DNA of 62,087 nucleotides, filler included, from Sluysia triapertura (GCA_046118255.1; 5 parts of 5 records of this genome joined end to end with filler, not necessarily neighbours in it), one strand, 5' to 3'; shown: positions 1-62,087, counted from the whole stretch's first letter. A program made the numbers and translations. The notes: generated by a model not told the origin, from the letters alone.

Positions 1-3000
1 AATTTAAGGACAATTAATGAAAAATTTTACAGTAACTTTGTCAAAGAAAAGTTAGTATTGTCCAATTTTGAAGAAAAGTTAATGTGTTTTCCAATTTCGA
101 CCAAAAAAAGTTTGTATTTTCCAATTTTCCAAATTATAAATCAATTGTGTATCCATAAAATTGTGTGTGTATTAATCAAATCGACAATGGTGTGTTGTTT
201 ACACTTTTATAAAAGTTAACTCAATATAAATAAGTCTTTTTATGACAGTTAATTATAATTCACTAGAAATCAATCTCATAATAATTCAGTAAAAATATAA
301 ATCAATATAAAATATAAATGCGCACTCTCAGTAATTACGCAACATATACAAATGCTAGTGCTGAAATAACTTAAGGCTCAATTAACCACGAATAAATAGG
401 TTAAAAATAAAATTTACTAAATAACTATAAGATTCAATCATTGTTTGCCACTAATGTATTGAGTCAGCCTTTCTACTGCACAAGTAATAATTATTGCAAT
501 TATTTTTTTGTCAAATGATAGGAAAATGTGGTTCTTTATATAGCGTTTAGATAATTACTAGAAAGTATGGAATTCCACTTAATTATTGTGAATGCCGACA
601 ACACATGCTTATTTCTTAGAGTCAGTTTTATGCCAACCATTTTTGTTAATCAAATGTGAACTTTAATTTACATCGAATTTCCCTCTTAGTATTGCTTAGC
701 AATTATTCAACGATAATGAGCTTTGTGACAAACAAATTTTTACCTTTTCAAAATAATAAAATTAAAATTTATCATAATGGTTATAACAATAATAATTGAT
801 ACGATAATACATTAACTTAAACTTAATATAAATCTAATCGGATATAACTTTTGATAGGTCACCTATCAGTTTCAATAACATACACAGAATTATCTCTTAA
901 TAAGCATTAATTTTATATGTACTTTTCCTAAGTGTACCCATTATAATACATATAAACTTAACTTTATAATGAAGAAAACTAATTATGACTAATGATTTTA
1001 TGATATCTAAGTTGACGTGTTACATAATATTTCGGTGTTCATAACACTAATAAATTTCATCATTGTATTTCATTACAAATGATGCCCGTCCTTATGGATG
1101 CGGAAAATTATTGAGTAAAAACTATTTTCAATTTTAATTAAATTGATTAATAAATGTACTTACAAATTTTTATAAAACTTTAAAAAATATTTATCCCTTC
1201 GCATTCAAGCTACGACGCTTTGCTTGCTTCGTTAATGCTTTCAATTACTAATTTTATTTTATTTTATGTTTAGTAATACGAAATCGCACTAATATTCATT
1301 ATTCAATTTATTATCTCAAATGATTTTATAACAGGCAAATTTTAATTAACTATAGCTCAAATTTATTGATTTCAATTATCCACAATTAAAATTTTTCCTG
1401 ATTTCTGATATTATAGTTAAAATAAATCTCAAACTAAAATGATAGGCAATCAAAGCAACAAAATATGTAATAAAAAGAATCAATACAACTTAGTTCAAAA
1501 ATAAATTATTTTTAATAATAAGGCTTGGATATTTTATTTTAATTTAATGGTGATTTTAAATTGGATTTTAAGTTGAATTTTGTCTCATCGTTAATGAAGA
1601 AAAACTTACGAAATCTTTACTTGAAAAATAAAAATATTATTTCATTTAAAAATATTATTTAACATTTATGTATGCTTATGACATGTACATCTTTAACGGA
1701 ATAAAGTTTAGCTACTCTTATTGTTACTTCGTTATGCCTCATACTACGTCTTTCCTTAGTTTTTTATTTTCTTTTTTGCGGGTAAGTTCCTTGTCCATGC
1801 AAATATCAAAATTATATGACAGTATTAACGCATTTAAACAAATGATGAAAAAGATTATTTTTATTAGTTTATAATGCTTAATTTGTGACATGATAATTAA
1901 GAAATAAACCACTTATATTAAATCGAGGTAGTAAAGTTGTTACAAGATATAGTGCAAAATACGTATTCTTTAGTTTGTTCTCAAAACATATAAAAATAAA
2001 ATTAATAATAAATACAAATTTTACTTGAATTTAAGATAAAATATATTTTATACTTATATTTCTAAATAAAATTTTAGATTAAAGTTGTGTTTTACATTTT
2101 AAAAAGTATTTAGAATATATGTATTTCCTAATTTTATTTTGGGTAAATTTTTTAATGATTCTGCGCCGTAATCATTTACGAAAATCAATTTAAAGTTCTA
2201 ATCAAAATGATGCATCTACTAAAATACTAAAATAAAATAATAAATATAAAGTAGAAACTAAATTTAAGAATTTCCATATTATTTCATTTTCTTTTGCCGA
2301 TATATTCTTAAACAAATATTATTTAGACTTATTAATTGCCTAATGTAACATATATAATATCTTCATTAACAAAATCCTCTAGCATCGTTAAATAATTGAT
2401 TATAGAATAAATTAAGTTACATATTATTTTTTTTCTGTCATGTTTAAAATTATATTTATAAAGCAAATAATAATGGAACATATCACATTGTTGTGGTTTG
2501 CCTTAATCCTAAGCTACAGTAAAATAATTCTTAATAAGATTTGGTTACAATATATGACTTACGACGTAATTTAACTATCAGCTTCTTAACCCACATAGAT
2601 TAATTAGTAAATTTCTTCATTTAAAATTTAAGATATAATCCTAACTTTATGTTTAATATTGTAGCAGTTTATGTCGAAATTTTTAGTAATCTTAAATTTC
2701 TAGAACTATATTACGCTTACCTAGTTTATGCATAATATTACATTTATGCGTAATATGTTTTACAGAGAGACTATTCGTAGTGTTTAAATATTGTAGCTAT
2801 AATAATTCACAATTAACTTAATCCAATCAAATCACAAAACCAACAAGTTAACAAGTCATACTAAACAAAGCACTATGTTACAAATTGAACAGAATCCACA
2901 ATTATAATTAAGAAATGACAAACGAGAATAGATGGTAAGAAAAGAATAAGTATTTAATTTATCAATTCAAGATTTTAAATACAAATTTTGCCTTTATTAA

Positions 3001-5036
3001 ATCGGATGAAGAGAAATTTACTAACAATGATTATACGTTGATTTTAATATTTTACTCTTAAAAATAATAAATTTACTAATTTTTTAAGAATTTTCAATAT
3101 GGCCTATTGGACTAACAAAATTGAAAACAAAATTGAACTGTGATGTTGGTGTAACTTGCTTTAAAAATCTTAAATTGAAATTGTGAATTGATTTTCAACT
3201 AGTCAGTAACCAATCAAAATCAATTAGAATTTTCTAGAAAGTTCTTTTCTTCTTTATAAAATCATGTCTTCATTTTTGGAAAATTTACGATTTTAAAGGG
3301 TTGTAATATAGAAAACACTCAGCGCAGATTTTTTATTATTATAATGTAAAATTTTTAATTACTTTTATCAAATTTATTCAAGATTTTAACTATCTTTATT
3401 TACTTAATTTTAGTTTGTAAAGTCGAGATAATCTATCACTTGGAAATGTGTATACATCAAAAAATTATAACTTAATTATGGGTTATCGTGAATACTTTAA
3501 ACTTGTCTCTTGATTGTTAGAAATAGAAGAGCTAAATTTCAATTTTTTCTAACAACTGATAAATGATAAATTAATTAAAACTGAATTATTAAAACGGTTT
3601 GCGAAGGTCTTGTTTAAATTTATTAACTTAACCTTACAAAGTAAAGATTTAATGGGTTGGCCTATAGTAAGTTGTTTATAACCTTAGCGATGAACACTCG
3701 TACATGATTTCAAACTAATAACCTAATAAATTTTATTGTTTGATTTTGAGACTTTTCTGAAGACTTAAATTATGTATAATAATTTAAATTTAATATTAAA
3801 ATCTTTTATTCTCTTAATTTAGTCCGTTTAACTTAATGATACAGAGATGTACACTTAATTTTTTTATCTTATAGTGTAGGTTATTGTGGTGGTCAACCTA
3901 TCACTTCAAGAATTTTGTTCCATCAAAACACAATACAATCATCTTTGAGAACATTCACAATTGTTATCATCATCAAATATTTTAAACATAAAATTTCACA
4001 ACAACAAAATTTTTCTCATTATCGAATATCACCAATCATACATTTAAAATCAACATAAACAATTTTAAATTAAATCAACACATTGTATATAAAACCATAT
4101 TCTCTAACATTTTAACATTCTCATATTTTATCTCCTTTATATCCACTAAACATTATTCTAACCTTATCAAAACAATCCTTTTCATAACTTTACAATATCA
4201 ACATTACATTTCTTAACACTACACAACAACCTTTTAGAATTTGTCAAAACTGTTTTTATATTTTATTCTTTTCAGATCCACTAAAATCAATTTCCACATA
4301 TCAAAAAATTTTAAATCCACAATCCCATAACATTCAAATCACAGTGACATTCAAAACCATCAATTTACATCAAAAAATTCATCTAAAATATTTTATTCTT
4401 CATTTCTTAACAATTCAATTACAATCACATCCGAAATTAACTACCAGACACCTTCAAATCAATTCAAACATTCCAAATTCATAATTTTTTATCACAAGAG
4501 AATAACCGTGTTTTAAGTTATTAGGATTTAAATATGTAAGAAATATTAAAGAGTACAAGGAAAGATTATGTTTTAAGTTTATGCATTTATAACAATAATA
4601 ATGACGATAACAATGTTATTATTATTATTATTTTGAATTTTCATTATTTTTAACTTTTAATATGTTCAGAAATTAAAGAAATAAATAAAGTTCGTGTTAA
4701 TTTTCAAGAATTACAAAGAATTTGTGCGTTAATAATAATAACATTATTGTTATTGTTATTATTATTATCATTTTTATTATTATTTTATTTTTGCCAAATT
4801 TAATTAATTGTATTATTCAATCAGTGATTACCCCTATCAATGGTGACATTGTTAGTTGCCATCTGTGAATTCTTGTCACGATTGATTGTGGTCGACTTTA
4901 CAATATAAAAATAATTTTGTATTATTACTGGTTCTGCTCATTAATTTATATCTATGGTTGGACAGCCAAGCCAGAAGAATTACAAAAATAAAATTTGCTT
5001 AAAAATTTTTATAAAAATAGAAACACTAATGAATTA

Positions 5037-5605
5037 ATGCCAATTAATAAACAAGATTTTACAGTTTCATCTAAGGAGTTAATTATAGAATACTTGAAAA
5101 GATCTATACAAGCCATATTAACGTATAAAGAAGGTAGAAACCTTCAAGAAATTTCGGATTTTATTTATTCATTTAATTTCTGTTCTGCTATAGAAGCAAT
5201 ATTTCTTCCTCAGCAATTTAGATATACATCTACTATTTTTCGAAAACTAAATAGACCCAATTTGAATATGAATTTTGGAGAGTTATAAAAAAGAAAGTTT
5301 CAAAAAAATTTTGGGAATACCTGTATAATAATGATCCTGTTACAAATATTGGTTACAGTAGAATTTGGATTCGGCACACTATCAATGAATCAACATTAAA
5401 TCGTTATATTGAATCATTAAAACTTGACACGAAATTTTCGAATTATTTTTATTCTAAGAATTCATTTCTAAGAGATCTTGAAATGGTTTAAGTATGTCGC
5501 GGATTATTAAAATTGATTTAATATTTAGATTTTAAACTGCATATATGATCACCTTTGTTAAATACATGGGTTAATTCAGATGCGCTAAAATTATATCTGG
5601 CTTAG
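5037..5605 (+). pseudogene. RUN-domain gene (PLEKHM1-like N-terminus), disrupted
   Basis: FCSAIEAIFL, then after a 1-nt shift in the T-run near 5275: FWRVIKK...TNIGYSRIWIRHTINESTLNRYIESL...YSKNSFLRD, then DFKLHI*SPLLNTW. Resembles PLEKHM1 RUN motifs (MCSALEAVF, TDVGRCRAWLRLALN, ALLRD, ILNEW). Carries a frameshift and an in-frame TGA. ORF pieces at 5781-6420 may be further remnants. Confidence 0.7.
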
Positions 5606-8499
5606 ATATGATACCAAATAATTTAATTGATCTCAATGTAGACGTGAACAAAACCTATGTTAGTTCATTCAAAGACTTTAATGATGATGATGAATCAGTG
5701 AATTCGAAATATATTGTAAATAGTAATGATGATTACATTTTATCTCAACATATAAAAATATTATTTCCCGTTATTATACTATGATCAATGTAAATGATTA
5801 CATCTTAGACAACAAATCTTTACGCTGTGCAGATGATTACCAAATAATTCCAAAGAAATATTACACATTAGAAATTAAAGCAAATGATGAGAATATTGTT
5901 AACAGTTTGAACCATAATAACATACAGTCAAAAAGTAATTCTCCAACGCTTTTTAACAACTGTGATGAGTCGATTAAATGTTTGTCTCATATGAAAAAAA
6001 TACAGAAATTCAAAAGTCTACAAATACTATAATTACATCAATTTCAAGATAGCTTGTCGGGTTGACGCTGTGCCCATACGACAGCGACCTCGATGGTATC
6101 TGCACAAGATTTACAACCGATTATCCGTATGTGCATACTGTTGGTCAAATGTTGAATACAAATATCGATCATTCTCATTCGGATCACCTGCTACAATCTA
6201 TTGGTATTCAAACTCCAGCAAACAGCAACGACTTTAGTTATAATAATAACGTAACTTTTGTTTATTTTTATTCTAATGATGATTTAACAGTTATTTTTTG
6301 TTTAGGTAGAGAAGCATGGCTTATCCATAAACCAGAAGATACCATAGATACCTTTCGTAACAATATGTCTAAATTATATTCATTTAATCGTAATAAAACT
6401 CCTAAATTTTATTTAATTAATAAAATCCTATATGTTTGTGTATTTTCTTTGTCTTATTTTAAACTTTTAAATGTCACGATGCTCTTAATTTATGTAAAAT
6501 TAAAATCAAGAGAAAAGATTTTAATTAATACAATAAAAAGATATATTAAATACCAGATATTATATAATTTAAATTATTCCAATAATATAAATCTTTTATA
6601 ACCCAACAGTTATACTGATCTTATTACTTAATTTATCTAAATGCTTTTTAATTTTTCTATTCTCTAAAATAATCCTCCGGGTGGATCAATGACTACGTTA
6701 AACGGATATTATTTATTATTTTTGACGATAAAAAGAAATTAAAAAATGTTAAGATAGCAATAAAATCGCATCATCAATTATAAATTATTTAATTATACTT
6801 TAACGTATTAATTTTTCTTCGTGATACATTTATGTATTTTATTGTTACCTTTAAAGTTGTATAAAATTAAAAACGTTAGGTATGAATATAAACTTCCTTA
6901 AAGAAGCATTAAATAAATTACCAAAGTCTTTTGAAATTGAATCAGTTTTTTTCGAATGGCAGTCGTGTGAGCTTCCTTCAAAATTTCGAAAATAAAGTTT
7001 TAATTTGTAAAATTCCATATTATCTAGATAATCATAATGATTATTCGCTGGGCCATTCCTATTCTTATTTCGATTCTTATAGATTTTCCTTCTACGCTTA
7101 TCTTTCTCGTGACGTATTTGATTCAGTCTCCCTCTATTTCGTAATGTTTATAATACTATTGAAGGGGGGTGTCATAAGGTTTGAAATAGGTCTTCAGATT
7201 TCATATATCGATATCTTCCTCGCAATAAATATCTATATCTCCCTCTTTGCTTGTTGAGTTGGTACGCCTAATTTATTTATTATTAATTCTGGTTAATCTT
7301 TCAAAATATCCATTTCTATTATTAAATCTTCTGGGATATAATACATGACCGCTATTTTTATTCCCAATGTTTTTGTCTAATACTTTATTTAATTTCTTGT
7401 ACAGTAAAAAATATTGATGAATCTAAAACTTATCATGTTATTATTTTCTCTTTTGCAATATTTTCACTATTGCAATTTTTGACAAGAATTTCTTGATATA
7501 ATCTATACGCGCACTGATCCTCATTTTGACATATAGATTTCTTTTCATAAATTAAATAACTAAATAAGTTATTAGTTAATTCTTGGGTTAATTCTTCTTC
7601 CATTTTTCCCAATAGTATTCTTTTATCTTTTATTATTTTGTTTGTCGAAAGACGATCCTTTAATTGACAATGCCCTAAAATCATTGTTATATTTTATATA
7701 TTTTATATTATATATGTAGATATACACATTATATTCACATTATATTGATATTAATATTTTACACACATTATATGACATTATGTAATGAATTGGTATTGTG
7801 TTAAATTAAATTATTGATCTTGAAAAATTATTGATTTTATTTTAAATCTTTTGGTTTTACTGGAAATAATTATTTATTTAAATATAAAGTGAGAAATTAT
7901 TATTGTTTTTAAATTAAAATTAACGTGATAATGATGATTTTAAATTATTTTAAATAATTAACATTTTTAAATGATTTGTTTTAGTCTGACCAATAATTAG
8001 TACATAATACACAAAATTTTAAACAGATTTTTTAACAAAGATTTTTGGTTGCAAGTTTTAAAAGTTTTTTCGCAGATACCTATATTTTTTATAATATCAG
8101 ACGTAAAATCCACTAAAATTTATTAAATATATTTGGTTCATATAGTAGATCCGGTGAAAAATCAATTTTTAAATTTATGCATATTGATAAACTAACTTAA
8201 GACAGTTAGTTTTTGTAAAGTTATTATTATTAACTATTTGTATATCCTCGATTTTTGTATAAAAATAAAGTTTTTGTAATTATTTAGTCACTTAATTTGT
8301 ATAGATTTAAAATTTCTTAAAATCCAGAATTACAATGGTTTTCAAGAAGCTAGAATTTAACTCTAGCAACGAAAAATCTTATACAGAGATTCCATATAAA
8401 GGAACTTACGTAAAATTACCAAATAAATTTTAAAAAATTTTAAATTTTAATTTATTAATAATTCAATTAAAAATTGTATACAGTTTTTTGAAATTTATT

Positions 8500-9250
8500 T
8501 ACCTTCGAGCATCACTAGAGACTTTAATAAAGCTTACCTCCAGATAGTATTAAGCATTAAAGTTTTACTAGCATATTTTGAGACTTTACTTTGATTTACA
8601 AAATCCAACAGCTGGCCCTAACCGGTAAGTCCAATACGTTGGTGAACTCACCTTGATAATCGTTTTATTCTATTAGTATGTTACTATATTACTTTTTCTC
8701 ACATATAGTTTTTATTTTATGTTATATTTTATTTTATACTTTAGTAGATTATTTGACAACTTATAATTCCAAAAGGTACTTTCTTATAACTTTATAATAT
8801 GTTTAACTTCTTGTCTTCCAAGTGTGCGTCATCATTAAGTTCATCAATTTCTTTTATTTTAGCTAGTAACGTTTGTACATTTGTGTCCTTGATATTTTTG
8901 CGGAGGATGTCTTTTAGGCTAATATCGTCTAATTCTATTTTTTCGAATAATTCTTCATTTATGTTTACTAATATATTTCTAACATTATAAAACCGTATGC
9001 TGGATGTATCTCTAATTGTCATAATATAACCATGCAAATTATCAAGTCTTTCGAACATTCATCCATAGTATAGATTGTTGTTTCAATTTCATAATCCAAA
9101 ATCTCTAGTACTTATTGCATCTCCATTTAACCCTTTCTTTTTCTTTCTTTGTGAGCATCCTATGTCGAATGGCTGATACCTGGGATCAAGTATCTACTAA
9201 ATTGGCAAATTTCATATCCATTATAATACTTTTAAGATAGTAGCAAATTT
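8500..9250 (-). mobile_element. Possible degenerate LTR-retrotransposon gag/protease remnant
   Basis: Broken minus-strand ORF (8792-9058) followed by an eroded LNT.EVSFIK protease-like motif near 8540-8565. Weak. Confidence 0.25.
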
Positions 9251-9359
9251 TTTCGACGGAGTTAACTTTATTGAAATTTATTTCTGCACCTCAAGACTCT
9301 TATTTATTTCTTTGAGATTTTTATTTGGGTATATTATTGTGTCATCACTGAAAATTGTT

Positions 9360-10160
9360 TTATTCATCAATGTATGCACCGATATTATCTTTGCTATTTA
9401 ATCGGCAGATTGTTCAGGCCGCTGGTAAAACCCTAACGAATGATGAGTGTCAACGAATTCCCGGAATGGCACTTTTGCAGCATTTTAAGAATTGAATTCT
9501 TTTCCTATTAAAAGTTATACAAATTGCGGAAGATGTGGAAGTCAGTGGGGATTATGTCGGGTGAGTATGAAGATGAAAAAGAAGTCCCAACTACAATATC
9601 TGCAGTTTTTCCATAGTTGTTTGGGCTATACGTGATGTAGCATTATCATGCACTAAGATATGAGTTGGTCAAGGTTATTTTTCTTTAAGTTTTCTACTAT
9701 TTTGTCGAGTTGGTTTCAGAAATTTTTTGCTGTGAGATTTCTGGGTATGTTTTTGTTATTCATCCTTGTTCAACCACTGTGATAGATGGATCCATTTCTC
9801 ATCACAAGTGACAATTCGATTCAAAAATTTGTGACGAAACGCTTTGGTTTCTGCTTTCATTCAATTTGACAAAATAATTTGCGTAGTGATACTATTGTTA
9901 GACTTCATAAAATGGACTGACCGGGATCGAACCCGGGACCTCTCGCTGCGCACTTCGATGCTCTACTCACTGAGCTATCAGCTTGTCTAACTATTTTAGA
10001 TTATTATAGTCAATATTACTAAATGGCACTTTAGGCCTTTACCACAACACTATAGCCAAATAAACTATTAATGTTTCGTGCGATCTGCGATGTTGTAGTT
10101 CCATGCAAGAATTCATACTTCATAATAGTGAGAATTTCCGACTGTTTCATTTCAGCATAA
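9360..10160 (-). mobile_element. Mariner (DD34D) transposase remnant, interrupted by tRNA-cassette element copy 1
   Basis: Minus strand: MKQSEILTIMKYEFLHGTTTSQIARNINSLFG (HTH start), FLNRIVTCDEKWI, LVHDNA, YSPDIIPTDFHIF, and terminal NIGAYIDE*. Contains stops and deletions. Confidence 0.85.
9896..10049 (-). mobile_element. tRNA-Ala-cassette element, copy 1 (154 bp, TSD CTAT)
   Basis: Termini TGTT...AACA. CTAT at 9892-9895 and 10050-10053. Contains TAGCTCAGTG A-box, GGTTCGATCC B-box and TCAGTCCA-TTTT. Splits the mariner ORF. Confidence 0.9.
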
Positions 10161-10858
10161 TTAATTTTTAAAAAATATTTAATATTTTGTAGAGCTTACA
10201 GTGTTTTCTTTAAGTATGTGAGATCTGCAACTTCCCAACATGTGAAACAGAATGGTAAAATATTAAGCCAATGTAAAATAATAAGCTGCTAAAGTAAATT
10301 TCATATTCGCAAACTCAATAATTCCATCTTATTCTTATCGTTTTGCTTTAATTCTTCCATTTCTTCACAGTCAGTAAGTGCACATATTTTTGTCTTCCAA
10401 TAACGACGAATTTGCTTTTACCTCATTTTAAAGTAGCTTTTCCTCAAAAGTTTCAAAATTATTGTTTTCAGTTCTTGTTTTACCACTTACATTTATATTT
10501 ATATTTAATTTAAAAAAACTTTTTCCTATAATCAAATTTTGCAAAATAAATACTTTAATGCCAAACAATTCAAAAGATTAATTTAAAACTATGTTGTAAA
10601 ATTTGTTAGATAAATATTTAATTATATTTACTTACAAAAGAAAGTAGCTTATATTTAAGTAAATTTATAAATATTTTATCATTCATTAAATTTTATTTTT
10701 ATTTATAGAAAAAAATCAGTTTAATTTGAAGTTAATTTAATTATATACTTAAAGCATTAAATACATAGTTAAATATAGGCTTGTAGGGAACTCGTCATTC
10801 GGTATCAATCACAATTCATCACACAACATTCACTATAACTCATCTCACAAAATTCAAC

Positions 10859-10958
10859 NNNNNNNNNNNNNNNNNNNNNNNNNNNNNNNNNNNNNNNNNN
10901 NNTTAATTAATTAANNNNNNNNNNNNNNNNNNNNNNNNNNNNNNNNNNNNNNNNNNNN
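10859..10958. other. Artificial contig-joining linker
   Basis: N44-TTAATTAATTAA-N44, a six-frame stop spacer. Confidence 0.95.
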
Positions 10959-12693
10959 TTTTAAATTGCATTATATTACTTATAAACACATTTGTAATAA
11001 GGTGATTTGATATCTTTTACATTTCATTGATGTTACACAAATGAGTTCTGACACTTCTACTTTTAACTTTACCACCGCAGTAACTTTGTTTTATTCAAGA
11101 TATTTATATCTTCAATCTGTTATAGATTAAAATAAAACTAATTTGTATTACTTTTAAACAATCTAGATGCAACCGATCATGTTCTCCGTTAAAAGAATAA
11201 GAATTTTGAAACAGTTGGTAAGTCTTTAACAAGAAGCCATGAATCTTCATAGTAATCTTGTAATTATATTTTTAATTATTTATTGCTATTGGATCAAAGA
11301 TTTCTAAAATTTATCCTGGCGCATCATTATTTAAGATTGGTTTAACAATTGATTCTAATTGAGAAGTATGTTTTTGTAAAAAATTTAACATTTAATACTT
11401 TAATGTTTAATTTTTTACATTGTATTTTGTTAAATAATGCATAATTTGACAATGTGTATACATTCACTTATTAAATAACAAGTGATGAGAGTATTTAGCT
11501 AAAATTTTATTTACAGTAACACCTGCCTTTGATAAAGTCGCATTTATTTCGATGGTTAATTGATGGGTCATGTGAAGTTTGTGTTAATTTTGGCATAAAG
11601 GCTTATTTTTTTAGTTACGACAAACTTCTGCCTTGATCTGTTTGTAAGGCAGTATTTGTTTCTTTTATGGAGTAAGCTCATTTGTTGCTTTGATTTCTGT
11701 GTTTGATCCATTTGAATGTCTTTTGAAAATTGTTTTGTTTGGGATCTTAACTGTTTAATGAAAACCCTAAGATGGTTAAGCCTGAGGATGTTGTTGCGTG
11801 ATTGAATAGTAGTCAGGATCTTTTTTTGTTGATATTAGTCTTAGTGTTAGCGATATTTTTTTATTGAAAATATTATATTTATGATGTAAATAGTAAGATT
11901 ATAATAAGTGTCGGGGAATTTGTAATTATTTATTGAAGTCATTTTTATAATTATATAATTAAATAATTATATAATTATACAATTCCATTAAAATTATATA
12001 ATACTATTATTATATGTCTTATTATTTTTCACGAAAAATAACGAAGTATAGAAAATCTCTTAAAACATATCTTATTTTTAATACATTATACCATATTCAT
12101 GACCCTAAGTTCTCGTAATTATACACAAAATGAAAACCGAACTATATCTAAAACCGCTTTCTGTTATAAAATTTATTAATGCATATTGATTACATATTGA
12201 TTACACTTTTGAATCTTGAAGTGACTCGATGAATGATATTAGTTTTGAACATCCATCTGGCTTCTTTGATCTTTCAATTCCTTTTTCTAATTGTTTCGCA
12301 GCTGAATTTGAATACATAATTTTTTAAATTTCGAAAGTTATGAAAATGTTACATAAAAATAATGCATAAATAATATAATACATAAATATAGTCTAATATA
12401 TAAATATAATACATAAATACGTATATAACATAATAAAATATAAGAAAGGATGTGGGGCAATAATGATGACATGATGACATTAGGGATTATCTTTATTGTG
12501 AAACTTAACTTTAAATTTTAATTTATATTAGCTCACTATGACTTTGTTGGTTGTGATGTAAATATAACTAAAATGTGATGGTGAAAACATGAGATTTGAC
12601 GCGATGTTACAGGATGGTGTAAGTGTATTGTTAGATTCTTTTGTGGTACGCTTTTTTCGTGTGTATGATTGCTGTTATAAATTTTGTTTAAAC

Positions 12694-12773
<80 letters not shown>
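12694..12773. repeat. Head-to-head (AAT)n/(ATT)n microsatellite forming a palindrome
   Basis: About 15 AAT units switch directly to about 12 ATT units near 12738. Confidence 0.95.
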
Positions 12774-12775
<2 letters not shown>

Positions 12776-13329
12776 CACAATTATTATTTGTGTAGTTTGT
12801 ATCCAATCTTGGAGGCGTGGAGACATTATAACCACGATATTTAAATTTTAAATAGATGCCAAGTACTGATGAATTTTGGTTTGTATTATGCTGATTTAGA
12901 GAAACGATAACGTTTATTCATACATGGTATATCGGGATAGATTTTATGAAATCTATGTGCATAGTCACCTGTAGCATCAAATTTTGCTGTTTTACTCATT
13001 AAGTTTCATCGATATGGTCGATAATTTATTTCTATTATAACAATGAATCAATATAAATAAGGTGACGATGTATTTTAAATTTAAATTTTGTTTTTTGCCC
13101 TTACCTTCTCAATTATTTCAAAATTAATAGTATTTTATCGAATATATTAAGTATTTAAAAATAAAATTGTTTACGTGATACACTAATAACTAACTAACAA
13201 ATGATTTTGCATCTATCAATTTCTGAACAAATTGTAACATTAAAGCGAACTATAATATTAATGGATAGCTGGTACTAAGCTTGTTTCATTCAATTCAACA
13301 GGTCGCAGATCGGTAGTTTGGTTGGCATT

Positions 13330-13600
13330 CTGCCGAAGAATGCCGTTGTAAAACTCAGTCAATATCAATTTGTTCAATATCAGGGAGAAGAGCCTTTCGA
13401 TCATCATCTTGAAATCGAATCAATTAGTTCTAGTTTTATTCAAGAATGGGGGAAGCTGGATTCGAACCTCGCATATTCGTTTCTCATCGACGCCTAACTC
13501 ATGTGACGCTGATTTGTTACTGAGATCTTTTGCTTTCTTTACATCAACTTGTTTGAAGACTAAATAGCACTAAATAGTGTTTTGACATCTAAATAGCATT
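13330..13600 (-). mobile_element. pogo/Tigger-like transposase N-terminal remnant
   Basis: Minus strand VFKQVDVKKAKDLSNKSASHELGVDEKRICE, then RKALLPDIEQI. Resembles pogo Brinker/CENP-B HTH motifs (FGVDEKRVREW; GRK..PELE). Confidence 0.55.
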
Positions 13601-13874
13601 AAAAAATGTAGAAAATTGAATAAAATAAATTAATATATATAAAAATTCTAATTAAAATTGTCACAAAATTTTAATTAGAAACTTATTCCAATGGTAATTG
13701 ATTTTAGAATTTGAAATAAAAAATCTCCTTTGACTCTTCAATGAAATATTGAGCTTTGATTTATCTAGCGATTCAAAATTATTAAAAAACAATGATAATC
13801 CTATAGTTTTGTTGTAATATAATATTGTTGTAATCAAATCACATAATAATAATAATTTATTATTATTACTAGTA

Positions 13875-13875
<1 letters not shown>

Positions 13876-13935
<60 letters not shown>
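13876..13935. repeat. (TAT)n microsatellite
   Basis: Direct reading of the sequence. Confidence 0.95.
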
Positions 13936-14449
13936 TAAATGTTAAAAGCAATAAAGTTGGTAAAACTTGTAAACCTGATGTTAAATATATCAGGCTGGGA
14001 TTTCTTGACCATTCTATCAATAATAAAATGTCAGGTTTTTAAAGTTACATTTTGTAAAAGTTAGAAGATAAGTAATGCAAACGAAATTTTGTCAATTCTG
14101 TTAATTTAAATACAGCATGTACTTGAATTCAATGTGCATGATCGATATCATGGCCATTGTAAATCTCGTGCGGAATGGTAACTTTCTTGAACGCAGATGA
14201 AGCTCTTGTATTTAAAGTTAGATATGTGTATCATGAACTAGGTTGCGCAGTTCTTAATTTTGAATACAATAGTAAAAGCATATGAACTAAGACTAATAAA
14301 ATATTGTTGAAAGCGAACACTTGAGCCTTGTCAATGCTGCTAAATTCAGCAATATCATTCGAAATGCATGATTTTCATAATAAAGACCGACCTTATTAAT
14401 ATGATATGTAAGATTCAGGTAAATGATCCGCGACGCATAGACCAACTTT

Positions 14450-15000
14450 TTAAGATGAAGTAAAATATTTAAAATTACTTAGTAACGATACAACTGAAGA
14501 ATTAGAATGTTATAAATGCTTTTACACTCAAATGCTAACCTTGCAAAAATGAATGTTACTGGAGTCTTTTCACTTCTTAATGCAAGATAGCAGAAAGTGT
14601 CTTCTCCAGGAGCATATCATAAATGATTTTAATGATATAATATGTTCTTTATATGATATTCAGAGTTTTGCAAAAATATTAATGAACATGTTGTCAATCT
14701 TCAGAAGGTTTTGAATTGTTTGAAGTTCAACATATTATCAATAAGTATATATCGCAAAGGCGAAATGAAGTTTACTGAACATGTATTAAGTAAAGATACC
14801 ATTGGAAATAAAGGTAATATGATTGTATCCAAACCAACTAACCATGTTGAGTTGCGCATGCTTCTAGGACTCGCTGGTTATAATGGTCAGAAAATCTGTT
14901 CTATCAAGAATTTGTAGAACAGATGAATTTAAATGGAATAAACTCTACGAGAATGATTATCAACGATTAAAATTGGACTTATGTAAAATAAAGGCATACA
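14450..15000 (+). mobile_element. Ty3/gypsy reverse transcriptase / connection domain remnant
   Basis: HVVNLQKVLNCLK...PTNHVELRMLLGLAGYN...EFKWNKLYENDYQRLK. Matches the gypsy P....ELRSFLGLAGYY and F.W motifs. Heavily decayed. Confidence 0.65.
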
Positions 15001-16294
15001 AAAGAAGATCTTTTTGAAATCAGAAGTTAATCCTCATTGATAGAAGTTCACTATTTTAACTTATAACTTACCGTCAGTGTCCTTGTTTTGTAAGTCAATT
15101 AAAAAATCTAATGTTCGAATTTAAAGGTTGTTATTAAAATTGTAAGATAATTCATTCCACTTTTATATTTTGTAGTAAGGTTTTCGAATTATAAAATTCG
15201 AATAATCAAGGAAAATAATATATAAATTAAATTGATAACATTACTTTCGTTGAAAATGATCAATTCTCCCAGATTGTTTATATATGGATAGGTAATGATT
15301 AAATATTTATAAGCAACTTATCCAATTGAACTTGTAAAACTTATATTAAAGTGGCGGAAATCAAATCATATATGCAAAATTAATATTATATATAATTATT
15401 GTTTTATTATTATTGTAGTTATTGTTATATTAGTATTAATATAATTATAATTATATATCTATAAAATAATATGTGAATATCAATAAAATACTTTAAAAAC
15501 TAGAGTCCACTTATGATTCTAGTCTTACGAGTTACGGATAGTTCGTGAACTTACTAGAGGTAAAATTTTGTTGATATGGTTTTGGCAGTAAAAATTAGTA
15601 TTTATTTAATTATGTTAGTTGGTGAGAGTATTAATTATTAATTAAATATCATTCTTCTAGGTAGGACTAAGTGTTTTATGGTAATTTTTATAGGATTACT
15701 TTTTATTGTTTGTTTTACTCTGGCTTGTAATTCACAAATTTTTTTATTTTACTTCGATTTCTTTTTTATACGAATTCGGTGTAAAATTAAAATTCTCTGA
15801 TGTAAGTCAATAAATGTTTAACAAATTATGAATATTTATTCAATAATACAAGTTTAAACAACAAATTAATTAAATGTCAATAATTAAAAAACAAAATAAA
15901 TCAGGGGTTATAATAAAAATGATAAATTAATGTATTAAGATTACCATTAGTAGAGGGATCTTCTGTTGTAAGTTAAAATTAATTCACTCATTTATCTAAT
16001 TATGACAGCTCAAAATATATCAATTTATAATTTTCACTGGATTTTTCTTTAAAATCAGTTAAGAAAATAAAACTAACAATGTAATTGATCAAGTAATTAG
16101 ATATCTTCAACGGGTTTTACCAGCGAATTGACAAATTCTGACCAAAAGAAGTAGAATTAATAATGTTATAATATTTTAAATCAAAATATTTCGTTGAGGT
16201 TTAATATAAATTTGCTTACTATTTATAGCAATTCTACGACTTTAAAACAATCAAATAATAAAACAAACGTAATAATAACTATTATAATATAACA

Positions 16295-16296
<2 letters not shown>

Positions 16297-16363
<67 letters not shown>

Positions 16364-16394
16364 CAATACATCATCCTTTATATATTTAAAATTT

Positions 16395-16427
<33 letters not shown>

Positions 16428-16462
16428 CAATACATCATCCTTTATATATTTAAAATTTTATA
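16297..16462. repeat. (AAT)n with tandem duplication of a ~40-bp unique tail
   Basis: (AAT)n-AAACAATACATCATCCTTTATATATTTAAAATTTTATAA occurs twice. Confidence 0.9.
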
Positions 16463-17881
16463 AACTATTTTAAATATTATTACAATATGTAGATTACATA
16501 ACCATAGATACATTACATATAACTTCTCATACAAGAAAATTAGTCCCTAATTTCAAATCTTAAAAGATGTGTATAGGTAAAATTTCATCATAATGCAACT
16601 CAAATTATCACAGTTACTCAAGTTGCTCAAAAATAAAATCAAAGGAGCTACCACAGTCAAAATAATCTCCGTCATAAATTATGTCACTTGATATTCCAAA
16701 TTCATCGTTCTCGAGTACATCGTCTAGATTTATAGATGGTTCCAGCTCCAGTGATCTATCCGTTTTCCGCACTTTGGCTTGTTTATGTCATTGATATCTT
16801 CATTTTCTGTAATATATGTAATCGGATTTTCATGTCTTATTTCTTTGTAATTTTGTATGAGAGCATTAGAAGGAATGACAGATTTATCAGGTAAATGTTC
16901 ATGTGCAGAAGAAAGACGCTACTAAGTCTTTTGCCATCTGTTGGCATGATACTTGTTCCCATATAATATTCCCACAATTATTCTAGCCCTGGAAGCCGGA
17001 TTTAACGAAGTATGTGCGATCAAATTAGTGCGTGTAAGGTTAATTATCCCCTTAACCATCCATAAGCTATATACAGCGTTTTAATTATTATATCTAGGTA
17101 GAGCGATACTAATATCTTATCATATAGAACCGCTAGCCAAAATTCGCGGACCTCAGACAAATCTTTCATCCCATGGTCAACAGTTAAAAAGTTCTTAATG
17201 CAAATGCTGAGACGTATTAACTCTTTGAGGCATGATGGCATTAAAAGTGTCACACTTTTTTAGTTACAAATAATGCACGGTAGGATATTTTCTATATCAT
17301 CTTGAAAAATTTAAATTTCTACTAGAACAGCGGTTTAATATTGCACCCACCGTAAATATAAGATAATATGTTTACCAACAGATGCCTACAATTAATTTTT
17401 CAATTTTTATTTTTCATAATTTTATATTTGTATTTATTTAAATAACCCATTTTTGTAAAAAAATATTCTTGTGCAACATGAATCTTTTTATTTTCTAAAT
17501 TAATTTTTTTGAAAAACGTTTGTAAACAGTTTACAATATTAAAATAATTCGCGTTGTAACCTTTATTAGTTATTATTAAAGAAAAAAATTTATTGCTTGC
17601 TAAAAATCGATCGATTTTAATTTATAAAATCTAAAAAACGCTCCTTTATCCGCTGTTGATTTCTTGATTTCAAAACTTTTGAAATTTTTTATTTAAAATT
17701 TTACTTTAAGCCTTTTATTCTAATATACATCCAGATACAAGAAATATGTTCATTATGTCATATTTTTAATTATTTATTGAACAATTTGGTGGGATGTGTG
17801 TTTCGGAGCAGTATAAATTAAATAACATATAAGGATTAAGGTTATTTTATTAATTTTTACTCTCGACAACAATAAAAATAC

Positions 17882-20800
17882 CTGTTTAAAATCATCCTCG
17901 TTCTTAACGGTATAATTTGAATAATCGTGGATTTTTTTTAATTTTTCTTCCACGAAAGACATTTTTGGTAATGGAAAACCATCTGCTATAACTCTGCGTT
18001 TCCAACTGTCAAATTCAGTCGGTAGAAAATTCTGATTTGATACAAATAATAATCTAAACATAGTGACAGATCGACCTATTCTTAATTTCAGTCCCGCGTT
18101 AGTTCTGAAAATAGCAATAACAATCGAGTAAAATAAACAAATATAAACTTCAAAAGTAATTAATAGTACCAGATTTCCGCAAATGTAAGCCTACTCGAAA
18201 ATAAGGCTTTGGGCTTATTATAGGATTTATTTATATTTTGTTATTGTTGGGGTAAAAAGGTCTAAAGTGCCATAACAAAATAAAACTGTTAGACGGGGCT
18301 GATAGCTCAGTGGTAGAGGTCCCGGGTTCGATGCCCGATCAGTCCATTTTACGAAGTCTAACATTATAAATTTCGTAAAAATCAATTTGATACTTTTAAA
18401 TAAATGTTTTGTGTTTAAAATTATCTTATTTTCTACAAATAATACAAAATTTTAGATCCATAATGAAGAAACGAAGTTATACTGCAAAAGAAAAACTTGA
18501 AATTCGTCAAAAATTAAAAGAAAACAACGGAAACGGCTCGAGAAGTGAATGTTAATAATAAAATGATTCATAAATGGAGAAGCAATGAAGATAAGCTTTT
18601 AAACACCAGTAATAAATCAAGCACAAAAAACAATCGGAAGTGATAGAAAAGCATAATTATGTGAGTTAGAAGACATGCTTTATGTGTGGGTTCGTGAAGA
18701 AAGATCAGTTTATAAGCGAATAATTTATTTAAATATGCTAAGATTAGGAATAGAGTGCTGAATTACAAATATTAACAAAAGTAAGCAACAGTTGTTCTTT
18801 GAAATTTCTAAAAAGAAACAATTTATCATCGAGACGAATCACAAGCATTAGTAAAGAGGATAACAGATCCGCAGAAAAGCGAGAGAAGAAAATATCATAA
18901 ATAATAATATATTGTTATATGTTCCCTTATGTTTTATTTAACTCGAGTATAACCCAGGGCACATTTGGAATTTTTAAATTTTCCAAAATTTCACGTTTAT
19001 GTGGGCCTATATTTGAGGAAATCCGGTAATAATAAAAAATCGTGATGGAAAACCAAAAATACAGTAAAATATCGTTTTATTACCATTTCAGATCTTATGG
19101 CATTAAAAGAATAATTGCAATAAATCAAGTTTTTAAGAAATTAACAAAATTATTAAATTTTTTGACAGTAAAAATATTGATTAAATCGAGATATGACTGT
19201 AATTAGCAATTTCCTAATTTTCTCATTAACCAACAGCATCTTTACTTAAAATGTATCTTATAATTTATTAAGTTGCTCAATGTATTTACCAGATAAGCTT
19301 GAGGTATTTAAATTGTTTTACAACGAAGACAAAAATGAATTTTCAAAATGAAGACGTAGTAATGTTTTGATTGGTTAATTTTAACAATTACAGTGTAATT
19401 GAGCATTATTATTATTATCTGTTGTAAAACATAAAGTACACTTCAATTATACAAATTACTAAAATCTGATACATGCATGCACACATACATACATCTTTAG
19501 CAGAAAAAATAAAACAATATTTTATTATTTTTTGATTTTAATACTTTATGTCTTCGAAAAATATCACTGCAGAATTAAATATTCATTAAACATTAATTTT
19601 AAGCGTATATTATCGACTGTATTATTATTATATTTAAATAATGTTTCCCTAAGTCGTTTTAAGAAAATGTTTCATAGATATGATACTTTACTTGTGAAAA
19701 AATTGAAATTTGTTTTCAATTACATTTTCATACACGTTGCTTTAGTTCTTCATTAATGGCTTATATATATCCCATTGTTTGTTTCACAGTTACTTTGATA
19801 ATTTAAGTTTCGTTGGTTCACATTTACTTTTTTTAATCTGTAATGACAACGTGATGTTTACGTAACAACATAATTACTCCCAGAAATCATTTTAATATAT
19901 TAAATCTATATAATTTAAATACATTTTGCGCTTGTAATTTAATATTAATATATGAAAATATAACGAGGGACTATCTAATAATTTCTAAGTACTAAAAAGT
20001 ATTAAAAAAATAGCTTAGAGGTTGTGTAACATTAATAAGATTATGATCGAATAGTTTGTAGAGTTTAATAGCATTTTTTTCTTTTATTGTTTAATGTTAA
20101 ATTCTTACAATTATTGATAATTTTTCTGTACTATATTAATAATCTACAATTATTGTGTTACATAAAATACTTTATAGAATTATTTGGTCAAAAGATATAA
20201 AACTGAAGAAATGAAGTAGAAAACATTCAAATGTCATCAAATTCTTGCGAGTTTCTGGGTGCGTTAATACTGCGAAATTATTTTCCTTACATACATAAAA
20301 CCTTTGAACATGTTTAATATAAATATTGTTGATAAAAATAACGCACTGAAAAAAAAATATTTCGGAAAATTTCACAACAGTAACCAATGACCACTTTTTA
20401 CCTAAAAACACGACAATTTTGAAAATAAGAGAAAAATAAATATAAACTGATATGTTGCTTATTGAAATTTAAGAAAATCACACTTTATGCAGTCATGAAA
20501 AGTCAGCATACAAAATTAGAATCCTTGACTTATAAATGAATTTGGCATCGCAAAATAAGTAATTGTAATAAAACAAAAATATGCTTCAATTTTGATGTAA
20601 ATCAATTTGGAATTAATTTCGTTTGAGAGATACCTATGCGACACATTAAGCCAAAGAATTTCTCCCGATACAACAATGTCTAAACAGTTAAACAATTAAA
20701 ACTTATCACTTAAATTGTAATAAAATCAAAAGATCATATTTAATCCTGTTTTCATTAGATTATAAATCCAAAAATAAAAAACCTGTCTTCTAACGTTATG

Positions 20801-22288
20801 TCGCAAAACAATTTTGATTAATTTTACAAAAATGTCTGACTAATTACATTTAACTACAACTACGCTTACATATCCATATTTCCATTTTTTAATATATAAA
20901 AATCTAAAAATTATGAACGTTAACTTTCAGAATCTTTAGACATTGTAATATTTCATTAAAATACTTTACAAAATAAGAGAAAAATAACAATTTCAATAAT
21001 TTATTTAAAAAAACATTTAAATCATCAAAAATATAACAATGTTAAATACTTTGAAGTTTAAATCATTAGTTTCTAATTAAATTCGTATCATACAATTTTT
21101 AATGATGCGTAATATTTAGCATAACGCAATTTACAAATATTGAAATGAGTTTAAATTACTGATATTTAAAAACACTGTTTACTTTTCAAGTAACAATTGC
21201 AATCAACAGTTTTATTACTAAAACTTGAGTTTAATTTTTCCGATATAAATTATTGAGTAATAATTAAATCTACCTTGTTGAACCCAAATCGTAAATTTTA
21301 ACGGTTTCAACTGCTTCAATTATTTCCGCAATTCTGTAAATAGGAGATACTTCTGGACCTTCGCCAATATTTACACGAACAAAACAGCCTTTCACTATTT
21401 CCTGAAAAAATTCATACATTAACAAAAAGAAAGCACCTTGAAAAAAGGCATATGAACCCATTTTTCTAAACGATGCCTAGATAATCGTATTTTAGATAAA
21501 TCTTCTACAGTTTCTACAACTTTATTCTCTACGACATCTTCTTGATCATCAAAATGATCTGAATCTGAACTTGAAAGTATTTCTGTTTGACTATTGAAAA
21601 TTGAATAAGAATACGTATAAGCTTACTTAACATTTGGTACTTTCTTTTCTTCAATATCACTAATATCGGATTCACTATTCTTTTTCATTGTATCTTCTCG
21701 GTGTATTTTATCTAATTTTTCTTTTCTTTGTTTAACTTGTTTATTTAATTGACTTAAGGCATCAATCTTTGATTTCTAGATACAATAAAATCAAATGTTT
21801 AATATAATTAACTTTCTGTATATCAACAGTTTTCTGCCTTTCGAAAAGAATCGAAACCTTAGATTTCTTTTGCACTGGTATTGATTCATTAGACAAAGAA
21901 CTTTTATCCGATTCATCATCACTATTGAAAATTTCTGACAATGAACGCTTATTGACATTCCTATTTTTTGTTTGATCCTTTTTCTTTTGCTCATTTAATT
22001 TTTTCGCAGCCTTTTGCCGACTTTTCATGTCATTTAACTCTTTAGCTCTTTTGAAAATTTCTTCTTCTCTTTCTTTTTCAGTCATATTAAGTAACTTGGT
22101 CCTATCGTCGCTATTTTTGATGTATTTCTCAAAATTTGTAAAATCATCATCACTTGATAATTCACCTTCTTCCACATCAGACTCGATTTTATTCTTTCTG
22201 TCATCAATAATCTTTAAATATAAATAAATAATACAATATATCATATTACATCCTCATCGCTGGATTCAAATTTATGTTTATTTGACAT
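17882..22288 (-). CDS. RTF1: RNA polymerase-associated protein RTF1 (PAF1 complex, Plus3 domain), 5' six exons; 3' exons not located
   Basis: Exons 22288-22250, 22211-21813, 21775-21627, 21590-21437, 21401-21274 and 18104-17882, all GT-AG and in frame. Motifs [73 protein letters not shown]. Confidence 0.93.
18169..19026 (+). mobile_element. Internally deleted pogo/Tigger DNA transposon in the long RTF1 intron
   Basis: TA-flanked TIRs CCAGATTTCCGCAAATGTAAGCCTAC and GTGGGCCTATATTTGAGGAAATCCGG. Internal [14 protein letters not shown]...IHKWR...[14 protein letters not shown]...[13 protein letters not shown]. Confidence 0.85.
18245..18363 (+). mobile_element. tRNA-Ala-cassette element, copy 2 (119 bp, TSD TTAT; anticodon arm deleted)
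   Basis: TTAT at 18241-18244 and 18364-18367. Termini TGTTGG...GTCTAACA. Nested in the pogo element. Confidence 0.9.
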
Positions 22289-23888
22289 TTCTAAAATAAA
22301 CAAATATGGTTGGTTATTTCTCGTTAAATTAAATAAAATAATCAAACATATGATAATCTTCTATATACTAAAAATAGATAGACCTTGACAATATTAATAT
22401 TAAACTTAATTATAAATAAATTAACGTATTGTAATTTAATAAAATCTTATTTTTAAAATAAATTATTAGTTAAAGTATTATTTATTCTTAAACATAAGTG
22501 TAATGTTAAAACGTGTGTTTAAAAAACTATATATGAATATACTTAATTGTAATTTAATAATTCTATGCTTACAAAATTTGTTCCATGCATCACTTTTAAA
22601 TTTGTCAAAGGTTAATTATACGTTTAAACAAAAGGAAAAATATCTGTATACTATTTTTTAGGTAATCTAATAAATAGTTATATATTGAATTTATATATAA
22701 ATTATTATATATAATATATTCAACTGAATTTGAATTTATATTAATATTAAAAATATAATAAATTTAAATTTATAATTAGTAAGATAAGGTGCATTAAAGT
22801 GCACATTTATGTATTCATCATAAACAATAGACATTGATATAAAATAACAAAAATATAATAAAATAATATTGAAAAAAGAATTCAGACAAAAATAATTAGA
22901 ATCATTTTAAGTATTAAATATTACCTTAAAGATTAACATTTCAAGATTCTTGAAAATTTTGAAAACTTTAAAAACCTTTAAAATCTTACAATAGTTCTTA
23001 AACTTTTAAAGGTTTATGATCTTCGAAGTCTTTAGACCTTTACAAATCCAAATTTTTTAAGTATTCCTAACAAAATATTACTTACACCAGAACATATTAA
23101 ACTTCAAACCTTTAAAAATTTTAACATTCAAACTCATAAAACTTCTCAATGTAACCTAATAAATTTAATAATTGTGATAATGAAATTTTATATCTTCTCT
23201 ACACATGATACCTTTTTATACACTATTCAAATTAATAATCTATGTACTAAAATAATAACGAATAGACAAAAATAAATACAAAATAAGAATCACAATTAAA
23301 AGAAGAAAAAGGGACTAAATTAAACATCGAATATATTGAAGTAAGAAATGAAGAATTAAAATTAAACATAGATCAACTTGAGGAAAAAATAAGAAAGAAA
23401 CAAAAGCAATAAGTGATTATTGTCATAAAAGAAATATTATCTTATCAGTTTGTTTATAAATCAACTGAAGAAAATCACTAGTAGTGCCTAATTTGGAAAT
23501 CATTATAGAAGAACCTAAAGAATCTGTAGATAATTCGAAATCAGTTGAATGAAATTTGCTTAATAAAATAGATACTCCATTAGAACACAGTCAAGAAATT
23601 GAAGAAAATAAAAAAACAGATAACGGCATCAATTTTTACTGAAATAAAAGAAAAATCAAGTGATTTGTTGTGTTTTTTGTTAAAATCAATAACCCTTTTT
23701 AAAAACTGAAATCAAACAAAACTAAATCTCTATATATTTTTATATATCAATTATACAAATCAAATATTATAGCACAAATCTTTATATCACAGTTATAGTT
23801 ATAATAATAAAACCTTTTATCTAGTTAGTCAAATTCTGTAATAAATTAATTCTTTTTAAAAATCTCAGGGGTCACACAACATAAATGT

Positions 23889-23988
23889 NNNNNNNNNNNN
23901 NNNNNNNNNNNNNNNNNNNNNNNNNNNNNNNNTTAATTAATTAANNNNNNNNNNNNNNNNNNNNNNNNNNNNNNNNNNNNNNNNNNNN
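23889..23988. other. Artificial contig-joining linker
   Basis: N44-TTAATTAATTAA-N44. Confidence 0.95.

Positions 23989-24063
<75 letters not shown>
23989..24063. repeat. (AGT)n microsatellite at contig start
   Basis: About 25 AGT units. Confidence 0.95.
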
Positions 24064-24942
24064 TCGACTTAAGTTTTGTACTAATATTATTAAAAAATAA
24101 TTCGAATGATAATACTGTTTATTTTTAATATTATTTATTTTCTGAAAGTAAAATGTGCTACTTATATTCGTAAATAACTAATTTCTTGGAAAATTAACAT
24201 TTTTATACACGAAGTACAATTATTTGTGCATTTTTTTCTTCTGATTTGATGGATATAATTTAATGGCAAAGCTAAATAATGAATTTGAAAATGTTTTGAC
24301 AAGTTTCCCGTGATCATACATATCTTTATTCTTAAATGTACGAAGCAACAATTTATCTCATTTAAATAAATTTTTAATAACTGGAATTAGTTGATTAGTT
24401 GAGTGATATATCAAGCATAAATCATTTAAGACAGTTGAAAGATGAAGGTAAAGGTAAGTCTAACTTTATACGAAGAAAAGTTATCCATAAAAGTAAGTCG
24501 TATTCAAGGTAAAGATTATAACACAATTATAATACATATTGAAATTTAATTTGTTATACTATAAAACGATTTCAAAGGAATAGCTGTAAAAATTAAATTT
24601 AAAAGAAATGAATGAAAGAGAAATTGAATTAGTTATATTTGTTATATTTAGTTATATTTAGTACAACAATGGGTTCAAATAACGCATTTTAACAAATTGT
24701 CCAAACAATATTCGCTATTTATGGCCAAATTTTAAAACTAGGTTAATTTAAAAGCTTTTTGAGTAGTAGTTTAAATTCGTACATTATCCCCTTCATACAA
24801 GATCAAATATCATTTTTCTTTTATATTTTATCGTTTTTATCTTTATATTTTTAAGTTTGTACTTACGAAACTTACTAGAAATGCTGCAAAAAGATAATGA
24901 AGATAAACTCGAAATGCAAGATACTTTATATTTATATTTAAG

Positions 24943-27900
24943 ATATTCGAATGGTGGTATTACAAGAAATATGGCACATCATTTATCGAACAAATTTCTC
25001 TCAATCATATTTCCCCGTACTTGGGAAATGGTGAAGAAGAAATTGAAAGTGATAATCAAGAAAATACCAGTACACCAAATTGTATTCAAGGTTGGTTTTA
25101 TTACAAAATTTTCAACAAACAAATTATTGCCACATTGGTCTGCCTCAGATGCTAAAGAGTCTTCTTCTGTCTTCTGCTTGGCTAATTTCGACCTTACATT
25201 GTATTAATACTTGAATTATTCGAATTGGAAACATGCAGAATATTTATTGAACGTGTACATGGGATGGACATAAATAAACTCATATGCAATAAACACAAAT
25301 CAGTAAACAGATGAGTTTACACAATAGTTATCTAATATTTCTATCACAATCAAAGTTTACCATAATAGATCTACCATCTATGCATTTAGCCTAGTCAGAA
25401 TATTTGAGTAAAAGAGATTTGTTTTCCACATTTATTGCCATATTGTCAAGGTGTAGTTTTCCTTCAATCTACAGTAAATCCCCTCCCGAAGAACGAGGGA
25501 TTACGTTATACGATATTTGAATTACTTATACATTTGTAAGTAATGCGTATTTCAATTAAAATGAAATTAAATAGAGAATTCATAGACCTGATAATTTCCT
25601 TATATTAGGTTATTGCAATCGTTCTCGTCATTATATGAAACTATTTGTTTTACAAAGACTTTTGATGTTTGGCGAAGTGTTCTGCTCTACAAGATTAAAG
25701 TAATCGTTTTTGCCTATATTATTTGTTTGCCTTTTTTGTCACGTCGACAAAAAATCGCATTTTTGACACCTTCTTTTCGCCTTTTTTAATCGAGGTCAAA
25801 AAGCGAGATATTTGTGCTATATTAAAGAAGACGCTATAGCTGATAGAACTGTTTGGGATTGGTTTGCCAGGTTGAAACACGATAATTTCGACCTCAACGA
25901 TGTTCCTCGTTCCGGAAGATCAGTCGAGATGGAAGAGGACCAACTCGGAGATCTTTTGAAGGAAGATGGCTGCCAGGCATGCAGAGAATTATGCGAAAAG
26001 ATGAATTGTGATTTTGCCACCTTTGATATATAATCAAGTCATTGATATTGATTGAAATACATTTCAATTTAGATTGTAAATTATGGAGAAATCCCTACAG
26101 TTTATTCCGAGGTGCAGAGTATAATCGTTTAACAAAAGAGACAGGAAAAGAACCTTTAACATACTACGACATGAATTTGACTGCTCAGGATCACCAGACA
26201 TTGTTTACTTGTGAATCGGATCAAGGTAAACCGGAATACGAATGTAAGTTTGAAATTTTGATTAAGTTTAAACTTCGGTTTTAAGTTTCAATTTTAATAA
26301 GTTTCAATTTCAATAAAGAGACTGCTCGGGAATCGAACTTGGGACCTCTCGCTTCGATGCTCTGACCAATAGGCTATCAATTTTATTTTATTACAGTCAA
26401 TTATACTATCATTATTCTAAATGGAACTTTAAGCCTTTACCTCAACATTTGCAATGCAATAAAATATATATTTTTTGAATAAAATATTTTATGAATAAAA
26501 CGAATCAAGGAAAGATTTAAATTTGAGAAACATCGGAACTCCAGAATTAGAAAAAAATGATTGGTTAAGTAGCAAGATCTTTTAGATAAACGATTCTATG
26601 CGTATTCCGATTGATATTAATATTTCGTAAGCCTAAAAATATTCTTACTTAAACTTTTGTTTCAAATTATTTCTTGAAACATATTTATATATTTTTATTA
26701 GTGTAATTAAAAACTGATGCAAAATGTAAAATAAAACAAAAATAAAGTTTACCGCTAATTATTATTATATTATTGTAATAATTATATAATAACTATTATA
26801 ATATGTTTGCTTAAGGATTGTGTTGTTTAAAGTTATAAAATGTTTATTCAACTTGTAAAACTTTTGTCAATTATTATTCACGTTTATATTATTCGAAACT
26901 CGTTAGGTAAAATTATTCGTCAGATGAAATCGCATTTTAATTCTAACAACTCATGTGAAAATATCAAGGTCTTATAATTACTAAACACATATTGAGCTGA
27001 AGTTTTGAAATAATCGTTCAATTTAAAGTCACATCAGCTTCATAAAATTTGAATTTTTAATTATTATTTTCAATTATAATTTTGTGTTACTCAAAGCTCA
27101 TGTGGAAAGAAGAAACATTGTAGGATTGTACACACTGATGTTTGTCCAGGAAAAAATTTAAACAACATTTAAAATATTTGTCTCACGTGAAGAAAAAGCA
27201 AAAATCTAAAATAATTTCTAATATATGTGTGGTAAATGCAACAATTATGTTTATCTTTTACATCCAAAGAAGGGAATAATATGTAATGAATATGTTTCAT
27301 TCATGTAGTTCTAGAGTTTCATAACTGATTATGATTCATGGATAGTGTTAATGGTCCACTTCACAATGCACAATTTTATTTCTAACAAAACTTTAAAGTT
27401 TAAAAAGACATTAAAATCAAAACAAATCAAATTTTAAAACCATTGTGGATAATATTATGAAGCAATTAAATTTATTTCAAGATGTTAGCTGATTATTCGA
27501 AAGTGATGTATATATTGAGATTAACAAATAATAGTTAGATTCAAAATTTAATATAAAATTTGATTTCAAATTTATCTCGTTTATTTTTAAATTATAAAAC
27601 TTTTCGATTATTAACTTTATGAGATTTATAAGATTTGGGAGATTTGGGAGAATTTATCAAACTTCATAAATACAATACAAATAGAATGAAATCCAAAACT
27701 CGAGAGTCCGCACTTTTCTAACACCAAACTGATCTTGAATGTAATAGAGTATTTGGTGTGGTATAAACGATTCCATAGAGGAGAATGTTTGACTTTGGTC
27801 GAATCTGTATAATTTTGAAATGAAGCAAATTTTACGCATAGTTATGAAGAAGTGAGAGTGAGAAAAAGAGTTATAGTTAAGTATTAAAAGAAATTGAAAT

Positions 27901-29563
27901 TGTTTTTATAGAAATTTCATTGTTGGTTAAATTTTAGACTTTAAAATATTGAGATTTAATATATTAGGTTATTTAGCTGTTATGTTTGATGTTTTATGTA
28001 GTAAAAATATTTGGATAAATGAGTTGAATAACCACAACCTACGCTGAATTTTTCACAACCTGTCGTACATTTCGAATTCTATTTCATATTGTTTTACTAT
28101 ATTTCAAACACAATTTCTCGAATATTAGTTACGATGTAATTTAACTTAAGTACTTCAGTAGTAGATAGAAAGTAGAATTTTTAATTAATAAGTCCTGCAT
28201 TTTCTCAACTATTAATGATTGATCAACAAAAAGAGTTCACTCTTTTACTTTGCTTAATATTAATAATAATGCCGTAAATAATAATACTGTAAATAAATAT
28301 TCCACTATTGAGATTGATTCATTGGCCTTTGAAAATCTAAGTTGACACAATTCAAAAGAGCAGTTGAAGTAGTTTTTGATTTGTTTTGTGTAAAAAGTCC
28401 AAAGAATTACATTATACATGTTTAATTTAATAATTCATACATGTAAAAATATGTACCGATATATGAAGTATGTGAAAACCTTTCTCTTTTATTAGACTTT
28501 GACCAATAGCGTATTCTATAATAGATTCTCTGCGGCCAATTTTTTCTTTATAGTTAATTATGTTCTAATGGTCATTTATTTCATTATTTTGTACTGTATT
28601 ATTAAGAATATTATTATACTGTATTATTATTCTTAATGGTCAATATTTAACTGTAGAACATAATTTTCATAAGTACATACATTACATACATATTACTATT
28701 ATCGTGTTTCCACGAAAATAAGACAGGGCTTATATTAATATGACACTAGAGCTTATTTTTGGGGATGTTCTATTTTCATCAATCGAAAAACAAAGTTACA
28801 AAGATAAAGAGAATCATGAAATTTCTAAATATTCAAAGAACATGAAAACCGATCTATATTTATTAATAAATAACACATTTTATGTTTAAAAACACCACTA
28901 ACTATAAATCATTCAAAAATAACGATATAGCCGTCCACAGGAATGTCTTGTAAGTCACACTGGATTCCAAAGTTTCTGCAGTCTTCATTTAACTGAATTT
29001 CATTATTTAAAGTCATTCTCGTGTATATCGTGCAGCAGAAGAGACGTGCTTTGATAATTGCTAATAAAATATTACTTGGAGGATTGCCTGAAAGTGAATC
29101 ACAATCAGAATCTTGTTATAGTGTCGATCACACTCAGAAAGTGAACCAGAATACTTGGGCAATGAAAGTATCTCAGAATGTATTGTAATTTAAAGCTAAT
29201 TGTGTTTTAAAAACGGAAGTATATTCTAAAGAATGCATATAACTCCGTCTCAAGCCATTCATTGACTTTTATTAAGTATCCTAATCGGGTATCAACCAAG
29301 ACTTATTTTAGGGATAGGTCTTAAATTAAAATCACCTGAAACATCACGCTAGATCTTATTTTCGGAGATACACGGTATCACTACTAATTCTGTTATATGT
29401 TATCTTATTATTATTATTATTGTCATTAGTGATGCAGCTGGCGTGGCGTGAAAGGAACCCATCAGAACGTATCAAGAAGGCAAAACAAGCACTATCCAAA
29501 AATCCGGAATGTACCACAGCTATGATCTTATTGGCAGAAGAAGATTGTGTAGATATACTTGAG
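24943..29563 (+). CDS. ST7: Suppressor of tumorigenicity 7 protein homolog, three internal exons (5' and 3' exons not located)
   Basis: Exons 24943-25090 ([28 protein letters not shown]), 26073-26243 ([19 protein letters not shown]...[17 protein letters not shown]) and 29430-29563 ([11 protein letters not shown]...[12 protein letters not shown]). Phases are compatible and motifs match ST7 family signatures. Confidence 0.92.
25605..26030 (+). mobile_element. Mariner 5' fragment in an ST7 intron
   Basis: TA-TTAGGTT TIR-like start; [32 protein letters not shown] (mariner HTH with WF..F..G...L.D.PRSGRP motif). Confidence 0.85.
26310..26447 (-). mobile_element. tRNA-Ala-cassette element, copy 3 (degenerate)
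   Basis: Reverse complement starts TGTTGAGGTAAAGGCTTAAAGTTCCATTT and contains GAGCATCGAAGCGAGAGGTCCCAAGTTCGATTCC. The other terminus is eroded. Confidence 0.8.
28702..29375. mobile_element. Non-autonomous pogo-type element in an ST7 intron
   Basis: TA-flanked TIRs TCGTGTTTCCACGAAAATAAGA and TCTTATTTTCGGAGATACACGG. Confidence 0.75.
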
Positions 29564-29789
29564 GTTAGTTATGAATTGTTGATATTGTTTGTAGATTACG
29601 ATAATTTGTTTGAATTTTGATTAGTTTTTCGTAATTAGATTATTTTATTTCTGCGGGATTTCTAAAATCTTTTTTCAGTCTAGATAAAGTTGCATAAAGT
29701 CTTAGAATTCATTTCTATGATTATTCTATTTGTATTGTTTAAATTAATTATGGTACTTACGTTATTATCTGTTATATAATCGTTCCAAG

Positions 29790-30175
29790 CAATTGATCAG
29801 TGCAAGCGACTTGTTTTTGCGCATTATTCGACGATAGCATTTCAATTCACTTTCTTTGAGAATTTCGATATGTTGAGATGTCGAGCGATTTCTCGTTGAC
29901 TGAAATGACGCCTGCTCACACAGCCAAATCTTTCACTGTGGCACGTGCTTCGTCCGAAATTTGTTTCTCTGGACCCGTTCCTTTTTGGAGTGTACCATCT
30001 GTTTCAGGACCTTCTCATTTAAAAGTTGTAACAACATAATTAACTTGATGCCTTGTAATCGTTGAAAAAAGTTGGTGACACAGCTAGGCATTTTGTCAGT
30101 TCCCAAGTCGGATTTTCACTTTTGAAAAGAATAATCACTTGCCTTTGAAAGTCTGAAAGCTGTTTCCTTCCATGA
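29790..30175 (-). mobile_element. Tc1-like transposase N-terminal remnant
   Basis: Minus strand GRKQLSDFQRQVIILFKSENP...GPEKQISDEARATVKDL...SQREIARHLNIS...ILKESELKCYRR. Confidence 0.6.
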
Positions 30176-30449
30176 TGTGGGTATCAAATAGAACCTAAAA
30201 CAAATCAAAATGAGTAAGCATGCATTTTATTCATGATCTCACCTGACTCTCACATTATAATGTTCACTGTATTAAAATTATATAAATATAAACAATGTGA
30301 AATTGTTTACACAACTTCTTACTGTGTTAAATAATTTACATCCCGTACCTAAACACACGTGATATTCGGATATAAAATTTATAATTTTGATAAATTTTTT
30401 GTATTGCATTAAGATTCTTTTTTATAACTTTCTTATGATTATTCTAGAT

Positions 30450-30720
30450 CAGTGGTCTTCACACTTTTTGTGCTGCGACTCTCTTTACGAGTTCAAAAAT
30501 AATAAAGTAAATTTTTTAATAAAAAATTAAAATATATTTAATAATAACAATTTTGCAAATTCTGGCATAAAACATCAAATCTTAGTTCTACTTGGGTGAT
30601 GGTTGGTCTCAGTACTAATTCGAGATCTTTAAAACTCGATCGATATTTTGTCTTAATATAAAATGATTTTTCACACAAATAACTCGAGACAAAAGGAAGA
30701 AGAGAAAATATTGTTGGTAA
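30450..30720 (-). mobile_element. hAT (Buster/Charlie) 3' end remnant
   Basis: CAGTGGTCTTCACACTTTTT TIR-like end; minus strand LPFVSSYLCEKSF..IKTKYRS..DLELVLR (hAT dimerisation domain). Confidence 0.75.
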
Positions 30721-32329
30721 GTTCTTATTTTTCTTACAATCAATTATAAATTGATTCGTAACCGAATGGATTTGTATTAAGAACCGTAATAGAATGAATC
30801 TTCGTTAATCCAAAAATCTTCGATGATTTCTTCGAGAATTAACTGAGAACGTTGTATAAGAGTTGATTGATTAATTTTTGTGTTGTTTTTATCAAAATAA
30901 GCTTCTTATTTATAATTTATGGATTTTGAAATAGAGTTTACAGATGGCTTTACATTATTTAAAACTGTTTTAAGAGTGTAGGTGTAATTTTATATCTTGA
31001 ATTAATCAATGGTAACTTATATTAACAAAACTTACGATAAGATAGTTCAAAATTTAAAAAGTCAGTTAATAATAATAATCATAGTCATGGTAATAACCAA
31101 TCATTCCTAAGAATGCGTTAGATGATGTGGAAATCTTACAGAAATATCAATTGCCACAGTTATTTCAGAGTTAATTGACTACTCCACTTTATTTGTTTTT
31201 TATAGATTGAAATAACAATAATCGGACTTGAAAGCAACAATAAATACCTTTTTGTTTCGTGTAAGTGATGTAAACTAATTATCTAGTGTAGTGTGCTGCC
31301 TACCTCAACTCTTAACATACATAACATAAACATCCCCTACACCTCACATTAACATAGTATAATTCAAATAAATGATAATCTCTTAATTCACATAATATCA
31401 TATAATAAATTATACTAATCAATCACATTCAATTCGTCAATATCGTCCCGTACAAATATATTATTTTAGTATAATTTTTATATTCTTTTCTTTTGTTTAT
31501 ATTTCCTTCTAGTATTCGTTTATTGTCTTTAAATATACTCTCATTTTAAAGCAAAATCTTTTGTCAAGTTGCATAGTGCAGCTGTCTTCTCTTCCAGATA
31601 CAACTTTCTTACTGGTGTCTGCCAAACATTTTGAAGGTTTTCATTAGTTAGTTCAAGCAAAGCAATGACATGATAGAAATTTTGAAAATTTGTTTTATAT
31701 AGAATGATCAAATTAGATTTTATTGAAAATAATAAAATAATAATGATAATGTTATCTTTACAATTTTTATTGACTTATTTTATTTTTATTTTTCAAATTA
31801 ATTTAATAGTTAATTAAATTAAAGTTTTATTCGGTTTTGAAATACGTATTATTATTATTATCTTTATTATTACTATTATTGTTTTTTATCGCACAGTATT
31901 GGAGTTAAATATTTAATAAGAGACTTATTTTAAAGCATAAGACCATTTCTATTAAATAAAATCTAATTGCCGTAAAAGCTTATTTTGCGAATTAAGAATA
32001 TATTTAGAATTATCTAATTTTTATTATATCTATATTTATGCGACAAAGTTTCTTTCTAGTAAAATTTGTAGACATGCAATTTTCCTCGATTTGTTATTTT
32101 AAAGGTATGGTAATTCATGTTTTATGTATATATTATTATTATTATTTTTATTATTATTTTTATTTTCATTTTTATTATTATTACTATTAATTTTTAATAT
32201 TATTACTAATTTTATTACTTTGTTATTTTTATTACTATTTTATTTTTATTTTATTAGTACTCAACCGTAACTAAAATTTTTGTTTTAATAACAAAAAAAT
32301 TTCAAATTTAAAAGTTTTTAAAAATTATC

Positions 32330-33941
32330 ATGCCGTTTGTGGCTTCTAAAGCTGAGAAATGTCAAAGATGCGAAAAATCTGTTTATGCTAAGGAAAGAAT
32401 GGAGGCATTTGGATTAGTTTGGCACAGATTATGTTTTAGATGCAAACTGTGTGACATGACTCTAAATTTGCATAATTATGGTCAAGATAAAAGTAAATTT
32501 AAATTTAAATGAAATTAAAATCAAACTAGAACGTGATGTTAAAAATATGATGATAAGTGCAGAAGCACCGATATCACTTGCAAAAGTGCCCGAGTCATTT
32601 ATGAGAGAAACAACATTATGTACGTGGATTCTTACAGAACGTGATGGTAAGATAATTACATACGATTTACCTTGTATCACTTTAGGTGTTATTTTTATTT
32701 CAAAGACTATTTCAATTTCAAAAGAACATGATGGCCAGATCCAGAGAGCATTAAGCAAATCAAGAAGATTAGAACATGAAGCTACATTACGAGAGGACGT
32801 TTTGTGCGCAGGTTACGAAGATTTTGTACCTGAATTTTTAGAGTATCTAGACATTATTTGTTGTTATATCAATATTTTGTATCTTAAAAAGCATTTTAAA
32901 ATTATTATCCTTTTATTGGAAAAAGTTAATATCAATGTTTTGTGTCTTGAAAAAGATTTTGAAATCATGATACTGATATTGCAAAAAGCTAAAAATTCCA
33001 AAGTTAAAGTAATATGTTATGCAGGATTATGGAGTTGTTTGAAATTTTGTGAATCATTCGATATAGGCCAAGATGTTTATGAAATGTCAATTGATAAAGA
33101 TAATTATGATGATAGTTATATACATAAAACAGTTATAATCGATATTTCGTCTAAACCTTATTTCAAAGATTATAACTCACCTAAATCGAATGATTTTCAA
33201 ATTAGTTTTAAAGATTACTATAAAGTTGTAGAATACGATAGTTTAAACGTTAAGGCACCTTTTACATTCTATGTAGACCAAGGTGTTTATGAAATGTTAA
33301 TTGATAAAGATAACTATGATGGTAATTATGTACATAAACCAGTTATAATCGATATTTTGTCAAAACTGTATTTCAAAGATTATAACTCACCTAAATCGAA
33401 TGATTTTCAAATTAGTTTTAAAGATTACAATAAAGTTATACAATACGATAGTTTAAACGTTAAGGCATTTTTTAGACGAGCTCTATTTAAGGAAAGCCTT
33501 TCAATGCCTGATAGAGCTATTGATGATTTTAGAATTGTGTTAATACAGAAACCCGAGGATATAACTGCGAGGTTGATGCTGGAAGAACTAAATCAGCGAT
33601 GTGTTTTTAAATCAATATTCGGTCATGATTCGTTAGACTATACATTTTTATTATTTATTCTTAGCTATTCCGAATCTCTTCATTTTCTCGAATTATCTAT
33701 AATTAACAAACTATTAATGAATTATATAATACATGATCCTGTACATATAATTTTTTACATTCGTGTTAGATTTTTAATCGAATATATTAATTGTAATTGT
33801 TATTTGAAATTTATTTTGTTCAGTAAAAGTAATTTTAGCAATAATGATTTTTCAAAAGACCTTAAGTCTTATTTTCTATTAAAGTTAACTTTAAATTTAA
33901 GTATGAAATTAATTTTCGCCTTAACCCGGCCATTTCAATAA
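32330..33941 (+). CDS. Chimeric 524-aa protein: truncated LIM, unknown region, duplicated 70-aa unit, TPR-like helix pair, F-box-like motif
   Basis: Exon 32330-32492 (CQRCEKSVYAKER...WHRLCFRCKLC), a 37-nt GT-AG intron at 32493-32529, and exon 32530-33941 join in frame. NVKAFFRRALFKESL..DRAIDDFRIVL..P is TPR-like; SLDYTFLLFILSYSESLHFLELSIINKLL is F-box-like. Confidence 0.65.
33056..33467 (+). repeat. In-frame tandem duplication, period 210 bp
   Basis: 33056-33257 and 33266-33467 are near-identical (QxVYEMxIDKDNYD...YDSLNVKA twice). Confidence 0.95.
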
Positions 33942-36900
33942 ATACATTTGACGATTGAAATTTTTATTCCAATATAAATTTGATGTTACTTTTTTTAAGT
34001 ATATAATTAAACTGATATTATTGACTTTTGTGTTTAAATTAATAAATAGATCATAACGTTCTTTATGTATTTTTAAAATTTGTATATTGGTAAACATTTA
34101 AACATTTTGATAATATCTGGAAAATAAAATAATACTTAAAATTAATATTCTGCATCCTTAGAATCATAATAATACTCCATTTATTCTTTAAATTATAAAA
34201 GATTAAGAAAACTCAATTACTGTAAGCATCTAGAATTAAAAAATACGTAGAATTAATAATAAATATAAAATAAACATCCAATCTTATTTTTCTTAAGCTG
34301 CAAATCTATGTGCTGACCTTTCAGTGAGTAAGTCCAGTATCATAGGGAACTTACGTTAAGGATAAGGCATTTAATCCAAATTAATCCAAAATCCCTAATC
34401 TCACAACTAAATTCCAAATATGAAAGGTAATATAACTGATATAACTTGTCATTCAGAGAAAATCGAATTGATATATCGCAAGAAACTTTAATTCTATAAA
34501 ATCAAATCGCAAAGATGTATAGTTCATTCGGGAGTTAATAGTGTGCATAAACCACACTGCATCAGGATGCAGTGATACACGTCAGGACTTCATAATTTTC
34601 CTAGATCAAGTAAAAGTGACATTTCATTTTTCTTGGATTACAACGGAAATCCTTGTGGAATTCTACCACAAAACTTGTGACGTCTCTGTCGACAACTAAA
34701 TTTAACGGGCTTCTATCCTTGTTATAAGTCCTATTGGTAAAAAAAGGTTAAAATCAATCAATACCCAACCATCAAAACAATAGGGCGTACTAACAAAAAC
34801 TGTAACTATATTATCAATATCGGATAATAGGCACACACAAGGTACATATCGTCAACTTCAAAGCATTGATTTTTTCTAAACATTCAAATGAATCTGCTAT
34901 TATATTAAATTTCTTCTGTAATCCAAATGTTACGTATTGGGGTGCAGATTCCACCACAAATATCTATCAATTCACATTCTTATTTTATTCTCAATATCTA
35001 AATATGTTAGATTTATATCCAGGTCATATTGGATATGAATAAGATTAAAGAGCAAGAATTTAAAAGCGAGAAGTAAAGAATTAAATAAAGAAATTGAATA
35101 TTAACAATACTACTATAAAAGATTTAATTAAACGAGGCCAACGAAATCTAAGATATGAAGTTTATCGAAAAGTAAAACAACTTCATCTTCATAACATCTA
35201 ATGGTACTTAAAACACATATTTATAAATATGTTATATTTATGCAGAGATATAAGAAAGATAAAAGAAATTAAAGAAAAAAAGATAATTTAATTAATTAAC
35301 TTAAAATAATTTATAATAATTATTATAAATCAAATGGTTGATGCACTTTTTAGCGACCGTGTTACAATCATTACTATATCATCAATTACATCAGTTTCAT
35401 CGATTTTATCGAATCAAGCAATTATTTTTGTAATACTTCTAAAATACTTTTAATACTACTTTTAAAAATACCTTTAATACTTTTAATCAAAAAATTGTAA
35501 ATAGATATATTTTAATCGAAAATTCTAAAGTGTGAATCGAATTGAAATGAACACATCGAATATTTGATTTAAATCTTTGGTTAGAGTTAGTAAAATAAAT
35601 GAAATAAAAATAGTAAGCCAATGTCGATTGTAGAATGTTGAATTAACGAGCCACAAAAATGTGCAAATACTTAAAAATGAATATTATGTTTAAATCATTA
35701 TGAATGTTTGAATTAAATTAAATTGAATATTAAAATTTAAATAATGAGAGTAATAGTGAGCCACGTTTATAATTAAAATATTATAATGTTATGAATGTTT
35801 AAATTAACGAAATTATTGTTGAGCTATTAACGAAATTATAAATAACAGTGTAAAACATGAATTTGTAAAAATTGATTATTTATAATCTATAATTTATACT
35901 GATTATAATTTTTTGATTGGATGTATTGAAAATGTAATTAATAATTGATAAATATAAATTTTTAGTAGTAATAAATTATACCGTTTTTGTTGTTTGATAA
36001 ATGTAATAATTGATATATTAATTAATCTGATATATTAAGTCATTTGTATGGATGTATTGAATAACGAATGTGATTGAATGTTGGAAATTAATCTAATGTA
36101 ATAATAAACATGTAGTTTAATAATTTTACACATAATTACCTAATATTATTGTCTTGAGCGTTATATAATTTACATGAAAAATAAACTTAAATATATTAAC
36201 AATTTCAATTATTACTCTTTTAAGTTTAAAACGTTTATTAATTTGTAATCAAACTTCAAAATCACTTTAAAAAGCGTTGAACATGGACGTAAGGTTTGGT
36301 GTTCCAGCCGTATGTTTACATGAAATCCACTCTCTAATATTTCCTACATTTCACAACCTCATCCCGTATGACGCAAAACATAAAAACCAAAACGAAATCA
36401 TTAAGACATAAACTATTAATTGATTGCATTTGTATCATAATCAGTTTTGTCGATATCTCCTCCCTCATCCGTTTTAGCATCACTTATTACATTATATCCT
36501 CTTTTTCTAAATTATGTACATTATTTATAGTTTTTCGGAATTAATTGTCACTAATTGCGTAAATAATTATTTATCCATACAATTTCATATGAAGTTAGAA
36601 GCTCCAAGACTAATGCCAGTTAAAATATATTATAAATCACCCTTATACGAAAAATTAGTGGAGATGATAGAGATTCAGTCATTTGGAGTAGTGGGCTGCA
36701 ATTACGTCTGTAATGATGTTTCAATTAAATGCTTAATTTGCTAGCATTACAAATGTATCGATATTGTTATGGTAGTGCCTGGACTATCGCATGGTGATTT
36801 AATTATAGAAGAAAATAAACAAATAATTTTGTTCGAAGCAACCAAGAATAAATATTATATAAATAAATGGAAATTCTGAAACATAATTTGGACAAAATAA

Positions 36901-37123
36901 CTCGTGATGTTAAAATTACTCGAAATTTCACTTGTGTGAATTTGATATTTTAGCTGATTTAAAGAAGTTTAGCGATGAAAACATTAATAACACGGAAATA
37001 AATGTTCGATTAAAGCTCAAAAGATGTCTTCCGATGAGCGTAGTTTATATGTGGAACCCGAATTTGTAAATAATCCTGAAGATTTTACATTTACTCCTGG
37101 AGTGCGTAATCGTATAATTCATA

Positions 37124-38029
37124 CAGTATCTCAATGCAAGCGATGCTTTGGATAAAATTAGATATAAAAGTTTAACTGATCCATCATTGCTAGATTCAGC
37201 TAAAGAATTACATATAAAATTGATTCCGAACAAGGATGCTGGTACTTTAACAATAATTGATACTGGTATTGGAATGACAAAAGCTAAATTGATAAGTAAT
37301 TTGGGTGCTACGCACGATCCGTACAAAAACGTTTATGGAAGCTTTACAAGCTGATGCTGATATTTCTATGATTTGTCAATTTGGTGTTGGTTTTTATTCA
37401 GCTTATTTAGTGGCTGATCGTGTGCTAGTGGTATCTAAAAGTAATGATGATGAACAGAACATTTGGGAATTTAGTACTGGTGGTTCGTTTACTGTTCGTA
37501 TTGAAGATGGTGGACCACTAGGTCGTGGTACAAAGATTATATTTTATATGAAAGAGGATCAAATATAATACATTGAAGATCGTAAAATAAGGCACTTGCA
37601 ATTTATCGGTTATTTTATTAAATTGTATGTTGAAAAAGAACATTATGATGAAGAAGATGATGAAGAAAAATTGAATGATACTAAACCAATAAGGACTTGT
37701 AATACAGGTGATATTAGTCAAGAAGAATATGTTGAATTTTATAAGTTATTGACTAATGATTGGGAAGATCATTTGGCTGTAAAGCACTTTAGTGTTGAAA
37801 GGCATTTGGAGTTCTGAGCTTTGTTTTTCTGCCCAAATGTGCACCGTTTGAGAATCGCAAAAAACGTTATAATATAAAATTGTGTAAGGAGAGTATGATG
37901 TATAATTGTGAAGATTTGATTCCAGAGTATTTTAACTTTATGAAAGGTGTTATTGATAGTGAAGATTTGCCATTGAATATCAGTCGTGAAATGTTACAGC
38001 AAAATAAAATATTGAAAGTAATTCGTGAG
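37124..38029 (+). pseudogene. HSP90: HSP90 pseudogene, truncated by contig end
   Basis: [76 protein letters not shown]. Several frameshifts, TAA/TGA stops and deletions; no introns seen. Confidence 0.95.
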
Positions 38030-38129
38030 NNNNNNNNNNNNNNNNNNNNNNNNNNNNNNNNNNNNNNNNNNNNTTAATTAATTAANNNNNNNNNNNNNNN
38101 NNNNNNNNNNNNNNNNNNNNNNNNNNNNN
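38030..38129. other. Artificial contig-joining linker
   Basis: N44-TTAATTAATTAA-N44. Confidence 0.95.
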
Positions 38130-38739
38130 ATATCTATTGTTTTGTTTAATTTTGTGATGTTATTTATTTAAGGTGTACATTTATTTAAACAAAAAATGTC
38201 AATAATTTAATCTCTATTCCATTAAATCATACAGTAACTAATTTATACATTTTTAAATTCAGTGATTACTTGAAATAGTTTTTATCCTTTATTTTATTAT
38301 TTAATTGCAATCAAATAAATGTTAATTATAGCAATAAATATTTAAAACTCGCTTATTATATTTGTATAACTAAATTACTTGAATCAATATATGAAAAGGT
38401 CAACACTTAATTTATTAATAGCTATTAGATCATGATTAAACTATAATTCAGTATTGATTTTCCGCTGATATTTATTTCAATCTCAATGTCGAATGATAAG
38501 AATCGGGGAGAGTTTATTTCCACTTCTATCTAGAGTTTAGATTTTATTAAGATAACACGCAAGATTTAAAGTCAAAATTTTCGTATTAAACAAAATCACA
38601 AAACAATAGTAGATAAATCTATCAATTAGATAATAAAATTCATTAACATAATAATAACACATAAAATACCATACAGATTTTCAGTAGAAGTCAAATTCTA
38701 TATTTACAGTATTATTCTTAGGATAATACTTACTCCTAT

Positions 38740-39068
38740 ATCAGAATGAGCTCTCTTCGTTGATCAATTGTGAGTCTTTCTAATAATCGTTCGGAAGTAT
38801 CGGATGAATCTACTTTATTTCCAACTAAAATAATATCGGTACGCGATAACATTGTTTAATTTGCAAAATATGTTTTTGTATAATGGATCCATCGGCATTC
38901 TTTATGCACAAATCTAAACGTATCTCTACATTCTTTTCATTTCTGTTTGATACACAAATCTTAAATAGGCGAGTCGAAATAATCTAAAATTCACCTCCAT
39001 GAAGTTTTTCCGACTCCTTTACCAAACATCACAATTTTGTAGCTATCATCAATTTCATGCAATGCCAT
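38740..39068 (-). pseudogene. Ras-family small GTPase pseudogene
   Basis: MALHEIDDSYKIVMFGKGVGKTS (eroded P-loop), LCIKNADG, ILQIKQCYRVP, ILVGNKVD (NKxD). Contains stops and frameshifts. Confidence 0.7.
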
Positions 39069-39970
39069 AAAAAATTATGGTTTTTTCAATCTAAACTTAC
39101 TTTGTCTTCATCACATGAAACGCTAAACTGAACTGTTTGTCGCATACAAACAATTCATCCATTCTGAATTACCTTTTCAGTAGGTAGAGGACAAAAGCAG
39201 ACTCAATTCAAAATTAGGTAATGTTTACATTGATTAAGCAATTTGCATGATATCGATTTTAATTTTTAATTTTAATAATAATAATAATTATTATTATTTT
39301 TAAAGAATTCTTTTCATTCTATACATGATCATCAGCATAAATATAATATAATCTGGGCCTGAAATATGAAACGAGGATGGAGTTTGTTTACTATAAAGTG
39401 GTTTAATGAATAATGCGAGTTAATTGATTATAAAGTTGCAAGATGCATGATGTATAAAGATCTGAGAATGCGTGATTATGATTACAAGTTTGTGAGTTGA
39501 AAGATATACTATTGGGTCTTATTGAGTTTAGTATTTGGATTTTAGGTATCATATTTGTATCTGTTTATGAATTTGATGAATTTATGATTTATTTTGTGAA
39601 ATGGAATTAAGAGTTGTGATTTATGAGGAAGTAAACACTGGAAGTTTATTTATGTGTAATTTTGTAAATTCTGGAGTGTTTGAGTGATTTATTTATTATA
39701 AAGCCATCATATAATTTTTCAAAAAATACAATTATTTTCATAACTAAATATGCATACACAATTAAGAAATTTTTTGTGATTCTTAACTGATATTCTATTA
39801 TTTAATGTAATTTACAGATAATCATTAGTTTTTTTATTTTAAAATACCTTTTTTAAAGTGAAGTCCTATTTATTATATTTAACTGTTGATACTTAACTAT
39901 TTTTCTTTTGTTTTGTTTGCACATTATATTAAAATCTATATTGATAAAAATACTAGTTATTGAGTCGATA

Positions 39971-40180
39971 NNNNNNNNNNNNNNNNNNNNNNNNNNNNNN
40001 NNNNNNNNNNNNNNNNNNNNNNNNNNNNNNNNNNNNNNNNNNNNNNNNNNNNNNNNNNNNNNNNNNNNNNNNNNNNNNNNNNNNNNNNNNNNNNNNNNNN
40101 NNNNNNNNNNNNNNNNNNNNNNNNNNNNNNNNNNNNNNNNNNNNNNNNNNNNNNNNNNNNNNNNNNNNNNNNNNNNNNNN
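39971..40180. other. Assembly gap (210 N)
   Basis: N run without linker. Confidence 0.95.
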
Positions 40181-40469
40181 ATTTAATTATTTTCAGTCTT
40201 CAATATTTGTTCATGCTTGATATCAGTAAGCATTTCTATTCGCTAAGTTCCTCTCCCTTTTTTTCTATTTTATTTTTATTAATATTTTTATTAACTTTTT
40301 CTGTGCATTTTTTCTGTTTTCATTTTAATATTTATTTTAAAACTATCGACGTATTCTTCTAAAATTAGTAATATTTTTATATTTATTTTATGCATATAAC
40401 TTTTATTTTAATATTATTAAGATGTTTTTGAAATCTGTTTTAATTTAATTTAATTTTATTATATTACAG

Positions 40470-40622
40470 AATTATGTAACATTGTTTATGACTCGAATAA
40501 ATGAATTTGGCATTTTGCAGTACTGTTTCAAATTAGGCTTTGTTATGTCTGCGTACGGAACTATTCTTGGTAACACTTTCATGGAAGGCTTCTATTTTCT
40601 GTTTGACAGAAGAAAAGATGTT
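40470..40622 (+). CDS. Internal exon of a BACE-like A1 aspartic protease (C-terminal lobe)
   Basis: AG/GT-bounded 153-nt phase-0 exon: YCFKLGFVMSAYGTILGNTFMEGFYFLFDRRK, compared with BACE [29 protein letters not shown]. Confidence 0.75.
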
Positions 40623-41600
40623 GTAAGTTTTTTAAATGATGTTTTAAATTAATTTCTATTTTAATCGATAACACAGTATAATAAATTATTAATTATTTAA
40701 ATATTAATTAGTACAGAAAATTGTATTGAAATTGTTGTAATTGTGTGCAAAGTAGAAAGTTGTAATATCGTTTGGTTATTATTCAGATTTAATTGTTTTT
40801 AATAGTAAAATTAATTTATTATCGAATTAATTTATTTATTTGAGAAATCGTTTTAAAATGTTATTGTCGAGTTCCGATAATTGACATTTCAATTCTGCAT
40901 GTTGTACTTTATATCACACAATTATACAATAAAACGCATGTATTAACATACTTATTAAAACAATCAAACGCAAGAACAAATAATTTCTCATGAAAGAGGA
41001 TAACCATTTGTTGACTGAGTTCTTTAGATCTTCTTTTGAGTTTCTTTAAGAAGACGAAATAGATGAAAATATGGTAAAGCTACATCATTGGTATAAGGAG
41101 AATGTGAAAGTCTGAATTGTTGTGGCTGAATGTTCATTTGTATCAATGGATGCATTGTTACACAAATAATAAAAATCATTGGCAAGACATACTTTGATTT
41201 TTTCCATTGAAAATTTTAAAAAGTGCGCCACTTTATTTAAACAAAATGATGTAAAATAAAACAAACTTTAAAAACTTATAGTTTTTTTATATTTTTGGCT
41301 ATTATTTATACTTATCAACATTGTAATCATAATTATTCTCAAATAATTTGTATTTTGTAATTATTTTTTGAAAATTTTCGTAATTGAAAAAGTCTTATGA
41401 ATTAATCAGAAGTTATCATTATAGAATATATTACAGTACAAATTAAAGGAGAAATATAATAAAAAAATAAATATAATAAACAAAAAATAATAAATATTTA
41501 TTAAACAATGTTAAAAGATATTTGAAGATCAAACAAAAATGATACCAAAGCAATAATAAAACATTTTTGATGATCTTTATTAAGTACAAAAAGTACATTT

Positions 41601-41601
41601 A

Positions 41602-41664
<63 letters not shown>

Positions 41665-42060
41665 GGTAATAATAATAATAATCTATTAATTCACATTGCG
41701 CTAATATATACTGCAGAATAAGCACTCAAAAGTATTCACAATAAATCATTCATAATATTTCTGAAAAGGAACGAACTTTACTTTTTCTTAAATATTTCAT
41801 AATCTCACAGTAATTTTCTGGTAGCTCGTTGAATATTTTTGAAACATAAACGGTATATAGGCTATCACCTAGCTTATTATCACTGTAGATTTTTCTTTCC
41901 GAATTTTTTATTATTTCCAAGAAATATTTGTAAATTATTGTCACGATTTTGAATTTTACTAATGGTAACCAATGTAAATCTTTAAGACAAGGTGTTGTAT
42001 AGTTGTTCTTACTGGAAAATTAATCTTGCTGACTGATTTATTAAAATACATTGTAAAAGT
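41601..42060 (-). mobile_element. L2/CR1-type LINE 3' end with (TTA)n tail
   Basis: Minus strand NQSARLIF...TTPCLKDLHWLPLVKFKIVTIIYK...SKIFNELP (L2 ORF2 C-terminus), followed by a TAT microsatellite at 41601-41682. Confidence 0.75.
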
Positions 42061-42599
42061 ATTGAAAAAACTAAATAATGAGTAAATATAAATAAAATTT
42101 TCCATTTCGAATTTTAAATCTTTATCTAATATGTTCAGTAAACATAAGTATTGTATAATAATTTTATGTAAGCTAACTGAAAGACTTTTTGATCAACCTA
42201 CGTACTTATTATTAAAGTAATATATTTAAAGAAATAATTTTCACATATTAGGTGTTATGTATTTAAATTAGTGTTTTATTTGTATTTTATTTCATTTTTT
42301 AAAGCAAAAACAAAATAAAATAAACAGCAGGTTTGAAAAATAAAATTGATCGTGAAATTCATGTAAGTAGTAATTAATATTTATTGTTAAATTATTGAGG
42401 GTATTGTAATCTTGAATAGAAGAACCACTTTTTAGATAGATTATTATTTATTGACTTTAACATAAAATAAGAATGTAGTAATATAATTTAATATCGTCAA
42501 TTATAAGCAATTAAATAAACTAACATTTTATTCATGTATCTTTTTGTAAACACTATTTGTGATTGCAAAATTTAAAAGGAAACAAATCATCCGTTGATT

Positions 42600-43010
42600 C
42601 TAACTTAACTTCTAGTAACAACTTCACAATCTATAATGTTTGATCAAACTTTGAAACGAACTCCATTGGACATTCCGTTACATCTTCTTCAAGATCACAA
42701 TATTTTTTCCTATTGTCAATTCTCCAGGAAGTTTTTTCTATTTTGGTTATTTAACTGGTTAAACTTGTCATTTGTAGTGCACAAAATAACTTTTAATTGC
42801 ATATCGATGAATTGTACTACCACATACTTCTGTTGTAAAAATTGTTTTCAAGAGATTTCAACAAAAATAATGTTTAAAGTGACTTAAAAGATTCAAAATA
42901 AAATTAAAATGTCCATACCGACTTCTTAACAATAATTTGTAAAATACATCTATAACTTTGACACTGATTTGCTTCCTTCAATGTGAATGGTCAATTTTGG
43001 AGAGGTTTTA
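42600..43010 (-). mobile_element. Possible piggyBac transposase C-terminal remnant
   Basis: Eroded NY..VGMDIL, QFIDM and NRKNFLE motifs on the minus strand. Confidence 0.35.
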
Positions 43011-44989
43011 CATGAATGGAAATTAACCAAATAATAATAATAATAAATTTATTATCATTTTATGTTAAAACAATGTTTCTATATAAATTTATATAATTTG
43101 TGTTTTTGTACATGTAAAAGCAAGTAAATAACTTAACACATTGTAGATATTCACGTGATTTTCCATTGATTGTTATGCAATACTGTAATTGATTTTCTAA
43201 GTTATGATTCTTTGTTGTTAAACTAAGTTTAATGTGGCCTCAGAGAAAGTAGTCTATAGATACCAACAACAAAGAAGTTTCTAATCCAGTCAATCTCATA
43301 CACTTGATACACATTCACTTGGTGTATTATCATGCATAAAAATATGTCATTTTAATTTTGATAAATGATGCAAATAAACAAACTTTAAAAAATGGAACGA
43401 TTTATTTTATTTATTCTTCGTTGTGATAATGTTGATTTTACTTAAAACATTTTAATAAATCTTGAATATTGTACTTTTATTTTATAATTATCCCCACGAA
43501 TATTTATGTTTTAACTGAAAATGGTTTAAGAAACAAAAGAAGCCATAAACTAATAGACAAAGAAGATCGAAGCCAGAAAATATTACAGATCGAAAGAAAA
43601 ACATGAAAAATCAGCCAAAAACTGAGTACTAGCAGATATACTAACTAGCAAGACGCACATAAATGAATAAAAATACATAGTATGAAAAATAATACATGGT
43701 AAAGATATTGTTGAATTTAAAAATTTAGTATATTGTTTGTTTACTTTAATAAATGTTCTTTGCAAATCTAATTCTGGATTCTTTTTCGTTCTAAATAATT
43801 TATATCTGCTACGTATTTGATATATGCTTCTGATGAATGTAAATAATTAAACTCTTTAATGGAAACTTAATGAAATATTTTAATTTTTAACTTTATCACG
43901 GTCCAAATTCTCACTTTATACAGTTATAAAATATTACTCGTTTCCTATCTTCTCGATTTATAAATAATACTTATGTTTTAAGCTGAATTTATCTAGATGT
44001 GTGAGCTTGGATACTCGTTCCGATGACCGGGAATGGAAATGCAAGTAAGTTTTTATTTTATAGAATGTTATAAAAATACTCAGTGAAAAATAATGAGTAA
44101 AAAATACTCCGGTTCAACTTTAATTCAACTTCTATTTTATCCAAATAAACGTTATTTTCAAATATGATTAACTTTTCTTTGAGACACTATTTCCAATAAC
44201 GAAGATTCAAAAGGATTTATTAATGAAACACTTTATACAAAAATGACAGTAATAGTGAACAACATATTCTTCTATTATAAATTCAATTTATAATAAATAA
44301 TTTATAAAAAAAATGGCAATAATAATAGTAAAGAAGGTATTCTTTAATTATAAATAAATTAGCAAATATTTTAATATTTTAGGCTGCCAGTACAATAAAT
44401 ATCACTTGCTTAAATAATCAAAATCAGGAGCAATTATAATTTATGTTTTCAAAATCAAAACTCTTATCATTGATTGCAATTTGTATCTTCAGTTTCTAGA
44501 TATAATTAGTACTGGACGATGTCTCCAAAATTCAGAATCAGTTTCTAAATGTAATTAATCTTCAAAATTCAGTATTCAATAACAATTTGTGATTTCAATA
44601 ATTGATTTAAATTCTCCGTAATCTTTTCTTGTCAAATATATAGATTAAGTACTTAGGTTGTCTAAGTAGTGATATTCATAGTTTGCAACTCGTATTTATA
44701 CTGAATTTTATTATGGTTTAATTTAGTTTGTGTATCATAAATTTCAATAATTATATAAATAGTAATTTTATTCAATATTTAATATAATGTATAGTAATAG
44801 CAATATTATCATAATGTTAAATAATAGTAATATTTTTGTGCAATTTTATTCAATATAATGTATAGTAAAAGTAATTAAATAATAGTAATAGTAATTTCAA
44901 ATGATAGTAATAGTTTTGAATAGCAATAATAATTTTGAATAGTGATTTTATTTAATAATGCATGGTGTCTAGTAATGATGTTTTATAAT

Positions 44990-44992
<3 letters not shown>

Positions 44993-45060
<68 letters not shown>

Positions 45061-45077
45061 CGAATAATAATAATAAT
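44993..45077. repeat. (AAT)n microsatellite within an AAT/AGT low-complexity tract
   Basis: Direct reading of the sequence. Confidence 0.95.
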
Positions 45078-46635
45078 CGATGCACAAATCATAATTAATA
45101 ATAATGGTACGTTAATAATAATGATTAAATTTGTTAGTAGTAGTAATAATGATAATAAATAATAGTAATAACTTTGTGCATAGATTAAATTTGTTCATAT
45201 AAATTTTGTTAATAACATAAATTGAATTTGTAAGTAATAATAATAGTAATAGTAATTTTAGATAGTAGTAGCTGTAATAAATTTGTTAATAATGATAAAT
45301 ATTGTTCTCAGCCTAAATATTCATGTTTTATTAAATTTTTATTACATATACTTTATATTCAATCACATTTTAATATGATTTCTCTCGATTATAATGCTTT
45401 TAATTTTGAAATAGTTTTTATATTACAATATTCTTTCTATTCTGTCCAATCTTTAATTTAAGTTGATTTTAATCGAAAATAATGTTATTAATTTTTAATT
45501 ATGTACTGATTTTATTCAATCTCAATTTAATATAATTTTCACTCATATTAGAATGATCTTCGTGTTCTTAAAATTTAATGTTATATTCTTTTTATAGAAT
45601 CTCATTTAAAAATGATAATTTATTTGATTTCAATTTAAATTAATTACTATTTGTTATTAAATTTTAAATTTATACTAACTCTATTAAATCTCATTTTAAA
45701 TTAATATAAAGCATTATAATCTTAATGATAATGATTTTATTTTTACTTTGAAATAATTTTATTTTTTAAATTAAATTTAAAAATTAAATAATTGAAAAAT
45801 TAAAAATTAAAAGTTGAATATTATGTTACAATATATCACCAAATCGATATTGTGTACTGTAATTAACTCATATTTAGGGGAAATTGACTATGTTTCACAT
45901 AAGAACTAGTATAGAAATATATTGGTTAGAGGGAGAAGATGAATTATAAGATCAAAATTAAATATTTATTGGCTGCCGATTCTAAATGGAGAAAAATAGG
46001 ATATAAATAAGATCGCCTTTTTAGGTGTACCAAAATATTATTTACCATCTATTTAATTTTTTGTCGTAGTCAATAAATATTCTCTAATTTATATTTTTAC
46101 TGGAATATTAGACTCAAACTTATACTAAATGTATCACTTTTGCATCTGACAATCTAGAAGTGAGTTAAAGTACTCACGAGAAGCTATAATCAGCGCACAA
46201 TTATATGACATTATCTGCACTTTATAAACTAAAATCACTTTATAGACGTGAAAATCTTTCTTAAAGTTTATAAAATTAATAGAAATTATATAAATAAAAC
46301 TTTCAATACTATTGGTGTAAAAATAAAATCAAAATGAGTTTTGTATTCATTTGAATATTCAATCAAATAATTCTACATTTATAAAAGATGTTTTCAATTA
46401 TTTGAGATTTCTTTAATCCCTGTAGTTAGCATAACTTTTTATAATTATTTTCTGGATCTTTATAATCAATTTTGTTTTAAAATTGGTTTCATATTTTGTC
46501 ATAACGAAGACATTTTTGTTACGATTTTCAAGATAGGATTATGGATTAATTAGATGTTCATGACTTCAATATTACTTGGTTTCTTTGTCGCACAAAAAGG
46601 TTCTTTTGATTAGCCTTTAGTGTACGAATGTTATA

Positions 46636-46775
46636 TATTGGGATGTAAGCCTAAAGTGTCATTTGATATAATGGACTATAATAATTTACAATTGTTAGAC
46701 GGGGCTGATAGCTCAGTGGTAGAACAGCGAGATGTCCCGGGTTCGATCCCCGGTTAATCCATTTTATATATAACA
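46636..46775 (+). mobile_element. tRNA-Ala-cassette element, copy 4 (diverged)
   Basis: TATTGGG...GCCTAAAGTGTCATTT...TGTTAGACGGGGCTGATAGCTCAGTGGTAGA...GGTTCGATCCCCGG...CCATTTT...TAACA. Flanks TATA/TTTA (imperfect TSD). Confidence 0.85.
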
Positions 46776-47399
46776 TTTATAAAATTTAATTCAAGACAAA
46801 TATTACATTTAATAACGTAGTTTTTGCCTTCATAGTTAATGTCTTGTGTGTTTAAAAAATCGGTATCCATTTAATCTTTGTCACCATTCAACTCATGCAC
46901 ATAAATAGCTACGTAATCATATAATCCATATGATTTTGATATACTGACAATCTTATTGGTCAATAACATAAGTGTGAATATTTTTCGATGCTAACATTCG
47001 TTGTGTTTAAAAAATCGGTAGTTTTTATAAATTCGCATACTAAACACATGTGATAGATGATTGGAAATCCATTTTTTGGAGATAATGTTAGTTTGGGGTG
47101 TTTGAAATTATTGTCTAATTTTAATTTAAAAGCTAATCTAAGTTTCTTTTCATATAAGAGGTTAGTACAAGTCTTTTTATGATTATTTAGATCAAAATTG
47201 AAAAGATGGCCTATAACGTCGTAAATTGTTTCTGTCTTGATGTGATTAACTCGACTTATGTATATAATTGTATTATATTTCCATATTCTTTCCTAATAGG
47301 TTTTACTATGTTTAAACTTATTTATCTTATAAATTTTACACAAATTTCGAACTTTAATACTTTTACATATCACTTCATTTATTCTAAATCTTAATTCAT

Positions 47400-48311
47400 C
47401 AATAGTTCTATCTTTATTTGATTCAAAAGAACGTATACATGGTATTTTATTTAATAGGTAACAAAACGACATTTTAGGAACATAAAAACTAAATTTATTT
47501 GAATAGTAGACTATTAAAATTTTAAAATTGAAGCCGTCAACAATGAAAACTGAAAACGCAAAATGTTTCTTTTCATCTTCAACCCCCATTTTCCACAAAA
47601 TTTTCTGCTGCAATTCGCGGATCCACTTAAGATGTTTACAAACTAAATTAAAAATTAATAGATATATAAAATTAACACTTACAAGGCTACTCTTCATATT
47701 TATCATAATATACTCTTTAAAAATTGTAGATTGATTACCACCAAGTATATCTATGGTATTGTGGTCGTATTTCCAACGAATATGATCCGAAGTCTAAATC
47801 TGTTTGATCATCATCATTTATCAATAAAATTTGATCCAAATAATCATATTTTTTCAAATAAACTAATTTATCAAACAAGTCTTTCATTTCTTCATGATTC
47901 ATGTATTGACTTCGATAACCTACGATCGAATTGGTCTGAAATTTAGTTTTTATATTTGAATTGGCTGTAATTAATTTAGCGCGTTCATCGTTTTCTGGTG
48001 AATTGTTATAAGAAAAATTGTGATCTTTATCATGACATAATTCGTATTCCAATTTTTTTAGCAATCTTTGACGTATTTTTGTATTTACTCACAAGACAGT
48101 TTTTAAACTTTTTGTCTGAATAACAATCTGGATCATCATCAATTTTATTATCATTGTAGTTATCATAACCGTTATTTTTATTGCCATCACTAGTGATAGT
48201 GTTTAAGGAATGATCAACATTAATATCGTATGGAGCCGGTAAAGTATCATACTCATCACTTATAATGATTTCTTTGTCATTATTAAATGTAGCTTTATTT
48301 TTCTTAAACAA
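47400..48311 (-). pseudogene. Fragmented unknown gene with short-intron remnants, directly downstream of the GSK3 fragment
   Basis: Overlapping broken ORFs 48030-48311, 47735-48064 and 47293-47706, and a GTAAGT...TTTAG mini-intron near 47645-47682. No family recognised. Confidence 0.35.
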
Positions 48312-48323
48312 TTTTGGTTGTTT

Positions 48324-48854
48324 TTATTTCAATAGATTAGTAATAGTTAATTGAGAATGAATTCTGGAATGCGAAGGGATATCCACCGACACAAATTCAC
48401 TCCTCACATTAGTGCCAGAAGCAACTTGATCAGTAAAATTGATCGACATAAATGAGTTATTTCGAATGTGAAATCGTAAAATTCGTGTTAAATTCTGAGG
48501 AACACAGTTCATAATCGAATTCAAATAATTTTCATCTTTCTCTTTATTATATGAATAATGATAATACGGTAATGTAGTAATATGATTATTTGACAATGAT
48601 CTCATGATGTTTAATTCTCTGTTTTTATAGCATTTATCTTCTAAAACTTTTTTAAAAGCATTATGTTCATTATCATCGATAAAACCTTCAAAAACTACAC
48701 AAAATGAACCGCTAGCAACATTTTTTAGTTCATGTACTGACATAGTTACTTTTTCATTATCTGGAGTACGAAACATTACAATGTCGTTCAGAAAAGAAAT
48801 CAACACTTTATCATCCACGTACTGTTTATCTGCTTTAGTATCAGATGTTTTCAT
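48324..48854 (-). pseudogene. GSK3: GSK3/shaggy kinase N-lobe fragment fused to unrelated sequence
   Basis: SGSFCVVFEG...AFKKVLEDKCYKNRELNIMR...KEKDENYLN..MNCVPQ matches GSK3 subdomains I-V. Homology stops before HRD/DFG. Confidence 0.85.
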
Positions 48855-49229
48855 AACTTTTTGTCAAATGATCAGTGATGTCGTATACGACTGTTCTGGC
48901 ACCCTAAAATTTTTATAATAATTGAGCTGACAATTTTTTACTAATGATGGTAAAGTATTTGTGAAAAAAATGAATATTGAAAAATCCAGTGAGCTATTTT
49001 TAGTCTGTCCAATCAGACTACGTATAAGTAAAATTAGGAATTACTAGTTTGATTGGATGATGTTTCATAATTGGATTTACATGAAAATGAGGAACAACTG
49101 ATGACTGACCATCATCAGCGCTGACAGCCTAATAAAAATGTGGCATAGACTGTCAACACTGGTGGTGGCAGTAACCAGATTTATCATCAAAAGGTAAGTA
49201 CTTTTATTTTTAATTATTTATTAGCATAA

Positions 49230-49262
<33 letters not shown>

Positions 49263-50923
49263 CTAATAACAATAATAACAACAGTAATAATAATAGCAAT
49301 AACGAGAACATTGTGTTTTAAAAAAAGTTTAAGGTTGTGAGTGTTGGCCACTACAGACCTTTTTACGTAAACGCTAACATTTTTAAAGTTAATATTTTTA
49401 TAATAAATCATGTATATTATAAAAATTATAATATGGATGCAAAAAAATCAATTGTCATTTTGTGAAAATTGTTGAAAATATTTTGTTTGCAGTTTTGAAT
49501 GCCTGTTTCGAAATCAAAACATTCAACATTTCAATATAATATTTTTACTGTATGGTTTTGTGGTAAGCACTTTCTACCTATTTTATTACAAGTTATCTTT
49601 AAATGAGGCATTAAAATTGAAATGTTAAATCATTCCAGATTAATCATTTGATTAACGAAGGAGTAATTATTGAAAATCTCATGTCTAGAATCAATGCAGG
49701 TGTTCCTATTATGCAAAAAAGAGTTAAACTGTTATTTGAATGATAGTGAAACTGAAGATCCAACTTATTTACGTGAACCTAAAATATGTGTCATGATCGA
49801 TGTGAACACTCATAATAAATTAAATTTAATTCAAGTTTTGAAAATTTCAGATGGTGTTAGTAATAGTAATGAGTTAAATTATTATTGTAGAATTAGTAAT
49901 ACACAATTTATAATGATAAACGAATTCATCAGACTTTTATACTTTATTTATGTAATATGTGTAATTCTACTGATGGAGTATATACTTTCTATACGATTTT
50001 AATTTTTCATAAACTAAATTTTTATTCTATTTTTGTTTTGTTGATAAATTCTACCGTGTGTTATGTGTTTTTTTGAGTTAAATCAGGCCAAATAAATACT
50101 ATATTAATTAATGATAAAGTACAAAGTATTCTTAAAATATAGCAATTTAAAAAGATATTTTTTAAAATTTTCCATTTTATATTATAAAAGTTATAAATTA
50201 AAAACTTTAACTGCAATAGGAATAAGTTAAAAAGTTATAAATTGACACATGATAATGGTTTAGTAGAATGTTGGACTCGATGTTATTATTTGTTATGAAA
50301 CAGGTTATACGAATGTGTCATTTCTAAAGAAAAATGTTAAGAATATGGTGCAGTCAGTCGATTATCTTTCAACACGGATTCAAGTCGATCGTCCGACTGA
50401 TTAGAAAGAAAAACGTAAAGATCTGAACGTAAGCCATGAATCCAAGAAGAAATTATTACGATCCATGAATGCCCAGAAATATCCACTATAAAGTTTTAGT
50501 GGATACAATAAAGATGTGTATATGGACATATAAGGGTCGATGTTCTACTTTGGATTCAAATGTAGTACATCGGGTCGATTAGTAGATTGAGATTGTTTAT
50601 TTTAGTTGAAGAAAAATCGTCACATTTTAGTTAAATGATATGTTCTGTGCGGTCTAAATGATTTCACGTGATGTATTAAATGATTCTACCGAATAATAAT
50701 TTATCGATTTTGATAATAATTACCTTTATGAGAATTTATTATTAGTATAAATATAAAATTCTGTTGTAGAAATTTGTCGTAAGACTTTATTTTCGTAAAA
50801 ATTTTATTATGTCAAAAGTTTTATTGTGTCTAAGTAGTAAAATGGCTTTAAATTTATATACGGTCAAATGACCTTGATGATTTTTTAAAACAAAATATTA
50901 ATGGTTTTTTAAACAAATAATAG

Positions 50924-51023
50924 NNNNNNNNNNNNNNNNNNNNNNNNNNNNNNNNNNNNNNNNNNNNTTAATTAATTAANNNNNNNNNNNNNNNNNNNNN
51001 NNNNNNNNNNNNNNNNNNNNNNN
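50924..51023. other. Artificial contig-joining linker
   Basis: N44-TTAATTAATTAA-N44. Confidence 0.95.
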
Positions 51024-52489
51024 TAACAATGATTTTATTTCTCAACTATTTTAAAGATTTTAAACACTTTATAAGATTACTAAAGAATCTCAAATGCTCA
51101 TCGATGTTCCAAAATACTTAAAGGTTACTAAGATCTTAAATGATCTAAAAGTTCAAAAGTTCAAAGGTTCAAAGGTACCTTAATGCTTCTAAAGGTTTTT
51201 CAAGTCCATCTCAAGTTTCCATAAGGTCTCAAACCCTAATATAGGTCTTTGGAACTCCAATGTATTCTTTAACTGTTAACATTATTAAAGATGTTTTTAC
51301 TTTTATTATTCTTATTCCAATAATGTTTGTCATGTTCAATCCATCACTTTGTCAATTTTTCCTTCATTTAATAGTTCGACATATTTGATCTACAATTGGG
51401 CAATCCCAACAGTACTTTCTCATTGAAACTTTTCTTGATTGATGGATCTGAAGAAAAACTTCGAAATAGCCCGAACCACCAATATTGCGAAGTATGCTTA
51501 TTTCCAGGTCAAACTGCAGGAACAATTGAAGTGCAAAGTGTGTCTGGGTACATTCGTCGTTGGAGCCTTGGGGTCATGAGACTCCGAGAATGACAAGCTT
51601 CTCGAGGCACTTGACTTCCACAAGACCGAAATCAAGACCCTGGTACGACAGTCCTACAAGGTCCCTGAATAAAAGAAAGTAGATTACCTTCCTTCTCTAA
51701 AAAGGAAGGTAATAATAATATCTTTTAAATTTAATATCATTGATGAGTTTAAATCTGGAATTCTTTCCACCTATCACAAATCGAGATTAAGTTTGAAATA
51801 AACCTTAACCGAACTTGGAAATGACTCTATTCTGGAATATATTTACTCAGAAGTGACTTCCATAACAATCAAATAAATATTAAAAAAGATCTCTTGGAAT
51901 TAAACTTTACTCAAAGTATAGCTCTCTAATAATTATAAATAAAAGTTTTTTTAACGCACAATCACTTCTTCTTTTAACATATACCAATAATATTTTCATG
52001 AGTATATGTTCAAATTAAACAATGTTAAATCTCATGATTCATGATCCATGATTCACGAGGATGTCAATCTTCTTATGAGTTTTTTAATTTTAATTATGAT
52101 AATTTTAATAATAGGAAAAATAATATTGGAAAAAGAAGAAATTTCTTTCTCCTGCAATAGCCATTTGATTAGTCGGAAATCTGTATAAGTGTTGATTCAC
52201 AAAAATTCAAGTCAAAGAGACAATTTACTAATATATCATTATCATTTCTGAATTTTGTTAATTCTAATTTTATTCGGAAAGTTCATAGTAAACTATTAAG
52301 TTTTTTAAAGTAGGATTGATGATGTAACCTCGGTTATTTCTTAAAATCTAAGTAAAATTTATTTCGATCATAATTGTTGTGCTGATTTAATGAGGGCTGA
52401 AGTCTTTTTTAAAATAATCCGATAAAAAGAAATTCAAGGCTTAAGCAATCTTTAATTTATAAAATTTTAAATTTTATTTTCGTTTGAAC

Positions 52490-52637
52490 TGTTAGACTTC
52501 GTAAAATGGACTGACCGGGGATCGAACCCGGGACCATCGCTAAGCAGTTCGATTGCTCTACCACTGAGCTATCAGCCCCGCATAACAATTTCATTTTTAT
52601 TATATTCAATTTTACCAAATGGCACTTTTACCCAACA
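52490..52637 (-). mobile_element. tRNA-Ala-cassette element, copy 5 (148 bp, TSD GAAC)
   Basis: GAAC at 52486-52489 and 52638-52641; termini TGTTGGG...GTCTAACA. Confidence 0.92.
52507..52578 (-). ncRNA. 72-nt tRNA-Ala(TGC)-like core of element copy 5 (pseudo-tRNA)
   Basis: GGGCTGA TA GCTC AGTGGTA GAGC A ATCGA ACTGCTT AGCGA TGGTC CCGGG TTCGATC CCCGG TCAGTCC A, followed by TTTT. Acceptor, D and T stems are intact with G3:U70 and A73; TGC is central in the loop; the anticodon stem is poorly paired. Confidence 0.75.
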
Positions 52638-54379
52638 GAACCTTTGTTTTTTGCACTTATTTTCACATTGTTAATAAACTTTGGATATAAATATTAATAT
52701 TATAGTGTTCAATTATTTTTGTTCTTGTGAATAATTTGTTAAATTTCTAAAAAGATTTTAATAAAGAGAATATGTATAAATAAGAGATAAATAAGTAATA
52801 AATAAGCTTTCTTCGGGACACCGATTAAATTTATTAGAAGATAAGCCGTAATTTTTAAAATATTAACGCATAAACGATATAAGAATATAGTTACGTAACA
52901 TAGTAATTACGTTGTCAATGTTAGGAATAGAATTACACAACACGGTGACTATGTTGCACAATCATTCCATAGATATAGACACGCTTATGTAATCGAACCT
53001 ATTAAGTAGCTCATTTTGCTCGTGTCACTGGTTTAATAAAATACCTAATAAAACCTAAGATCAACAAAGGTTATAAAAGTTCTTAAGTACTTAAAAGTTT
53101 GCAAGCTACTTAAATTGCCTTGGGTTTAATATTTTAAAAGTTTTTAAAATGATAGTTGAGTTCTTAAAGGGTCTTGCAATGTTATAATGTATTCGGAAAA
53201 TCTAAAACATTATTAAAATGATTCTTGAAACTTTCGTCTTAATAATTCTTCTCTTTTTGATACTTTATTATGTTTTTATTTTATTTTACATCACCATTTA
53301 ATGTATACAAGTTCAGCTTGTATTAGATGATCTGGTATCCCGTGCACAAGTCTTATCGATACCCACTTTTTTATGCATTTTTCCAATTTTATATTTTAAA
53401 CTATTTGGTACATTGCCCAAAGACTTTTAATATAATGAATTAATTTCCAAATTTGAATTAAAGAGGATTTTGTAAATCAAGTGTTTTGCTTCATTTTCGA
53501 TATAGTAACATTTGACATTAATAAAAATAAATATTTAGAAAATGAAACAATTTCGATTAATTTAATAATTTTATTAAGAAATTCATTGATTATTAAATAT
53601 TTCAAAATTTATCCTATATTGCCTCAAAAGGTTAAAAGATTCGTACAAAATGTGTTTTGTTTTTCAAAAACTAAAAATGTTTTCTTAAATTAAGTAAATG
53701 TTTAATCTTAATTTTAATAGTAGGGATAAAGTGTAATAAAGAGCTAAAAATATAAAACATTCAAAACATCAAAAAATAACTGTAATACAATTTATTATAA
53801 ATTTACTATAATAAATTTAATTAATTTTCATACATACAAAAGCTAAGTGATTTTAAGCTCAATTAGTTCTTCTTAACTTGAATTATGAATTAACATTAAC
53901 CAAAAAATAAATAACTTTATTTAGTACTTTATATAAATAACTTTATATCGTACTTTAACACTGAAACACTTTTAACACCGAAAGGGATAATTTCAAAATA
54001 TAATAAGCACAAGTTCGTGTATAACCATTTATTTTATAAAATGTAAAAAATTCGACGTATATACACCTGTATTCTGTTATTTTTGTAGTATCTAAATGAC
54101 ATCATAGTTTATTTTAGATTTACGCATACGTAATTTAGGTACTTAATTACTAAAAAGACTTAGTAACTTTTAATTGACAAATAGTTGTATAATATGTGAA
54201 TATAATTAATAAAAATTAAAAATTAAGTACTTGTTTAAATATTTAGAAAAGTAATAAAAAGCATTTGTAACAAAAATAAAATTGTATATTTTAAAGCATT
54301 TACAATAAATATTTTACTTACTTATTAAGTAGTATAAATCATATTTGAAGTCTTATTTATTCATTTTAATTTCAAAATA

Positions 54380-55775
54380 ATGAATCCAGAATGGAAAACT
54401 TTAGAAGATTCACTGGTTGAAATACAGTAATAAACAAGTTGAATGAAATTTATGTTTTTAGACGTATACCTCAGTTTAATTTTGAATTATGGAAGAAGCG
54501 TTTTTATGATCTCGAAAAAAAGTTTATAATTGCAAAAGAAAATCAAGAAAATAATATAAAAGATAAGAAATTTTTAGCGTGGATTTATTACTATTTATCC
54601 TGGATGTATCATAGACATTAGTACTTTATTAATTAATATTAAAGTTAATTCATCTAGTATCTTTACAGCGGACTTGAATTATATAAAGAAAATTATTGAA
54701 AACTATCATAATATATTAAACAAAAAATTGTACAATTTTTCTAATGATAGGTAACTATGTATGCAATAGATATTATTTATGTATATTTAAGTGCGGAATT
54801 AAATAAGATGTTGCATGTTTTATATAGATACGCTTGGAACAGTTTGTTATTAGGAAAAGTTTTGTTATTGAATGATCTCTTAAGAGTAAGTATTTCTCTA
54901 CTATATTTATTAAGTTTAGAAATGGGATTTATTTATTACTAATTTAAAAAAATCAGAATTATTAGATTTCTACAAAATTTATAAAGATGAGTATGAATCA
55001 ACACGTTTATTTCACAAAGCTGTATTTTTCATCAAAATATGTTGTAACAATGAATCAATTGAATATCCAAATTTTAGAATGACCAATTTTAAAGATGACA
55101 TCAAAAAAGGTGATTTGGAATTGAAGGGAGCATTACTTATAACTAATCGCATTGAACACGTACGAAAATGTATTCTAATTACCAATTTTATTTATTTTAG
55201 ATAACATATCACGGAAAAACACCAGATTTATTGCGTTTAGATCAATTTTTTGAATATGAATTGGCTAATCAAACATTAAAGAAAAATCCCGTGAAGACGG
55301 CTTTAGCACAGATTTCTATTACTGAATTTGGTGTAGCTTTAAACCATTTGAACAAAAGATTAAAAAATGAAAATGATTGCAAACTGATTTATATATCTTC
55401 AGATGGTTACAAAAATCGAAAAAAAGTGGGACTAGATTTTTCACAATGTTCGTCGTTAGAAGAAATAAAAGATAATGATTGGTTTGTATTGTGATTATTT
55501 TAAAACATATTACTTAAAATGTATTAATTTTTGCAAATGAAATTTTGGTTCTTATTTTAATGAATTTTGCAATTTTTATTCTTTGAAGAATAGCAAAATA
55601 TTAAAATTTACACTAACGAACCTTTTTATAATTAAAATATAATAAAATTAAATACGACTGCAAACATTTTATTTTATATTTAATTTTATTTAGCTTGGAA
55701 GCAGAGGACATTGAACCATTCCTAAGAACTCACACAGTCCTTATTATTGATAGTGTATATGCACAAACATTTAAG
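54380..55775 (+). CDS. SCAI: Highly divergent SCAI (suppressor of cancer cell invasion) homolog, 7 exons; 3' end not located
   Basis: Exons 54380-54426, 54462-54620, 54658-54750, 54792-54885, 54920-55159, 55201-55481 and 55694-55775 splice in frame. Colinear motifs RIPQFNFELW, YHRHYIFTADLNY, SLLLGKV, GDLELKGALLITN, DLLRLDQFFEYE, KNPVKTAL, LIYISSDG and CLEAEDIEPF..LIIDS parallel SCAI (RDLPQYG, LLLNK, GQLSLADALIIGN, NPHKYLL, LIYLSATG, CLHPGDLYPF..IIVDS). Confidence 0.8.
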
Positions 55776-58700
55776 GTTATTTAAATTATTTTAAAAAAAT
55801 ATCATGTGTGAAAGAAAAGTGATTTTAAAAATGAGATCTTGGATTTATTTTTATTAATTAGGTTTACTTTGTTAAGGTAAGACTTTTCAATTAAGTTTTT
55901 CATTTATGCTGTTAATTTCAACATTTTGATTTCTGAACTAATCGTGATTATTTAAAGTCTCTTTGGGAACTTCTAGTCTATAGATTGAAGAAAAATATCT
56001 GATTCTATATAATTATTTATAAATCTAAATTTGAGTGACTTCTAAAATTACATTTTCATGGAGCCAATTCTTCACAATCGAAATAATATAAACTAATATA
56101 TTGAGCTTTATAAAATTAACTAACAGGATTGTACCTGGGAACTTCTCGTTGGGTAAACTAACAATTCATTTTCTTTATAGTCTATTATACATTTTTTAAA
56201 ATGCTGCTGTCAATAAACATTCTAATGAATTGTTCCAGGAACAGGTGTCGCTTAACTATGTTATTAATATTTGATTTCAATTAGGACATGGAAACCCACA
56301 TAATTTATTACTATATGGTCTAATTATAAAGAATTATTTCCATTTTATACTTGAAATAAGTATTGAGGAAATTTCAAATTTGAAGAAGTTCAACATGTAG
56401 AAGGTAGAGACAAAAATATTCATCTAGAGAAGTCGAATTTCTATTCTGTAACAAAAATAATTAAGTTAGAGAAAATATTACACTTTAGGAGTTCGTTTAT
56501 AGGAAATTTTATTGTACCATTTCTACTATGAGGTTAAAATGAAACATTTTGCACAAAACTCCAATTGAAATTTTCTCAAATTGCAAGATCTCAACATATT
56601 TTTATTGTGTTCTAAATGTAAAAAGAATGTGTTTTTAAATTTTATTCTTGCTAAATATTGTTATAAAATTACTTTTATTTTTTGCAAATGAGCGGCTTGT
56701 ACCGTAACCATAGTTAAAAGGTTAGACCTATATTTTACTTATGCAATAAATAAGTTACAAAGATCCAATTAATATATGGATAATGTGTTGATCAATAATA
56801 ACCGTTGTTAATTAGCTGCAGTTTCACATTATCCGAAATTCTAAGGTTATAGACACGAACAAAGATTAATTATATTGATCAATTTTCTGCCAATGTCCAA
56901 TTTAACAATTTCGTACTAATTTCAGAATGTATTGAAATTAGTGTTTAAAAATGCTCAAAATAATATAAATATAATAATCAATAAAGAAAATTGAAAACTT
57001 CAATTGATACAAATAAATATTGAATATTTGTTTTATTTTACTATTATTATTATTGTTATTATTTCAGTCGGTTAGACATCGTTCGGACAAGAAGTTGCTC
57101 TGTTTATTGTCACCTTCTAATGAAATCAGTTGGTTTAGTTTTTGATTTTTATAACTATTGAATCAAGCTATTGTAAAACTTTATACTAATATTTGCTTAA
57201 TTTTTTTCCGTTGATGCTTTATTTAAGATTACAAATCTGAATATTTTTAATGTCCACGGATGTCGTTCGTGGACGTTTTATCGGTTTTAGACTTATAGAG
57301 TTGTTTTAATATTTCAATTAATATACAAAACTAAACATTGTTTTATATTGTATTGTGAGAATGTATTTTTCGAATATTGTAAATCTGAATATATATTTTT
57401 ACTTATGTATTTATATTTCGTGAGTCCTCCATGACACCGGGCTTACACACTCAAGGCCCGATGACAGCGTTTTAAAGAAAATGCAAGTAATGGAGATTTA
57501 AAAATAATATATTCTGCTCTAATGCTAGCAAAGTTATTTTCTTAATTAAAAAAGATCTTTAAAATCGAATTTAAGTTTATTATAAGAAATTATCTTTGAT
57601 TATGATCAACTTTTAATTTATTAAAATTATAGCTTTATAAATTGGTCTGATTTTTAAGTTCTTGAAAACAAGAGTTGATAAGGATTATTAATAATTAATT
57701 TAATTCGAACCTTTTGGAATTTTGTGTTTTCAATAACAATACAAAATTTTAAAATGTAATTTTTATAATTTTGAAGTCTCAAACAATTATATGGTTATAA
57801 TAATAAATAATCGTTTAATTATTATTATTATTACTTGGTAATAATAATTTCGTCGAAAAATTATAGATACGTAATTAGAATTTACATTGAATCAAAAAAT
57901 TTAATGTATATGTTATTTAAATGGTCTTTAATTAATTAATAATTCAATATATACTAACGTTACAAAAGAAAAATTTATTCTTAGAGTAAATGACAATTGT
58001 ATCCCTTTTTCGAATTAATAATAATTTCTCAAAGCACTGATGGTAATATCAATTGATGTATGATTCAAAGTTAAAACAAATTTTTAAAACATTTGTAAAA
58101 CAATTCTCTGAAAATAACTTTAAAATAAATTTAAAAAACTTGTGTGATTTACTAACTTAGGGCATTCTATTTATATTTACATTTGATATAAGGTCATAAA
58201 CATTGTAGATGTACTTTGGTATCTTAACTTTATGTGATGATTAATAGATACTTTTAATAACTTAGTAATGTGTACTTTTAAATAACTTAGTAATTTAATA
58301 ATCTAGTCCTAATATAATAATATTTCTAATAAAAAATTTTAATAATAATTATTATTAATAATGAAATACTAAAATATAAAATAATAACATGTTAAAATAC
58401 TAAAATGCTAGAATATTAATATTATAATAATATAAAAATACTATAATACTCTAAATATTACACAAATATTACTAAATATTACATTAATTTAAATCACAAT
58501 TTATATTATTTACATTCATTTAATATTTTGCAGTATTAACTTCGTTTTTTATTGTTTTTGCCTTTTAAATTACAAGATGTTTACTTAAATCGTTAGGCTT
58601 CTGTCGATTATTATTAGTCACAATAATATTATTCTAAATTCGTTAGAATTATTCGTTACTTTAAAATAGCAACTTCTTAATCTAAATTTATTTCTTAATT

Positions 58701-58849
58701 GTATCTGGAAATAAACCAACCAACGAATATTTAACTTTCAAAATATTTATTCATAATTTAATACAAGAATAAAATAAATATGGGATTTATGTGCATCAAG
58801 CGAAAAATCACAAATAATGTATTTTAATTGTTCTATAATTCTATAAAAT

Positions 58850-59400
58850 TTATTATTTACAGTTATCATAAATGATTCTGCAGTGATTTATACATCTTAT
58901 TGAGTATTTTTTATTACTTGTCCTCGGACAGGTTCGACATCTTCCCGGCTTAGATGTAGATGTGGGATTGGTTTCTTCAATCGTTTCATCCAGTATTTTC
59001 AATATTCACTCCTTTAATTTATATAGCAAATTTAGAATTTTTAAGTGCTCTGTTAATTTATTAAAAAGGTGTTTATGAAGTTTTTTTATAGTGGTGTCAT
59101 GATTTTTTATTAAGTTTGGGGCGCAACTTAAAAAGTTTGGCTTAGGTGACAGAATAGATGTGTTTGCCTGTTCTTTGGCTATCTTTATATTGAGGAAACT
59201 CATCCTCATCAGAACTAGGATTTATAGGCACTTCTTCATCAGTTAGATTGGGAGTGTCAGCAAAATCTGTGCAATCCTCCACATCGTCTTCAACATTATC
59301 TCTCTCATCATAACATGCATTATCATCATCATTATCATAATCATCCGTTCCTGCTAAACTTTTTTCAAATTTTCTTTTATAAAATTGTCTTCGTGATACA
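58850..59400 (-). mobile_element. Internally deleted piggyBac transposase remnant
   Basis: Acidic N-terminal tract (DDYDNDDD...PSSDEDE) joined to a C-terminal Cys-rich motif GRCRTCPRTSNKKYSIRCINHC. TTAA termini not identified. Confidence 0.6.
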
Positions 59401-60072
59401 AAAAAAACAATGAATAAAACAATTCTGGAAAAAATATTTCTTACCTCTTAAAAGTAATCCAAGAACAACTAAAACGCTCTCAAAAACATTTTTAGTTTTA
59501 AACAAACGCTTAAGGTATCCTGAACGAAATATTATCCCAGACAAATTAATTGCGTTTTGTAGTTAATAAAATGGTGTGTTAGATAAATAAATGGTTAGAA
59601 TCAAAGTTCATTGGCTGAGTTAAATTTTTTTAAATTCGTACTCAGAGTAAATTTTTTACTAACTTTTGTGTATTAGATTTCAAATTATATAACATACCGC
59701 TTTGGGGGCGTTTTTTTATATAATAATAGATTTTAAATTCTTTATATTATTGCATTCAACAGTTAATTGACAACAGTGCTTAAGGTACTTCGAAATTTCT
59801 CTTTTATCTTCGTAGTCCATCAAAGATGCGTTTTTTTGTCTTTACAAAAGCATCTGCATTCGGAAATATTTCCATACATAAATTGTAGGAAATTTCTTCG
59901 TATTTGAATGAAGGGAAACTTGGCTCAGAATATGAAACTTCTTTTGCGATATGCTTTCCATATTTTATCGGAAATTGTGTACATACGACAATTTGTATTT
60001 CTAAAATTGACTTTGATATGTTGTGATTGCACGTAAAGTCGACATTGAGATTTAGTTGAATTGTGGGATAAT

Positions 60073-60172
60073 NNNNNNNNNNNNNNNNNNNNNNNNNNNN
60101 NNNNNNNNNNNNNNNNNNNNNNNNNNNNNNNNNNNNNNNNNNNNNNNNNNNNNNNNNNNNNNNNNNNNNNNN
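60073..60172. other. Assembly gap (100 N)
   Basis: N run; GTGGGATAAT appears on both sides. Confidence 0.95.
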
Positions 60173-60838
60173 GTGGGATAATGTAATAGTAAATTAGGAA
60201 GAAAGTTGTTTTACGAAAGCATTAAATTGCAAAAATGGGAAAAAGTGGAATGTGTAATTTAAATGAAAAGAAGCATTTAATAAGCAACAGTTTGAATGCA
60301 AATGTATGCAAAACGTGACGAAAAAATAGTTCTAACGGTAATAAGAAAAATAGCGAAAGGCACTTTAGCATCAAACCTATGACTTAAGCTCAGCAAGGAT
60401 TACTTCGTAACTTTTTTTGATCGGAAGCACAACAATAAACATTAAAATCGTAACAAAGTATTGAGAAATATTTCTTACATTCGTGAGTTTATCATCAAGT
60501 TTCTGATATCATCATTTAACACTTCGTTAGCGTATAATATATCAACGTTAATTTTTATTGGTAGATTTCCCATATATTTTATTCAACACTTCGGAAGCAC
60601 CATATATTTCTTTGTACTATCTTGGAACTTTTTTAAGTTCGCATCTTATAAACAAACAAGACGTCGGAACAGTTGATTAAATTCATACGCTTGTTCGAAT
60701 ATACTCGTAACAATAATATTAAAATAAGCTGTTTTCAAATATTTGTCGAATGTACTGGTAGTTGGCCGGTTCATACACAATAGATCACCGTGTTCCTCTA
60801 AATATCGACTAGTAATTAATTTCTGAGTTTCAGACTTA

Positions 60839-61361
60839 CAGTGGTGGCCATATTATTAGACTAAAGACCATTTTTATAAAATTCAACATTTTTCAAGGAT
60901 ACTATGAATCTATTAATCAAAAGTGTATAAAAACATTGTCACGTAAAATGTAAAATGTTGGAAAATAACTACTTTCTCCAAAAGTAGTTGAGATCCAAAA
61001 CATACAGAAATTTTTTACATGTAGAATGATAACACAATTTACTACAAATCAAATATGTACAAACTATTGTATCAGTACTACTTTGCCCTCCTTTGTAATC
61101 CAATAATTTCCTGATCCTTAAAGGCATGCCACGGATTATCTTAGGGCACAGGTATTTGATCTCGTCATCGTGATGCTATACTTTTATCAGGGTTTCCATA
61201 AGTTGCGTGCTGGTGGTGGGTTTATGGGTAGGAACTCTCCTTTTGACAATCTTCCACAGATTTTCTATGGGATTCGTGTGTGGAGAGTTTCTAGGTCAGG
61301 GTAGCAAATATTAAGAAAAACACATTTTTCCTGTTTTAGTTTAATAATTTGGCCACCACTG
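60839..61361 (-). mobile_element. Internally deleted Tc1 element with both TIRs and TA TSD
   Basis: TA-CAGTGGTGGCCATATTATTAGACTAAA and TTTAGTTTAATAATTTGGCCACCACTG-TA. Minus strand PRNSPHTNPIENLWKIVKRRV...GMPLRIRKLLDYKGG (Tc1 C-terminus). Confidence 0.92.
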
Positions 61362-62087
61362 TATATGATGGTTCTACGTCACCAATCAGAATCATTGGCA
61401 AGAGAATGCCATTCATGACTCTTCCAGCCACTAAAGGGACAAACTAATTTTTAAATTTGAATTTGCATAACAATAACAATCATAAAGAAATACACCTACA
61501 TATCGAGTTTCTTTAAAAGTATATTTGCTTATTTAATTACATCGAAACATATCAAATGGTCATTGTTTTAGTTGATCAGTGGCTGTGTAACAGTTTAAAA
61601 TTAAATCTTTACGAGTTTCTAAATCCACAACTTTTTAAAAATTAACATGACACATTTCTATTTCTCAAATTGTACATACAATGTATATTTTATTCGAATA
61701 TTTACAATTAAATATCATTAATTTGTATTAATTAAGTATTACATATCACATACATTCAATATACTATTACTTTAATGAATTTTGTTCTTTAGTGTTGAAA
61801 GATATGAGCTTTTTTACAATGATGCTCATATGTCCTGTTACAGGTCTGTTGGTACTATGTGACAAATATTCTATTCGTCAATCAGCGTATAAATGTGCAC
61901 AAACTGAAGTAACAAATTTCAGCAACAGTTTTATTCAAATTATCAGTAAAAATGAAGATTTACGTAAGAATTAATTGTTTTAGCTATTTCTCTTTAACCT
62001 TGTTAATTTTAATTAAATAAAATATCACATATTCGAAAATTTATTAATAAAGAAGCAGCTAAACTTATTGTTCATTCATTGATAACT

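Follow-up and report, generated by a model that had tools for sequence, protein, structure and literature searches.

The window and its host

The window, i.e. the whole stretch of 62,087 nucleotides that was analysed, has a GC content of 25% and is made of five contigs with N44-12bp-N44 joins between them. It contains matches to ST7, to the Plus-3 domain (Rtf1-like), to SCAI and to Hsp90, which show that the host is an animal. In a tree of ST7 computed from 33 rows and 167 columns (the window and 32 sequences chosen from 120 hits, 31 of them named, with no triclad among the named rows), the window and its nearest relative share one clade (99/93) with every one of the 10 named flatworm rows, where they lie apart from the parasitic group. 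The host is likely a flatworm, and we infer that it is a free-living one such as a planarian.

Other features lie scattered over the window. The third contig begins with (AGT)25 (23989-24063), long (AAT)n microsatellites are common, and a repeat search together with TRF returned microsatellites for the most part, without any LTR pair. At 45323-45700 there are four 51-bp repeats, only loosely alike, at spacings of 80-157 bp. An intronless Hsp90 piece with stop codons (37296-38029, +) is probably a processed pseudogene, and a 491-aa open frame (32466-33941, +), which has no Pfam match, carries 63-bp and 210-bp tandem duplications and an end that looks TPR-like by eye. Frames at 47735-48863 (-), with no matching Pfam hit, resemble a decayed protein kinase N-lobe, which we take by eye to be GSK3-like. 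Finally, a stretch at 14657-14914 (+) resembles a decayed Gypsy-type reverse transcriptase: it gave no Pfam match, no relevant PDB match and no homolog, its match being at feature level only, with a cluster in which 13% of the members carry RVT_1.

A family of five short repeats

The preliminary description had reported five related elements, one on each of the five contigs. Blastn and a profile built from the five copies recover all five (119-154 bp; Table 1) and no sixth in the window, the next match scoring 7.8 bits. The copies themselves score 99-145 bits with nhmmer, a circular result as the profile was built from these same sequences; its best match in 10 shuffled windows reaches 0.8 bits. 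Pairwise identity between copies is 63-89% and the density here is five copies per 61 kb, or about one per 12 kb. The limits first given for the focal copy, 52486-52641, are correct and comprise a 148-bp element on the minus strand with GAAC on either side; none of 38 plus-strand frames near it gave a coding match. The 18k copy sits antisense between the Plus-3 domain exons of the Rtf1-like gene. The 26k copy is also antisense, within an intron of ST7 that holds, about 280 bp away, a second mariner-like relic (25767-26030, +; weak HTH_48, E = 0.023). Exact scans of metagenome contigs with two patterns gave no match, nor was any found in viral contigs.

Table 1. Coordinates of the five copies in the window, with the parts of the focal copy and the host site of the 9.9k copy
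Feature	Position	Strand	Remarks
Focal copy, 148 bp, read as a solo LTR	52490..52637	-	TGTT...AACA ends; blastn, profile, alignment
Focal copy, left TSD, 4 bp	52486..52489	.	GAAC on +
Focal copy, right TSD, 4 bp	52638..52641	.	GAAC on +
Focal copy, 5' part before the tRNA head, putatively U3-like	52579..52637	-	conserved block 52617-52628, AT-rich spacer, altered inner TGTTA motif 52580-52587
Focal copy, core derived from tRNA-Ala	52507..52578	-	full acceptor stem (G3:U70, A73), D arm, T arm; 10-nt anticodon loop, not assignable; Rfam RF00005 51.7 bits; ARAGORN tRNA-???
Focal copy, Pol III box A (putative function)	52561..52571	-	
Focal copy, Pol III box B (putative function)	52519..52528	-	
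Focal copy, T4 run adjoining the core, with 13 nt left to the end	52503..52506	-	possibly a leaky Pol III terminator
Focal copy, 3' end of 13 nt, putatively U5-like	52490..52502	-	terminates in AACA
9.9k copy, 154 bp	9896..10049	-	inside a decayed mariner transposase gene; CTAT TSDs exact (9892-9895, 10050-10053)
Decayed mariner transposase gene that houses the 9.9k copy; internal deletion	9600..10150	-	outer limits approximate; HTH_48 E = 3e-4, below the curated cut-off; transposase motifs read
18k copy, 119 bp	18245..18363	+	TTAT TSDs exact; anticodon arm and part of the spacer deleted
26k copy, decayed	26309..26447	-	3' end, T4 and duplication gone
46.6k copy, 140 bp	46636..46775	+	begins TATTG; 1-mismatch duplication TATA/TTTA; anticodon arm shortened

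Anatomy of the unit

Read in the sense of the tRNA, the unit runs from TGTT through a conserved block, an AT-rich spacer, a tRNA-like core and a T4 run to 13 nucleotides that end in AACA. The TGTT...AACA termini are present in three of the five copies, the other two being decayed, and boxes A and B are recognisable in all five. The tRNA head lies 50-65 bp inside the 5' end of the unit, the aligned copies giving the same distance as that reported initially. The T4 run was described as directly following the tRNA; this holds for four copies, in which it lies 10-13 nt before the end of the unit, but not for the 26k copy, from which it has been lost. Likewise, the inner part of the consensus proposed at that time, TGTTAGACG, is exact in two of the five copies but altered in the focal one.

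The G3:U70 pair carried by the core is a mark of tRNA-Ala. The Rfam tRNA model matches three of the five copies at E up to 1 (51.7 bits for the focal copy, 32.3 and 30.0 for the others) and gives no match in the remaining two, while ARAGORN predicts one tRNA gene in the focal copy, with the anticodon '???'. In the available part of the Schmidtea mediterranea tRNA tables (PMC7962491; all but one supplement file searched), a 14-nt word of the T arm occurs in seven rows, six of them Ala and one Gln with an isotype conflict flag, and two element-specific words are absent. By these features, the core derives from a tRNA-Ala and is unlikely to decode. The element had been presented as a tRNA-Ala cassette, which is right as to the origin of the core; it is not a working tRNA-Ala, because the anticodon is unassignable and its arm is deleted or reshaped in four of the five copies (the 18k copy lacks the arm, the 26k and 46.6k copies have a shortened one, and that of the focal copy has a 10-nt loop). 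Two candidates were discarded: a functional tRNA-Ala, by the broken anticodon arm, and an element that targets tRNA genes, by the position of the tRNA within the TSDs.

An inner 8-bp motif just before the tRNA head is reverse-complementary to the last 8 bp at the 3' end (for example 18289-18296 versus 18356-18363) and pairs with this end in the centroid fold of the 9.9k copy; the predicted folds of the copies are no more stable than those of shuffled sequences (z from -0.8 to -1.5). The present unit, read as an LTR, may have been lengthened at its 5' end from a shorter LTR of about 95 bp; alternatively, the tRNA-like core may be enclosed by paired RNA ends.

Target-site duplications and the mariner insertion site

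Three of the five copies are flanked by exact and mutually different 4-bp duplications (CTAT, TTAT and GAAC on the plus strand), and at these copies duplications of 3, 5 and 6 bp fail to match. Since the chance agreement of two 4-mers in the window is 0.0098, at least three agreements among five copies have a probability of about 9e-6, which bears out the three duplications listed in the preliminary description. Of the two other copies, the 46.6k one has a duplication with one mismatch and the 26k one has lost an end.

The 9.9k copy provides a second line of evidence, as it interrupts a decayed mariner transposase gene. A word-based homolog search with the mariner piece yielded no relatives, whereas an index-free search found eight, of which the five whose best stretch covers about the whole piece were used and the three with short stretches were dropped; HTH_48 is clear in all five. 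Each of them aligns best across the insertion site when a 4-bp duplication is assumed (range tried, 0-8 bp), the ten residues behind the site scoring 14-27 at 4 bp and -6 to 11 with the best alternative. The frame to the downstream DDE motif permits a duplication of 1, 4 or 7 bp, along a path that crosses a deletion and is weak by itself. Some contigs of the public run considered below join both mariner sides without aligning to the element, the letters in between not being given, and this run contains further mariner copies. The 9.9k copy is an insertion with a 4-bp duplication.

Other copies in a public run

A single public run, X1, contains this stretch; it may be the source of the window itself and supplies other copies of the family, not independent support. 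With the region 9746-10199, which includes the flanks, 8,394 contigs of the run align. Over the element the depths add up to 20,619-1,402,706, over the mariner flanks to 8,597 at most, and the eight single contigs listed have depths of 4.5-22; these depths are not copy numbers and are taken only as a sign that the family is very large.

At the best-supported loose ends (6 of 380 listed), 114 and 121 contigs end at the 3' border and 126 contigs end 9 bp inside the 5' border. The flanks at these borders are AT-rich, with an agreement of only 0.42-0.52, so that they have no tail in common. Many copies thus end at the same borders with unrelated flanks, which upholds the initial observation that neither a poly-A nor a LINE-derived tail is present. 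No shared inner sequence, PBS or PPT was found in the majority of contigs at the six loose ends listed.

The deepest joint among those listed (15 of 73) leads from 10049 to 9896 in four contigs, i.e. from the exact 3' end of one copy to the exact 5' end of another in the same direction. This is the shape of an LTR-inner-LTR arrangement, the inner letters not being given, and the depth is close to that of a single locus (88.6 summed over the four contigs, about 22 each). With a copy every 12 kb, the same end-to-start joint could also arise from solo copies that lie next to each other. The 15 joints listed include no opposite-direction join of full ends (four versus none, P = 1/16 at best) and no deep shared inner contig of the kind expected from a young and abundant parent.

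Probable origin as solo LTRs of a Helenus-type element

The five copies are best explained as the solo LTRs left by a miniature LTR retrotransposon of the Helenus type, which probably relied on the enzymes of a Gypsy element for its movement, a reading to which we give a probability of roughly 0.7. The TGTT...AACA ends with a 4-bp duplication indicate a retroviral-type integrase, as proposed at the outset. According to the available part of PMC2836005, a Gypsy-type integrase is marked by TG...CA ends together with a duplication of constant length, 4 bp. A solo LTR is the simplest account because the copies bear this mark and because the SINE and Ginger readings discussed below fail. The solo-LTR/TRIM option of the preliminary description, with its analogy to Cassandra, was the correct lead, the layout being that of Helenus TRIM LTRs. 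Its suggestion that the combination had not been described does not stand: Helenus (TRIMp3; Kojima 2024, PMC10886601) consists of TRIMs with tRNA-derived sequence in the LTR, with 4-bp TSDs in animals and with solo LTRs.

Helenus elements have primer sites in common with Gypsy, and they retain boxes A and B while the anticodon arm decays (PMC10886601). In the available part of that paper and its supplement, animal Helenus LTRs measure 104-323 bp, every animal row with a value gives a 4-bp TSD, and the LTR runs from a TGT start through a leader, a tRNA-like core and a T run to a short end in ACA. The LTR:inner ratios found there range from less than 1:1 to about 21:1 and some families have no recovered inner part, so that both solo-rich and solo-only families exist. 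Gypsy elements are abundant in planarian genomes, according to the available part of PMC11410931.

Judged by its sequence, the unit would work like a Helenus solo LTR in all three features open to inspection in a solo copy: boxes A and B of tRNA origin within the LTR (in five of five copies, with the core inside the unit bounded by the TSDs), TG...CA termini together with an LTR size of 119-154 bp (TGTT...AACA in three of five), and a 4-bp TSD (exact in three of five, its length being fixed at one site by the five mariner relatives tested). Strict membership would call for a parent with two LTRs, a PBS and a PPT. The window contains no same-direction LTR pair around an inner part, and none of its five copies is followed at the 3' end by TGG or preceded at the 5' end by a G-rich run of purines; this absence of PBS and PPT is expected of solo LTRs.

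This is probably a new family of the Helenus type, from a phylum that the Helenus list lacks, and a motif search sets it apart from the families listed. In word searches, made without alignment, of the available part of the supplement of PMC10886601, five of six element motifs are absent from the Helenus consensus set, the sixth being a generic T-arm word, and three further motifs have one match each, in three unrelated Helenus families. None of the listed families matched the element by the motifs tried in this way.

The following model of the lifecycle can be drawn. The parent would have the order LTR-PBS-short inner part-PPT-LTR. The core would act as a promoter and not as a decoding tRNA. 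Transcription by Pol III would begin at the tRNA head in the 5' LTR, pass the T4 run of this LTR in some of the rounds and terminate within the 3' LTR. Since the transcript would thus extend from one LTR to the other, the tRNA-like part would be the repeated R region. The parent RNA would be reverse-transcribed and integrated by a Gypsy particle, and recombination between the LTRs would leave a single LTR between TSDs. Solo copies are proposed to be dead ends, because their Pol III RNA would lack the first 50-65 bp. Pol III transcription is unvalidated for Helenus itself too (PMC10886601).

Alternative origins

The copies might instead stem, as solo LTRs, from a long or autonomous Gypsy element that had taken up a tRNA-derived piece into its short LTR. 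The integrase and the way in which solo copies form would be as above, but the parent would not be a TRIM and would need Pol II. This is unlikely. Although the ends, the TSD and the solo state fit any Gypsy LTR, most of the unit consists of a Pol III core and T4, the boxes being the parts kept in all five copies, and the layout matches Helenus LTRs part for part in the available part of PMC10886601. A long parent would leave no short inner contig, which is consistent with run X1, and not a few Repbase LTRs hold tRNA-like pieces, Kojima having retained only elements of less than 1 kb (PMC10886601); the same paper argues, however, that a multi-kb element is beyond Pol III transcription.

It seems quite unlikely that the unit of about 150 bp is itself mobile, as a single-LTR unit without long TIRs or a parent with PBS and PPT, either by being copied out of arrays arranged head to tail or through excision and insertion by an integrase of the Gypsy or Ginger type. 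We know of no precedent for integrase-made single units at this scale. Such an element, which we consider an improbable object, would be a Pol III element mobilised by an integrase, outside the classes of SINE, TRIM and MITE. Its copies would number in the thousands, and each could give rise to a tRNA mimic that has an acceptor stem of the alanine type but lacks an anticodon. All five copies in the window and the X1 loose ends listed (6 of 380) are single units in a dense family; but Helenus families themselves reach LTR:inner ratios of 10-21:1 or have no recovered inner part, according to the available part of PMC10886601, and at 10:1 about 80% of the LTRs would be solo, so that five solo copies out of five have P of about 0.33 (hand calculation). 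The pairing of the inner 8-bp motif with the 3' end in the 9.9k copy would suit a self-contained unit, against which stands the lack of excess stability of the folds over shuffled sequences.

A non-autonomous Ginger-type DNA transposon (MITE) with a tRNA-like passenger, the second option raised initially, is very unlikely. In the available part of the description of Ginger1 and Ginger2 (Bao 2010, PMC2836005), TGTNR termini and 4-bp TSDs are found as in the present element, but the TIRs are of 40-270 bp (Ginger1) and 50-180 bp (Ginger2) and the targets are preferred ones (CCGG/CCGT; RTATAY). Here the exact inverted repeat is 4 bp, with 5-7 matches in the first 20 nt of the three intact copies, and the TSDs vary: in this small sample none of the three exact ones is CCGG/CCGT or the TATA core of RTATAY, while the site with one mismatch has TATA on one side.

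A SINE of tRNA origin that has an unusual leader at its 5' end, or a scatter of tRNA pseudogenes, would account for a core with boxes A and B, very many copies and a SINE-like size, but is largely refuted, as was argued from the start. Sequence that lies upstream of the Pol III start cannot travel with a SINE, yet these copies retain the 50-65 bp before the tRNA head that Pol III RNA would not carry, besides having a fixed 4-bp TSD, a sharp AACA end and no tail.

Implications

If the copies are indeed solo LTRs of a Helenus-type element, Helenus/TRIMp3 would reach a seventh animal phylum, probably via another independent capture of a tRNA promoter. The tRNA gene predictions in this genome would also be inflated, and Pol III boxes would have been placed within introns (Rtf1-like gene, ST7). 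A dense and solo-rich family would be a good place to ask whether Helenus LTRs are Pol III promoters and how the T run of the 5' LTR is passed.

Comparison with known systems

Among DNA transposons, GingerRoot differs from the present element by 6-bp TSDs and TIRs of 100-150 bp, according to the available part of PMC6839031. The tRNA-derived SINEs (SINE2) share with it boxes A and B of tRNA origin, a small size and a high copy number, whereas its tRNA head is internal and it has TG...CA ends, a fixed 4-bp TSD and no tail.

The closer comparisons are with TRIMs. Cassandra and Ajax likewise have a Pol III promoter derived from a small RNA inside the LTR, but they carry 5S rRNA and not tRNA, Cassandra in plants and Ajax in nemerteans, where it has 5-bp TSDs (PMC10886601). 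The ta-TRIM of taeniid cestodes (Koziol 2015, PMC4558846) is a flatworm TRIM with 4-bp TSDs in 52 of 57 cases and many solo LTRs. Compared by description and not by sequence, it differs in having transcripts from an LTR promoter, often spliced, and the available part of that paper mentions tRNA only as primer and describes no LTR core of tRNA origin. No report of Helenus, or of tRNA-derived repeats of its kind, in flatworms was found in the openly readable literature, which Repbase and Dfam lie outside.

One difference from Helenus lies in the host, likely a flatworm here, as the available part of the Helenus supplement includes no Platyhelminthes, Schmidtea or Dugesia (PMC10886601). With Helenus families such as Helenus-1_LiLo, Helenus-1_LAn and Helenus-2_CGi, the element shares a tRNA-derived core with boxes A and B in a TG...CA unit, preceded by a leader and followed by a T run and a short end. 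The two also have in common, as far as the available part of that source goes, an LTR size (119-154 bp, within 104-323 bp), a 4-bp TSD, a non-functional anticodon and solo copies. If the preferred reading is true, as is probable, this is a range extension of Helenus and not a new mechanism.
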